In this document: piece by piece, positions 1-51,371 of the stretch | How the letters are laid out: each line of letters opens with the position of its first letter | Numbering within the stretch: the stretch's first letter is position 1 | DNA from: a virus | Taxonomy: Duplodnaviria > Caudoviricetes | IMG/VR virus record: IMGVR_UViG_3300028792_000007 | Coordinates: 1 to 51,371 of that record | Strand: one strand, 5' to 3' | Length of the DNA: 51,371 nt | The notes under the pieces: model-generated | Told to the model about the DNA's origin: nothing | What the model saw: the letters and a program-made list of their open reading frames with translations, nothing else | Databases searched by the model: none | Made by a program: the position numbers and the translations under genes

Positions 1-123
1 CAGGCGGCCGCCGACGCCAACGTCCTCGCGACCGCCACCGGCCGCTCCATCGTCAACGCACTGATCTACGGAGGCTGACCCCATGGCTACACCGAACCTC
101 TCGGCCATCACCACCGTCACCCC
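1..123 (+). repeat. Terminal overlap, left copy (likely assembly circularisation)
   Basis: Identical to 51249-51371 except position 7 (G vs A at 51255). Confidence 0.95.
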
Positions 124-445
124 CGGCATCCTCGCCTCGGCGCAGATGGCGTCCGGCGACAACACCGTCTACACGGTCCCCGCGGGCAAGGCGGCGAAGC
201 TCGCGACGGTCACGCTCACCAACACCGGGGCATCGGCGGTCGTCGTGTCCGTGTCCCTGATCCCCTCCGCCGGCGCGGTCGACGGCACTCACAAGGTTGT
301 CTCCGGCTACTCGCTCGCGGCCAACGACTCCACCACCGTCTCCGAGCTCGCGGGCGCATGGCTGGGCGACGGGGACAAGCTCAGCGTGAACGCTGCGACC
401 GGGGCTGTCGTGGACGTCGCGGTGACGGGCCTGGTGTTCGCATGA
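83..445 (+). CDS. Small tail-fibre-associated beta-rich protein
   Basis: GGAGG RBS upstream; Ala/Thr/Val-rich (YTVPAGKAA...VTLTN); lies between a tail-fibre-like gene (across the join) and the glycosidase gene. Confidence 0.6.
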   Translation: MATPNLSAITTVTPGILASAQMASGDNTVYTVPAGKAAKLATVTLTNTGASAVVVSVSLIPSAGAVDGTHKVVSGYSLAANDSTTVSELAGAWLGDGDKLSVNAATGAVVDVAVTGLVFA

Positions 446-2013
446 GCCGCGCCAGTCGCCTCAACGGCCGGGTCGGGCAGAGTGACGTAGCGGCCACATT
501 TGCCCGGGTGGCTACGTCGTCCGCTGCTCCGCAGACCCTTGGCCCGACGCGGTTCTTCGGCCCCATCAACGATGGGGCGCTCACGGACCTCCAGCCCGCC
601 GGAGCGCCCCTGGTTCAGGCCCCACTGGCGGCCTCGCCGCTGGCGATCCCGACCTATGACGGGTCCGGCAAGATCGTGGAGCCGTGCGTCGTCTACTGCC
701 CCGAGGGGTGGAACGGGTATCAGTTCTGGATGGCCGCCATGCCCTACCCGGCAGCCAACGCCAACTATGAGAACCCGTGTCTCTACGTCTCGGTGGACGG
801 GCAGACGTGGACGGCTGCCCCTGGGGTGACGAACCCGCTGGTGCCGCAGCCGAGCAGTGGGGGGCTCCAGAACGCGGACAACTCGCTGTTCCTGGACCGC
901 GACGGGACGATGTACCTGTACTACATCACCCAGAACATCGCCACTCCGACCGGCTTCGTGTCGGTCATCTCGTCCAAGGACGGCGTGACCTGGACCGCTC
1001 CGCAGCAGATCATCGGCCCGAACGCGACCGCCGCGAACTACAACACCCCGTGCGTGGTGTGGGACGGGCAGCAGTACCGGCTCTACGTGGTGGATTGCAA
1101 CAGCACCTACACCGCGTTCAGGATCAAGTTCTTCACCGGTTCCACGCCGGTCGGTCCTTGGTCCGCGTCCCCGACGACCTGCGACGTCACCAGCGCCAAT
1201 CTCCCGGGCGGTGGTGGTCCTTCGCACCTCAACCTCCAGCGGTACGGCGGGAAGTTCTACGCGGTCGTCGCAGACAGCAACCTGAAACTGCACTTCGTCT
1301 CGTCATGGGACGGCATCGCCTGGAGCGTCCCGACGACCGCTCTCGCGGTCGGGGCCGGGTCTGGCTGGGACACCCTGCTCTACCGGGCCGCGTTCGCCAT
1401 CCAGAAGACCGGACGAGGGCACTCGCTCGCGCTCTGGTACGGCGGCAAGGACGCCAGCAACAACTACCAGATCGGCTACACCACAGCCGCCCTCAACACC
1501 GGGGGCTTCTGGTCCGGCCCCGGTGTGCAGCAGGTGGACTCGTCCTTCCAGGTCGTGGACAACAAGGCCAACAACCTGCTCCGTTCGGTTGCCGCGAACT
1601 CGTGGTCCGACAACGCCACCGCGCAGTTCCTCCAGGTCGGCAACGCCAGTGGACGCGCAGTATTCCAGGCATCGACCGGACAGCCCTGGTCACGACTCAT
1701 GCTGAACGCATCCCAGGTGACCATCGGCGGTGCCTCACATGGCACGCTCCCCGTCCCAGCCGCCTCATCGTTGATGGAGTGGGTCCAGGGGACGACGGTG
1801 GTGCAGGCGATCACCAGCACTGGTGGACACCGGCTCGGCAGTACCGCCGGTCTCGGTGCCGCGCACTACTCCGGCAGCGGCACGCCCACGATTGCCGGGG
1901 CGCTCGGGGACCTGTACTTCCGCAGCGACACGCCCGGCACGGCCAATCAGCGCATCTACGCCTGCACCACCGCAGGAGCAGCAGGGGCCGCAGTCTGGGC
2001 GGCGATCCTGTGA
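442..2013 (+). CDS. Glycoside-hydrolase-like beta-propeller protein, putative tail spike/receptor-binding protein
   Basis: ATG overlaps the upstream stop (ATGA). Motifs PTYDGSG..VEP, ENPCLYVSVDGQTW, SKDGVTW, SWDGIAW, YRAAF, LWYGG resemble five-bladed propeller glycosidases. C-terminal GSGTP...GDLYFRSD tail-fibre-type motif. Confidence 0.7.
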   Translation: MSRASRLNGRVGQSDVAATFARVATSSAAPQTLGPTRFFGPINDGALTDLQPAGAPLVQAPLAASPLAIPTYDGSGKIVEPCVVYCPEGWNGYQFWMAAMPYPAANANYENPCLYVSVDGQTWTAAPGVTNPLVPQPSSGGLQNADNSLFLDRDGTMYLYYITQNIATPTGFVSVISSKDGVTWTAPQQIIGPNATAANYNTPCVVWDGQQYRLYVVDCNSTYTAFRIKFFTGSTPVGPWSASPTTCDVTSANLPGGGGPSHLNLQRYGGKFYAVVADSNLKLHFVSSWDGIAWSVPTTALAVGAGSGWDTLLYRAAFAIQKTGRGHSLALWYGGKDASNNYQIGYTTAALNTGGFWSGPGVQQVDSSFQVVDNKANNLLRSVAANSWSDNATAQFLQVGNASGRAVFQASTGQPWSRLMLNASQVTIGGASHGTLPVPAASSLMEWVQGTTVVQAITSTGGHRLGSTAGLGAAHYSGSGTPTIAGALGDLYFRSDTPGTANQRIYACTTAGAAGAAVWAAIL

Positions 2014-2135
2014 GCGCCGAGGCGGTCCTGGCACTCCTGGGCGACCTCTACGCCCAGGTGCGGGCGCTCACCCAGGAGAACGAGTCCCTGAAGGGCAGGA
2101 TCGCTCAACTCGAACAGACGGGCGACGCTCTCTGA
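2010..2135 (+). CDS. Small coiled-coil protein
   Basis: GTGA coupling; 41 aa with heptad pattern LLGDLYAQVRALTQENESLKGRIAQLE. Confidence 0.6.
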   Translation: MSAEAVLALLGDLYAQVRALTQENESLKGRIAQLEQTGDAL

Positions 2136-2201
2136 CCTGCCCCACTTCGCCCGCATAGCCCGGACACAACCCGCACCACCAACCCCCCGAAGGAGCACCA
2201 G

Positions 2202-2510
2202 ATGATCCCCACCCCCGGCCGCATCGTCGAGTACACCCTGACCGAGCAGGACGTCGACCAGATCACCCGTCGTCGCCACGACGCCATGCACAGCGACATC
2301 GCGGAGCAGAAGTCCGGAGCGCAGGTCCACGTCGGTAACGCCGTCCAGGCGGGCGACACCTACCCCCTCGTCATCACCCGCACCTGGGGCTCCGCCGAGG
2401 GCTCCGCAGTCAACGGCCAGGTGCTGCTCGACGGCAACGACACGCTCTGGGTGACCTCGGTCAGCCAGGGTGACGGCGACCGCAAGTGGCGGCCGTACCC
2501 GCGCGTCTGA
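2202..2510 (+). CDS. Phage hypothetical protein
   Basis: AAGGAG RBS; PTPGRIVEY...VNGQVLLDGNDTLWVTS; followed by a terminator hairpin. Confidence 0.8.
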   Translation: MIPTPGRIVEYTLTEQDVDQITRRRHDAMHSDIAEQKSGAQVHVGNAVQAGDTYPLVITRTWGSAEGSAVNGQVLLDGNDTLWVTSVSQGDGDRKWRPYPRV

Positions 2511-2535
2511 CGCGCTGCAGCTGCTCGAGCGCGAC

Positions 2536-2574
2536 AGCGCCCCCGTCACCCTCACGCAGGGTGGCGGGGGCGCT
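2536..2574. terminator. Intrinsic terminator hairpin between convergent genes
   Basis: 17-bp stem AGCGCCCCCGTCACCCT / AGGGTGGCGGGGGCGCT (one G-U), followed by CTTCGT. Confidence 0.75.
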
Positions 2575-2600
2575 CTTCGTCATGCCCCGAGCCGACGTGG

Positions 2601-2807
2601 TCAGCGTGACCCGTCGCGCAGCTGGTAGACCCGGCCACGGGACACACCGAGCGTGTCCGCGACCACCCGCACCGGCACCCCAGCCAACAGGGCCGCACGC
2701 ACCGCGGCACTGCGCCGCTCCGCCGCCGCCGACACCAGCTCCTGCGCAGCCGTCACCGCCTGGTCCGCGGCCTCCACCTCGGCCAGCGCCTCCAGCATCC
2801 GCGTCAC
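2601..2807 (-). CDS. Small helix-turn-helix protein
   Basis: GTG at 2807 overlaps the TGA of the upstream gene; AAVRAALLAGVPVRVVADTLGVSRGRVYQL is HTH-like. Confidence 0.8.
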   Translation of the reverse strand: MTRMLEALAEVEAADQAVTAAQELVSAAAERRSAAVRAALLAGVPVRVVADTLGVSRGRVYQLRDGSR

Positions 2808-3292
2808 CGGGCACCGCCGGCCAGGACCGCACGCTCCCCGTCGGTCAGGTCCGCCGTGGCGTCCCCGGCCCACTCGCGCAGGTCCACGAGCAGCCGGTCG
2901 TACTCCAGGTCCAGGCCCATCTCCTCGGCGGCCTCGGCACCGAGGACGGCCGCGAACAGCGCCGCGACGACCGCGTGCGGGTCGTTGTAGTCGCCGAGCG
3001 CCGCCCAGACCCGCGACATCAGGGACCCGAGCTCGACGTCGGGGAGCAGGTCGGCCAGGTCGAGCACCTCGAGGTCGATGCCGGCCGCGCGGGCCGCGGC
3101 GATGCGGTGGGTGCCGGTGACCGCCTGGACACCCTGCACGAGGACGGGAGCACCGGTCCAGCCGTCGGCCTCCATCGCTGCGGCCAGGGCGGCGACCTTG
3201 GCCTCGTGGGGGTCCGGGTGGGTCGTGTACTCGTTGAGCGCCTCGACGGTCGTCGCGGCGACGGTGCTGGTGGGGAGCTCGGTCGAGGTCAT
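2804..3292 (-). CDS. ParB/Sulfiredoxin N-terminal-domain protein
   Basis: KVAALAAAMEADGWTGAPVLV...VTGTHRIAAARAAG resembles the ParBc GxHR motif. Confidence 0.7.
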   Translation of the reverse strand: MTSTELPTSTVAATTVEALNEYTTHPDPHEAKVAALAAAMEADGWTGAPVLVQGVQAVTGTHRIAAARAAGIDLEVLDLADLLPDVELGSLMSRVWAALGDYNDPHAVVAALFAAVLGAEAAEEMGLDLEYDRLLVDLREWAGDATADLTDGERAVLAGGAR

Positions 3293-3303
3293 GCCCCTAG
3301 TAG

Positions 3304-3335
3304 AGCACCGCTAGACACAAACGTCTAGCGGTGCT
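3304..3335. promoter_or_regulatory. Perfect 13-bp inverted repeat (candidate operator) just upstream of the ParB-HTH operon
   Basis: AGCACCGCTAGAC-ACAAAC-GTCTAGCGGTGCT, 11 bp upstream of the minus-strand ATG at 3292. Confidence 0.7.
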
Positions 3336-3389
3336 GCACAACCTGTCCCCCGGCCACCCCGGGTCCCCCGGCCGGCCAGGCAACACGAA

Positions 3390-3421
3390 GGCCCGCCCTC
3401 CCAGCACGGGGAGAGCGGGCC
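3390..3421 (-). terminator. Terminator-like hairpin
   Basis: Minus strand GGCCCGCTCTCCC / GGGAGGGCGGGCC followed by TTCGTGTT. Confidence 0.55.
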
Positions 3422-3534
3422 GTCTCGTCGTACCCAGCACGTTGGAGCGAGCTGGGGCCGAGTACCCGCCGATCAACGCGGCGGCCACAGCCTGGCACAC
3501 GGATTCCGTCAGCGGCAATGGTTACAGTCGTCTC

Positions 3535-4080
3535 GTGCGAACCTGCGATATCCAAGGTTGCGAACGCCCCCACGAGGCGAAGGGCTACTGCCACGCCCAC
3601 TACACCAGCTACAAGCGCACCGGCGTCCCACCCACGCGGCCGGTCCTCGACACCGACCAGGCCCGCTTCTGGGCGAAGGTCACGAAGAGCCCCGACTGCT
3701 GGCTCTGGATCGGGGCAACCGCCAGCGAGGGCCGCTACGGTGCAGCAACACTGGCCGGCCACGTCCAGCCAGCCCACCGCGTCGCCTACCAGCTCGAGGT
3801 CGGCGAGATTCCGGCCGGCCTCGACCTCGACCACCTGTGCCGCAACACCCTCTGCGTCCGTCCCGACCACCTCGAGCCCGTGACGCACCGCGAGAACGTC
3901 CTCCGCGGCGACTCCCCCTCCGCGATCAACGCGGTGCGCATCGTCTGCCAGCGTGGCCACACGATCACTGGACAGCAGCCCAGCGGCCGACTCTGCCTGG
4001 AGTGCAGGCGCGAGAACAACCGCGAGCGCACCCGCCGCTATCGCGAGCGCCTCCGCGCCACTCCCGCCGGCGCCGACTGA
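3535..4080 (+). CDS. HNH endonuclease (HNH_3-type) with Cys/His zinc-binding extensions
   Basis: CWLWIG, AHRVAY, LDHLCRNTLCVRPDHLEPVT..EN motifs; N-terminal C..GC...GYC..HY. The start at GTG 3535 lies 6 nt after TACAGT. Confidence 0.9.
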   Translation: MRTCDIQGCERPHEAKGYCHAHYTSYKRTGVPPTRPVLDTDQARFWAKVTKSPDCWLWIGATASEGRYGAATLAGHVQPAHRVAYQLEVGEIPAGLDLDHLCRNTLCVRPDHLEPVTHRENVLRGDSPSAINAVRIVCQRGHTITGQQPSGRLCLECRRENNRERTRRYRERLRATPAGAD

Positions 4081-4135
4081 TCCCCACACAAGACGCGCTC
4101 GCCGGCCTGGACGCCCGACCGGCGGCACGACGCGC

Positions 4136-4167
4136 GAGCGCCCCCGCCCGAGAAGGCGGGGGCGCTC
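4136..4167. terminator. Terminator hairpin between convergent genes
   Basis: 13-bp perfect stem GAGCGCCCCCGCC / GGCGGGGGCGCTC. Confidence 0.75.
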
Positions 4168-4182
4168 CTTGTGCGTCCGAGA

Positions 4183-4797
4183 TCAGGAGGCAGTCGCGAC
4201 CGCGGCGGCGCGCGCGACCTTCCGCAGCACGGCGACCGGCGTCGCGGCCTCGACCTTCTCCCCGTCCGGCCACGCGAACAGCCGCGCGGTGAAGTAGTCG
4301 CGGCCGCGGGGCCCGCGCGCCCAGGTGATCACGCCGATGCGCTCGGCGCCGCGGTGGATCGCCCACGTCGACCAGTCCCGGTCGCCGGCCACGCCGTCTC
4401 TGCCGCCGTCGATCATCTGCGCCGCCAGGTCACCGACGACCAGGGGCACCGGGTCGACCGCCCGCGGGTCCTGGCCCTCGCCGTCGCGGGTGCCCTCCCA
4501 GGCCACGATGACGCCGCAGCGCACGCAGGTCAGCCGAGCACTGAACTCCTGCTCGACCTTCCACTCGCCGTTGGGCAGCTCGGTCTCGACGTCGCGCGCG
4601 ACCTCGATCACGTCGAACAGGTGCCTCTCGCAGGCGCCACGGTAGGCAGCGAGCGGGTGGGCGTCGCAGTCGCGCAGGTTGTAGGACGCGCTGGGGACCC
4701 GAGCGTCGTTGTGCAGCCACATCGGGGTGCCGTACCCCTGCTCGACGTAGCCGCGCTCGGCCGGCGGCAGGATCATGGCCGGCTTCCTCGCGGTCAT
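4183..4797 (-). CDS. Hypothetical protein (CxxC motif)
   Basis: Coding-like composition; ATGA overlap with the upstream gene; LTCVRCG. Confidence 0.7.
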   Translation of the reverse strand: MTARKPAMILPPAERGYVEQGYGTPMWLHNDARVPSASYNLRDCDAHPLAAYRGACERHLFDVIEVARDVETELPNGEWKVEQEFSARLTCVRCGVIVAWEGTRDGEGQDPRAVDPVPLVVGDLAAQMIDGGRDGVAGDRDWSTWAIHRGAERIGVITWARGPRGRDYFTARLFAWPDGEKVEAATPVAVLRKVARAAAVATAS

Positions 4798-5000
4798 CGG
4801 GTGACCAGCGTGCGGGTGACGGCGGTGCGCTGGGCCGGGACGGAGGCGAGCCGGCGCGCGGCGGCGACGGTCAGCCGGCCGACCGTGCAGCTCGAGCAGG
4901 GGTCGAGCGCGTCGCAGCGCTCGGCGGCGTGGCCGGTGCGTCGGTCGCGGAGCTCGGCGGCCAGCTGGTCGGCCGCTGCGGTGATGGCGATCGTGTTCAT
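4794..5000 (-). CDS. Hypothetical protein
   Basis: GAGAGGA RBS before ATG at 5000; an alternative upstream start is possible. Confidence 0.55.
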   Translation of the reverse strand: MNTIAITAAADQLAAELRDRRTGHAAERCDALDPCSSCTVGRLTVAAARRLASVPAQRTAVTRTLVTR

Positions 5001-5301
5001 GATGTCCTCTCGAAGTCCGGTCGACGGGTGGCGGTGGTCTGGCCCGGGGGCACCTGCCCCCGGCTGTGGTGGTGGGACGCGGGGAAGGGTCGGCAGCCAG
5101 GCGGGGACCGCCTGGCCACTGGCGTCACGTGTATCCATCACTCCTGCTTCCGCCGGTGGCGTATGCCACCAGAGCCACGACGGTAGCGCACCGTGTGTAC
5201 CGTGTACACACTTCAAGGGAGAATGGGGGATGTGGACGGGGTACAACGACGGTAAAACCGCAGGTCAGGCGGCATACGTGCTGGTCAGGCCCATTCCCGA
5301 A

Positions 5302-5328
5302 GGGGGTTCAACTCCCCCCTCGCGCACC
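5302..5328 (+). other. attP: attP core: 3' part of a tRNA gene (tRNA-Leu-like)
   Basis: GGGGG-TTCAACT-CCCCC T-arm, acceptor strand CTCGCGC, discriminator A, then CC. No 5' tRNA half upstream. Lies about 90 bp before the integrase. The Leu assignment is by recalled similarity to actinobacterial tRNA-Leu 3' ends. Confidence 0.85.
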
Positions 5329-5340
5329 GCACAAAGATGC

Positions 5341-5372
5341 AGGCCACCCCCGGTTTTCCGGGGGTGGCCTTT
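5341..5372 (+). terminator. Terminator for the reconstituted tRNA
   Basis: AGGCCACCCCCGG-TTTT-CCGGGGGTGGCCT followed by TT, immediately after the att core. Confidence 0.85.
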
Positions 5373-5417
5373 GCGTTGGGTACACACCTGTACACAGATG
5401 CCTCTACCGTGGTGGGT

Positions 5418-6704
5418 ATGCGGAAGGTCGAGACGGTCAAGCGCGGGGGCAAGGTCACCAGCTACAAGGTGCGGTTTCGCCACGGCGTCAGCCCCCGCAC
5501 CGGCAAGCCGCTGCAGACCTCCGAGCCGTTCCCGGCGACCGCGGTCGGCAAGAAGCAGGCCGAGGCGTTCGCCCGCTGGCTCGACGCCCTGGGACCCCAG
5601 GGCGCGCTCGACAAGCTCTACGAGGACCGGCAGGCCGAGACCGTCGACTCGATGGACCAGGTCGCCGCGGACCACATCCAGCACCTGACCGGCATCGAGG
5701 ACGGCACCCGCATCGTCTACACCCGGCTGTGGGAGCGGACCTGGTCGCCGCTGCTCGGCGCCATCCCGGCGAACCAGCTCGGCAGCGACCACGTGAAGGC
5801 CGCGGTGAACACCCTCGGGGAGCGGTACGCACGCAAGTCGCTGGAGAACCAGCGGGGTCTGCTGTCCGCGGTCTGCGAGCGGGCCCGCGAGAAGGGCTAC
5901 CTGACGTCCAACCCGACCAAGGGCATCCGGCTCCCGGACGGCAAGCGCGTCGAGGTCGCGGACCTCGATGACGATGACGATGACGCCGGTGAGATGACGT
6001 GCCTGACCCACGACGAGTTCGAGGCGCTCTACTCCGTCATGCAACCGCACTACCAGTCGCTGATCCGATTCCTGGCCGGCACCGGCTGCCGGTGGGGCGA
6101 GGCGGTCGTGCTGCGCAAGATGGACGTCGACCTGGGCGCCGGCACGGTGAAGGTCCGGCGCGCCCTGAAGTGGTCACCGGACGGCAAGCGGAAGATCGGG
6201 CCCCCGAAGACGAAGAAGTCCCGGCGCACGATCGCGCTCCCGGGCCAGGTCGCCGACGACCTGGCCGTGCTCCTCGAGGGGAAGGCCGGCCGCGACCTGG
6301 TGTTCACCGCACCGCGGGGCGGGATGATCTCGCACCGCACGTTCTGGTCGAAGAACTGGCGGCCGGCGATCTGGCGGGCACAGCACTGCGCCGAGCACTC
6401 GGACGAGAAGTGCCGGTGCGGGACCGGTGAGCCGCAGCGCTGCCCGCTGCACAAGAAGCCACCCGCACCGTGCGGGTGCGCCGGCACCCTGAGCCAGTCC
6501 CCCCGCCTCCATGACCTGCGGCACTCGCACGCGTCATGGCTGCTCGCGGCGGGCGTACCGATCCACATCGTGCAGCTGCGGCTGGGACACGAGTCGATCA
6601 AGACGACCGTCGACACCTACGGGCATCTGCTGCCGGACGCCCAGGCGATGGCGTCGAGCGCGGCCTCGCTGGCGTTCGCGCGGCGGCCAGCGCTCGAGCA
6701 GTAG
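5418..6704 (+). CDS. int: Tyrosine integrase
   Basis: Catalytic R (TGCRWGE), K (PKT), HDLRH, LGH and Y (TYGHL). ATG at 5418 chosen because the longer ORF would overlap the terminator. Confidence 0.95.
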   Translation: MRKVETVKRGGKVTSYKVRFRHGVSPRTGKPLQTSEPFPATAVGKKQAEAFARWLDALGPQGALDKLYEDRQAETVDSMDQVAADHIQHLTGIEDGTRIVYTRLWERTWSPLLGAIPANQLGSDHVKAAVNTLGERYARKSLENQRGLLSAVCERAREKGYLTSNPTKGIRLPDGKRVEVADLDDDDDDAGEMTCLTHDEFEALYSVMQPHYQSLIRFLAGTGCRWGEAVVLRKMDVDLGAGTVKVRRALKWSPDGKRKIGPPKTKKSRRTIALPGQVADDLAVLLEGKAGRDLVFTAPRGGMISHRTFWSKNWRPAIWRAQHCAEHSDEKCRCGTGEPQRCPLHKKPPAPCGCAGTLSQSPRLHDLRHSHASWLLAAGVPIHIVQLRLGHESIKTTVDTYGHLLPDAQAMASSAASLAFARRPALEQ

Positions 6705-6773
6705 CCCGGAAACGGGCTCGGCCGGCGCCAACCCCTCCCAGGGGTGCGCCGGCCGACGATGGCTCATGGTGTC

Positions 6774-6959
6774 CTACGCGGCCCGGTGCAGCCGTCCCGC
6801 GCTGAGCAGGCGGTAGCCGTGCCACGCCTCTTCGATGTGCGAGGGAACGACAGCCCCCTCCTTGATGAACAGGAACGCGTCACCGTCGTCGGTCTGCCCG
6901 ACAACCCAGTCGTGCCCGACTGGCAGGTCGCTCTCCCCGACAAACCTCACCGCGATCAT
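6774..6959 (-). CDS. Small protein downstream of the repressor
   Basis: GGGGAG RBS before ATG at 6959; same strand as the repressor. Confidence 0.55.
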   Translation of the reverse strand: MIAVRFVGESDLPVGHDWVVGQTDDGDAFLFIKEGAVVPSHIEEAWHGYRLLSAGRLHRAA

Positions 6960-7058
6960 CCCGATGTCTCCCCGTTGGTGCGTTGGTGCAAGGCCCCCGA
7001 GCCCGCTGCTGAACCCGAGCGTGATTTTCCCTACCCAAGCACGCCGGGCCGACACCCG

Positions 7059-7493
7059 CTACAGATCCTCGGAGTCGCCGCGCATCTCACGGACCAGGCG
7101 CGCGACCGCGCGTTGCAGCTCATCCATGTCGCGGACCGGGCCCTTCACGACGGCCTTGACGCCGAAGTTGCCTTCGACTGTGAACTCGACGTAGTCATCG
7201 TCGTTCTGCCGTGTCATCGGAAGCCCCTGGTTCCTGCGCTCTAGTTTGTCGAGCCAGACCTCGATCGCGTCATACGTCGACGGGTTGGTCTTGGCATCGG
7301 GATCGAAGGCCCGGTTCAACGTCTTGCGGTCGATCCGCGTCTCGCGGTACCACTCACGGTCCTTGATTCCGAGCAGCTCATATCGCTGTCTGATCGCCTC
7401 GGCGCGCTCTGCATCGGTCACATCCGGCAAGTCTGCCGCATTGCTCGCTACGTACATGCGCTCACGTCCCTTGTCAGGCAAGTAATCCCCCAT
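7059..7493 (-). CDS. Putative immunity repressor (XRE-like HTH)
   Basis: AIRQRYELLGIKDREWYRETRIDRKTLNRA is an HTH-like segment; divergent from the xis/early operon and next to int. Start uncertain (7577, 7493 or 7457). Confidence 0.65.
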   Translation of the reverse strand: MGDYLPDKGRERMYVASNAADLPDVTDAERAEAIRQRYELLGIKDREWYRETRIDRKTLNRAFDPDAKTNPSTYDAIEVWLDKLERRNQGLPMTRQNDDDYVEFTVEGNFGVKAVVKGPVRDMDELQRAVARLVREMRGDSEDL

Positions 7494-7641
7494 GTGGTAG
7501 AGGGTGCCCCCACCCTTTCGCCCCCCGAAGCAACTTCGGAAATCTCCGGCGTGTCTGGTTGCGTATGCCTCCAGCATGGTGGCATGGTCTACCCCACAAG
7601 GTCACTAGAGGGCTAATAAAGAACCACAAGAGGTACACAAA

Positions 7642-7830
7642 ATGGGGGCGAGTGCAGGCGTGGATGTTTCACCACCAACGAGCTACATGTCGGTCAACGA
7701 GGCCGCGGCCTACCTCGGCGTGAAGCCCTGGGACGTGGTCCGGCTCGTGCAGACGAACCAGGTCGACAGCATCACCCTCGTCGACGCCAGCTCGCTCCGC
7801 GCCTACGCCGCCGAGGAGCGCACACAGTGA
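7642..7830 (+). CDS. Excisionase/Cro-like HTH protein
   Basis: YMSVNEAAAYLGVKPWDVVRLV (HTH_17-like); first early gene. Start uncertain. Confidence 0.7.
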   Translation: MGASAGVDVSPPTSYMSVNEAAAYLGVKPWDVVRLVQTNQVDSITLVDASSLRAYAAEERTQ

Positions 7831-8042
7831 GCGAGTACCGCTACACCACGGCCGACCTGGCCGCCGAGTTCGGCATCGCAGTGAAGACCGTGCGGAAGAA
7901 GGCCGCCGACCTCGGCATCGGCATCGGCCTCGGTGGCCGCGCCGGCTACCGCTACAGCGACGCCGACCGTCGCAGGCTCATCGACTCGATGAAGCCCGAG
8001 GCACCCGTCGCACCACGTCGTCGACGCCGTCGCGTCGCATGA
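7827..8042 (+). CDS. MerR-like HTH DNA-binding protein
   Basis: YTTADLAAEFGIAVKTVRK...GYRYSDAD; GTGA coupling. Confidence 0.75.
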   Translation: MSEYRYTTADLAAEFGIAVKTVRKKAADLGIGIGLGGRAGYRYSDADRRRLIDSMKPEAPVAPRRRRRRVA

Positions 8043-8142
8043 GCGGCTCCTAGACCGCCGGTGGCGGCCCGTATCCCCCGCCGCGTCGCCACCGGCACCC
8101 CCTCGCAACATCCCGTTCCCGGATCCCTTGGAAGGAGTCACC

Positions 8143-8757
8143 ATGCAGCGCTCCACCGCCCTCGCCCTCGCCGGCCGCACCGCCCGCCTGGTGGCCCGTC
8201 CCACCGGTGTCGCCCACGTCTACACCGGACCCCTGACCCCGTCCGGCCGCTCAATCCCCCGGAGCGGCCGGCCGGCATGTCGTGCATGGACCCGTCGGCT
8301 CTACGTCCTCTCCCCCGCTGGGGACGTGGCCGACGCCGACCCCCGTGGTCTGTGCACTCGCTGCGTGACCTGCCTGGCGGTTCTCCCCCGTCCCGCCGGG
8401 CAGGTCACCAGCCGCAGCGACTACCTCGCGACCTACGGCCACGTCACCGCCGGCGACCTCGCCGCGGACGCGGTCACCGCGACCACGGCCGAGGAGATCG
8501 ACACCGTCGGGCACCTGTCGCTGCTCGTGGTCGGCCACCAGGCCAGCAACGCGGCCGGCCTCACCCAGCTGCTGGCCCGGCACCGGTTCCGGGTCGCCGG
8601 CTCGACGAGTGAGGCCGCCGCCGGCCGGGCCCGCGCCGCGGAAGCAGCGGCCGCTGCTGTCGAGCAGCGCAAGGCCAACGCCCGTGAGGTGCGTGAGCGC
8701 CGCGAGGACCAGGTCGCGCGGATCGGCATCAACAACGCCACCCGCGGCGGCCCCTAG
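8143..8757 (+). CDS. Hypothetical protein (His/Cys zinc-binding motifs)
   Basis: AAGGAG RBS; VAH...PAC...LCTRC. Confidence 0.7.
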   Translation: MQRSTALALAGRTARLVARPTGVAHVYTGPLTPSGRSIPRSGRPACRAWTRRLYVLSPAGDVADADPRGLCTRCVTCLAVLPRPAGQVTSRSDYLATYGHVTAGDLAADAVTATTAEEIDTVGHLSLLVVGHQASNAAGLTQLLARHRFRVAGSTSEAAAGRARAAEAAAAAVEQRKANAREVRERREDQVARIGINNATRGGP

Positions 8758-8761
8758 AGCT

Positions 8762-8801
8762 CCGGCGGCACGTGCTCTGCCCCCGGAGGGCGTGCCGCCG
8801 G
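8762..8801 (+). terminator. Hairpin after early gene
   Basis: CCGGCGGCACG / CGTGCCGCCGG 11-bp stem directly after the stop at 8757. Confidence 0.55.
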
Positions 8802-8950
8802 TTGAAGTCCCCAGAGAGAAGAAAGCGGCCCCACCAGTCCCCAGCCGTTCCAGCGGCATCGAGGGGAGGCAGGGCCACCAACTCAGTGAAACGAGGTTAG
8901 CGCATGTCCAGCACTCCCACCCGCGGACCCGGAGCCGAGGTGACCCGACG

Positions 8951-9238
8951 ATGACGCAGCTCGAGGCCGCACTGGCCTTCGTCTACGACTACCGGTCCCT
9001 CATCGTCGCCGGCCTGGTCACCGTGTCCGTCGCGTTCGCCCTCGACGGGTTCGCGAAATGGCTCGACTCCGAGGCCCGCCGTCTGCGCTTCGACAACCGG
9101 ATCCTGCTGGACCGGAACCTGCGGCTGCACAGCGAGCTCCGGTACGCCAACGACGCGGCCGCGGCCGCTCGCCGTGCTCTGCAGGACGAGCGGAACCGTG
9201 CCGCCGGCGCGCGCCGTGTGAGCGAGGTCCGTCGATGA
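8951..9238 (+). CDS. Membrane protein with coiled coil
   Basis: GAGG RBS; hydrophobic LIVAGLVTVSVAFAL followed by a helical charged region. Confidence 0.65.
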   Translation: MTQLEAALAFVYDYRSLIVAGLVTVSVAFALDGFAKWLDSEARRLRFDNRILLDRNLRLHSELRYANDAAAAARRALQDERNRAAGARRVSEVRR

Positions 9239-9876
9239 CGCGCCTCGTGTTCATCGCCGTCCGCGCGACCGGGCTGAACCCGCTGCTCCACGAGCCCTGG
9301 GACGTCGCGCTCATCGAGCGCCGCCCCGGCGTCGGGGACCACACCACCCAGCTGTTCATCAAGCCCTCTCACCTGGAGACCGCCGACCCCGACGCCCTCG
9401 AGCTGTGGCAGTTCTACGAGCGCACCCACGACTTCGCCGACCAGCCCTCCGAGACCCCAGGCCAGGCCTGGATGGGTGCCCGCACCTCGGCCCGCCGGAT
9501 CGCCCGCATCACCGCCGGCGCTGTCCTGGTCGGGAAGGACCCGGCACGCGACGCTGCGATCCTCACCCGGTTCCTGTTCTGCCAGAAGCTCACCCCGGCC
9601 TGGCACCACCGCGTGGTCGACGTGCCGACCATGTCCTACGGCTACCAGCACGGTGTGGTCGCCCAGCACAACCACGAGCTCGAGCTCCAGGGCAAGGGTG
9701 AGGGGTCGGCGGACTCCATCACCGTGGCCGACGCCGCCGGCACCCCCCGGTTCACCGCGGACGCGCTCGCCACCGTCGACGGGAGCAGCCGGCCGTCACC
9801 GTTCCAGCCCGACGCGGCCGTCGAGGTCGCCTGGATCAAGCGCTGGTACGACTCGATGATCCGGGGGACTGCCTGA
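9235..9876 (+). CDS. DnaQ/DEDDh exonuclease-fold protein, catalytically degenerate
   Basis: VFIAVRATGLNP..HEPWDVALI, LVGKDPARD, WHHRVVDV follow the phage DnaQ-like scaffold, but ExoI DxE is replaced by AxR. Confidence 0.7.
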   Translation: MTRLVFIAVRATGLNPLLHEPWDVALIERRPGVGDHTTQLFIKPSHLETADPDALELWQFYERTHDFADQPSETPGQAWMGARTSARRIARITAGAVLVGKDPARDAAILTRFLFCQKLTPAWHHRVVDVPTMSYGYQHGVVAQHNHELELQGKGEGSADSITVADAAGTPRFTADALATVDGSSRPSPFQPDAAVEVAWIKRWYDSMIRGTA

Positions 9877-10229
9877 TGGCCGCCCTGAACATCGCCACCG
9901 AGGTCGTGCCCGGTGCATCCGTCGGTGAGGTCGTCATCCGCGTCGACGCCGCCGGCGCCCGCCGCCTCGCGAACGCGTGGGCGTCGTACAACGCCCGTGC
10001 CGACGCCGGCCACCGTGTCCCGGAGGAGTTCGCCCGCTGGCACGACGACGTCGTCCACCTGATCTACGCCGCGTTCGCCGCCGAGCCGGGCAACACCCCG
10101 ATCGCGGTCACCCTCGTCGACGGCCAGGTCCCCAACCGTCGCCGGGCCCGCCGACGAGCTCGACTGGGTCGACCCGGCCGCCTCCGCATCGCCCGCGCGC
10201 TCCACGTCGTCAGGGGTGAGCACCGGTGA
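9876..10229 (+). CDS. Hypothetical protein
   Basis: TGATG coupling within the operon. Confidence 0.65.
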   Translation: MAALNIATEVVPGASVGEVVIRVDAAGARRLANAWASYNARADAGHRVPEEFARWHDDVVHLIYAAFAAEPGNTPIAVTLVDGQVPNRRRARRRARLGRPGRLRIARALHVVRGEHR

Positions 10230-10579
10230 GCACCACCACCATCGAGGTCCCGACCAGCGTCCTCGACGCGATCGCCGCGGCCCGCGTGGCCCGCGACGAG
10301 GGCATGGCCCGCGCACAGGACGCCGACGTGCTCGGCTGGGACACCAAGCTCATCGACCAGGCCATCGCCGCCATGACCGCCACCGGTCGCCCGTTCTCCG
10401 CCAACGACTTCCGGATCCTGCTCCCCGACGTGCACCAGCCCCTCATCGGCAAGCGCGTCAAGGCCGCCTCGATGCGCGGGGAGACCCGCCGCGTCGGCTA
10501 CGTGCCCTCCAACCTCGAGTCCACCCACCGCCACCCCATCGCCGTGTGGGTGCGCGCCAACCACGTCCAGGGGGCCTGA
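10226..10579 (+). CDS. Hypothetical protein (possible winged helix)
   Basis: GTGA coupling; RDEGMARA...GRPFSANDFR...THRHPIAVW. Confidence 0.7.
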   Translation: MSTTTIEVPTSVLDAIAAARVARDEGMARAQDADVLGWDTKLIDQAIAAMTATGRPFSANDFRILLPDVHQPLIGKRVKAASMRGETRRVGYVPSNLESTHRHPIAVWVRANHVQGA

Positions 10580-10580
10580 C

Positions 10581-11945
10581 ATGAGCACCACGTTCGCGTA
10601 CATCCCGCCCGAGAAGATCCACGTCCACCCCTCCAACGTCCGGTTCGCAGCGGTCGCTGACGACGCGATGGTCGCCTCGATCCGGTCCCTGGGGATCCTC
10701 GACCCGGTCATGGTCGCCCCGCACCCGGAGGTGGCCGGCGAGTACCGCTTGATCGACGGTCACCGGCGTCGCGACGGCGCCGAGAAGGCCGGCCTGTCCA
10801 CGCTCCCGGCCTACATCCGGGAGGACCTGGTCACCGAGATCCAGCAGATCGAGGTGATGGTCGCGACCGCGGTGCACCGTGAGGACCTCACCGCGGTCGA
10901 GGAGTCAGCCGCCTACGAGCAGCTCGAGCTGTTCGGGATGACCCCGGCGCAGATGTCGGCCTCCACCGGGCGGCCGGAGTCCACCATCAAGGACCGTCTG
11001 AAGCTGCGCCGGCTCACCGACACCGCCCGGTCCCGCCTCCACGAGGGGCAGATGACCCTCGGTGACGCGGAGGCGCTGCTCGAGTTCGCGGACGACCCGG
11101 CGTCCGTGGCGAGACTCGAGCAGCACATCGGGTCTGAGAACTTCCGCTACCAGGTGCAGCGTGAGAAGGACGCCCGGGACCGGAAGGCCGCCGACCAGGC
11201 ACTCCGCAAGCGCGCCGCCACCGAGGGCATCCCCCTCACCAACCCCATGTCGAGCATGGCCTACTGGAACCAGAACGAGGGGCCGTACCGACTCGACTGG
11301 ATGGACCGGTGGCCGTTCGAGGACGCCGCCACCGAGGACGCCCACGACGGCTGCCTCGCCGTCACCGAGCACGACGGCCGACTGTTCGTCACCTGCACCG
11401 AGCCGAAGAAGCACCGCACCGACGACACGTCGCCCGGGGTGAGCGACGAGCAGCGCGCCGAGCGTGATGCGCAGTGGGCTCGGGACCGTGAGGCCCGTGA
11501 GGCCGCGCAGGCCCGGAGGGTCGCCGCGGCGAAGGTCCGCGTCGAGCACCTGGCCGGCCACTTCGCCGGGCTGTTCACCACGAAGACCGTCGACAAGAAG
11601 CAGCTGGCCGCGCTGCGGGTCACCGTCACGGCCACCCTCATGGTCTCTGAGGGCTTCGACACCGGGGCCTACGCGCACGGCCTGGGCCTCGACGCGGCCG
11701 AGACCGCCGAGTGGGGCTGGTCCGTCCCGGAGGAGCACATCGCGACGCTCGTCGACCTGACCCCGGCGAAGTTCCTCAAGGTGTACGCCGCGCTCCTCGC
11801 CGCCCAGGTCGAGTGGCGTCTCGACCAGGGCGACCACGCACTCGAGGCCTGGTCCTACCTGACCAGCACCGGCTACGACCTGTCCGACGTCGACGAGGAG
11901 CTCCTCGCTGAGGCCCGTACTCAGGCCCGCGAGGCCGCGGCGTGA
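10581..11945 (+). CDS. ParB/RepB/Spo0J-family protein
   Basis: HPSNVR, SIRSLGILDPVMV, LIDGHRR, REDLTAVEE followed by an HTH region. Confidence 0.9.
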   Translation: MSTTFAYIPPEKIHVHPSNVRFAAVADDAMVASIRSLGILDPVMVAPHPEVAGEYRLIDGHRRRDGAEKAGLSTLPAYIREDLVTEIQQIEVMVATAVHREDLTAVEESAAYEQLELFGMTPAQMSASTGRPESTIKDRLKLRRLTDTARSRLHEGQMTLGDAEALLEFADDPASVARLEQHIGSENFRYQVQREKDARDRKAADQALRKRAATEGIPLTNPMSSMAYWNQNEGPYRLDWMDRWPFEDAATEDAHDGCLAVTEHDGRLFVTCTEPKKHRTDDTSPGVSDEQRAERDAQWARDREAREAAQARRVAAAKVRVEHLAGHFAGLFTTKTVDKKQLAALRVTVTATLMVSEGFDTGAYAHGLGLDAAETAEWGWSVPEEHIATLVDLTPAKFLKVYAALLAAQVEWRLDQGDHALEAWSYLTSTGYDLSDVDEELLAEARTQAREAAA

Positions 11946-12283
11946 GCGCGACCAAGGAGCTCCTGCGGCGGCTGCGGTTCCGTGAGGACCTGGGGACGTC
12001 GTACATCGTGCCGTCGGGTCGGAACCGGTGGGCGCTGGTGGTGCCGACGATGTCGGCGAGCCGGTTCCTGGTGCGGTCCGCGGTGTTCGCGGGCCTCACG
12101 GTCCGTGAGGCCGAGGAGTCCGGGCAGGTCGCCGTCGACAACACGTGGCTGGACCTCGAGTTCGAGGGCCGCTGCAAGGGCGACGGGCTGCGCGGCCACT
12201 CCATCGCCATCACCGAGGTCGGCCGGGTACTGCTGGCCAGCTGCTCCCGGCCGGTGCCCGCGGGCGGGGTGAGCCTCCGATGA
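11942..12283 (+). CDS. Hypothetical protein
   Basis: GTGA coupling; C-terminal ITEVGR. Confidence 0.6.
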   Translation: MSATKELLRRLRFREDLGTSYIVPSGRNRWALVVPTMSASRFLVRSAVFAGLTVREAEESGQVAVDNTWLDLEFEGRCKGDGLRGHSIAITEVGRVLLASCSRPVPAGGVSLR

Positions 12284-12537
12284 CCGGCCAGCCCCTCGCG
12301 CTGCTGATCCTCGGGGTCCTCGTCGCCGCCGGCACGGTCATCGCGCTGACCCGACCCGGTCGGACTGCCGTGGCCGGTGGGGCGCTTCGCCGGTGCCCAG
12401 TGTGCGGTGCGGCCGGGTTCCAGCGCCGCGACAACCGGATCACCTGGGTGAGCGCCGGCTGCGCGTTCACCCAGCGCGGCCGGGCCGACGTAGCCGCCTG
12501 GACCTGGCAGCGCCACCCGAAGCGGGGTGTGGCGTGA
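12280..12537 (+). CDS. Small membrane-anchored zinc-ribbon protein
   Basis: N-terminal hydrophobic helix and CPVCG; ATGA coupling. Confidence 0.6.
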   Translation: MTGQPLALLILGVLVAAGTVIALTRPGRTAVAGGALRRCPVCGAAGFQRRDNRITWVSAGCAFTQRGRADVAAWTWQRHPKRGVA

Positions 12538-12851
12538 GCACCGCCCGCCCGAAGAAGTGCCGTCAGCCCGACTGCGACGACCAGATCCTCATCGCGTTCG
12601 CCGTGCACCTGACTGCCTGGATCCCCCTCGAGGCCCGCGACGTCCCCGCCTACTCCCTCCCCGGGGCCCTGGTCCTCGTCAACGAGAAGGCCTGGCGTCC
12701 CGGCGACCTGATCGACGAGTGGCAGGCCACCCGACAGCTGTCCGAGCCGGCCGCCCGCGCCCTCGTCGGCGACTACCCGTTCCACCAGCCCCACCGGCAC
12801 GACCAGACCGAGCACAACCCCGACCCGACCGAAAGGACCACCACCCGATGA
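12534..12851 (+). CDS. Hypothetical protein
   Basis: GTGA coupling; CRQPDC...WIPLE...HQPH. Confidence 0.65.
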   Translation: MSTARPKKCRQPDCDDQILIAFAVHLTAWIPLEARDVPAYSLPGALVLVNEKAWRPGDLIDEWQATRQLSEPAARALVGDYPFHQPHRHDQTEHNPDPTERTTTR

Positions 12852-13216
12852 GCGTGTTCAAGCGCCCGTTCCTCGACCTCCTCGCCGACCTGCGGCGCGG
12901 GAAGGTCAACGCCGACCTCACCGACGCCGTCCACGAGCTGATGCAGGCGTGCGTCGACACCGGGAAGAAGGGGTCGCTGACCCTGTCTCTCACCTTCGAG
13001 CCGGACAAGAACGACGAGTCCCGGTTCGCGGTGCTCGACCAGATCACCGTGAAGACCCCGCGTCGCACGGTCAAGCCGTCCCTGTTCTACCTCACCCGCG
13101 ACGGCAACCTCTCCCGCACCGACCCGGACCAGGACGCCTTCGAGGGCCTCCGCGAGGTCCCCGACACCAACACCAACACCGGCGCCGACGCGAATGCGTC
13201 CAGGAAGGCCAACTGA
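12848..13216 (+). CDS. YfdP-like protein (usual partner of DUF2303)
   Basis: RPFLDLLADLRRG...TGKKGSLTLSL...FYLTRDGNLSRTDPDQ; AAGGA RBS. Confidence 0.75.
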   Translation: MSVFKRPFLDLLADLRRGKVNADLTDAVHELMQACVDTGKKGSLTLSLTFEPDKNDESRFAVLDQITVKTPRRTVKPSLFYLTRDGNLSRTDPDQDAFEGLREVPDTNTNTGADANASRKAN

Positions 13217-14109
13217 TGACCGAGCTCACCCACATCACCAACGACAACGACGTCGACGTCCGCACCGAGGCCCAGGCCGGGTTCAACGCCGGCGTCGCGA
13301 TCGCCGGCGCCCGGCCGCTCGGCGACAGCACCCGGTTCTTCACCCAGATCGTCCCGGCCGGCGGCCAGCTGGTCAGCATCGACGAGGAGGACCTCCTCGA
13401 CCACCACCGGCCCCGGCCGCGCCGCAAGACCGGCACGGTCCGTGTCCACACCGCCGACTCGTTCGCCGGCTACCTCGACAAGCACGCCATCCCCGAGACC
13501 GAGGTGTGGGCCGACTACCCCGAGCAGCGCCTCGTCGGCGTCATCAACGCCCACCAGGACGCGGTCTCCTCCGAGGACGCCACCGCCGCGGACCACGGCG
13601 CCGGGTACGGCGACCACCGCATCGAGCTCGAGCTCGTCAAGACCGACGCCTGGACGGCGTGGGAGCGCAACGACCGGAAGTGGCTCGACCAGAAGGCGTT
13701 CGCCGAGCACATCGAGGACCAGGCCATCGACGTCGTCGCCCCCGACTCCGCGACCATGCTCGAGATCGCCCAGTCGTTCCACGCCACCACCGGCGTGAAC
13801 TTCACCGGCGCCCAGCGGCTCCACTCCAGCGAGGTGACCCTCAAGTACGAGGAGAACACCGCCGCGAAGGCCGGCGAGAAGGGCGACATCGAGATCCCCA
13901 CCCAGTTCCAGCTCACGCTCCGCCCGTTCGAGGGCGGCGAGGACTACACGGTCTACGCCCGGTTCCGGTACCGCCTCTCCGGTGGGCAGCTCGCCCTGTC
14001 CTACCACCTCGTCCGTCCCGGCGACGTGCTCCGGGAGGCGTTCAACGACTACGTCAACGCCGTCGACGTCGCCGTCGAAGCGCCCGTCTTCCGCGGCCGC
14101 CCCGCGTAG
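13216..14109 (+). CDS. DUF2303 (YfdQ-like) protein
   Basis: DSFAGY, GYGDHR, QKAFAEHIED, EIPTQFQLTLRPFEG, ARFRYR. Confidence 0.85.
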   Translation: MTELTHITNDNDVDVRTEAQAGFNAGVAIAGARPLGDSTRFFTQIVPAGGQLVSIDEEDLLDHHRPRPRRKTGTVRVHTADSFAGYLDKHAIPETEVWADYPEQRLVGVINAHQDAVSSEDATAADHGAGYGDHRIELELVKTDAWTAWERNDRKWLDQKAFAEHIEDQAIDVVAPDSATMLEIAQSFHATTGVNFTGAQRLHSSEVTLKYEENTAAKAGEKGDIEIPTQFQLTLRPFEGGEDYTVYARFRYRLSGGQLALSYHLVRPGDVLREAFNDYVNAVDVAVEAPVFRGRPA

Positions 14110-14128
14110 CCCGCTACTCACCCCAGCC

Positions 14129-14209
14129 CCGCGGGCTGCCGGCCAGCAGATGGCGCTGCAGGACGGTGGCCACCGGACCCGGTTCGACTCCGGCACCGGC
14201 AGCCCGCGG
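14129..14209 (+). ncRNA. tRNA-like cloverleaf RNA lacking a normal anticodon loop
   Basis: Perfect 14-bp closing stem, D-like arm GCAG-ATGGCG-CTGC, short middle arm, and T-arm CCGG-TTCGACT-CCGG; intergenic. Confidence 0.55.
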
Positions 14210-14244
14210 ACCCCCACCACCCAAGAGAGGAGGAACCGGTCACC

Positions 14245-14634
14245 GTGCTCTACCACTACACGTGCAGCCACTCGATCGAAGGAATCAACGAGCAGCGCGT
14301 CCTACTGCCAGGCGACCAGCTGCCCATGGCTCAGCTCAACATGCCCTGGACCACGCAGTTCGTGTGGCTCACCGACATGGCCGTCCCGGACCGTGCCTCC
14401 CTGGGGTTGACCAGCAACTTCATCCGCTGCGACCGGCTCCGCTACTGCTATCTGGTCACCGAAACCGCAGAGGTCCACCCGTGGTCGGTCGTCGCCCGCG
14501 ACTTCCCCGAGCTCCGCGGCCAGATCGAGCAGGCCCAGGGCGCCCGACCGGCGCACTGGTTCGTCAGCCGCACCCCCGTGCCGGTCCACATGCCAGCCGT
14601 TCACCGCATCCCCGAGTCGGTGATGGACCGGTGA
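14245..14634 (+). CDS. Putative ADP-ribosyltransferase-fold protein
   Basis: AGGAGG RBS; N-terminal LYHYT...I....VLLP and VWLTD resemble strands 1 and 2 of H-type ART domains. Confidence 0.45.
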   Translation: MLYHYTCSHSIEGINEQRVLLPGDQLPMAQLNMPWTTQFVWLTDMAVPDRASLGLTSNFIRCDRLRYCYLVTETAEVHPWSVVARDFPELRGQIEQAQGARPAHWFVSRTPVPVHMPAVHRIPESVMDR

Positions 14635-14774
14635 CCTGCCCGGCCTGCACCCAGCCGATGACCCTCATCAACCCGCGCGCCCACATCTGCCACCCGTGCC
14701 AGATCGTGCACGCCGACCACCCGACCGGCCAGCAGCAGCTCGCCGCCGTACTCCAGGGGGAGTCCGACCGATGA
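14631..14774 (+). CDS. Small zinc-ribbon protein
   Basis: CPAC...CHPC; GTGA coupling. Confidence 0.6.
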   Translation: MTCPACTQPMTLINPRAHICHPCQIVHADHPTGQQQLAAVLQGESDR

Positions 14775-15043
14775 CGAACATGACCTTCCGGGCCATCTGG
14801 CCCATCCTCGACCCGACCCGGCCGCTGCGCGCGCTCATCGCGGAGGCCACCGCCGACCTGCCCGACGTCGCGGTCCGCACCCAGGCCGCGCTCACCGGCC
14901 CCGGCCACTGGTCCATGGCGCCCTCCGTGAACGTGCCCGGCTCCGGGAACATCGCCGAGGACGTCCTGATCTACGAAGCCCCCGCCGTCCCGAAGCCCGG
15001 GTCGTTCACCCGGCTCCTCCTCACCGCTGCGGTGCCGGCATGA
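14771..15043 (+). CDS. Hypothetical protein
   Basis: GGGGAG RBS; FRAIWPILD; ATGA coupling. Confidence 0.7.
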   Translation: MTNMTFRAIWPILDPTRPLRALIAEATADLPDVAVRTQAALTGPGHWSMAPSVNVPGSGNIAEDVLIYEAPAVPKPGSFTRLLLTAAVPA

Positions 15044-16080
15044 CCCCGACCGCGCTCGACATCACCCCGCTCGCGACCCAGGCCGCGATGCTGCAGCAGA
15101 TCGTCGCGTCCGCCTACCCGAAGCTCGAGCTGCCCGAGATCGCCCACCGGCACGGCCTCACCCTGCCGCAGGTCCAGACGATCGTCGGCCGCCACGGCTA
15201 CCCCGACAAGGACCAGATGCGCGCCGCAGCCGCCGCGCTCCTCGAGAAGGCCGCCCACATCAACGACGACACCGACGACACGGGTGCCGAGGATGTGATG
15301 GGTCGTCTGCTGCAGGTGAAGGTCGCCGACCTGCGCCCGGACCCGATGAACGTCCGCGACGACGTCGGCGATGTCACCGAGCTGGCCGACTCCATGACCC
15401 AGGCCGGGCTGCTCCAGCCGGTCGTGGCCCGCCGCGAAGGCAACCAGCTGCTCGTGGTCGCCGGCCACCGGCGCCTCGCCGCGGCACGGCTGCTCCGCTG
15501 GGCGACGATCGCCTGCATCGTCCGCGACACGATGCGCCCCGACGACGTCCTCGCCGCCATGCTCATCGAGAACGGGCAGCGCAGCGACCTCAACCCGATG
15601 GAGGAGGCCCGTGGCCTGCAGCGGCTGAAGACCCAGCTCGACTGCTCCGACGCCGAGCTCGCCCGCCGTGTCGGCCGCTCCCAGCCGCACGTGTCACTGC
15701 GCCTCGCGCTGCTCGCCCTGACCGTCGAGGAACAACAGCAGGTCCGCGACGGAGACATGAAGCTCGCCGAGGCGTCGCAGCGTGGCCGTCTCAACGCCGG
15801 CAAGGTCCGCCAGAAGGGCATCCCACGCGGCTGGCACCTCGGCCCCGCCCACGACCTCGCCAACCGAGCGAAGGCCCGCTGCCTGCAGCTCGACCACCCC
15901 CGCGGCCGCACCGTCGGCGGCATGGCCTGCGGCGAGTGCTGGGAGTCCGTGATCCGCGCCGACGAACGTCAGCACCTCCACCAGGTGTCCGCCAAGACCG
16001 GTGACTGCGCGCTCTGCTCCCAGCCCGTCAAGCCCGCACCGGTGCTCCCGGAGGACACGACGACCCGGGGGGAGGCGTGA
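15040..16080 (+). CDS. Second ParB-family protein with N-terminal HTH-like and C-terminal Cys-rich regions
   Basis: PDPMNVRDD, LADSM...GLLQPVV, VVAGHRR, LIENGQRSDLNPMEEA, HTH; C-terminal CGEC and CALC. Confidence 0.9.
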   Translation: MTPTALDITPLATQAAMLQQIVASAYPKLELPEIAHRHGLTLPQVQTIVGRHGYPDKDQMRAAAAALLEKAAHINDDTDDTGAEDVMGRLLQVKVADLRPDPMNVRDDVGDVTELADSMTQAGLLQPVVARREGNQLLVVAGHRRLAAARLLRWATIACIVRDTMRPDDVLAAMLIENGQRSDLNPMEEARGLQRLKTQLDCSDAELARRVGRSQPHVSLRLALLALTVEEQQQVRDGDMKLAEASQRGRLNAGKVRQKGIPRGWHLGPAHDLANRAKARCLQLDHPRGRTVGGMACGECWESVIRADERQHLHQVSAKTGDCALCSQPVKPAPVLPEDTTTRGEA

Positions 16081-16817
16081 CCTACACTGTCCGCCCGATC
16101 ACCGACCGCACCCCGAAGCCGTGCCTCCACAAGGTCGCGGACCACCAGCACGGCACCAACATCTGCTACGTCGCCGACGGCTGCCGGTGCACGCCGTGTG
16201 CGGAGGCCAACCACCGCTACGACGCCGCCCGGTCCCGGCAGCAGGCCTACGGCCGCTGGAACGGCCTCGTCGACGCCGACCCGGCACGCACCCACGTCCG
16301 CTACCTGATGGAGCACGGCATGGGTGCCGAGAGGATCTCGGCCGCGGCCGGGGTGTCGTCGCGGACCGTCGCGACGCTGCTCTACGGGGGAGCCCGCCGC
16401 GACGGCAGCCGTCGCGCCCCGTCGCGGCGACTCAAGCCCCACGTCGCGGCCGCGGTCCTCGCCGTCCCGTTGGACATCGCCCCCGGGACCCGCGTCGAGG
16501 GTCACAACACCCGCCGCCGGCTCCGCGCCCTCGTCGCGGCCGGCTGGTCCCAGGGCAAGCTCGCCCGCCACCTGGGCATGACCACCGCGAACATGTGCAC
16601 GCTCATCCACTCCGAGGGGACCTGCCTCGCCGGCACTGCGGTCACCGTGCACGCCCTCTACAAGACCCTCGTCAACGTGCCCCCACCCGAGGGCACCCAC
16701 CACGACAAGATCGCCGCGTCCCGCGCCCGCTCCACCGCCGCCCGACACGGTTGGGCACCACCGCTCCGCATCGCCGGCCGGCCGTGGATCGGCCAGCCCT
16801 ACGAGGTCGCCTCATGA
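16077..16817 (+). CDS. HTH DNA-binding protein with N-terminal zinc finger
   Basis: HGT..CY...GCRCTPC; two HTH-like segments (RRLRALVAAGWSQGKLARHLG); GWAPP. Confidence 0.8.
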   Translation: MTYTVRPITDRTPKPCLHKVADHQHGTNICYVADGCRCTPCAEANHRYDAARSRQQAYGRWNGLVDADPARTHVRYLMEHGMGAERISAAAGVSSRTVATLLYGGARRDGSRRAPSRRLKPHVAAAVLAVPLDIAPGTRVEGHNTRRRLRALVAAGWSQGKLARHLGMTTANMCTLIHSEGTCLAGTAVTVHALYKTLVNVPPPEGTHHDKIAASRARSTAARHGWAPPLRIAGRPWIGQPYEVAS

Positions 16818-17002
16818 GCCGCCCCCACGCACTGGCGTGGTCGGACGCCGCCCAGCGTGCGATCACCACCGAGCTGGGCCGCCTGGTCCTCGGCGGTCGC
16901 CCGGCCCGACCGGAGCTGTACGTCGCGGCCGCCACGTACACCCGCACCCCGAAGCGCAAGCCCCGCACCCGCGCCTACCTGCGAGAGGAGCCCACCCCCT
17001 GA
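16814..17002 (+). CDS. Small basic hypothetical protein
   Basis: Fills the operon with ATGA and TGATG couplings. Confidence 0.55.
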   Translation: MSRPHALAWSDAAQRAITTELGRLVLGGRPARPELYVAAATYTRTPKRKPRTRAYLREEPTP

Positions 17003-17865
17003 TGGACTGGGTCAAGCTCTACACCACCTATCCCGACGACGTCGCGATCGCGACCGCGGACGACTCCGGCGAGGTGATGTTCACCCGCGGCATCGCCTAC
17101 TGCGGCCGCGCGGACACCGGCGGGTTCATCCCCGACACCAAGCTCCAGGACCTCACCCGCCGGCCCGCTCGCGCGAAGACCATCGTCCGCCAGCTCACAC
17201 GGGACACGCCCCTGGGCGACCCGGGCCCGTGGGAGAAGGTCACGGGCGGCTACCGGATCCGGAACTGGTCGCACTACCAGGAGCAGCTCGATGCACTCGC
17301 GGCCCGCCGGAAGAACGACAGGACCCGGAAGGCGAAGCAGCGCGCCACCAGCAGGGACACCCCGGACCCAACCACCAGTGAGTCACGTGACCGGTCACGT
17401 GACAGTCACACCACGGATCACGTGACCGGTCACGTGATGTCACGGGGGGAGAGTAAGAGTAAGAGTAGAAATGCTGCTGCCGCAGCATTCACGGCCGCCG
17501 CCGCAGCCGACGAAATCCCCACCGCCATCGCGATCCTCCGCGACAAGCTCCAGTCCCACACTGCCCTCCAGGCGCTCCGCTTCGACCAGCTCGGCAACGA
17601 GAACACCACCCTGCTGCTGCAGCTCATCGACACTCACGGCGACGCCCGCCTCGTCGACACCGCAGTCCGCACCACCCGGCAGCCACCCCCAGTGCACGTC
17701 GCCGCCTTCATCGGCACCTGGAAGGCGATGCCGCCACCCGGGCAACGCCTCGCCGTCGTGAAGGCCTACTGCACCGTCGCAGACCACCGCGACGTCGAGC
17801 TCCGCACCGACGGCACCTGCGGCCAGTGCATCGTCGACGCCAAGGTCGCGGAGGCGAAGCGATGA
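17002..17865 (+). CDS. Replication initiator (RepA/O-like)
   Basis: MDWVKL...GIAYC...TGGFIP...GYRIRNWSHYQ...RKNDRTRKAKQR, then a low-complexity linker carrying iterons. Confidence 0.8.
   Translation: MDWVKLYTTYPDDVAIATADDSGEVMFTRGIAYCGRADTGGFIPDTKLQDLTRRPARAKTIVRQLTRDTPLGDPGPWEKVTGGYRIRNWSHYQEQLDALAARRKNDRTRKAKQRATSRDTPDPTTSESRDRSRDSHTTDHVTGHVMSRGESKSKSRNAAAAAFTAAAAADEIPTAIAILRDKLQSHTALQALRFDQLGNENTTLLLQLIDTHGDARLVDTAVRTTRQPPPVHVAAFIGTWKAMPPPGQRLAVVKAYCTVADHRDVELRTDGTCGQCIVDAKVAEAKR
17383..17468. promoter_or_regulatory. Putative replication origin (iterons plus purine-rich tract) inside the initiator gene
   Basis: 20-bp palindrome TCACGTGACCGGTCACGTGA at 17383 and 17418, then (AGAGTA)3. Confidence 0.7.
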
Positions 17866-18224
17866 GCACCGACCGCGACCAGATCCTCATCCAGGGACGC
17901 CCCGACACCCTCGTGGTCGACCTCATCGCCGAGATCCGCACCCGCACCGGCTGCAACGAGATCGAGCTCGCCTACGACGCCGCCGACCGCACCCTCGCCG
18001 ACGACGAAGAGCCAGGCCCCCACGACGACGTCGCCTGGACCGCGACCGCGTTCTACAAGCGCCGCGGGAAGATCCCCGCCCGCCAGATCACCGGCACCCA
18101 CACCCAGACCGCCGGCCACGTCGACACCCGCGGCCCCGCCCTTGCCCTGGTCAACCTCGTCGAACGCATGGGCATCAACGTCGTCCTCATCGACCGGTCC
18201 GACGGGAGCGACCCCCGTGACTGA
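17862..18224 (+). CDS. Hypothetical protein
   Basis: GGAGG RBS; ATGA coupling. Confidence 0.7.
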   Translation: MSTDRDQILIQGRPDTLVVDLIAEIRTRTGCNEIELAYDAADRTLADDEEPGPHDDVAWTATAFYKRRGKIPARQITGTHTQTAGHVDTRGPALALVNLVERMGINVVLIDRSDGSDPRD

Positions 18225-18549
18225 CACCTTCACCGTCTTCGCGCAGACCGACGACGACTGGGAGGCCGAGACCGCCGCAGCCGCGGCCACCCACCGGGCC
18301 GCGCCCCTCACGCCGGCCGACCTGGAGGTCCTCGAGTTCGCCCGCCTCGACTGGCGCTACCTCGGCGCCCAGGACGCCGCGGTCCAGGACCGGTTCGACC
18401 ACTCCCTGACCAGGTTCAACCAGCGGCTCCGCAGCGTCCTGGACAAGCACGCCGCGGCCGCCTACGACCCGCAGCTCGTGCACCGACTCCAACGCCTCCA
18501 GGCCACCCGCAGCGGCCACCGCACCCCCACGATCGGAGACCCCCGATGA
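18217..18549 (+). CDS. DUF3263-domain protein
   Basis: LEVLEFARLDWRYLGAQDAAVQDRF..SLTRFNQRL...DPQLVHRLQRL. Confidence 0.75.
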   Translation: MTDTFTVFAQTDDDWEAETAAAAATHRAAPLTPADLEVLEFARLDWRYLGAQDAAVQDRFDHSLTRFNQRLRSVLDKHAAAAYDPQLVHRLQRLQATRSGHRTPTIGDPR

Positions 18550-18941
18550 AGTACCGCCGCAAGCCCATCGAGATCGAAGCCATGCGCTTCGACGGCACCC
18601 CCGAGGACGCCGCACCGATCATCGACTGGATCCGCCGGCACCAGCCCGCTGACACCACCGTCCAGTTCAAGGACGGCACCAGCTACGCAGGGTCGATCGT
18701 GCTCACCGGCGCCAGCGGGGCGTCCGCGGTGTTCGACACCGGCTGGATCATCCGCGACGAGCACGGGATCTTCTGCTACGCCCGCCCCGACGTCTTCGAG
18801 GCCACGTACTTCCCCACCACCCCGGCCGGCATCGCCGCCACCGTCACCGTCCTCCTCACCGTCGCCGAGAACGCCGGCAAGGGCTTCGCCAACGAGGTCA
18901 CCCACCGCATCCGAACCACCGCAGGAGGAACCCGTGGCTGA
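18546..18941 (+). CDS. Phage protein of the KYRRKP..IEA type
   Basis: MKYRRKPIEIEAMRFDG...WIIRDEHG...RPDVFEATY. Confidence 0.8.
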   Translation: MKYRRKPIEIEAMRFDGTPEDAAPIIDWIRRHQPADTTVQFKDGTSYAGSIVLTGASGASAVFDTGWIIRDEHGIFCYARPDVFEATYFPTTPAGIAATVTVLLTVAENAGKGFANEVTHRIRTTAGGTRG

Positions 18942-19347
18942 GACCAAGATCGACCCCGAGACGCCCGAGCCCATCGCGCCGGGCTGGTACGCCTACTCGG
19001 GCGGCAGGCAGTCTCTGGTCTTCCACTTGCGAGAGACGGGTCAGTGGTCGGTTCACTTCTCGGACGGCACTGCCTCTGACTGCGTCTGGCCGTACATCGA
19101 GCAGGCGCTCGGCGTGTGGGATCTGGTCCGCATCACACCCCCCGCCCAGTCGCCCGCGCAGTACGTCGCCGGGCTCGCGGAGGACGAGACGCTGGTGGAG
19201 GCGGTGACCGACCGCATGTACGAGCACCTTGACCCCGAGGGCTACGGCTGGGCAGCGGGCGATGGGCCGAGCATCGAGTCGGTCGTGGGCGCGCTGCTCT
19301 CGGGCACCCTCGCCGCCGCCCTCGCTGAGCGGGAGGCGGACCAGTGA
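18934..19347 (+). CDS. Hypothetical protein
   Basis: AGGAGG RBS. Confidence 0.7.
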   Translation: MAETKIDPETPEPIAPGWYAYSGGRQSLVFHLRETGQWSVHFSDGTASDCVWPYIEQALGVWDLVRITPPAQSPAQYVAGLAEDETLVEAVTDRMYEHLDPEGYGWAAGDGPSIESVVGALLSGTLAAALAEREADQ

Positions 19348-19348
19348 G
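19309..19348 (+). repeat. 40-bp gene-boundary direct repeat, copy 1
   Basis: 39/40 identical to 20084-20123; contains GGAGG and the GTGA stop/start. Confidence 0.9.
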
Positions 19349-19751
19349 GCACACCGCCGAGAATGACGCACTCATCATCTACGGCGCGTCCGACGACCTG
19401 ATCGAAGTCGAGGGTCTGCTGCGCGACGAACTGAACCCGCCCTACGGCAAGCCCGCAACCGTCCTCGTGAAGGTGGACGACACGATCTGGGCGAAGGTCC
19501 CAATCGAATACGGCGACGATGGCATCTGGTGCATCTGGCCAGGCGCGATCTTCGCCCCTGTCGAGTTCGTTCCTGCTCGGGGCGACGAGGAGCCCGATGA
19601 CGAGCACGGGTGCCCTGGCTACAGCGACAAGGTCGTCATCGACATGACCGGGATCGAAGCCCGGCGCGTCAACCTCACGCTCACAGACTGCGACATGTCC
19701 CCCGCGCAGACCCGCGTCATTCCGCCCGCTGTGACCGAGGAGACCCGGTGA
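19344..19751 (+). CDS. Phage hypothetical protein (YGASDDLIE motif)
   Basis: IYGASDDLIEVEG...YSDKVVI. Confidence 0.75.
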   Translation: MRHTAENDALIIYGASDDLIEVEGLLRDELNPPYGKPATVLVKVDDTIWAKVPIEYGDDGIWCIWPGAIFAPVEFVPARGDEEPDDEHGCPGYSDKVVIDMTGIEARRVNLTLTDCDMSPAQTRVIPPAVTEETR

Positions 19752-20122
19752 GTGAGCGCGAGGAGTTGGCGGGGGTGCGTGAGGGGCTGATCGAGGCGGT
19801 CTCCGTGCGGCTCCACGTCACCACGGATCGGATCACCGGGCTGGCCCACGGCATCGCGCTCAGCGCGGACACGTCCGCTGTCGAGGAGGCGGTCGATGCG
19901 GTCCTCGCCTCCGACACCCTGGCGCGGATGCTCGCCGAGGCGCGGGCCGAGGCACTGCGGGAGGCGTATCGCGAGCTGATCGGACAGGCATCCTTGCGCT
20001 TTGGCTCGCATGGCCCCCATGACGCGCGCGGCGCTGCCCTGTGGGATGCGGGCTGCTGGCTCAATCCCGACGACCACGACGCGCTCGCCGCCGCCCTCGC
20101 TGAGCGGGAGGCGGGCCAGTGA
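19748..20122 (+). CDS. Hypothetical protein
   Basis: GAGGAG RBS; LAEARAEALREA. Confidence 0.65.
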   Translation: MSEREELAGVREGLIEAVSVRLHVTTDRITGLAHGIALSADTSAVEEAVDAVLASDTLARMLAEARAEALREAYRELIGQASLRFGSHGPHDARGAALWDAGCWLNPDDHDALAAALAEREAGQ

Positions 20123-20123
20123 G
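20084..20123 (+). repeat. 40-bp gene-boundary direct repeat, copy 2
   Basis: 39/40 identical to 19309-19348. Confidence 0.9.
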
Positions 20124-20445
20124 CGCCGAGATCATCCGGCGGGCTGTGGCGCTGATCCGGGAGCGGGCCGAGGCTGCAACGCCGGGACCGTGGATGCGCG
20201 GCGACCTTGACCGCTTCGGCGAAGGGTCGTACACCGTCGACTACACCGACGTGGAGCCGAACGTCTGCGGAGGCATCGACCCAGCAGACGCCGAGCACAT
20301 CGCCTCGTGGCACCCCGCCGCCGCACTCGCCTGCGCCGACATGCTGGAGATCATCGCCGACGGCCTGGACGTCAACCCGTACTACGACTTCCCGCCCGCC
20401 GAGGACTTCGCCCGTGCCTACCTCGGGGAGGGCCACGATGCGTAG
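20119..20445 (+). CDS. Ead/Ea22-like protein
   Basis: AEAATPGPW...DAEHIASWHP. Confidence 0.7.
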   Translation: MSAEIIRRAVALIRERAEAATPGPWMRGDLDRFGEGSYTVDYTDVEPNVCGGIDPADAEHIASWHPAAALACADMLEIIADGLDVNPYYDFPPAEDFARAYLGEGHDA

Positions 20446-20575
20446 CCTCCCGTTCGCTCTCGCGCTGGCCGTCGCGGTCGTGCTCGACCTGGTCAACGCC
20501 ATCGGCTGGGTCGCTGAGACCGCACTGACGTCGTTCGCGAACCTCACCGACGAGCCCGACCAGGGGACCCCGTGA
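20438..20575 (+). CDS. Small membrane protein
   Basis: GGGGAGG RBS; one hydrophobic helix. Confidence 0.5.
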   Translation: MRSLPFALALAVAVVLDLVNAIGWVAETALTSFANLTDEPDQGTP

Positions 20576-20928
20576 GCACCCAGGCGCGCGGGTGCCGCTA
20601 CCCCGACCCGTTCTCGTGGGAGCCGGTCATCGCGACCTTGCGCACCCACTTTGAGGCGTCCGACGCCGCCTTCTACCTCCGCGAGGGCGCCTCGGCCCAC
20701 CGGTACGCCGCCACCGTCCAGGCCGAACGCCGCCTCGCACAGAGCTACCTCGAGCAGCTCCTCGAGACGGCATGGGCACGGTACGGCTGGACCCGCACCT
20801 GCACCGCCCACACCGGCCCCATCTGGAAGCTCGGCGGCGAGTCCTGCGGATGCACCCGCCCCGACGGCCACGACGGCGTCCACGTGTGCACCTGCGGCTC
20901 CTGGTGGCACCTCGGACCGCCACGGTGA
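20572..20928 (+). CDS. Cys/His-rich hypothetical protein
   Basis: CGCTRPDGHDGVHVCTCG; GTGA coupling. Confidence 0.65.
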   Translation: MSTQARGCRYPDPFSWEPVIATLRTHFEASDAAFYLREGASAHRYAATVQAERRLAQSYLEQLLETAWARYGWTRTCTAHTGPIWKLGGESCGCTRPDGHDGVHVCTCGSWWHLGPPR

Positions 20929-21254
20929 AGGCCTCCGACTACCGACAGGCCGCCGCCGCGGCCATGTCCGAGGACACCCTCGAGGAAGCTGTCCGCGACC
21001 TCGCCAAGGGACTCGGGATCCTGCGCTACCACACCTGGAACAGCCGCAACTCCCCCGCCGGCTGGGTAGACGACGTCCTCATCGGCCGCCGCGGAGTCCT
21101 CTTCCGCGAGCTGAAGAAGACCACCGGCACCGTCACCCCGAAGCAGGTCGAGTGCCACCAGGCGCTCCGCAACGTCGGCCTGGACATCGACGTGTGGCGA
21201 CCCGAAGACCTCACCAGCGGCCGCATCGCCCGCGAACTCGCGGCCATCGCATGA
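20925..21254 (+). CDS. VRR-Nuc-domain nuclease
   Basis: MSE..L...YHTWNSRNSPAGWVDDVL...FRELK..G..T.KQ...VWRPED. Confidence 0.85.
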   Translation: MKASDYRQAAAAAMSEDTLEEAVRDLAKGLGILRYHTWNSRNSPAGWVDDVLIGRRGVLFRELKKTTGTVTPKQVECHQALRNVGLDIDVWRPEDLTSGRIARELAAIA

Positions 21255-21598
21255 CCCGCCCGACCGTCCCTGAGACCCTGAAGGAGCACCTGCCCGTGAC
21301 GACCATCGACACCGTGCCCGCTCGGCTCGTCGAACCCCCGCAGCAGCCGTCACCGCTGCCCGCCGGCAGGTCCTCGTTCTGGCTCTCCGACTACACCGAC
21401 GGCGAGCTCATGCCCGACCACGGCGAGATCCCACCGCAGTGGGCGCGCACCAACTGGGTCGGACCACCCCTCGCCCCGATGGTGCTCGCCGGGAGCCGCC
21501 ACAAGTGCCCCGACCCGGACTGCGCGGTCAGCTGGTCCGGCGACCCCGTCTGCTGGGCCTGCGGCACCACCATCCCCGAGGAGACCCCATGCCCGTGA
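21251..21598 (+). CDS. Hypothetical protein with C-terminal zinc ribbon
   Basis: CPDPDCAVSWSGDPVCWACG. Confidence 0.65.
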   Translation: MTRPTVPETLKEHLPVTTIDTVPARLVEPPQQPSPLPAGRSSFWLSDYTDGELMPDHGEIPPQWARTNWVGPPLAPMVLAGSRHKCPDPDCAVSWSGDPVCWACGTTIPEETPCP

Positions 21599-21936
21599 AC
21601 ACCAAGATCGGCGACAACGCGATCACCTTCCTCGAGGAGCACCTCAAGGTCTCCCTGGAGCCCTGGCAGAAGGCCCACCTCCAGCACGTCTACCAGATGC
21701 TGAAGCCGCCAACGGCCACCCTGAGACGGGGCAGCCACGCAGCCAGCATGCGCTACCTCGCGCGCTCCTTCGCGCCCTCCACGCACCTGGTGACCGTTGT
21801 CCTCATGAGCCCCGCAACCCGCCGCCGGCATGCACCGCGGTGCGACCGGTGCTCCCCGATGGCCAACCCGCCCAAGCTCTCCATCGACGGGCACGCCTAC
21901 CACTGCCGCACCCGAGCACGAAAGGGCCGCCGATGA
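21589..21936 (+). CDS. Hypothetical protein
   Basis: GAGGAG RBS; LEPWQK; CDRC. Confidence 0.6.
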   Translation: MPVNTKIGDNAITFLEEHLKVSLEPWQKAHLQHVYQMLKPPTATLRRGSHAASMRYLARSFAPSTHLVTVVLMSPATRRRHAPRCDRCSPMANPPKLSIDGHAYHCRTRARKGRR

Positions 21937-22226
21937 GCATCCAGTTCCTCGGCGACGAGCCGATCAACCACGAGCCCTGCCCCGAGTGCGTGCGGTGCGC
22001 GACGTGCCGCCGCGAGTGGTGCCCGACCGTCATGGACCGCTGCCCGGGCGACCGGCCCTGGGCGAGGCACCCGACCGGCGGCCTGGGCACACGCGACGAC
22101 GAGTACTGCTACAAGTGCACCGCCTGCCCGGGTGGCTACTTCCAGTTCTACGACCCCGCCTACCCGGCGTGCACCGTCATCGAGCAGCCGGCGCACGTGG
22201 TCGCCGACGGCAGGGGCGACAACTGA
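21933..22226 (+). CDS. Cys-rich hypothetical protein
   Basis: Multiple CxxC motifs; ATGA coupling. Confidence 0.6.
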   Translation: MSIQFLGDEPINHEPCPECVRCATCRREWCPTVMDRCPGDRPWARHPTGGLGTRDDEYCYKCTACPGGYFQFYDPAYPACTVIEQPAHVVADGRGDN

Positions 22227-22525
22227 TGACCCTGCCCGTGAACACGATCGCGAACGAGGTCCGCGCGATCCTCACCCGCGGCCTGTCCGGCCGCGGGCTC
22301 CCCCTCGGCGCCGCGCTCGAAGCGACAGACGGGGTCGTCCCCCAGCTCGTCGCCTACGTCCGTGCCGCCGAGGCCCGCGGCCAGGCCGCCCAGCTCACCC
22401 GGGACGACCGCACCAGCCACGCGGCCCTGTTCGGCTACCAGGCCGGCCTCGCCGACGGTCACGCCCAGGCCCTCGACGAACTCACCACCCCCGACACCAC
22501 CACGACGACGGAGACCCACCCATGA
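22226..22525 (+). CDS. Hypothetical protein
   Basis: TGATG coupling. Confidence 0.6.
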   Translation: MTLPVNTIANEVRAILTRGLSGRGLPLGAALEATDGVVPQLVAYVRAAEARGQAAQLTRDDRTSHAALFGYQAGLADGHAQALDELTTPDTTTTTETHP

Positions 22526-23490
22526 GCCGCCGCCACACACCCAAGACCACCCACACCGCCACCACGACCAGCACTACGGCCGACCACCAGGACGTGGCCC
22601 TCGCGGTCGAGGCCTGCCAGGTCGCGCTCATCGGGGCACTGCAGGACCTTCGTCGCGACCTCCCCACCCTCCGTGAGGTGTACGTCGCGACGAACCTCAC
22701 CCCCACCCGCTTCCTCACCGGCCGCGGCCGCGCCGCCCTCGACGTCCTCGTCCGCCGCGAACGCGACGAGGACCGGGCACTGGCCGCCGCGAACCGCGCC
22801 CAGCCCATCCCGCCGCAGCCCCTCCCGAAGATGGGCGCCAGCCCCACACCGGCCAGCGCCCCCGTCCTCGACCTCATCGCCCAGGTCCAAGGCGACCTGT
22901 TCTGGATCCACGTCGGTGCCCGCGACCGCCTCGGCCTGGTCGACGCCGTACTCCTCGCCACCCTCGAACGCCGCCGCGACCCCGACTCCCTCGACGAGCA
23001 GCACCTCCTCGCCCACCTCATCGACGTCGTCGGCCGCATCCACGACCTGACCTGGCTCACCAGGACCACCACCGAGGTCGAGAGCCTCCGCCGCGCCGTC
23101 CGCGACCGCGTCCACGGCGCAGCCGCCCGCCGCCTCCACGCCCTCTGCCCCTGGTGCGGACAACGCTCCCTGACCCTCTACTCCGACGCCGGCGTCGTCC
23201 GCTGCGGAGCGTCCTACGACTCCGGCAACCCCGAACCCTGCCAGTGCAACGGCACCACCAGCCCCCAGTACGACGACCACGACGCCGCCCGCTGCCCCTG
23301 CAAGACCGGCTACCACCGCCACACCTGGACCGGCGACAAGGGCTTCCAGCGCCTCGCGATGCTCATCGAGGACGCCGACAAGACCCGCGCCGCCGAAGCA
23401 CGCGACCTCGAGACCAGGAAGCGGGCGGCCGCCGAGCGCTTCGCCCTAGCGATCATCGCCGGCATCGACTCTGACCAGGTGGAAGAGTGA
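22522..23490 (+). CDS. Zinc-finger protein, putative late-transcription regulator
   Basis: P.SAPVLDL, CPWCGQRSL...VRC...CQC...CPC...HTW; near the end of the early operon before the packaging genes. Confidence 0.6.
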   Translation: MSRRHTPKTTHTATTTSTTADHQDVALAVEACQVALIGALQDLRRDLPTLREVYVATNLTPTRFLTGRGRAALDVLVRRERDEDRALAAANRAQPIPPQPLPKMGASPTPASAPVLDLIAQVQGDLFWIHVGARDRLGLVDAVLLATLERRRDPDSLDEQHLLAHLIDVVGRIHDLTWLTRTTTEVESLRRAVRDRVHGAAARRLHALCPWCGQRSLTLYSDAGVVRCGASYDSGNPEPCQCNGTTSPQYDDHDAARCPCKTGYHRHTWTGDKGFQRLAMLIEDADKTRAAEARDLETRKRAAAERFALAIIAGIDSDQVEE

Positions 23491-23672
23491 CCACCATGAC
23501 GTTCCAGCCCGCCGCCCCGGACCTCCCGAGCCCTGCCGAGGTTGACGCCGCGCGCACCCCAGCCGGCGGCTGGACCCGAGAGCAGCTCGCCGCTTGGGGC
23601 GTCCCGTGGCCGCCACCGAAGGGCTGGATGGCTGATCTCGCCCGCCGCCACGCCGCCCAGGCGAAGGGCTGA
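23487..23672 (+). CDS. Small protein (GGWT..QLA.WGVPWPPP motif)
   Basis: SPAEVDAARTPAGGWTREQLAAWGVPWPPPKGW. Confidence 0.75.
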   Translation: MTTMTFQPAAPDLPSPAEVDAARTPAGGWTREQLAAWGVPWPPPKGWMADLARRHAAQAKG

Positions 23673-23678
23673 TGCCAG

Positions 23679-23930
23679 GTGCTGCCCTACACGACGACCG
23701 ACGAGGACCTCGAGGAACTCCTGGCCAGTGCCGCCGGCCCCCGCGAGCACGTGTCGCTCGCCGAGGCCGCCCGCAGACTGTCGGTCCCCTACGCCACCAT
23801 CAGGTCCTGGAAACACCGACACCTCGTCGCACGCAGTGGGATCGACCGCAACGGAAACGACGTCTACGACCTCGCCACCATCCGACGACTCGCCGAAAGC
23901 ACGAAACGCCGGAAACATCGCGCAAAGTAG
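23679..23930 (+). CDS. HTH DNA-binding protein
   Basis: SLAEAARRLSVPYATIRSWKHR...G..VYDL. Confidence 0.8.
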   Translation: MLPYTTTDEDLEELLASAAGPREHVSLAEAARRLSVPYATIRSWKHRHLVARSGIDRNGNDVYDLATIRRLAESTKRRKHRAK

Positions 23931-24126
23931 GCGCTTGCAACTACTCTGCTCACAGTGGGATCACTTCACCCACAGCACGCCCCGCAGCCTCACGGCCCGG
24001 GGCGTTCGCCATTCTCGGGGAGGGAACCTCCGACTGCTGGGCCTGCGTGGCGCATGGCGTCGGACCCCGGCGCGGGCCGCGTGACGGGCGCCGCGGCGCG
24101 CGGCCCGTGATCCCCGGAGGTGCACG

Positions 24127-24330
24127 GTGCTCAAGACCTGGCACACCGAGAAGACCGACCAGGCACGCAACATCGTGCACGTCACCCCCGACGACGACCT
24201 GGTCGCCCACGACACCACGTCGTTCGGCGCATGCGTCTGCGGGCCCTACAGCGAGGCCGTCGCTGGCTCACGCTGCAGCGGCTGGATCTTCGTGCACCAC
24301 AGCCTCGACGCCCGAGAGGACCGGGAGTGA
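24127..24330 (+). CDS. Small His/Cys protein
   Basis: GGAGG RBS; HVTPDDDLVAH...CVCGP...VHHSLDARE. Confidence 0.75.
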   Translation: MLKTWHTEKTDQARNIVHVTPDDDLVAHDTTSFGACVCGPYSEAVAGSRCSGWIFVHHSLDAREDRE

Positions 24331-24599
24331 TGGCCGCAACCACACCGTCTGGCGCCGAGGGCGCGCGCCGGCTGCACGCCTACTGGACCAAGGACCCGCG
24401 TGGGCTCGCGAAGTGGGCCGACAAGGACGACCCGTGGACCGAGCTCTACCACCACCTGTCGAAGTTCCTGAGCCCTGAGCTGGCCAAGCGCACCGCCGCT
24501 CAGTGGTTCCACGACGTGTTCCACTTCTATCCGGGCAGCGACCTCAACCGCGTCATGCACGGCCACAAGCCGCGCGGCAAGGTCGTCGGGCCCGGCTGA
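24330..24599 (+). CDS. Actinophage-type protein (L..YWT..G.AKW motif)
   Basis: LHAYWTKDPRGLAKW...HLSKFL...AKRTAA...YPG. Confidence 0.7.
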   Translation: MAATTPSGAEGARRLHAYWTKDPRGLAKWADKDDPWTELYHHLSKFLSPELAKRTAAQWFHDVFHFYPGSDLNRVMHGHKPRGKVVGPG

Positions 24600-24901
24600 T
24601 GGCCTGGTCCAACGAGCAGACCCGCACCTCCACCGTCGAGCACAAGCGCTGGGCGGCCGCCGTGAAGCGTCGAGCACGAGGCTGCTGCGAGCTGCAGTAC
24701 GACGGCTGCACCGGCCGCGCTGACCATGCCGACCACATCACTCCGGTGGGCGAGGGCGGCGCTGAGCACGACGTCGCCAACGGCCAGGGCGCCTGCGACC
24801 ACTGCCACGGCATCAAGACCCGAGCCGAGGCGGCTCGCGGCCGCCGCCGCTACTACGGGCAGGCCAGACGCAAGCCCGAGCGGCATCCAGGCCTCCTCTG
24901 A
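24599..24901 (+). CDS. HNH endonuclease, terminase-associated
   Basis: CEL...GCTG...DHITPV...NGQGACDHCHGIKT..EA...ERHPG; directly upstream of terS. Confidence 0.85.
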   Translation: MAWSNEQTRTSTVEHKRWAAAVKRRARGCCELQYDGCTGRADHADHITPVGEGGAEHDVANGQGACDHCHGIKTRAEAARGRRRYYGQARRKPERHPGLL

Positions 24902-25102
24902 CCTGTCAACCCTGGCGTCACCCCACGGGGGGAACCCCTCCCCCCACCCAAGGGCGCGCCGAAGCGTGCTGCTGCTCGGATCTTGTACGGGTCTGGGGTT
25001 TCCCGCGTGCACCTCGATGCGCCATCGCCACGACGGCGCTGGGGCCGGCACCACCAACGCCCGCCACGGGCACGATCCCGTCAAGGGAAGGGACTCACGA
25101 CG

Positions 25103-25699
25103 ATGGCCGGAAATGGTCCGCCCCCCAAGCACCAGGACATGCGAGCTCGCCGCAACGCGACCGTCGCGATGACGCAGCTTCCCGCCGAGGGACGCAAGGG
25201 TCGCGCACCGGCGTGGCCGCTCGGCGCTGACGTCACGATCGACAGCGAGATCGAAATGATCAAGCTCGAGATCAAGGACGTCGACAACGAGATCGAGTGG
25301 GAGGGCGCGGCCCGCCGCCGCTCGGCGCTGCGCCGCGGCCGTGACCGGAAGGTGAAGCGGCAGCGCGAGCTCGAGGCACTGCGCAAGGCTGCGTCCCGCC
25401 TGGAGAAGGAGATCTGGTCCGGGCTCTGGAAGACCCCGCAGGCCACCCAGTGGGAGCGCCGCGGCTGGTATCGCGAGGTCGCGATGTTCGCCCGGCACCA
25501 GGCCAAGGCCGAGTCCGGCTCGCTCGACGACGCGAAGGAAGCCCGCCAGCGCGAGGACCGGCTCGGCCTGAACGACGTCGCGATGCTGCGACTGCGGTGG
25601 GAGGTCGCACCGGCTGCGGCGCCGGCGACCAGGACACCGCAGCGGCGGTCCCAGCGGAACGCGTCGAAGTACGGCGGGCTCAAGGTCGTGTCCGGGTGA
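25103..25699 (+). CDS. terS: Terminase small subunit
   Basis: MAGNGPPPK, APAWPL, WSGLWKTPQATQW, EARQREDRLGL...MLRLRWEV; directly upstream of terL. Confidence 0.85.
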   Translation: MAGNGPPPKHQDMRARRNATVAMTQLPAEGRKGRAPAWPLGADVTIDSEIEMIKLEIKDVDNEIEWEGAARRRSALRRGRDRKVKRQRELEALRKAASRLEKEIWSGLWKTPQATQWERRGWYREVAMFARHQAKAESGSLDDAKEARQREDRLGLNDVAMLRLRWEVAPAAAPATRTPQRRSQRNASKYGGLKVVSG

Positions 25700-25714
25700 A
25701 CCGGATCATGACCG

Positions 25715-27424
25715 GTGCGCGTGGACCAGGTGGTCCCCGTGCCCTGGCGCGGCCCTGAGTACGAGGGCGAGGTCCCGACCCTCGGCTACGACATCCTGGA
25801 CTGGATCACCGAGTACCTGATCGTCCCGGACGGTCCTTCCGCTGGTGAGCCGCTCGAGCTCACCGAGGAGCAGGCCCAGTTCGTCCTCAACTTCTACCGG
25901 GTCGACCCGAAGTTCCGGGGGCCGGCGATTGTCGGCCGGTCGATGGTCAACGCCCGGCTCACGAACCGTGCGGTCCTGTCTCGGCCGAAGGGCTGGGGCA
26001 AGTCCCCGCTCCTCGCGGCCCTCGGGCTCGTCGAGGGCCTGGGCGACGTGATCCTCGACGGCTGGGACGCCGACGGCGAGCCGGTCGCTCGGCCGTGGAC
26101 GTCGCTCGGGTTCAAGGCCCGGGTGCAGGTGCTGGCCACCAGCGAGGACCAGACCGCGAACACGTGGGACCCGATGCTGGAGATGGCCCGGAACAGCCCG
26201 GGCCTGTTCGACGACTACGGGATCGACCCGATGGAGACGTTCATTGCGATCCCCCGTGGCCGGATCGAGTACGCGACGTCAGCTGGTGACTCCCGTGAGG
26301 GTGGCCGGCCGGTGTTCGCGATCATGGACCAGACCGAGTCGTGGCGGAAGTCGAACGGCGGTGTCTCCCTGGCCGCCGCGGTACGACGGAACCTGACGAA
26401 GACGCAGGGGTCGTCGATCGAGTCGCCGAACGCGTTCAACCCTGGCGACAAGACGGTCGCGGAGATGTCGTTCAAAGCGGTCGAGGCGCAGCAGAAGCGC
26501 AAGGCCAGGGCGACGATCGTGCTCGACCACCGGGCGGCGCCGGCGGAGACGAACATCTACGACCACAAGTCGCTGAAGGATGGGCTGGCGATCGCCTACG
26601 GCGGGTCCGCCGACGTCAACGGCGGCTGGGTGAACCTCGAGCGGGTCATCGAGGACTTCTGGGACCCGGACTCCACAGTCGAGGACTCGCGCCGCTACTT
26701 CCTGAACCAGATCACCGAACGGTCCGACTCGTGGCTCTCGGCGCTGGAGCTCGAGGGGGTCAAGGCCTCCGACAAGGTCGTGAAGCCGGGCGAGCAGATC
26801 ACGCTCGGGTTCGACGGATCCCGCGGCCGCGCCCGTGGTGTCACCGACGCCACCGCGCTGATCGCGTGCCGTCTGTCCGACGGGCACATCTTCGAGCCGT
26901 TCACCGGTTCGCGGAAGTCGGTGTGGGAGCAGCCGGCCGACTGGCCGAAGGGCCAGATGTGGTCGCCGCCGGTCTCCGAGATCGAGGCGGCGGTCGCGGA
27001 CGCGTTCAGGACGTGGAAGGTCGTCGGGTTCTACGCCGACCCTGCGAAGTGGGAGTCCTACGTCGCCGGCTGGGAAGCGAAGTACGGCCGCAACCTGGTC
27101 GCGAAGTCGTCGGGTGTCCACCCCATCGAGTGGTGGATGGTCGGCGGTCGGTCCTCGAAAACGGTGATGGCGCTGGAGCAGTTCAAGAACGCCGTGCTCG
27201 ACAAGGAACTCACCTTCGACGGTGGGCTCTACCTGACGTCCCACCTGCTGCACGCCCGGATGATCCCCACCAGCACGGGTGTGCAGATCGCGAAGAGTCA
27301 CCCGGACTCCGCGGACAAGATCGACGCCGCGGTCGCCGCGGTGCTCGCCTGGCAGGCCCGGCTCGACGCCATCGCGCGGGGAGCCATGAAGAAGACCACG
27401 TCCGTGCCGAAGCGGATCCGCTGA
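25715..27424 (+). CDS. terL: Terminase large subunit
   Basis: Walker A RPKGWGKSP, Walker B-like AIMDQTE, RRYFLNQ, nuclease LGFDGS...DATAL, KIDAAVA. Start may be 25740. Confidence 0.95.
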   Translation: MRVDQVVPVPWRGPEYEGEVPTLGYDILDWITEYLIVPDGPSAGEPLELTEEQAQFVLNFYRVDPKFRGPAIVGRSMVNARLTNRAVLSRPKGWGKSPLLAALGLVEGLGDVILDGWDADGEPVARPWTSLGFKARVQVLATSEDQTANTWDPMLEMARNSPGLFDDYGIDPMETFIAIPRGRIEYATSAGDSREGGRPVFAIMDQTESWRKSNGGVSLAAAVRRNLTKTQGSSIESPNAFNPGDKTVAEMSFKAVEAQQKRKARATIVLDHRAAPAETNIYDHKSLKDGLAIAYGGSADVNGGWVNLERVIEDFWDPDSTVEDSRRYFLNQITERSDSWLSALELEGVKASDKVVKPGEQITLGFDGSRGRARGVTDATALIACRLSDGHIFEPFTGSRKSVWEQPADWPKGQMWSPPVSEIEAAVADAFRTWKVVGFYADPAKWESYVAGWEAKYGRNLVAKSSGVHPIEWWMVGGRSSKTVMALEQFKNAVLDKELTFDGGLYLTSHLLHARMIPTSTGVQIAKSHPDSADKIDAAVAAVLAWQARLDAIARGAMKKTTSVPKRIR

Positions 27425-27446
27425 CCATCCACGAAGGGAGACACCG

Positions 27447-28922
27447 GTGCCGATCGACGCGTCACAGCACGGCTCCCCCGGCTGGTGGATGGACCTCCTC
27501 GCGAAGCAGCTCGCCGCGAAGCAGCCCCGCTTCCGGATGCTCGACAGCTACTGGCGCGGCCAGCCGCCGTTGAGGACCGGGTCGAAGAACGAGCAGAAGG
27601 CGTTCTACGAGCTGCAGCAGATCGCCCGGTCGAACCTCGCGGCGCTGATCGTGCAGTCGCGCCGTGACCGGCTGTCGGTGCGGGCGATCCGCACGGCGGT
27701 CGACTTCGACGAGACCGGCGACGAGACCGCCTGGGACCTGTTCCTGGACAACAACCTCGAGGTGGCCATCCCCCAGCTGGCCGGCTACATCGGCACCTTC
27801 TCTGAGGGCTACCTCGCGAACGCCATGGACGGCGACCGGCAGATCATCACCGCGGAGGACCCGCGCGAGATGATCACGATCGAGGACGCCACCGGCCGCA
27901 CGGTCGCCGCGTTCAAGCTCACCCACGACTTCCTCGTCAACCGGGACTACGCCTACCTGTGGCTGCCGGGCGGGTACAAGTACGTGGGCTACCGGGACCG
28001 GAAGGCGTCCACACCGCGCACCCTCTTCGGTGGACCCCCGCCGCCGCCGAAGATCACGTTCGCGCCGCAGTCGTTCGACATGCTCCCGTTCCGGAACCCG
28101 GACGACGAGACGCAGGACCCGGAGGGTGTCTACTCCGAGCAGTACGACTTCCAGGACGTGCCCGTTGAGCCGGCACGCGAACCGGACGGCTTCGGGCTGT
28201 TCGAGAAGCACATCGGGCTCCTGGACCGGATCAACCACACGATCCTGCAGCGGGTCGTGATCGCGACCATGCAGGCGTTCAAGCAGCGCGGCCTCGAGCA
28301 GACCGATGGCCAGGAGATGCCGTCGCACGACGAGGACGGCCAGGAGATCGACTACAACGACATCTTCTCCGCCGACCCGGGCGCACTGTGGAAGCTGCCG
28401 CCGGGCGTGAAGATCTGGGAGTCCGGCCAGGTCGACCTGCAGGGCATTCTGCAGTCGGCGAAGGACGATGTCCTGCACCTCGCCGCGTTCTCCTCGACAC
28501 CGCTGTCCATGTTCACCCCGGACGCGGCCGCCCAGACCGCTGAGGGTGCCCAGCTGCAGCGTGAAGGCCTCGTGTTCTCGGTGGAGAACTTCCAGCGGAT
28601 CCTCGGCCGGGCGCTCGCCCGGTCGGTCGGGACCGCGTTCTCGATGTCCGGCGACTCGGACCGTGGAAATGCCGCGAAGATCCGGGTCGAGTGGACGCCG
28701 GCGGAGCGGTACTCCCTTGCCGAGCGCGCCTCCGCGGACTCGCAGGCCCAGTCCCTGACCTGGGAGCAGCGTCAGCGTGTCATCTGGCAGCAGACCCCTG
28801 ACGAGATCCGGCTCGCGGCCGCACAGCGTGCGCAGGACGCGATGCAGGCGCTCCTCGCCGCACAGCCGGCACCGAAGGGTGCTCCCGCTCCGGTGACGGT
28901 GTCTGGTGCCGGCGGCCGCTGA
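27447..28922 (+). CDS. Portal protein (SPP1 gp6-like)
   Basis: Position after terL; N.AALIV, DRIN, MQAFKQR, PGALWKLP, WESGQVD. Confidence 0.9.
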   Translation: MPIDASQHGSPGWWMDLLAKQLAAKQPRFRMLDSYWRGQPPLRTGSKNEQKAFYELQQIARSNLAALIVQSRRDRLSVRAIRTAVDFDETGDETAWDLFLDNNLEVAIPQLAGYIGTFSEGYLANAMDGDRQIITAEDPREMITIEDATGRTVAAFKLTHDFLVNRDYAYLWLPGGYKYVGYRDRKASTPRTLFGGPPPPPKITFAPQSFDMLPFRNPDDETQDPEGVYSEQYDFQDVPVEPAREPDGFGLFEKHIGLLDRINHTILQRVVIATMQAFKQRGLEQTDGQEMPSHDEDGQEIDYNDIFSADPGALWKLPPGVKIWESGQVDLQGILQSAKDDVLHLAAFSSTPLSMFTPDAAAQTAEGAQLQREGLVFSVENFQRILGRALARSVGTAFSMSGDSDRGNAAKIRVEWTPAERYSLAERASADSQAQSLTWEQRQRVIWQQTPDEIRLAAAQRAQDAMQALLAAQPAPKGAPAPVTVSGAGGR

Positions 28923-29766
28923 CACCGCGGCCGCTGCGGCATCGGTCGCGGCATACCAGCACGCGACCACCCAGCTGCGCGACAAGGTCGCCGGGTTCGT
29001 GGCCGCCACCTGGGCGGCGCTCGGGGCGTGGCGTGACGAGCAGATGCTCGAGTTCGTCCCGCAGGTCCTGCCGGTGATCCAGGGTGGCCAGGCGCAGATG
29101 TCGGCGCTGACCACCGCGTTCCTGGCCGAGCAGCGCCGCGCGGCGCTCGGCGGCGCGTTCACCCCGGTAGCTGTTCGCCCGGGCGATGTGACCGGTGCGG
29201 CGGCCCGGAACGGCGTTCCGCTCGAGGAGGTGTACTCGAGGCCCTTCCACACGGTGTGGCGGGACCTGTCCAACGGAACGTCGCTCGACAAGGCCGTCGA
29301 GCACGGGCTGCAGCAGGCGCAGACCAGCGCGGTGACCGACCTGCAGCGCACCAAGACGCTGGCCTCTCAGCAGGTGCTGAAGGACGCGAAGAACGTCGTC
29401 GGCTACCGCCGGCTCCTCGAGGGTCCGAGGAACTGCGGGCTGTGCATCGTGGCGTCGACCCAGCGGTACCGCCAGGGCGAGCTGCTGCCGATCCATCCGG
29501 GCTGTGACTGTGGCGTCGACACGATCTACGGCGACGAGGACCCTGGCCTGCTCTTGGACGAGCAGCTCCTGCAGGACGCGCACGCCGCGATCCAGGAGCG
29601 GTTCGGGGTCTCTGACTCGGGTGCCCGGACGCCGGACTACCGGAAGCTCATCCTCGTCCGCGAGCACGGCGAGCTTGGCCCGGTCCTCACCGTGGCCGGC
29701 CACAAGTTCACCGCCCGAGAGGCGAAGCGGTCAGGGCTCGACCTGACCGGCGTCACGCACCTGTGA
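28906..29766 (+). CDS. Capsid maturation protein (MuF/minor-head-like)
   Basis: GYRRLL...NCGLCIVASTQRY...PIHPGCDC, EHGELGP; between portal and scaffold. Confidence 0.75.
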   Translation: MPAAADTAAAAASVAAYQHATTQLRDKVAGFVAATWAALGAWRDEQMLEFVPQVLPVIQGGQAQMSALTTAFLAEQRRAALGGAFTPVAVRPGDVTGAAARNGVPLEEVYSRPFHTVWRDLSNGTSLDKAVEHGLQQAQTSAVTDLQRTKTLASQQVLKDAKNVVGYRRLLEGPRNCGLCIVASTQRYRQGELLPIHPGCDCGVDTIYGDEDPGLLLDEQLLQDAHAAIQERFGVSDSGARTPDYRKLILVREHGELGPVLTVAGHKFTAREAKRSGLDLTGVTHL

Positions 29767-29826
29767 CAGCCCCCGTTCGGGCTGTCCTTTCCACCTCCAC
29801 CAACCCCGACAAGGGAGACCGCCGTC

Positions 29827-30627
29827 ATGGCTCACAGCAACAACCCGTTCATCGTCCGCGACCAGCGGATGGCCGACCTCGGCATCGACCCGATCTGGGT
29901 GTCCCCGTCGGGCCGGAAGTTCTACCCGATCGCCGGCGGTGCGCCCGACGGCGACGAGGGTGGCGCCGGCGGCGGTGCCGGTGCTGGTGCTGGTGCCGGG
30001 GACGGCGGCCAGGGCGGCCAGGGCGGTGGTCAGCAGAACGACCCCGGGTTCCCGGCCAACACGCGGGTCGAGGACATGAACCCGGCGCAGCAGGCCGCCT
30101 ACCACCGGACCCAGTCCACGAAGTGGCAGGGCCGGGCGCAGAACAACTACGGCATCCTCGAGAAGCTCGGGGTGAAGTCCGCCGAGGAGGCCGACGCGCT
30201 GCTCGCGAAGGTCACCCGGCACGACGAGCTCGAGCAGGAGCTCATGTCCGACAAGGACAAGGCCGCGGCCGATGCCGCAAAGACGGCGGCCGCGCAGGCC
30301 AACGAGAAGTACCAGCCGCAGCTGGTCCGGGCGAAGCTCGAGACCGTCGCTGCACGCAAGTTCGGCGACACGCTCACCGACGAGGAGCTCGACACCATCC
30401 TCGAGCCGCTGGACATGCGGAAGTTCCTGACCAGCTCCGGAGACGTGGACACCGCCAAGGTGACCGCCTACGTCGACGGTCTGACGCCCGCCAAGGGCAC
30501 CTCGCGCACGCGACAGGCCGGGCCCACCGTGAACGGCCTCGGGCACAAGCCCGTCCGCCAGAACGGCCCCGGCGAGCAGGGCAAGGCCATGGCCGAGAAG
30601 CGCTTCGGCAAGCCCACCACCGCCTGA
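29827..30627 (+). CDS. Capsid scaffolding protein
   Basis: Gly-rich N-terminus and helical charged core; GFPANT.VEDM..QQAAY; before decoration and MCP genes. Confidence 0.8.
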   Translation: MAHSNNPFIVRDQRMADLGIDPIWVSPSGRKFYPIAGGAPDGDEGGAGGGAGAGAGAGDGGQGGQGGGQQNDPGFPANTRVEDMNPAQQAAYHRTQSTKWQGRAQNNYGILEKLGVKSAEEADALLAKVTRHDELEQELMSDKDKAAADAAKTAAAQANEKYQPQLVRAKLETVAARKFGDTLTDEELDTILEPLDMRKFLTSSGDVDTAKVTAYVDGLTPAKGTSRTRQAGPTVNGLGHKPVRQNGPGEQGKAMAEKRFGKPTTA

Positions 30628-30673
30628 CGCGTCCGCACCGTCAACCGAGTCTCCACACGAGAAAGGGTCAGTG

Positions 30674-31102
30674 ATGACCGACATCGCCGTTTACACCCAG
30701 CCGTTCCAGTCCGAGAACCTGGAGTGGGACCTCACGCCCCCGGAGAACGCGTGGGCCCTCAACGGGACCCTCGACGTCAGCCTCTTCAACGCCGCCCAGC
30801 ACTACCCGAACGGGTTCATCCCGTCCGGCACCGTGCTCGGCAAGAAGACCGCCGGCGGCGCCCTCGGCCCCTACCTGGACACCGCCGTCGACGGCACCCA
30901 GACCGCGGTCGGGATCCTGCGCGCCAGCATCCAGGTCCTGCAGCCCAACGGCACCGCCAAGACCAAGGTCGGGGTGGGCTACATGGTCCACGGCCTCGTC
31001 TCCGCCTCCAAGCTGCCGCTGACGTCGGGCACCGCCGCTCTCGGCGGCTACATCGACGCCAACGGGCAGGCCGACCTCAAGCTCGTCTACTTCGCCGCCT
31101 GA
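30674..31102 (+). CDS. Head decoration protein (lambda gpD-like)
   Basis: HYPNGFIPSGTVLGK...YLD...DGTQTAVGIL. Confidence 0.85.
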   Translation: MTDIAVYTQPFQSENLEWDLTPPENAWALNGTLDVSLFNAAQHYPNGFIPSGTVLGKKTAGGALGPYLDTAVDGTQTAVGILRASIQVLQPNGTAKTKVGVGYMVHGLVSASKLPLTSGTAALGGYIDANGQADLKLVYFAA

Positions 31103-31142
31103 CCGGCCGCGACACGAGACCAGAACAGAAAGCGACCTCATC

Positions 31143-32186
31143 ATGATCGTTTACGACGGCCCGGTCCTGCCCGACGACCTGACGACCTTCGTCCGCCAGG
31201 TCCCGCAGCCCGCGAACTTCATCCTCAACCAGGTGCTCCCCGACGTCTACGTCCAGTCCAACCGGATCGACGTCGGCCAGATCACCCGCACGAACCGCAC
31301 CGCCCGGTTCCGCTCCTACGACGGCGCGATCCACTCCGCCCGCCGCGACGTCGCCCAGGTGTCGTCCGTGCAGCTCCCGCCGCTGTCGGACAGCCTGCAG
31401 ATGGGTGAGCTCGAGCGTCTCCGCCTCGAGTACGCCCGCACCGGTGGCACCAACCAGAACGCGTTCGTCGACGCCATCTACGACGACGCCACCACGCTGA
31501 CGCAGAACTCGCTGAACCGCATGGAGCTCGCCCGAGGTGACCTCCTCACCGACGGCAAGTTCACCATGCTCTCCGCGAACGGTGAGCCGGCCCTCGAGGC
31601 CGACTTCGGTGTCCCGGGCGGCAACTTCGTCACCCCGGCCGGTGCGCTGTGGTCGAACATCGGCTCCGCGGACCCGCTCACCGACGTGAACGCGTGGGTG
31701 ACCGCCTACATCGCGACCAACGGGTTCCCCCCCGGCGGCATGTGGATCAACCGCACGATCCTCAACAACCTGCTGTCGAACTCGACGCTGCGGACCGCGA
31801 CCGGCAACATCCTCGGCACCACCACGCTGCTCACCCGGGCGACGCTGGACCAGGTGTTCGAGGCCCGCGGGTTCCCGCCGATCCTGGGTGTCTACGACTC
31901 CCAGGTCGACGTGGACGGCACCGCCACCCGGATCACCCCGGCCAACAAGGTGATCTTCGTACCGCCGGCCGGTGTCCCGTTCGGTCGCACCGTCTGGGGT
32001 GTCTCGGCCACCGCGCTCGAGCTCGTCGACTCCGCCGACACGGACATGTCCTTCGAGGACGCGCCCGGCATCGTCGGTGTCGTCGAGAAGGACGGCCCGC
32101 CCTACCGCCAGTTCGTGTTCGTCGACGCGGTCGGCATGCCGGTCCTCGACAACCCGCGCACCCTCATGGTCGCCACCGTCGGCTGA
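31143..32186 (+). CDS. Major capsid protein (lambda gpE-like, HK97 fold)
   Basis: ARFRSYD, LPPLS..LQMGELERL, RMELARG.LL.DGK, DFGVP, DPLTD, MPVL. Confidence 0.9.
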   Translation: MIVYDGPVLPDDLTTFVRQVPQPANFILNQVLPDVYVQSNRIDVGQITRTNRTARFRSYDGAIHSARRDVAQVSSVQLPPLSDSLQMGELERLRLEYARTGGTNQNAFVDAIYDDATTLTQNSLNRMELARGDLLTDGKFTMLSANGEPALEADFGVPGGNFVTPAGALWSNIGSADPLTDVNAWVTAYIATNGFPPGGMWINRTILNNLLSNSTLRTATGNILGTTTLLTRATLDQVFEARGFPPILGVYDSQVDVDGTATRITPANKVIFVPPAGVPFGRTVWGVSATALELVDSADTDMSFEDAPGIVGVVEKDGPPYRQFVFVDAVGMPVLDNPRTLMVATVG

Positions 32187-32194
32187 CCCCGCCC

Positions 32195-32234
32195 GCTGCC
32201 GCGGCCGCCCCCTTACCCGGGCGGCCGCGGCAGC
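32195..32234 (+). terminator. Hairpin after the major capsid gene
   Basis: 16-bp perfect stem GCTGCCGCGGCCGCCC / GGGCGGCCGCGGCAGC. Confidence 0.7.
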
Positions 32235-32277
32235 GCCAGCACGCTCCACCCTCAGAAGCCAGACAGGAAGGGCCACC

Positions 32278-32604
32278 ATGGGCCAGCTCGCCTACACCGT
32301 GTACGTGAAGGACCCCAAGACCAACGAGGACGTCGCCTACGGTCCCGACAGCGACGACATCCCAGGCTGGGCGCTGAAGCAGATGGGCGACCACTGCTTC
32401 GAGGACGGCCAGAAGACCGACAGCGACGACGAGCCGGACGGCCAGGTCGCCTACAGCAAGCAGAACGTGCCCGACCTCGAGGCCGAGATCGAGCGCCGCA
32501 ACAACGACCGTGCCGACGACGACCAGATCGTCGTCGGCGGCAAGGGCAACAAGGCCGACCTGGTCGCGGCCCTCGAGGCCGACGACGCGGCCCACGCCGA
32601 GTAG
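32278..32604 (+). CDS. Small head-associated protein with HeH/Rho-N-like C-terminus
   Basis: AGGAAGG RBS; YGP...IP.W; YSKQNVPDL...GNKADLVAALE. Confidence 0.75.
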   Translation: MGQLAYTVYVKDPKTNEDVAYGPDSDDIPGWALKQMGDHCFEDGQKTDSDDEPDGQVAYSKQNVPDLEAEIERRNNDRADDDQIVVGGKGNKADLVAALEADDAAHAE

Positions 32605-32684
32605 TAACCCCGCTCCGGTGGAGCGGGCAGCCGACCGTGCCGGCAGCCCGCTCCACCACCTTGGTCCCAGAGGAGGTCACCGTC

Positions 32685-33230
32685 ATGCTCGTCGTCCCCA
32701 ACGGCACCAACGCGCTCGCGAGCGCCGAGGACGTCGCCGAGATCTGGCGTGACCTGTCCACCGACGAGGAGACCCGCGCGAGCGACCTGTGCGCCCGCGC
32801 CTCGGTGCTGCTCCGGCAGCGGCTGAGGAACATCGACGACCGCATCGAGCTCAACCAGACCGACCCCACCGCGGTCGCCGCGCTCGACCCGGGCACCGTC
32901 GCCACCGTGGTGGCCACCATGGTGAAGCGGGTCATGGTCAACGCCGACGGCGCGTTCAGCCGCAGCAAGACCACAGGACCGTTCGCGGAGTCCGTCACCT
33001 ACGTCGCCGGCCGCGCCGGCGAGTCGAAGGCGGCCGCGAACCTCGGCGAGCTCGTCGTCACCGACGCCGACGTCGCCAAGCTCACCCCCCGCACCCGGGT
33101 CGGTCAGCCGCACAGCATCAAGGTCAAGGCCGGGCTCGCAGCCCGCCACCGACCCCTCACCGACGCGGAGATCACCGACAGCCTCGTCGGGTACCCGACC
33201 GTCGACGGCATCAACCCGGCCGGGTACTGA
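32685..33230 (+). CDS. Head-to-tail adaptor
   Basis: AGGAGG RBS; LAS.EDV...WR.L, MVKRVMVN.DG, TTGPF. Confidence 0.8.
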   Translation: MLVVPNGTNALASAEDVAEIWRDLSTDEETRASDLCARASVLLRQRLRNIDDRIELNQTDPTAVAALDPGTVATVVATMVKRVMVNADGAFSRSKTTGPFAESVTYVAGRAGESKAAANLGELVVTDADVAKLTPRTRVGQPHSIKVKAGLAARHRPLTDAEITDSLVGYPTVDGINPAGY

Positions 33231-33583
33231 TGCCCGGGTTCACCCTGACCGTCCGCCGCCCCGGGGCGCGCGGAAAGTTCGGTGCCCGCTCCACCGGCAC
33301 CACCCACCCGGTGCCGGGCTGCATCGCGGCCCCGGCCGGGTCCAGCGAGCTCAACGCCGGCGAGACCACCGTCTTGGACCGGGACACCATCTACGGCCCC
33401 TACGAGGCGGACGTGCAGTCCCAGGACATCGTCACCATCCCCGCCGGGCAGCCGATCCCGGCCGGTGACTACGAGGTCGACGGCACCCCGGCCCGCTGGG
33501 CGGACATCTCCACCGGAGCCGGCGTCGGTTGCGTGATCAAGCTGGTCAACCCGAACGCCGCCACCACCGGAGGTGCACCGTGA
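33230..33583 (+). CDS. Head-to-tail stopper
   Basis: Position; GC..AP, IYGP..ADV, YEVDGTPARW. Confidence 0.75.
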   Translation: MPGFTLTVRRPGARGKFGARSTGTTHPVPGCIAAPAGSSELNAGETTVLDRDTIYGPYEADVQSQDIVTIPAGQPIPAGDYEVDGTPARWADISTGAGVGCVIKLVNPNAATTGGAP

Positions 33584-33924
33584 CCGACCAGGTGCGCTAC
33601 AAGCCCGACCGTCGAGGCACCGCACAACTGATGCGGACCAGCGAGATGGAGGGCGCGATGATGCTGTCCTGCTTCGACGCGATCCCGTTCGCGAAGGCGA
33701 TCAGCCCCGACGCCCCGCCCTACGGGGAGGGCTACATCGCGGAGTTCCGGGTCGAGGGCGGCCGGGCCCGGCTCGCCGGCGCCACCCGGGCGACCGGCCG
33801 ACTCGTCAACGACTCCGACCACGCCACCGCCGTCGAGCTCGGCCAGTTCGGCGACGTGTCCCGCGCCGACACCGGCCACCACGTGCTCGCCCGTGCACTC
33901 GACGTGATCGAGCACGGCGAATGA
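33580..33924 (+). CDS. Neck/tail-completion protein (HK97 gp10-like)
   Basis: Position; VNDSDHATAVELG...HHVLARA. Confidence 0.7.
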   Translation: MTDQVRYKPDRRGTAQLMRTSEMEGAMMLSCFDAIPFAKAISPDAPPYGEGYIAEFRVEGGRARLAGATRATGRLVNDSDHATAVELGQFGDVSRADTGHHVLARALDVIEHGE

Positions 33925-34355
33925 GCCGCAACGCACCACCGGCCGACGTCGAACCGGCCGTCATGGTGTACCTCGCCGACCTCGCCGACGTCCTCGACAC
34001 GTGGACCCCGGCGGACCTCAAGGAGCTCCTGCAGACCGGGAAGACCGTGCTGCGGGTCAAGAGGATCGGGGGCGGCGCCGGGGAAACCACCGACGACCCC
34101 CGGGTCAGCGTCCAGGCGTTCACCGCCCGCACCGGCACCACCCCCCGGTCGAGCCAGAAGCTCCTCGGACAGGTCACATCGAAGGTCCTCAACATCCGCA
34201 CCGACGCCGGACCCGTCGAGGTCCCGGCCGAGCTCGGTGGCGGGATCGTCCGCTTCGACAGCGGACACCTCGAGTCAGGGCCTGTAGAGCTGCCCTGGCC
34301 CGACCCGGATGTTCTCCTCGCGGAGTGCATCTACCGGATCAGCACCCGACGCTGA
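33921..34355 (+). CDS. Tail terminator
   Basis: Position before the major tail gene; DVE, LRVKRIGG, P.VSVQAF. Confidence 0.75.
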   Translation: MSRNAPPADVEPAVMVYLADLADVLDTWTPADLKELLQTGKTVLRVKRIGGGAGETTDDPRVSVQAFTARTGTTPRSSQKLLGQVTSKVLNIRTDAGPVEVPAELGGGIVRFDSGHLESGPVELPWPDPDVLLAECIYRISTRR

Positions 34356-34400
34356 CCCGGGCCCTTCCACACCCCAACCAGCAAGAAAGCAGGTAAGGCC

Positions 34401-35075
34401 ATGCCGCAGTTCAACGGCGTAGTCGCTCACAAGGACGAGCTGGTGCGTAAGGCGCTCGGCACCATCGTCGCGATCGCTCCCATGACCACCGCCGCGGTCA
34501 CCACCATCCTCGACTCCGCGGACGGCAGCCTCAAGGCGCTCCCGGTCGGCTGGGTCCAGCTGGGCCGGTGCACCGAGGACGGGATCACCTGGCCCCGCGA
34601 GACCGAGGTGTCCGAGCTGTTCGGGATGGGGTCCACCGGCCCGGCCCGCTCCGACATCCGGCGCGCCACCAAGCGCGTCTCCCTGACCCTGCTCGAGGTC
34701 CGACGTGCCGCCCTCGAGCTCGCCCAGGGCATCGACCTGACCGCGGTCACCACGACCCGCACCCCGGTCACCACTGGTTCGGCCAGTGTCACCTGGGACG
34801 AGCCGCAGCTGCCGACGTACCCGTACATGCGGCTCCTGGCGATCTCCCGGGACATCACCGACACCGGCGAGATCTACGTCGCCAAGCAGCTCACCCGCTG
34901 CCGTGTCACCGAGGTCGGCGAGGAGACCTGGTCCGACCAGGACCAGGCGATGGTCACCCAGCTGACGTGGACCGCCTACCACGACTCCACGGCCGGCACC
35001 GCGATGCGCCACTTCCGCGGTGGCCCGGGCTACGCCTCCATCGTCGCGACCGAGGGCTTCCCGGCCGCCACGTGA
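34401..35075 (+). CDS. Major tail protein
   Basis: LPVGWVQLG.CTEDG, G.GSTGPARSD, GGPG; followed by a hairpin. Confidence 0.85.
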   Translation: MPQFNGVVAHKDELVRKALGTIVAIAPMTTAAVTTILDSADGSLKALPVGWVQLGRCTEDGITWPRETEVSELFGMGSTGPARSDIRRATKRVSLTLLEVRRAALELAQGIDLTAVTTTRTPVTTGSASVTWDEPQLPTYPYMRLLAISRDITDTGEIYVAKQLTRCRVTEVGEETWSDQDQAMVTQLTWTAYHDSTAGTAMRHFRGGPGYASIVATEGFPAAT

Positions 35076-35082
35076 TCCACGT

Positions 35083-35117
35083 CCGGGACGCCGCCGTTGT
35101 GAGCGGCGGCGTCCCGG
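35083..35117 (+). terminator. Hairpin after the major tail gene
   Basis: 14-bp stem CCGGGACGCCGCCG / CGGCGGCGTCCCGG. Confidence 0.65.
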
Positions 35118-35165
35118 TCACCTGCACCATCACCGCCCTGCCCGACCCGAAGCAAGGAGCCGACC

Positions 35166-35450
35166 GTGAGCAAGACCGTGCTGGTTCTCCCCGAGAACCA
35201 CCCGCGCAACCCCAAGCGCATCGAAACCTCCGACCCGACCGAGATCACCCAGCTGATCTCCGAGGGCTACAAGCCGCTCAGCGACGAGGACCTCGCCGCT
35301 GAGAAGGCCGCAGCCGACAAGGCCGCAGAGGACCTCGCCGCTGAGAAGGCCGCAGCCGACAAGGCGGCCGCCGAGAAGAACACCGGCAGCGAGCTCGGCA
35401 ACGCCGGCGAGAAGGCCGACAAGCCGGGCACCCGCGGTGGCGCCCGGTGA
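35166..35450 (+). CDS. Small tail-region protein with AAEKAAADK repeats
   Basis: AAGGAG RBS; TSDPTEITQLISEGY plus Ala/Lys/Glu repeats. Confidence 0.75.
   Translation: MSKTVLVLPENHPRNPKRIETSDPTEITQLISEGYKPLSDEDLAAEKAAADKAAEDLAAEKAAADKAAAEKNTGSELGNAGEKADKPGTRGGAR
35286..35365 (+). repeat. 42-bp tandem duplication
   Basis: GAGGACCTCGCCGCTGAGAAGGCCGCAGCCGACAAGGC at 35286 and 35328. Confidence 0.9.
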
Positions 35451-35731
35451 GCAAGACGTACCGCCTCGACGGCTACCGGGAGAAGGCGAAGCAGTCCGGC
35501 AAGGAGCCGTTCGTGCTCGAGGTCGGCGACGACGACAACATCGTCATCGCACGCCCCACCGGTCGTCAGATGATGGAGCTCGAGACCGCGACCTCCTCGC
35601 GGCAGGTCATGGAGGTCCTGTGCGGTGCCGAGGTGGCCGACCGGCTCATCGAGCTGGTCGGTAACGACGACGCCGACGTGCTCGCCTCCATCGGTGACGA
35701 CATCCGGGCCCACTTCGGTCTCGGCGCCTGA
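35447..35731 (+). CDS. Tail assembly chaperone (G)
   Basis: Position between major tail and tape measure; EPFVL...I..PTG..M...AHFG. Confidence 0.8.
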   Translation: MSKTYRLDGYREKAKQSGKEPFVLEVGDDDNIVIARPTGRQMMELETATSSRQVMEVLCGAEVADRLIELVGNDDADVLASIGDDIRAHFGLGA

Positions 35732-35746
35732 CCCCATCCGCGCGCA

Positions 35747-35779
35747 GTGGTGACCACCCCTGACCGGGGTGGTCACCAC
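35747..35779 (+). promoter_or_regulatory. Perfect 14-bp hairpin between G and G'-T genes (attenuator or stability element)
   Basis: GTGGTGACCACCCC-TGACC-GGGGTGGTCACCAC; no U tract. Confidence 0.65.
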
Positions 35780-35796
35780 ACCGCAGACCCCATTCC

Positions 35797-36504
35797 ATGC
35801 CCGGCTACCTGGACAGGCTCGCGAACGACGCCACCAGGGCGCCGTTCGGGCTGCACATCGACGACACGACCACGATCGTCCTCCCGGCACCACCGGTCGA
35901 GGACCTCCTGGCCTACCCGGCCACCCGGCCACTGTCCGCCCGGACCCGGCTCCTGTTGGGTGAGCGCACCGACCTGGTGCTCGCGACGATCGGCGACGAC
36001 GACCACCAGGTCCTCGAGCTGCTCCTGGCCGACGTGCTCGCCCACCACGGCGGCGACCTTCCCCGTCTCGTGTGGCTGCTCGACCGGTACGGCGACCACA
36101 TCGAGGCTGACCTCCGTGCCCGCGGCATCGACGTGCTCGACCTGTGGCGAGGTCGCCTGTCACCGCGGGCGCTGCTCAACCAGATCGACCACCTGCCCCG
36201 CGACTCCTCCTACCAGGACGCGCTCGCCCAGGACGACGAGGTCGCCGAACGGATCATCGCGATCCCCGGGGACGGGAAACCAGCGACGCCGCGGCTGACC
36301 GAGTTCTCCCCGGTCGTTGAGGTCCTCGCCGTGCTCGTCGACCGGATGGGGGAGCTCATCCGGCTCACCTCGCAGGCACACGGCGGGAAGCCCGGCCCGA
36401 TGAAGCCGCACCCGCGGCCCGTCACCGCCGCCGACCGGGCGCGGGCCCGGCGCGCCATCCAGGACCTCGCCAGCCTCGAGGACGCCCTGTTCCCCGACAC
36501 CTGA
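35797..36504 (+). CDS. Genetically fused tail assembly chaperone G'-T
   Basis: N-terminal ~85 aa paralogous to 35447-35731; C-terminal LLDRYGDHIEADL..GIDVLDLWRG...IDHLPRDS...ALAQD...PRP resembles actinophage T (pre-TMP) domains. Confidence 0.75.
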   Translation: MPGYLDRLANDATRAPFGLHIDDTTTIVLPAPPVEDLLAYPATRPLSARTRLLLGERTDLVLATIGDDDHQVLELLLADVLAHHGGDLPRLVWLLDRYGDHIEADLRARGIDVLDLWRGRLSPRALLNQIDHLPRDSSYQDALAQDDEVAERIIAIPGDGKPATPRLTEFSPVVEVLAVLVDRMGELIRLTSQAHGGKPGPMKPHPRPVTAADRARARRAIQDLASLEDALFPDT

Positions 36505-36538
36505 CACCCCCCCGCACCTCCGATGAAGGGAGCACAGC

Positions 36539-39500
36539 ATGAGCTACAAGGCCGGTTCCGCCTTCATCGAGGTCGCACCCAGCTTCAAGGGCTTCCACGT
36601 CAAGGCCGCCCAGGAGGTCCAGAAGCTCCGCGCCATCAAGGTCCCCGTCGAGTTCGACACCAAGGGGTTCGCGCCCGTCAAGAAGCCGGTGCGGATCCCC
36701 GTCGACCTCGACGGGGGCTCCTTCCAGCGTCAGCTGCGGGAGAAGCTCGCCGCCGCGGCCGCGTCGCTCCCGCCGCTCGAGATCGGGGTCGCAACCACGG
36801 CCGCCGAGCAGAAGGTGCGGGACCTGCAGGCCCAGATCCGGGACCTGGCCGGGAAGAAGGTCGGCGTCGAGATCTCCGACGTCGCCGCGCTCGAGCAGGT
36901 CAACGCGATCAAGCGGGACCTCGAGCAGCTCGGCGCGATGTCCCCCTCGATCCAGGTGCGCACCGATGCCGCCGCCGCCGTCATCCAGCTCGAGGCCGTC
37001 CAGGCGATGGTCGACAAGCTCGCCCTGGACTCCCCCGACGTGCACGTCGACGCGAACACCGCCGCCGCGACCACGAAGCTGGACCTGCTCGAGGCGAAGC
37101 TGCGGGGCATGTCCGGTGGCTCCTGGATCATGCGGGTCGGGGTCGTCGCCCTCCCGATGCTCGCCGCCGCCGGCGGTGCCGGGCTCGGGGCGCTCGGTGG
37201 TCTCGGGGCGCTCGCCGCCGGCGGGATCGGTGGCGCGGTCCTCGGCGCCGGCCTCGGGATCGCGGCCGTGAAGGGCGCGTCCGGGCTGCAGAAGAAGATC
37301 ACCCAGGCCGACAAGACCCGGGCCACCGCGGCCGCCGCCGTCGGCACCGCCCGCCACGGTGTCGCGTCTGCGCAGGCCGGTGCCGCCGCCACCCACGTGT
37401 CCGGGGCCCAGGCGGTCGGCGACGCGCACCGTGCCGTCACCGGTGCCCGCCGCAACGGCGCCCGGGCAGTGGAGGCCGCCGAACGGTCCCTGGGGAACGC
37501 GGAGAAGCAGGTCACCCGGGCTATGTCCGGTCTGCACACCGCCCGCCAGCAGGCCATCCGGGACCTCGAGACGCTCCGTGCGGCGACCCTCGCGGACCTC
37601 CTCGCGGTCCGGGCTGCACAGATGAGCGCGACCGACGCGGAGCGGCACCTGGCCGACGTGCAGGCCAACGTGTTCTCCACCAGCGACGACATCGCCCGCG
37701 CCCGCCTGGCCGCGGCTCAGGCCGAGCAGAAGCTGTCCGACGCCCGCCGCAAGTCCACGAACGACGCCCAGGACCTCGCAAAGGCCGAGAAGGCCGGGAT
37801 CGCCGGCAACCCGGCCGTGAAGGCTGCCCGCGACCAGGTCACGCAGGCCCGGGAGCAGGCCGCCCAGGCGCGCCTGCAGCTGCACCGTGCCCGCGGGGAT
37901 GCCGCCCGGTCGGTCGCCGACGCGGAGCGGAACCTGTCCCGGGCCCGGGCCGACGCGGCCCGGGCGGACGCCCAAGCGGCCGCCCAGGTCGCGCAGGCCC
38001 GCGCCGTTGAGACCGCCGCCGAGCAGAAGCTCACCACCGCGACGCAGGCCCGGGCGACCCTGCTCGCCCAGATGACCCCGATGCAGCAGAAGGCGCTGGC
38101 CGCGCTGACCGGACTGCACACGGCGTGGCGCGGGTTCATGAAGTCGATCGAGTCACCGCTGCTCGGCGCCATGATCACCGGGATGGGTGCCCTGGAGAAG
38201 ATCTTCCGGCCCCTGTCGGTGTTCGTCCGCCCGGTCGCCCGCGCCCTCGGGTACGTGTTCGGGCTGTTCGGGGACGCCGCCGCCACCAAGGGCGCCACGT
38301 CGTTCGCGCACACCATGGGTGTCTTCTCCGGGAAGATGATCCGTCAGGGCGGGAAGGCGTTGCTGAACTTCGCCATCGGGATGGGGAACCTCCTGGCGGC
38401 GTTCATCCCGGTCGCTAGTTCCATGTCGTCGTGGCTGCTGCGGCTCTCCGGCCGGTTCAAGAACTGGTCGAAGCACCTCGGCAAGGATGGCGCGTTCCAG
38501 AGGTTCATCGCGTTCGTGAAGACCAACGGCCCAGTCATCGGGCACGCCCTCGGGCAGGTGTGGTCCGCGATCGTGCAGCTCGGGATCGCGCTCGCCCCGC
38601 TCGGCGTGTGGCTGTTCAAGGCCCTCGGTGCGTTCGCCGGCTGGGTCGCACAGACCGCGAAGGCGCACCCGCTGCTGATCCGCATCGTCGGTGTAGTCGC
38701 GCTGCTGCTGGTCGCGTTCACCACGATCATGGGCCCGATCGGCGCGTTCATCGGCGCGATCAGTGTGGTCGTCGACATCGTCGTCGCCCTCGGGATCGCC
38801 GGGTCCCTCATCGTCGGCGCGTTCATCGCGATCGGCGCCGCCCTGGTGATCCTGTACTTCAAGTGGAAGCCGTTCCACAAGTTCGTCAACTGGTCTCTCG
38901 GGCTCATCAAGGACCAGGCGCTCGCCCTGTGGGGTGCGTTCAAGATGACGCTGAAGGGCATCGCCTGGGTGTTCACCCACGTGCTGTGGCCGGTCATCAA
39001 GTTCTGCTGGGACCATGTCGTCAAGCCCATCTTCGGGTGGATCGGTGACGGGCTCAGCACGCTCGGGAAGGCGTTCGGGAAGTTCGGAACCCTCGTGAAG
39101 GGCGTCTGGAACACCATCTGGGACACCGCCCGCTACATCGCCCTCGAGATCGTCGACAAGGTTGCCTGGATGGCCGACAAGCTCCTCGGGGTGCTCGGGA
39201 AGATCCCCGGGAAGATCGGTCAGCCGTTCCGCGACGCCCAGGCACAGGTGAAGGCGTTCCGGGTCGGGGTGAACAAGGAGCTCGACGCGATCCGCGACGA
39301 GAAGGTCAACATCAGCCTGAACACCATCACGATCCGCAACGCCCAGAACAAGGTCGACCACCAGCTGACCCGCGGGAAGGGCCAGTACTTGGGCGGCAAG
39401 GGCCCGATCCCGTTCACCCACACCAGCAACCGGCCCGCCGCGGTCGGTGGCGGCGGACCCGGGATCATGCCGCACGTGTCCGCGTCCCTGGCGCCGGCGC

Positions 39501-40309
39501 ACCGGTTCGCGACCACCACTCAGGCACAGGCCGCGAAGCTCGCACGGGTCGAGGCGAAGGCCGCGCAGGCGCGGATGCGGCGCCGGCAGGCCAACGGCCA
39601 GGTCCCCACTGACGCCGCCGCCCCCGCAGCGTCCGGTGCCTACGGGCGGCCGGTGAAGGACTACCGGGTCACCGCGACCTGGCAGTCCTACCCCGGCCAC
39701 ACCGGCATCGACCTCGCCGCCCCGATGGGCACCCCCGTGTTCTCGGCCGGCGCCGGCCGGATCATCAAGTCCTACGACCTGCCCGGCTCCAACGCCTACA
39801 ACTCGACGCCGTTCCGCTCCTACGGCCGGGTCGTCGAGATCGCCCACCCCGGCGGGTTCTCCACCCTGTACGCCCACCTGTCGCAGCGCCTCGGCCGGGT
39901 CGGACAGACGGTGGGCCGTGGTGCCCTGATCGGCACCGTCGGGATGAACGGCAACGCGACCGGTCCGCACCTGCACTTCGAGACCCGACCCGGTGGGCAC
40001 CCGGTCAACCCGGCCCCGTTCATGGCCGCCCGCGGTCTGCAGTTCGACCGGGGCGGCGAGCTCCCGCAGGGACTCACGATGGCCTACCACGGGCCCAGCA
40101 GGCCCGACAAGGTCCTCACCGACGCCCAGTTCCGCGACATGCACACCCTCGCGGCCCGTGCTGGCTCCGCCGGGCCAGCGACGTTCGTGCTGTACGACGC
40201 CGACAACCAGCTCATCGGATCCATGCGCGGCATCGCCGCCGGCACCGTCGACGGCGCCCGCCGAGTCACCGACACCCGCCAGCGCGCCGGGATGAAGGGC
40301 AGCCAGTGA
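36539..40309 (+). CDS. Tape measure protein with C-terminal M23 peptidase
   Basis: 1256 aa; YKAGSAFIEVAPSF start, Ala-rich coiled coil, hydrophobic segments; HTGIDL...YAHL...GPHLHFE. Confidence 0.92.
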   Translation: MSYKAGSAFIEVAPSFKGFHVKAAQEVQKLRAIKVPVEFDTKGFAPVKKPVRIPVDLDGGSFQRQLREKLAAAAASLPPLEIGVATTAAEQKVRDLQAQIRDLAGKKVGVEISDVAALEQVNAIKRDLEQLGAMSPSIQVRTDAAAAVIQLEAVQAMVDKLALDSPDVHVDANTAAATTKLDLLEAKLRGMSGGSWIMRVGVVALPMLAAAGGAGLGALGGLGALAAGGIGGAVLGAGLGIAAVKGASGLQKKITQADKTRATAAAAVGTARHGVASAQAGAAATHVSGAQAVGDAHRAVTGARRNGARAVEAAERSLGNAEKQVTRAMSGLHTARQQAIRDLETLRAATLADLLAVRAAQMSATDAERHLADVQANVFSTSDDIARARLAAAQAEQKLSDARRKSTNDAQDLAKAEKAGIAGNPAVKAARDQVTQAREQAAQARLQLHRARGDAARSVADAERNLSRARADAARADAQAAAQVAQARAVETAAEQKLTTATQARATLLAQMTPMQQKALAALTGLHTAWRGFMKSIESPLLGAMITGMGALEKIFRPLSVFVRPVARALGYVFGLFGDAAATKGATSFAHTMGVFSGKMIRQGGKALLNFAIGMGNLLAAFIPVASSMSSWLLRLSGRFKNWSKHLGKDGAFQRFIAFVKTNGPVIGHALGQVWSAIVQLGIALAPLGVWLFKALGAFAGWVAQTAKAHPLLIRIVGVVALLLVAFTTIMGPIGAFIGAISVVVDIVVALGIAGSLIVGAFIAIGAALVILYFKWKPFHKFVNWSLGLIKDQALALWGAFKMTLKGIAWVFTHVLWPVIKFCWDHVVKPIFGWIGDGLSTLGKAFGKFGTLVKGVWNTIWDTARYIALEIVDKVAWMADKLLGVLGKIPGKIGQPFRDAQAQVKAFRVGVNKELDAIRDEKVNISLNTITIRNAQNKVDHQLTRGKGQYLGGKGPIPFTHTSNRPAAVGGGGPGIMPHVSASLAPAHRFATTTQAQAAKLARVEAKAAQARMRRRQANGQVPTDAAAPAASGAYGRPVKDYRVTATWQSYPGHTGIDLAAPMGTPVFSAGAGRIIKSYDLPGSNAYNSTPFRSYGRVVEIAHPGGFSTLYAHLSQRLGRVGQTVGRGALIGTVGMNGNATGPHLHFETRPGGHPVNPAPFMAARGLQFDRGGELPQGLTMAYHGPSRPDKVLTDAQFRDMHTLAARAGSAGPATFVLYDADNQLIGSMRGIAAGTVDGARRVTDTRQRAGMKGSQ

Positions 40310-42156
40310 CCACGACCAAGACGGTCCGCTCCGGCTACGACGCCTGGGTCGACACCGCCCACCCGGCCAAGCCCCACGGCCGGAACCCGTTCCTGCGGAT
40401 GAAGACCGGCGCGGAGTACGCGTTCGTCTACCTGCGGAACCCCGCCCCGCGGGGCACCACTATCGTGTCCGCGACCCTGCAGCTGCACGCTCACGGCGCC
40501 TCGACCGGCAGCCGCACCCTGACCGCGCGCCGTGCCGCCGGGCACTGGGACGACGACACGGTCACCTTCAACCGGATGCCCGGTGTCACCGGCACCAGCC
40601 AGCCCACCGCGGCCCTCGGGACGGTCGCCGACGGCGACCTGATCGAGTTCGACGTGACCGCGCACCTGCAGAAGGTCACCAGTGGCAAGTCCCGCTGGTA
40701 CGGGTGGCGGATCCAGACCGACGCGACGGCCGAGCACTCGGTCTACGGGTTCAACGCCGGCAAGTACATGCCCCGCCTGATCGTGCAGTTCACCTACAAG
40801 CCGGACTTCGCGAACAACCTGCGGCCCTCCGGTGGTGCCGTGTCGCTGGCGAAGCCGACGTTGAGCTACGACTTCCACGACATCTCCGGGAAGATCGACC
40901 TGGTCTCGCACCGGGTGCAGCTCGACCCGACCGGCAACTGGACCAGCCCCGGGTTCGACTCCGGTGAGCTCGGCGCCGTCGACGGCCCGGTCCTCGACCT
41001 GAACGACACCAGCTACTCGGGCCTCGCCGACGGGGCGTCCACCCAGTGGCGGGTCATCGTGAAGGGCTCCGACGGCGTCTGGTCCGACTGGTCCGACCCC
41101 GCCACGTTCTCCCGGCACGCCCAGGGCCCGCTGGCGATCACGTCACCGGCGACCAGCCCCGGGGACCTGGTCACCGAGCCCACCCCCACCATCGTGTGGT
41201 CGTTCGCGAACCAGGCCGCCTACCAGGTCATCGTCACCTCGGCCACCAACCACGCGAAGGTCCTCTTCGACTCCGGGAAGCAGCGTGGCACCGACCAGAC
41301 GTTCACGCTCCCGAAGGGCATCCTCACCACCCCATCGGGCCGCTACTCGCTGCTGGTGCGCTGTTGGGACACCACCGTGCGAGTGACGACCACCGGCGAC
41401 CCGATCTACCGGCAGCTGCGTCGCGACTTCACGTTCACCTACGACGCGACCCCGAACCCGGTCACCGCCCTGAGCGTGGCCCGGCCGGACGCGGCGCCGC
41501 GGCTCCGGCTCACCTGGACCCGGTCGTCGACGCCGGACTCCTACGTCATCGAACGCGACGGGGTCGTCATCGACGCCGACCTCACCGACTTGCTGATCTC
41601 CGGGACGACGTACTCCTTCGACGACTGGACCGCCACCGCCGGCGTCAACCACGACTACCGGGTGCGGCCCGTCGTCAACGGCAAGGCCTGCTCCAACAGC
41701 CCCGTCGTTACCGCGAAGTGGACGGCCTACTCGGTGTACCTGGCCGACCCCGACACCGGCGCCTGGTTCATGGTCCTCGGTGCACCCGGCGACACCTCCG
41801 GACCGTCGATCAACCTCGCCTACGGGGAGGACGCCGACGTCACCACCCGGGCCGGCCAGTACCCGGTCCGGAAGATCACCGCCATGCGAGGCCTCGAAGG
41901 CGACGTCTCCGGGATGCTCATCCAGAACGACTGGGACCCCCGAACCCTCGACGACCAGGTCGCCGACGTGCTCACCATCAAGGGCCGCACCGCGGTGGTC
42001 ACCTGCCGGCTCGTCGTCGGCGGCCTGAACATCCCCGTGATCATCGGCAACGTCAACCCCGCCCCGTCCACGGAGTACCTCGAGGAGATCCCGTGCCGGG
42101 CCGTGTCGTTCTGGGTCGGCCAGAACGGCGAGATGCCGTTCAAGATCGAGGTCTGA
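40306..42156 (+). CDS. Minor tail protein (DNRLRE-like plus FN3-like domains)
   Basis: DAWVD...IVSATLQLH...W..TVTFN; WRV...WSDWS; directly after the TMP. Confidence 0.75.
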   Translation: MTTTKTVRSGYDAWVDTAHPAKPHGRNPFLRMKTGAEYAFVYLRNPAPRGTTIVSATLQLHAHGASTGSRTLTARRAAGHWDDDTVTFNRMPGVTGTSQPTAALGTVADGDLIEFDVTAHLQKVTSGKSRWYGWRIQTDATAEHSVYGFNAGKYMPRLIVQFTYKPDFANNLRPSGGAVSLAKPTLSYDFHDISGKIDLVSHRVQLDPTGNWTSPGFDSGELGAVDGPVLDLNDTSYSGLADGASTQWRVIVKGSDGVWSDWSDPATFSRHAQGPLAITSPATSPGDLVTEPTPTIVWSFANQAAYQVIVTSATNHAKVLFDSGKQRGTDQTFTLPKGILTTPSGRYSLLVRCWDTTVRVTTTGDPIYRQLRRDFTFTYDATPNPVTALSVARPDAAPRLRLTWTRSSTPDSYVIERDGVVIDADLTDLLISGTTYSFDDWTATAGVNHDYRVRPVVNGKACSNSPVVTAKWTAYSVYLADPDTGAWFMVLGAPGDTSGPSINLAYGEDADVTTRAGQYPVRKITAMRGLEGDVSGMLIQNDWDPRTLDDQVADVLTIKGRTAVVTCRLVVGGLNIPVIIGNVNPAPSTEYLEEIPCRAVSFWVGQNGEMPFKIEV

Positions 42157-42160
42157 GCCG

Positions 42161-43303
42161 ATGCCGGTCGACTTCGGGCTCAACCCCGCCCAGATGCTGG
42201 AGTGGCAGGACCTGCAGCGGGGCAGCGGGAAGGTCACCACCACCGTCGACGTCACCGACCTCGCCGGGAACCACCTCGGGTCCCTGTCCGACCTCGCCGT
42301 CCACGGGAAGCTCCTCGTGGACCGGCGCGCCAGACGTTCCACCCGGGCCCTCGCTCTGACCATGGCCGACCCGAACGGGATCGTCGCGTTCTCCACCGAC
42401 ACCCCGTCACGGACCGCACTCGGGTTCAACCGGATGCTCGAGGTCGCGGTCGAGACGTACCTGCCGTCCCTCGGGGAGACGGTGCGGTGCCCCATCTTCA
42501 CTGGCCCGGTCACCGGCCACCGCCGCGACGGCCGCACCATCCGGGTCGAGGGGCACGGCAAGGAGATCCTCGGCCTCGACGAGCTGTGCGACACGCTCAC
42601 CGTGAAGGCCACCACCCCGGTCACGGACGCGATCGCCACCATCATGACCAAGGCCGGGGAGACCCGGTTCGCGCTCCCCGACCTGCCCGACCGGCTTCCC
42701 GTCACCATGAGCCTCGGCCCCCACGACCGGCCCTTCCATGCCGCCCAGATGCTCGCCCGGTCCATCGGCCGCGAGCTCTACTACCGCCCCGACGGGTTCC
42801 TCGCCCTCCGGCAGCTGTCCACGGTCCCGACCTACACGTTCCGGGCCGACGACACCGGCGAGGTCAACGCCGGCAGCGTCCGCACCTGGGACACCCTCGA
42901 CGGGTTCTTCAACGCCGTAGAGGTCACCGGTGCACCACCGCGTGGCCCGAAGAAGCAGGTGTGGCGCCGCGTCGAGGTCCCCATCGGGCACGACCTGGCC
43001 CCCGGCGACCTCGGCCGCCGGATCCCGCACCGCGTCCACAACCGGTACATCGCCACGAACACGATGGCCGAACGGATCGGCCGCCAGGACCTCGACGAGG
43101 CACTCCTCGCCGTCACCCGGGTCCGGTTCGACGCGACCCCGGTCTGGCACGCCCTCGAGGGAGACATGGTGCAGCTCGACAGCGATGACCTGCTCATCCC
43201 GTTCCGGCTCGACAAGTTCGCGCACTCGATCGGCACCGCCGGCCGCCACGTCATGACCGTCGGGGTGCACACCGACACCGCCCCCCTGGAGGTCGTGCAG
43301 TGA
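42161..43303 (+). CDS. Minor tail protein (baseplate hub-like)
   Basis: Position; LYYRPDG, FFNAVEVTG, ALEGDMV. Confidence 0.75.
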   Translation: MPVDFGLNPAQMLEWQDLQRGSGKVTTTVDVTDLAGNHLGSLSDLAVHGKLLVDRRARRSTRALALTMADPNGIVAFSTDTPSRTALGFNRMLEVAVETYLPSLGETVRCPIFTGPVTGHRRDGRTIRVEGHGKEILGLDELCDTLTVKATTPVTDAIATIMTKAGETRFALPDLPDRLPVTMSLGPHDRPFHAAQMLARSIGRELYYRPDGFLALRQLSTVPTYTFRADDTGEVNAGSVRTWDTLDGFFNAVEVTGAPPRGPKKQVWRRVEVPIGHDLAPGDLGRRIPHRVHNRYIATNTMAERIGRQDLDEALLAVTRVRFDATPVWHALEGDMVQLDSDDLLIPFRLDKFAHSIGTAGRHVMTVGVHTDTAPLEVVQ

Positions 43304-44610
43304 CGACCTACCATGGCCGCGTCCAGACCGTCACCCAGCGACGGCTCGGCTCCACCCTCACCGCCGACGTCGCCGCCGGAGCGGTCACCACCCTGCCCGT
43401 GTTCTCCGCGGACGCGTTCGACGACGACGGCGGGTCGGTGTCGGTCAACGGGCAGGTCCTGCTCTACACCGGCGCGAACGCCTCCACGAGCACGGTGACC
43501 CTGGCCGCCGGCATGACCCTCACCTCAGCCGCCAGCGAGGGCGACGGCGTGTTCCTCTACGACACGAACCGCGGCATGGTCGCGATCGAACGTCTCGCCG
43601 GTGTCCTGCTCACCGACAGTGATGAGGCCACCGACCCGGTCGAAGCCGAGGTGGCACAAGCCCTGTCACGCCAGCTGCCGCTCGGGCAGCGCGGCGACGA
43701 CGGTGAGGCGGTCCTGGTCTCTCACGACCGCGGTGCCTGGAGAGTCGTTGACGTCACCGGCGCCGGCGACGACGGGTCGGTCGGGATCCAGTTCGAGGCC
43801 GACGACTTCCACGTCATCACCGCTGGAGAGGTGGCGGCAGGGACGGTGACGTTCTCGCTGTCGCACCGCCCGGCCCTAGAGTCGCTGGTCGCGTTCTGGC
43901 GTCGCACACCGCAGGAGCCGACCGAGTACACGGTCGACTACGACGCCCAGACGATCACGTGGCCGCTGTCGGGGTTCGAGAAGGCCGGCGACCAGCTCTG
44001 GGTTCACTATGCCTACCTCAAGGGCTTGCGCAGTGGACAGATCCAGGTCGTCGACACCACGACCGCGAAACTCAATGCCAACGGCACCAGCCTCAACGTC
44101 CCCATCAGCTCGAGCATCCAGGCCGGCGACCTCCTCGTCCTGGCGTGCGGCCGCGCAGACGCACCCTCGGTCACCTCGGGTTGGACACTCATCGACCGGG
44201 TAACCCCGGCCGCGACCGGGTCCCTGTCCGTATACAGCAAGATCTGTGACGGCACCGAGACCCAGGTGACCATGACGGGCCCGACGGACCTGTACGCCGG
44301 TGTCGTTGTGGTGCTCCGCAACGCCACCAGCGTGGCCTCTTCGAGCAGCCAGGCTGTGCCCGCCGGTTCCACCTACACGCCCCCCACGATCGGAGGGGAC
44401 CTCACCCTCGCGTTCGTGCTGTTCGACGGCAGCAACAGTGGCTCCACGGGTGAGTACATCGCCAGCATCGACGGCCAGGTCATTGCCAACCTCAACATCG
44501 GCTCGGGCATCTGGGGGCTCGGCGCTGCCGAAGGTCCGGCAACCTTCCACGGCTCGCTCGCTGACGGGACAACCCGGTGGCTCGGCATCTCGGTAGGAGC
44601 ATCCGCATGA
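43300..44610 (+). CDS. Minor tail/tail fibre protein
   Basis: Thr/Gly/Ala-rich; TLTADVAAG, AGDLLVL...SGWTL. Confidence 0.7.
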   Translation: MTTYHGRVQTVTQRRLGSTLTADVAAGAVTTLPVFSADAFDDDGGSVSVNGQVLLYTGANASTSTVTLAAGMTLTSAASEGDGVFLYDTNRGMVAIERLAGVLLTDSDEATDPVEAEVAQALSRQLPLGQRGDDGEAVLVSHDRGAWRVVDVTGAGDDGSVGIQFEADDFHVITAGEVAAGTVTFSLSHRPALESLVAFWRRTPQEPTEYTVDYDAQTITWPLSGFEKAGDQLWVHYAYLKGLRSGQIQVVDTTTAKLNANGTSLNVPISSSIQAGDLLVLACGRADAPSVTSGWTLIDRVTPAATGSLSVYSKICDGTETQVTMTGPTDLYAGVVVVLRNATSVASSSSQAVPAGSTYTPPTIGGDLTLAFVLFDGSNSGSTGEYIASIDGQVIANLNIGSGIWGLGAAEGPATFHGSLADGTTRWLGISVGASA

Positions 44611-45974
44611 CTCAGCGCAGCAAGGTCTACGAGCTGGACCCCGAAGGGGCAGCCGACGGGCACGGCATAGTCGTCAAGTCGGGCGCTTTCACGGTCGGCC
44701 CGCTCGCCGGCGACGGGGCCGGCGGGGACGGCACCGGGTATCACGGCGAGGCGTCCCTCGTGGACTACATCCCCAGCGGGACTGTCGTCCCCGTGGACAC
44801 CACGTCCGCCAACCACATCGCCTTCCCTGCCGCCATCACGCTGCGGTCCGGCAAGCACCTCACCGTCTACCGCACAGCGCTCACCCATGCCGCCGAGAAC
44901 ACCTCGAAGATGCGGTGCAAGACGTCCACGGACGACGGACAGACCTGGTCCGCGCCGGTCATCGCACTCGACACGCCCTACGACGACGGCGGCAACATCG
45001 GCGTCACCCAAGCCCACGACGACACCGTGGTCGCCGTCGCCGTCGTCTGCCCAGGACCGATCTCCGCAGCCGACGGCTGGTACTCCGTCGCCGTCCGCTC
45101 CACCGACGAAGGCGCCACCTGGTCCGCACCGATCACCATCAACGCCGGCTACACCGCCCGATCCATCGCAGCCAACGCGGTCACCCTCCCGAACGGCGAC
45201 ATCCTGTGCGCCATGTTCGGCCGCGACTCCGGTGTCAACGACACCTACGCCGTGGTCGCCGCCTCCAGCGACGGCGGCCTCACCTGGGCACGCCGCGGTG
45301 TCGTCGCCCACACCACCACCGACGACTTCAACGAGCCCTGCATCCAGGTGATGCCCGACGGTGAGCTGCTGTGCTTCATCCGCAACCTCACCCACGCCGG
45401 GGTGAACCAGATCATCCTGTCCCGGTCCATCGACGGCGGCGCCACCTGGACCACCCCGAGAGTGATCCTGAACCAGGCCAGCGGACTGCCGATCCCGCAC
45501 GTCACCCGCAACGGGCTGCTGGTGCTCGCCTACCGCGACATGGCCGGCGGCCTGTACGCCTGCCAGTGGGCCACCTCCGCGGACCGGGGCAACACCTGGG
45601 CGCTGCGCGGCGACTGGTCCGGGCAGGCGCCGCTCGGCTACGACTACGCCGGTTGGCTCGACCTCGCCGACGGCGACCTCGGCATCGTCTACAGCCTCGA
45701 GCCCGCCGACAGCTCCTACGCCGACCTGTACTACATGCGGTTCCGTCGCCAGCTCGCCGAGAAGCTGCCGCTGTCCCAGCTCGACACCACCAGCAGCACC
45801 ACCGGACAGGTCCCCACCAAACAGGCCGACGGCACCGTGGCCTGGGCGACACCCGCAACCGGTGGCAGCGGGTCGACCAGCGGCGCCGGGGAGCTGCTGA
45901 TGCAAGACGGCGTCACTGGGCCACCGGTGCCGCTGGAGACCGAGGCCAGGGACGACTGGCTCTACCAGGGATGA
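44607..45974 (+). CDS. BNR/Asp-box sialidase-family tail protein
   Basis: Five Asp boxes (STDDGQTW, STDEGATW, SSDGGLTW, SIDGGATW, SADRGNTW); AGGAG RBS. Confidence 0.85.
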   Translation: MTQRSKVYELDPEGAADGHGIVVKSGAFTVGPLAGDGAGGDGTGYHGEASLVDYIPSGTVVPVDTTSANHIAFPAAITLRSGKHLTVYRTALTHAAENTSKMRCKTSTDDGQTWSAPVIALDTPYDDGGNIGVTQAHDDTVVAVAVVCPGPISAADGWYSVAVRSTDEGATWSAPITINAGYTARSIAANAVTLPNGDILCAMFGRDSGVNDTYAVVAASSDGGLTWARRGVVAHTTTDDFNEPCIQVMPDGELLCFIRNLTHAGVNQIILSRSIDGGATWTTPRVILNQASGLPIPHVTRNGLLVLAYRDMAGGLYACQWATSADRGNTWALRGDWSGQAPLGYDYAGWLDLADGDLGIVYSLEPADSSYADLYYMRFRRQLAEKLPLSQLDTTSSTTGQVPTKQADGTVAWATPATGGSGSTSGAGELLMQDGVTGPPVPLETEARDDWLYQG

Positions 45975-45980
45975 GGAACC

Positions 45981-46670
45981 ATGGCTAAGGCATCCGACAA
46001 CCAGTTCCCGAAGGTGCTGCTGACGCCGGTCGACCCGGCGTCCATCACGCCGCCGACCGGCACCCAGGCGGTGCTGCTGGACTCGACCGACGGGAACAAG
46101 CTCAAGCGGAAGGCCGCCGGAGCCAGCGGTGCGGTCACCGCCATCGAGGGAGCCGGCGGCAGCGGAGGCGCGGCCGGGCGGGTGCTGCTCAAGGAGATCG
46201 TGCTCAGCTCGGCCGCGACCACGATCGACTTCACCAGCAGCGACATCCCCACCAGCGGCTACCGGCACCTCGAGCTGCGGTTCATGGGGCGCTCGGCCAA
46301 GGCCGCGGTCGACCAGGACATCTACCTGTACGCCAACGGCGACACCACCGCAGGCAACTACCTGGCGCAGAGAATCACCGCGACGAACGGCACGCTAGGC
46401 GCCCAGAGCCTGGCCGCCGGCTCCATCGGCTACATCCCGGGCGCGAGCGCCGCCGCGGGCTACGCCGGTCTCGTTCGCGTCGAGCTCCCGAACTTCCTCG
46501 ACACCGCCTTCTACCAGAACGCCTGGCACCAGTCCTGGACGCCCAACGAGCCCTACACCACCCACGGACCGTGGACGTGGAAGAACACCGCGGCGATCAG
46601 CGCGTTGAAGATCTCAGCCGACAACAACTTCGTGGCTGGCACGACCGCGCAGCTCTACGGCCTGGTCTGA
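45981..46670 (+). CDS. Tail fibre-related protein
   Basis: IDF..IPTSGYRHLELR, NGDT...NY, W.NTAAI, GTT.QLYG. Confidence 0.7.
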   Translation: MAKASDNQFPKVLLTPVDPASITPPTGTQAVLLDSTDGNKLKRKAAGASGAVTAIEGAGGSGGAAGRVLLKEIVLSSAATTIDFTSSDIPTSGYRHLELRFMGRSAKAAVDQDIYLYANGDTTAGNYLAQRITATNGTLGAQSLAAGSIGYIPGASAAAGYAGLVRVELPNFLDTAFYQNAWHQSWTPNEPYTTHGPWTWKNTAAISALKISADNNFVAGTTAQLYGLV

Positions 46671-47714
46671 ACCGGACGCGAGGCGCCGCCGGCCCCACTC
46701 GACGACCGGGGCCTCGAGGTACCGGTACGACAGCCACGCGAGACCGAGCGCCAGTTCCACGGCCACGATCCGACCCGTCCCGGTCAGCTCGGCACCGTGG
46801 AACTGGACCCGCAGCAGCACCTGGTGCCACAGGTACCAGCCGTAGGACACCTGCCCGAACCACCGGGCCACCGGGTGCGCGAACAGCGAACCAGCGGCAC
46901 CGTCGGCCAGCCAGATCACCCACGCTGCGGCCAGCGCAACCACGACCGATCCGTAGGTAATCACGGTGAGCATGCTGCCGCCGTACTCCCCGAACGGCAG
47001 GAACGACAACGCCAGCAGCACCGCGAGCCCAACAGCCGGTCGCACCCTCGGCCGGCCCAGCCGGCCCTCGTGCTGGAGAGCGGCGACCGCACAGCCGATC
47101 AGCAGAGCGAACGCCGTGGTGTCGGGCGCGTAGTAGACGCGCGCAAAGCCGAACAGGGTGGCAGCCAGCAACCGCCAGACGACCGACACCGCGGCAAGGC
47201 CGACGACGAGCTGGCTGAGCCGGAGCCGGCGCACCCCGAGCAGGGCTACCAGCATGATCGGCCAGGCCAGGTAGAACAACTCTTCCACCGACAGCGACCA
47301 GGTGTGGTCGAGCAGACCACCGACGTCACCACCCGCCGCGCACACGATGCTCGACAAGTACAGCAACACCACGGTCGCGTCCCGAGGGTAGCCCGCCAGC
47401 CGCGGGTCGCCGGTCATCGTGAGGAGTACTGGCACCGCGGCGAGCACGACTAGAAGCGCCGGCAGCAGCCGGACCGCGCGGCGCCAGTAGAACGCGGCGA
47501 ACCGGATCCGGCCGCCGCGGTCACGCTCGGCCAGCAGCACCCCGGTGATCAGGTAGCCGGAGAGCACGAAAAACAGGATCAGGCCCACGAGCCCGCCGTA
47601 CCGCAGCACGGCGTGGTCGAGGTGTCCGGCGACGACGAGCAGGATCGCGATCCCGCGAACCCCGTCCAGTGCCGGCCGACGACCGAGCCGCCAGACCTCC
47701 CCCGTTGATGCCAT
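46614..47714 (-). CDS. Acyltransferase-3 (OafA/OatA-like) membrane O-acyltransferase
   Basis: RPALDGVRGIAILLVV, FFVLSGYLIT, FYWRRAVRLLP, HTWSLSVEE.FY, G.VSYGWYLWH, SYRYLE.P; many TM helices. The true start is about 47714, not 48776. Confidence 0.92.
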   Translation of the reverse strand: MASTGEVWRLGRRPALDGVRGIAILLVVAGHLDHAVLRYGGLVGLILFFVLSGYLITGVLLAERDRGGRIRFAAFYWRRAVRLLPALLVVLAAVPVLLTMTGDPRLAGYPRDATVVLLYLSSIVCAAGGDVGGLLDHTWSLSVEELFYLAWPIMLVALLGVRRLRLSQLVVGLAAVSVVWRLLAATLFGFARVYYAPDTTAFALLIGCAVAALQHEGRLGRPRVRPAVGLAVLLALSFLPFGEYGGSMLTVITYGSVVVALAAAWVIWLADGAAGSLFAHPVARWFGQVSYGWYLWHQVLLRVQFHGAELTGTGRIVAVELALGLAWLSYRYLEAPVVEWGRRRLASGSDQAVELRGRASHEVVVG

Positions 47715-47799
47715 CCACCGAGTGTGCAACACCCCCCGCGGCCGCCGCCAGGCGTTCGTCCACTGCCCCACCCACCCGCACCCGTGAGGGGGACACCAC

Positions 47800-48192
47800 A
47801 TGACCGATGAGCCAGGCGGTTGGGAACTCAAGCGAGCGCTGAGCGATCTCCGCACCGACGTGCGCGACGGCAACAAGGCAATCCGTGACGAGATCGCGAA
47901 GCTCGTCACCAGCGACGCCCACGCCTCCGACGTGCTGCGTCTGGAGGACCGGATCAAGGGCCTCGCCGACGACCTCGCCGCCGAGCGGCAGGCACGGGTC
48001 GAGGCGGTCGCGCTCGAGCGGGAGACCCGCACCATCGAGCACAACCACGAGGTCACCGCCCGCAAGGAGTCCCAGGCGTCCATCCAGGCGCAGATGGACC
48101 GGACCGCGACATGGGTCCGCTGGGTCGCCGCCTCGGTGATCATCCCGATCGTCCTGTTCATCGCAACCATCCTCACCTCTCGGGGAGCATGA
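47800..48192 (+). CDS. Coiled-coil protein with C-terminal TM (lysis cassette)
   Basis: GAGGGGG RBS; EP..WEL.R, coiled coil, [18 protein letters not shown]. Confidence 0.75.
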
Positions 48193-48815
48193 CCATGCGC
48201 ACCATCAAGTGGGCGGCCGTCGTCGTCGCGTTCGTGCTGATCGGGCTCGTGCTCGCGATGCTCGCGAACCAGCAGGCAACCAGCGACGCCCGGATCTCCG
48301 ACCTCACCCACCGCAACGTCACCCTCGAGGTGGCAGCGAACCGCGACGCGGCCGCAGCGACCGCGCTCGCACGCCAGGTCCGCCGCCTCGGCGGCCGCCC
48401 GGTCGTACAGCCCACGGCAGTCCCGACACCCGTCGCGGGGCCGCAGGGCTCGACCGGCAACACCGGACCTCGAGGACCCGCCGGCGCCCAGGGGATCCCG
48501 GGTCCCCGGGGCGCGACCGGTGCCCGCGGCCAGACGGGCCCGGACGGCCAGCCTGGTGTTCCCGGCCCCGCCGGCGACCGCGGCAGCAGCGGGGAGACCG
48601 GACCCCAAGGCCCGACCGGACCGCCTGGACCGCCTGGGCCGGCCGGGGAGCAGGGCCCGAAGGGCGACCCGGGAGACGCCGGTGCGCAGGGCCCGCGCGG
48701 TGAGCAGGGCCCCGCCGGCCCGGCCTGTCCGGACGGCTACCAGCCCGAGCCCCGCACGGTGCACACCGACGAGCACCCCGCCGGCGAGACCGTCCTGGTC
48801 TGCGTCCAGTCCTGA
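48189..48815 (+). CDS. Membrane-anchored collagen-like protein
   Basis: N-terminal [15 protein letters not shown], 32 uninterrupted Gly-X-Y triplets (48438-48725), CPDGY...VC. Confidence 0.85.
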
Positions 48816-48883
48816 TCACCCGCCCCGACCTCGCCCGCGCCATCACCCGGCTCGCGGGCTATCCCGACCTGCCAGGAGGAACC

Positions 48884-49612
48884 ATGTCGAAGTACGCGGC
48901 GCCCACACCGCCCATGATCGCGGCCCGCTGGAAGGGTGGCCCACAGGTCCCGAAGGTTGTCGTCATGCACTGCACCGTCTCGTCGTGCATCCCAGGGGCC
49001 GCGCGAGCCATCGCACGCTTCTTCGCCACCGAGAACAACAAGACCAGCGCGCACTATGTTCGTGACCCTCACGAGACGATCCAGAGCGTCCCGGATCACG
49101 TCGTCGCCTACCACTGCGGCCACAACCAGGACAGCATCGGGTACGAGCTCTGCGACCTGCAGGCCGGACCTGACTCGCGGTGGAGCGACAAGAACCACGA
49201 GGACATGCTGCTCGGCGCCGCCAAGGACGTGGCCCAGCTCTGCCTCGCCTACGGAATCCCGATCGTGCGGCTATCCGTTGCTGACCTCAAGGCAGGCAAG
49301 GGCGGCATCTGCGGCCACGTGGACGAGTCCAACGCCTTCCACGGCTCCACCCACACCGACCCCGGACCCGGGTTCCCGTGGGCCCATTTCATGGGCCTCG
49401 TCCGGGCTGCGGCGAACGCGCTGCAGGCGCCGACCTCGGGCGTCTCCCAACGCGACGTCGTGCCACCCGTCAAGGCCACCCACGCACCCAACATCGACGC
49501 CGCGGACGCCTCGCTCGCCAAGGCCGGCAAGGTCTCCCAGGGCGCCAAGGCCAAGGCCATCGCCGCCGCGCGGAAGTTGCTCGCGCCGTTCCGGAGCACG
49601 GGAAAAGCCTGA
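48884..49612 (+). CDS. Endolysin, N-acetylmuramoyl-L-alanine amidase (Amidase_2)
   Basis: AGGAGG RBS; VVMHCT, SAHY, AYHCG, SIGYEL, ICGH, HTDPG..FPW. Confidence 0.92.
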   Translation: MSKYAAPTPPMIAARWKGGPQVPKVVVMHCTVSSCIPGAARAIARFFATENNKTSAHYVRDPHETIQSVPDHVVAYHCGHNQDSIGYELCDLQAGPDSRWSDKNHEDMLLGAAKDVAQLCLAYGIPIVRLSVADLKAGKGGICGHVDESNAFHGSTHTDPGPGFPWAHFMGLVRAAANALQAPTSGVSQRDVVPPVKATHAPNIDAADASLAKAGKVSQGAKAKAIAAARKLLAPFRSTGKA

Positions 49613-49628
49613 GCGGCCTGCGGGTCGC
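49600..49628 (+). promoter_or_regulatory. Candidate -1 programmed frameshift signal (G GGA AAA plus 3' stem-loop)
   Basis: Heptamer 49600-49606 is in phase with the endolysin. GCGGCC-TGCG-GGTCGC stem starts 6 nt downstream. The -1 frame encodes the EEP domain. Confidence 0.6.
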
Positions 49629-50214
49629 GACCTTCAACGTCGACCAGTTCCGTGCCGTCGACCACCAGTGGGCCGACCTGGCCGGCGTCCTCGAGCACGC
49701 CGACGTCGTCCTCCTCCAGGAGACGGTGCACCTCGACCTGGTCGCCCGGGTCCGCACGGTGCCCGGGTGGGCGGCGTGGCAGCAGCGGGCCGGCACCAAT
49801 GACGGCCACGCCAACACCGCGGTGCTGCTGCGCAGCAGCCTCGGTTTGAGGGACGCCGGCCAGCGGTTCCTCGTCGACTCGGCCGACACCCGCCGCCGGT
49901 ACGTCACCTGGGCGACGCTGGCCAGCGGCCTCACCGTCGCCGCCGCCCACCTGCCCCCCGCCCGCGACAAGGCCGACCTCCCTGCCGCGCTGGCCAACCT
50001 GCGCCGGTTCGCCCGAGCCCACCGCCGCGGTGGCCTCGTCATCGGCCTGGACTCCAACACCGACCAGCACGGCCCCCTCGAGCACGCCACCGGCCTCACC
50101 TGGGCCGGCACCGGCATCGACGGGTTCCTCACCAACCTCGGCCAGCACGGCCTCCACCAGCTCGACCGCCGCTACTCCGACCACCACCCGCTCGTCACCA
50201 CCCTCACCTCCTGA
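49609..50214 (+). CDS. Endonuclease/exonuclease/phosphatase (EEP) domain with no canonical start codon
   Basis: LRVATFNV, ADVVLLQE, AHL, IGLDSN, ID, SDHHPL. The first downstream in-frame GTG (49726) lies after the conserved N and E. Confidence 0.8.
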   Translation: MSGLRVATFNVDQFRAVDHQWADLAGVLEHADVVLLQETVHLDLVARVRTVPGWAAWQQRAGTNDGHANTAVLLRSSLGLRDAGQRFLVDSADTRRRYVTWATLASGLTVAAAHLPPARDKADLPAALANLRRFARAHRRGGLVIGLDSNTDQHGPLEHATGLTWAGTGIDGFLTNLGQHGLHQLDRRYSDHHPLVTTLTS

Positions 50215-50228
50215 AGGAGCACGCCAGC

Positions 50229-50585
50229 ATGAAGATCTTCGGCCGCGAACCCATCGCCATCATCGCCGGCCTCCAGGCCCTGCTCGCCCTGTTCTGCTCG
50301 CTCGGCTGGCTCGCCACCCTCGGCATCAACACCCAGGGCGACGTCGCCATCGTCGTGCTCGTCCTCAACGCCGCGGCCGCCGTCGTCGTCGCCATCACCA
50401 CCCGCGCGACCCTCCTCGCCCCCGTCGTCGAGCTCGCCAAGGCCGTCCTGTCCCTGGCCGCGATCTACAACCTGCACCTGAGCAACGAGCAGACCGGCTT
50501 CCTCCTCGGCGCCATCCCGCTGCTGCTCGCCCTGCTCCACCGCAGCCAGACCACCCCGGTCGCCACCGCGATCTCCAACGCCTGA
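50229..50585 (+). CDS. Holin
   Basis: AAGGAG RBS; MKIFGREP, several hydrophobic helices, R.QTTPV; in the lysis cassette. Confidence 0.8.
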   Translation: MKIFGREPIAIIAGLQALLALFCSLGWLATLGINTQGDVAIVVLVLNAAAAVVVAITTRATLLAPVVELAKAVLSLAAIYNLHLSNEQTGFLLGAIPLLLALLHRSQTTPVATAISNA

Positions 50586-50630
50586 CCCTCCCTGCCACGC
50601 CCAGAGCTGTACGACGACAGGAGCCACACC

Positions 50631-51326
50631 ATGGCGACCACCAACCGCAACGAGTTCGGCGGCGGCCTCTCCGACCAGGCGGTGAGCATCAACGGCCGAG
50701 ACATCCTCCTGCCGCCCGCCGGCGCCCTCGCGACCTGCTGGTCCGGGCCCCCCGAGGACCTCGACCGGGTGCAGTACGACGACCTGCGCGCCATCGACGA
50801 CGCCGCCACGGTGATCAGCCAGATCCGGTTCACCGCCGCCGGCACCCTGCCGCGCTTCAAGGGGCCACCCAACGACGCCGTCACCCGGCTGTGGGTGTCC
50901 GCCGACGGCGGCACCACCGGCCTGTGGCTCGGCATGACCGACCTCCACCCGGTGGCCGCGACGGGCTCCTACATCGACCTCGGCGACAAGCCGACGATCC
51001 CCACCACGCCGGGGCAGGTCGCCGCCGATCCGGCCGGTGCCGCAGCTGCAGCGCAGGCCGCGGCAATCGCAGCCGCGTCGACGGACGCCACCAGCAAGGC
51101 CAACGCCGCCCAGGCGGGGGCTCAGGCTGCCTCGACCCCGGTCGCGCACGCCACGAACACGGCCAACCCGCACGCGGTCACCAAGGCCCAGGTCGGCCTC
51201 GCCCTGGCCGACAACACCTCCGACGCCGGCAAGCCCGTCAGCACCGCCCAGGCGACCGCCGACGCCAACGTCCTCGCGACCGCCACCGGCCGCTCCATCG
51301 TCAACGCACTGATCTACGGAGGCTGA
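50631..51326 (+). CDS. Tail fibre-like protein
   Basis: AGGAG RBS; NPHAVTKAQVGL..ADNTSD..KPVSTAQ fibre repeat motif; VAATGSY.DL.DKPTIP. Confidence 0.75.
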   Translation: MATTNRNEFGGGLSDQAVSINGRDILLPPAGALATCWSGPPEDLDRVQYDDLRAIDDAATVISQIRFTAAGTLPRFKGPPNDAVTRLWVSADGGTTGLWLGMTDLHPVAATGSYIDLGDKPTIPTTPGQVAADPAGAAAAAQAAAIAAASTDATSKANAAQAGAQAASTPVAHATNTANPHAVTKAQVGLALADNTSDAGKPVSTAQATADANVLATATGRSIVNALIYGG

Positions 51327-51371
51327 CCCCATGGCTACACCGAACCTCTCGGCCATCACCACCGTCACCCC
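51249..51371 (+). repeat. Terminal overlap, right copy
   Basis: Matches 1-123 with one mismatch. Confidence 0.95.

Follow-up and report, generated by a model that had tools for sequence, protein, structure and literature searches.

A likely programmed −1 frameshift that would extend a phage amidase endolysin with an EEP phosphoesterase domain

In the DNA of a temperate phage, an amidase endolysin gene ends on a slippery heptamer, and a frame encoding an EEP phosphoesterase domain continues beyond its stop codon. We propose that a programmed −1 frameshift at this heptamer leads to two lysins, a 242-aa amidase and a 443-aa amidase-EEP fusion, and we consider this reading likely. An earlier, sequence-only reading had suggested the same pair of products with a fusion of about 443 aa, and the predicted fusion does come to 241 + 202 = 443 aa. 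Its frameshifted amidase-EEP proposal has gained support, as the heptamer recurs at three distant amidase stops and in-frame fusions of the two domains are common.

The window, by which we mean the whole stretch of DNA that was analyzed, is the source phage record of 51,371 bases (70.6% G+C, CheckV 64% complete). The phage is temperate: it encodes an integrase, as well as a tail module. Its capsid protein shows 57-59% identity to those of Arthrobacter phages, and by inference its host is an actinobacterium.

The endolysin gene and its slippery end

The lysis region lies on the plus strand and has the order collagen-repeat membrane protein, amidase, EEP frame (to 50214), and holin. The two genes upstream of the amidase (47800..48815), which we mention for context only, encode a coiled-coil protein with a hydrophobic C-terminal stretch and the membrane-anchored collagen-repeat protein. 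The amidase frame runs from ATG 48884 to TGA 49612 (242 aa in zero frame) and has a Shine-Dalgarno sequence, AGGAGG (48874..48879), 4 nt 5' of its ATG. Residues 22-162 form an Amidase_2 domain (PF01510, E 5.9e-14; 53 bits against a cut-off of 26), and an Ala/Lys-rich C-terminal tail follows. The holin of the same cassette (50229..50585; phrog_9752, E 6.4e-17) lies directly 3' of the EEP frame. An Rfam search of 47000-51371 gave no match. Between the tail genes and the lysis genes, the minus strand carries an O-acetyltransferase moron (46614-47720; phrog_6705, E 4e-47).

The amidase ends ACG GGA AAA GCC TGA, and G GGA AAA (49600..49606) is thus an X XXY YYZ heptamer in the correct phase and the predicted site of the −1 shift. 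The sequence-only reading had pointed to this heptamer and had called its codons uncommon, and both statements hold: over 72 heuristically called ORFs of the window, AAA makes up 14 of 302 Lys codons (4.6%) and GGA 94 of 1153 Gly codons (8.2%). The 6-nt spacer GCC TGA (49607..49612) contains the zero-frame stop and is overlapped by a CTG in the −1 frame (49609-49611). We propose that tRNA-Gly and tRNA-Lys would slip back in tandem, from G GGA AAA to GGG AAA, and that they would be helped by the neighboring stop codon and by a hairpin at +6. The 443-aa form would be the minor product beside the 242-aa amidase. We also considered transcriptional slippage and set it aside, since the run of A's, at four, is short for it.

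A structure that stimulates −1 frameshifting from the 3' side is expected 5-9 nt downstream. The window has a 6-bp hairpin (49613..49628) that starts 6 nt after the heptamer and is a possible stimulator. The stem-loop claimed earlier is therefore there, and the stem alone reaches −10.3 kcal/mol (on a stretch trimmed to fit the hairpin), but in contexts of 54-111 nt the folding is no better than that of shuffled sequences (z −0.06 to +0.49). The z-scores of hairpin-fitted stretches were not counted as support. Hairpins at +6 are present in the window and in two of the related loci described below (L014 and L062), and significance in context is reached in L062 only (z −2.25); the shuffle test in context gave no significant hairpin for the window, L014, or L064. 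As for a stimulator on the 5' side, we considered the GGAG at 49593 and rejected it, as it is probably too close, judged by the spacing in dnaX.

The efficiency of the site may be modest. In passages of a review of frameshifting (PMC5009743), A_AAA_AAG is said to be a far better shift site in E. coli than A_AAA_AAA is; G_GGA_AAG and C_CCA_AAG are named as highly shift-prone, and the forms ending in AAA are not. Because it is the heptamers ending in AAG, rather than AAA, that these passages rate so highly, the shift rate in the window may be low.

The −1 frame is open from 49285 to 50214, and its EEP part (49600..50214) begins at the heptamer. Translation from 49600 gives 204 aa, with 202 new residues after Gly-Lys. 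The GC3 of this frame is 0.57 before the heptamer and 0.97 after it. The observation that the domain has no start codon near its beginning also stands: the first ATG, GTG, or TTG is GTG 49726 (residue 43), which is behind the motif residues N13 and E41.

The main rival to the frameshift is a start at the near-cognate CTG 49609. The EEP would then be a separate gene, coupled to the amidase stop by the CTGA overlap, and the A-rich run would aid initiation rather than slippage, with free EEP made at a low level. We consider this unlikely. The position of the CTG suits it, as it is 7 codons before TFNV, which is the offset of the Met in P0004, P0009, P0010, and P0011. A weak SD-like word, GGAG (49593..49596), also lies 12 nt 5' of the CTG, but this distance is outside the 4-10 nt found for the window genes that have an SD of GGAG or better. 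Related loci, discussed below, also bear on this rival, in both directions.

Another explanation is that the amidase and the EEP form one fused gene from which a single base has been lost, through an assembly error or a recent mutation. In-frame amidase-EEP fusions are indeed common, yet we find the deletion very unlikely for several reasons. First, JGI/IMG, Logan, and ENA each list an identical 242-aa protein, and on contigs of 51,371 b and 51,221 b the EEP is a separate call (although these records may share reads). Second, the protein P0088 stops at the same place as the window's amidase, in -PKA, with Pro for Gly, which would fit C CCA AAA. Third, a heptamer of this kind marks the break in three other phages as well.

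Slippery amidase ends in other phages

To set against the window's amidase end, we have 122 amidase loci (42 viral amidase loci from a first scan and the best 80 of 121 from a second). Two of these are cut off, and with duplicates merged there are 51 ends of a Cutibacterium type and 51 distinct ends that are not of this type. Three of the latter 51 have an in-phase XXXAAAA heptamer no more than 2 codons from the stop. The expectation for the 46 GC-rich ends is 0.009, given the rate within gene bodies (2 heptamers in 30,336 codons), so that the Poisson P is 1e-7, or 4e-6 with an upper rate. Several matches known as protein only were left out of these counts: P0088, proteins of the P0102 type (with a -QGK end), and the start-truncated P0008, P0016, and P0018.

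In each of the three loci (L014, L062, and L064), an enzyme domain follows the heptamer in the −1 frame. Their amidases share 39-64% identity with the window's, and the four amidases occupy three places in a quick tree, with L062 and L064 as sisters. The first triplet of the heptamer differs among them (GGG or CCC) while the triplet pattern stays. The sequence SSSAAAAGCCTRR is present in 2 of 50 phage records, each time at an amidase stop. Thus, related loci show both the heptamer with its −1 geometry and natural in-frame fusions, either of which the sequence-only reading had named as a sign that the arrangement is conserved.

Could the heptamer be a chance product of purine-rich gene ends, with a silent EEP frame behind it? 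It is true that coupling leaves many homologues with Gly-Lys or Lys as their last residues. However, among 394 ORFs called heuristically from 59 GC-rich loci plus the window, 4 have such a heptamer end and all 4 are amidases (those of the window, L014, L062, and L064), so no non-amidase ORF has one. The EEP frame of the window is also intact, with a GC3 of 0.97 after the heptamer. We judge chance to be highly improbable here. Chance heptamers do occur at the Cutibacterium-type ends (13 of 51, at 55% G+C), and as the −1 frame stays open for just 8 and 10 codons in the two that we inspected, heptamers alone prove nothing in A-richer genomes. Another locus, L130, has an in-phase G GGA AAG seven codons before its amidase stop, and its −1 frame continues into a gene that is ATG-coupled and whose N-terminus is hydrophobic; this heptamer is probably due to chance. 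Two further matches that resemble SSSAAAA followed by a stop (G001 and G038) were discarded, as they are not in-phase gene ends.

The amidase of L014 is the closest with DNA among the matches listed (64% identity) and ends CAG GGA AAA TAG. Its −1 frame encodes a proline-rich linker of ~25 residues and then an EEP that is different from the window's. This EEP had no match in Pfam, but it is detected by our own HMM (E 0.0013), by BLASTP to P0159 (E 4e-5), and by an Atlas structure model (TM 0.70-0.75), and the motifs are present. L014 has no CTG, and the first ATG of this EEP is two residues before the first catalytic Asn. A start at CTG leaves L014 unexplained, as there is no CTG and the proline linker is in the −1 frame.

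The other two loci both read C CCA AAA GCC TGA, and GCC TGA after the heptamer is thereby common to them and the window. In L062, the −1 frame encodes a GH19 glycosidase (E 1.3e-5) that is cut by the contig end; in L064, it encodes an SLT_3 transglycosylase (E 9.6e-14). The amidase of L064 ends in a proline linker and an ATG is retained directly after its stop. In favor of starts at CTG, residue 1 of the GH19 chain 9ms7 maps to the CTG of L062, but neither L062 nor L064 has an SD before the CTG. Also, starts at CTG do not explain why L064 has a heptamer beside a good ATG, or why the XXX triplet is retained in rare codons (GGA or CCA, plus AAA). More generally, GTGA or ATGA coupling is common after related amidases, as in L016, where the amidase is followed by a GTGA overlap and a GDPD-like gene, and separate EEP or GDPD genes lie beside some amidases (L019, L033, and L042); these too are what a coupled second gene would look like. 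Overall, a coupled CTG start fits the window and L062 but not L014.

The frameshift, which we prefer, can also be related to such coupled genes. The CTGs of the window and L062, the ATG of L064, and the coupling in L016 suggest that the cassette may have originated from a coupled gene pair with a GTGA or ATGA overlap, in which gene 2 was already in the −1 frame. The pair would then have gained a slippery site, and the start of gene 2 would have decayed (in the window, to CTG).

We also noticed a group of amidases (P0102, P0115, P0117, P0119, P0085, and P0088) whose C-terminal region is like that of the amidase of L014 or of the window. They end in Gly-Lys, Gly-Lys-Ser, or Pro-Lys-Ala and are candidates for carrying the cassette. 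Separately, the lysin frame of L014 (2224-3798) has a weak SLT-like domain (E 0.005) upstream of the amidase and in frame with it, and a GGAGG with a GTG at 2974 lies before the amidase. A single gene could thus combine an internal start with a −1 frameshift.

The EEP domain, its partners, and its substrate

The assignment of the −1 frame to the EEP phosphoesterases, which was made from motifs at first, is supported by a match to PF03372 (E 4.8e-5), along with a match to the EEP fold and the motifs themselves. The score of 23.7 bits is just below the cut-off of 24.5, and the close homologues P0005, P0006, P0009, and P0015 pass it. In the Atlas structure model, which covers residues 43-204, TM is about 0.8 to clusters of PF03372. 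All of the motif residues are present (N13, E41, H117, D151, N153, D174, D194, and H195, corresponding to N, E, H, DxN, D, and DH), and we take their metal-binding and catalytic roles to be those of the motifs in DNase I and exonuclease III. The window's EEP had no PHROG match and no match in GenBank phages, and the window's proteins had no match to the GDPD domain PF03009.

The conservation of these residues suggests that the domain is functional. The 12 fusion proteins of the same subfamily all carry the 8 motif residues unchanged, and in the fusion proteins of other EEP subfamilies, E41, D151, and H195 are each kept in 23 of 23. Because the motif residues are kept across the fusion proteins, the EEP of the window is probably catalytically active, as a metal-dependent phosphoesterase, rather than a binding module.

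The EEP query led to in-frame EEP-amidase fusions (P0003-P0006) with 45-50% identity to the window's EEP, and there are more EEP fusions, to amidases and to another type of endolysin (P0015, P0022, P0058, and P0020, the last with endolysin phrog_9589). In P0009, P0031, P0059, and P0066, the second domains resemble wall hydrolases by eye, and no library names them so. From the amidase side, 88 proteins were hit, with an EEP-like domain at the C-terminus in 8 and at the N-terminus in 3 (Pfam backs 6 of these 11 domains at E 0.021 or better). The fusions among relatives therefore occur in both domain orders. Four other amidase hits have a GDPD-like domain instead (P0118, by PF03009 with E 1.7e-4, which is under the cut-off, and P0121, P0140, and P0143, by BLASTP to P0118). 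Among the 42 viral amidase loci, 8 contained an in-frame EEP by our own EEP HMM; one locus had the EEP as a separate gene, and one had it in the −1 frame. (These counts are from the HMM that was not built from the scored loci; a second HMM was circular and its E-values were dropped.) GDPD-like genes adjoin the amidase in 6 loci, two of which are duplicates (L016, L033, L038, L041, and L042 are such loci, with L033 and L042 above the Pfam cut-off).

From these sequence comparisons, it appears that the amidase and EEP domains belong together. Furthermore, as the partner domain is not always an EEP, the heptamer signal would be a general device for extending lysins.

Searches for DNA of the window's own EEP subfamily found little. 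Viral, genome, metagenome, and GenBank phage sequences gave no locus with this subfamily downstream of an amidase. Viral contigs yielded no DNA of the subfamily (a pattern scan gave 9 loci, none related), nor did genome contigs (one unrelated EEP, from Nannocystaceae) or GenBank phages, and L014, L062, and L064 all lack it. A single query with the window's amidase had no match in viral contigs. A metagenome scan returned 2 EEP loci, both in-frame: an EEP-amidase lysin (L002) and a tail-region protein (L001). The latter (1067-3169) is of the window's EEP subfamily and lies upstream of baseplate-like genes; the subfamily is also found in P0012 and P0014. This hints at a virion-associated use of the EEP in those proteins.

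If the frameshift is real, we give about an even chance to the idea that the EEP cuts a phosphodiester-linked wall polymer of the teichoic-acid type. This proposal is by analogy. First, GDPD-like enzymes and glycosidases fill the same slot. Second, GDPD/GlpQ enzymes release wall teichoic acid, according to parts of two reports (PMC10194240, PMC9208761), and one EEP subfamily cuts sugar phosphodiesters, according to part of a third (PMC10704324).

Again supposing that the frameshift is real, the substrate could instead be DNA (extracellular or from the host) or membrane phospholipid, and we put the chance of this somewhat short of even. Nucleases and sphingomyelinases are among the EEP members mentioned in that third report (PMC10704324). 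Besides PF03372, the only named families that match the window's EEP are exonuclease III models, all far below their cut-offs (such as TIGR00633, E 2e-5), and there is a weak match to structure 6lpm (E 0.74). On the other hand, the slot is also taken by GDPD-like, GH19, and transglycosylase domains, and the EEP occurs in fusions with different types of wall hydrolase (amidases and, in P0020, an endolysin of phrog_9589). Because the slot and the fusion partners are those of wall hydrolases, the EEP points to the wall.

Comparison with known systems and implications

Frameshifting of the kind seen in the tail chaperones G and GT of lambda and other long-tailed phages is already known. As in that system, the first frame has an X XXY YYZ heptamer at its 3' end, from which a short product and a C-terminally extended one would result; the lambda products are made at a set ratio of 30:1, as given in part of a review (PMC5009743). 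The differences are that the gene here is an endolysin, that its extension would be an enzyme (an EEP, a GH19, or a transglycosylase), and that AAAA closes each heptamer. The tail chaperones of the window itself (35447-36504) appear to be two separate genes without such a heptamer junction: a G-like gene of 94 aa, and one of 235 aa that matches the whole G-T profile phrog_2624 (positions 25-260 of 270). A perfect 14-bp hairpin (35747-35779) lies between them, and there is no SD before the second ATG. Short-plus-fused chaperone pairs are mentioned for T4-like phages in the discussion of the PRFect paper (PMC10885494).

Endolysins made as two polypeptides have been described (Ms6 LysA, 2638A, and CTP1L; PMC9430671, in part), and they resemble our proposal in that one gene gives two isoforms with differing domain content. 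However, in the portions of that source that describe them, the short form is C-terminal and is made from an internal in-frame start, whereas in the window the short form is N-terminal and the long form needs a change of frame. Internal starts are the means given for two-product lysins in two papers (PMC9430671, PMC6116005), and the word "frameshift" is absent from their main texts. In the split lysin A of the actinophages Octobien14 and Perlina, lysin domains also lie in adjacent or overlapping ORFs, but these are annotated as separate genes without a join, unlike the proposed fusion. For the split lysin of Lactobacillus phage Sabazios, slippage was considered and no slippery site was found, as stated in part of its description (PMC7260188).

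The EEP itself is linked to the superfamily PF03372 (which includes GlcNAc-PDase, sphingomyelinase, and exonuclease III) by the fold of the Atlas model and by its motifs, but it belongs to a compact subfamily (about 195 aa) that is tied to phage lysins. A functional likeness is offered by the GDPD/GlpQ hydrolases, in which a phosphodiesterase is paired with a peptidoglycan hydrolase (a tail-associated GDPD, PMC10194240; WhyD/GlpQ, PMC9208761). The EEP has another fold and the phage GDPDs described in these reports are tail-associated, so that this likeness is one of analogy.

We found no frameshift-extended endolysin and no EEP-bearing lysin in the open-access literature (by titles and abstract openings, where term matching may limit the result), which agrees with the earlier reading, to which no frameshifted endolysin-EEP system was known. 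Possibly the nearest precedent is the phage lysin of Shearman et al. (1994), a paper whose title refers to two overlapping genes and which reportedly describes an internal second gene. That paper is the source given in the PRFect survey (PMC10885494) for placing lysins with the genes "known to contain a frameshift." In the same survey, 2,476 of the 3,679 actinophage genomes have an annotated frameshift, 2,397 of these being in tail chaperones and 79 in hypotheticals. What appears to be new is the −1 recoding of an endolysin with an exchangeable second enzyme, and the EEP lysin module is apparently unstudied.

Taken together, a broader reading is that actinobacterial phages share a portable −1 cassette (XXX AAAA, often with GCC TGA) that bolts an interchangeable enzyme onto a minority of amidases, and that the EEP is an undescribed lysis enzyme that strips teichoic-acid-type polymers and would be a counterpart of LysB for mycolate-free hosts. 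We hold this joint reading only tentatively, with more doubt than confidence.

If the frameshift is real, then endolysins would join the short list of phage genes that are recoded by −1 frameshifting, and phages would have a further way, other than internal starts, of making two lysin isoforms in a set ratio. The predicted long product is missed by gene callers: the EEP of the window is on record only as a 162-aa piece, without two of the catalytic residues (N13 and E41). Lysin-fused EEPs and GDPD-like phosphodiesterases suggest an unstudied activity in lysis that acts on phosphate-linked wall polymers, and the EEP module could matter for the engineering of lysins against Gram-positive walls.
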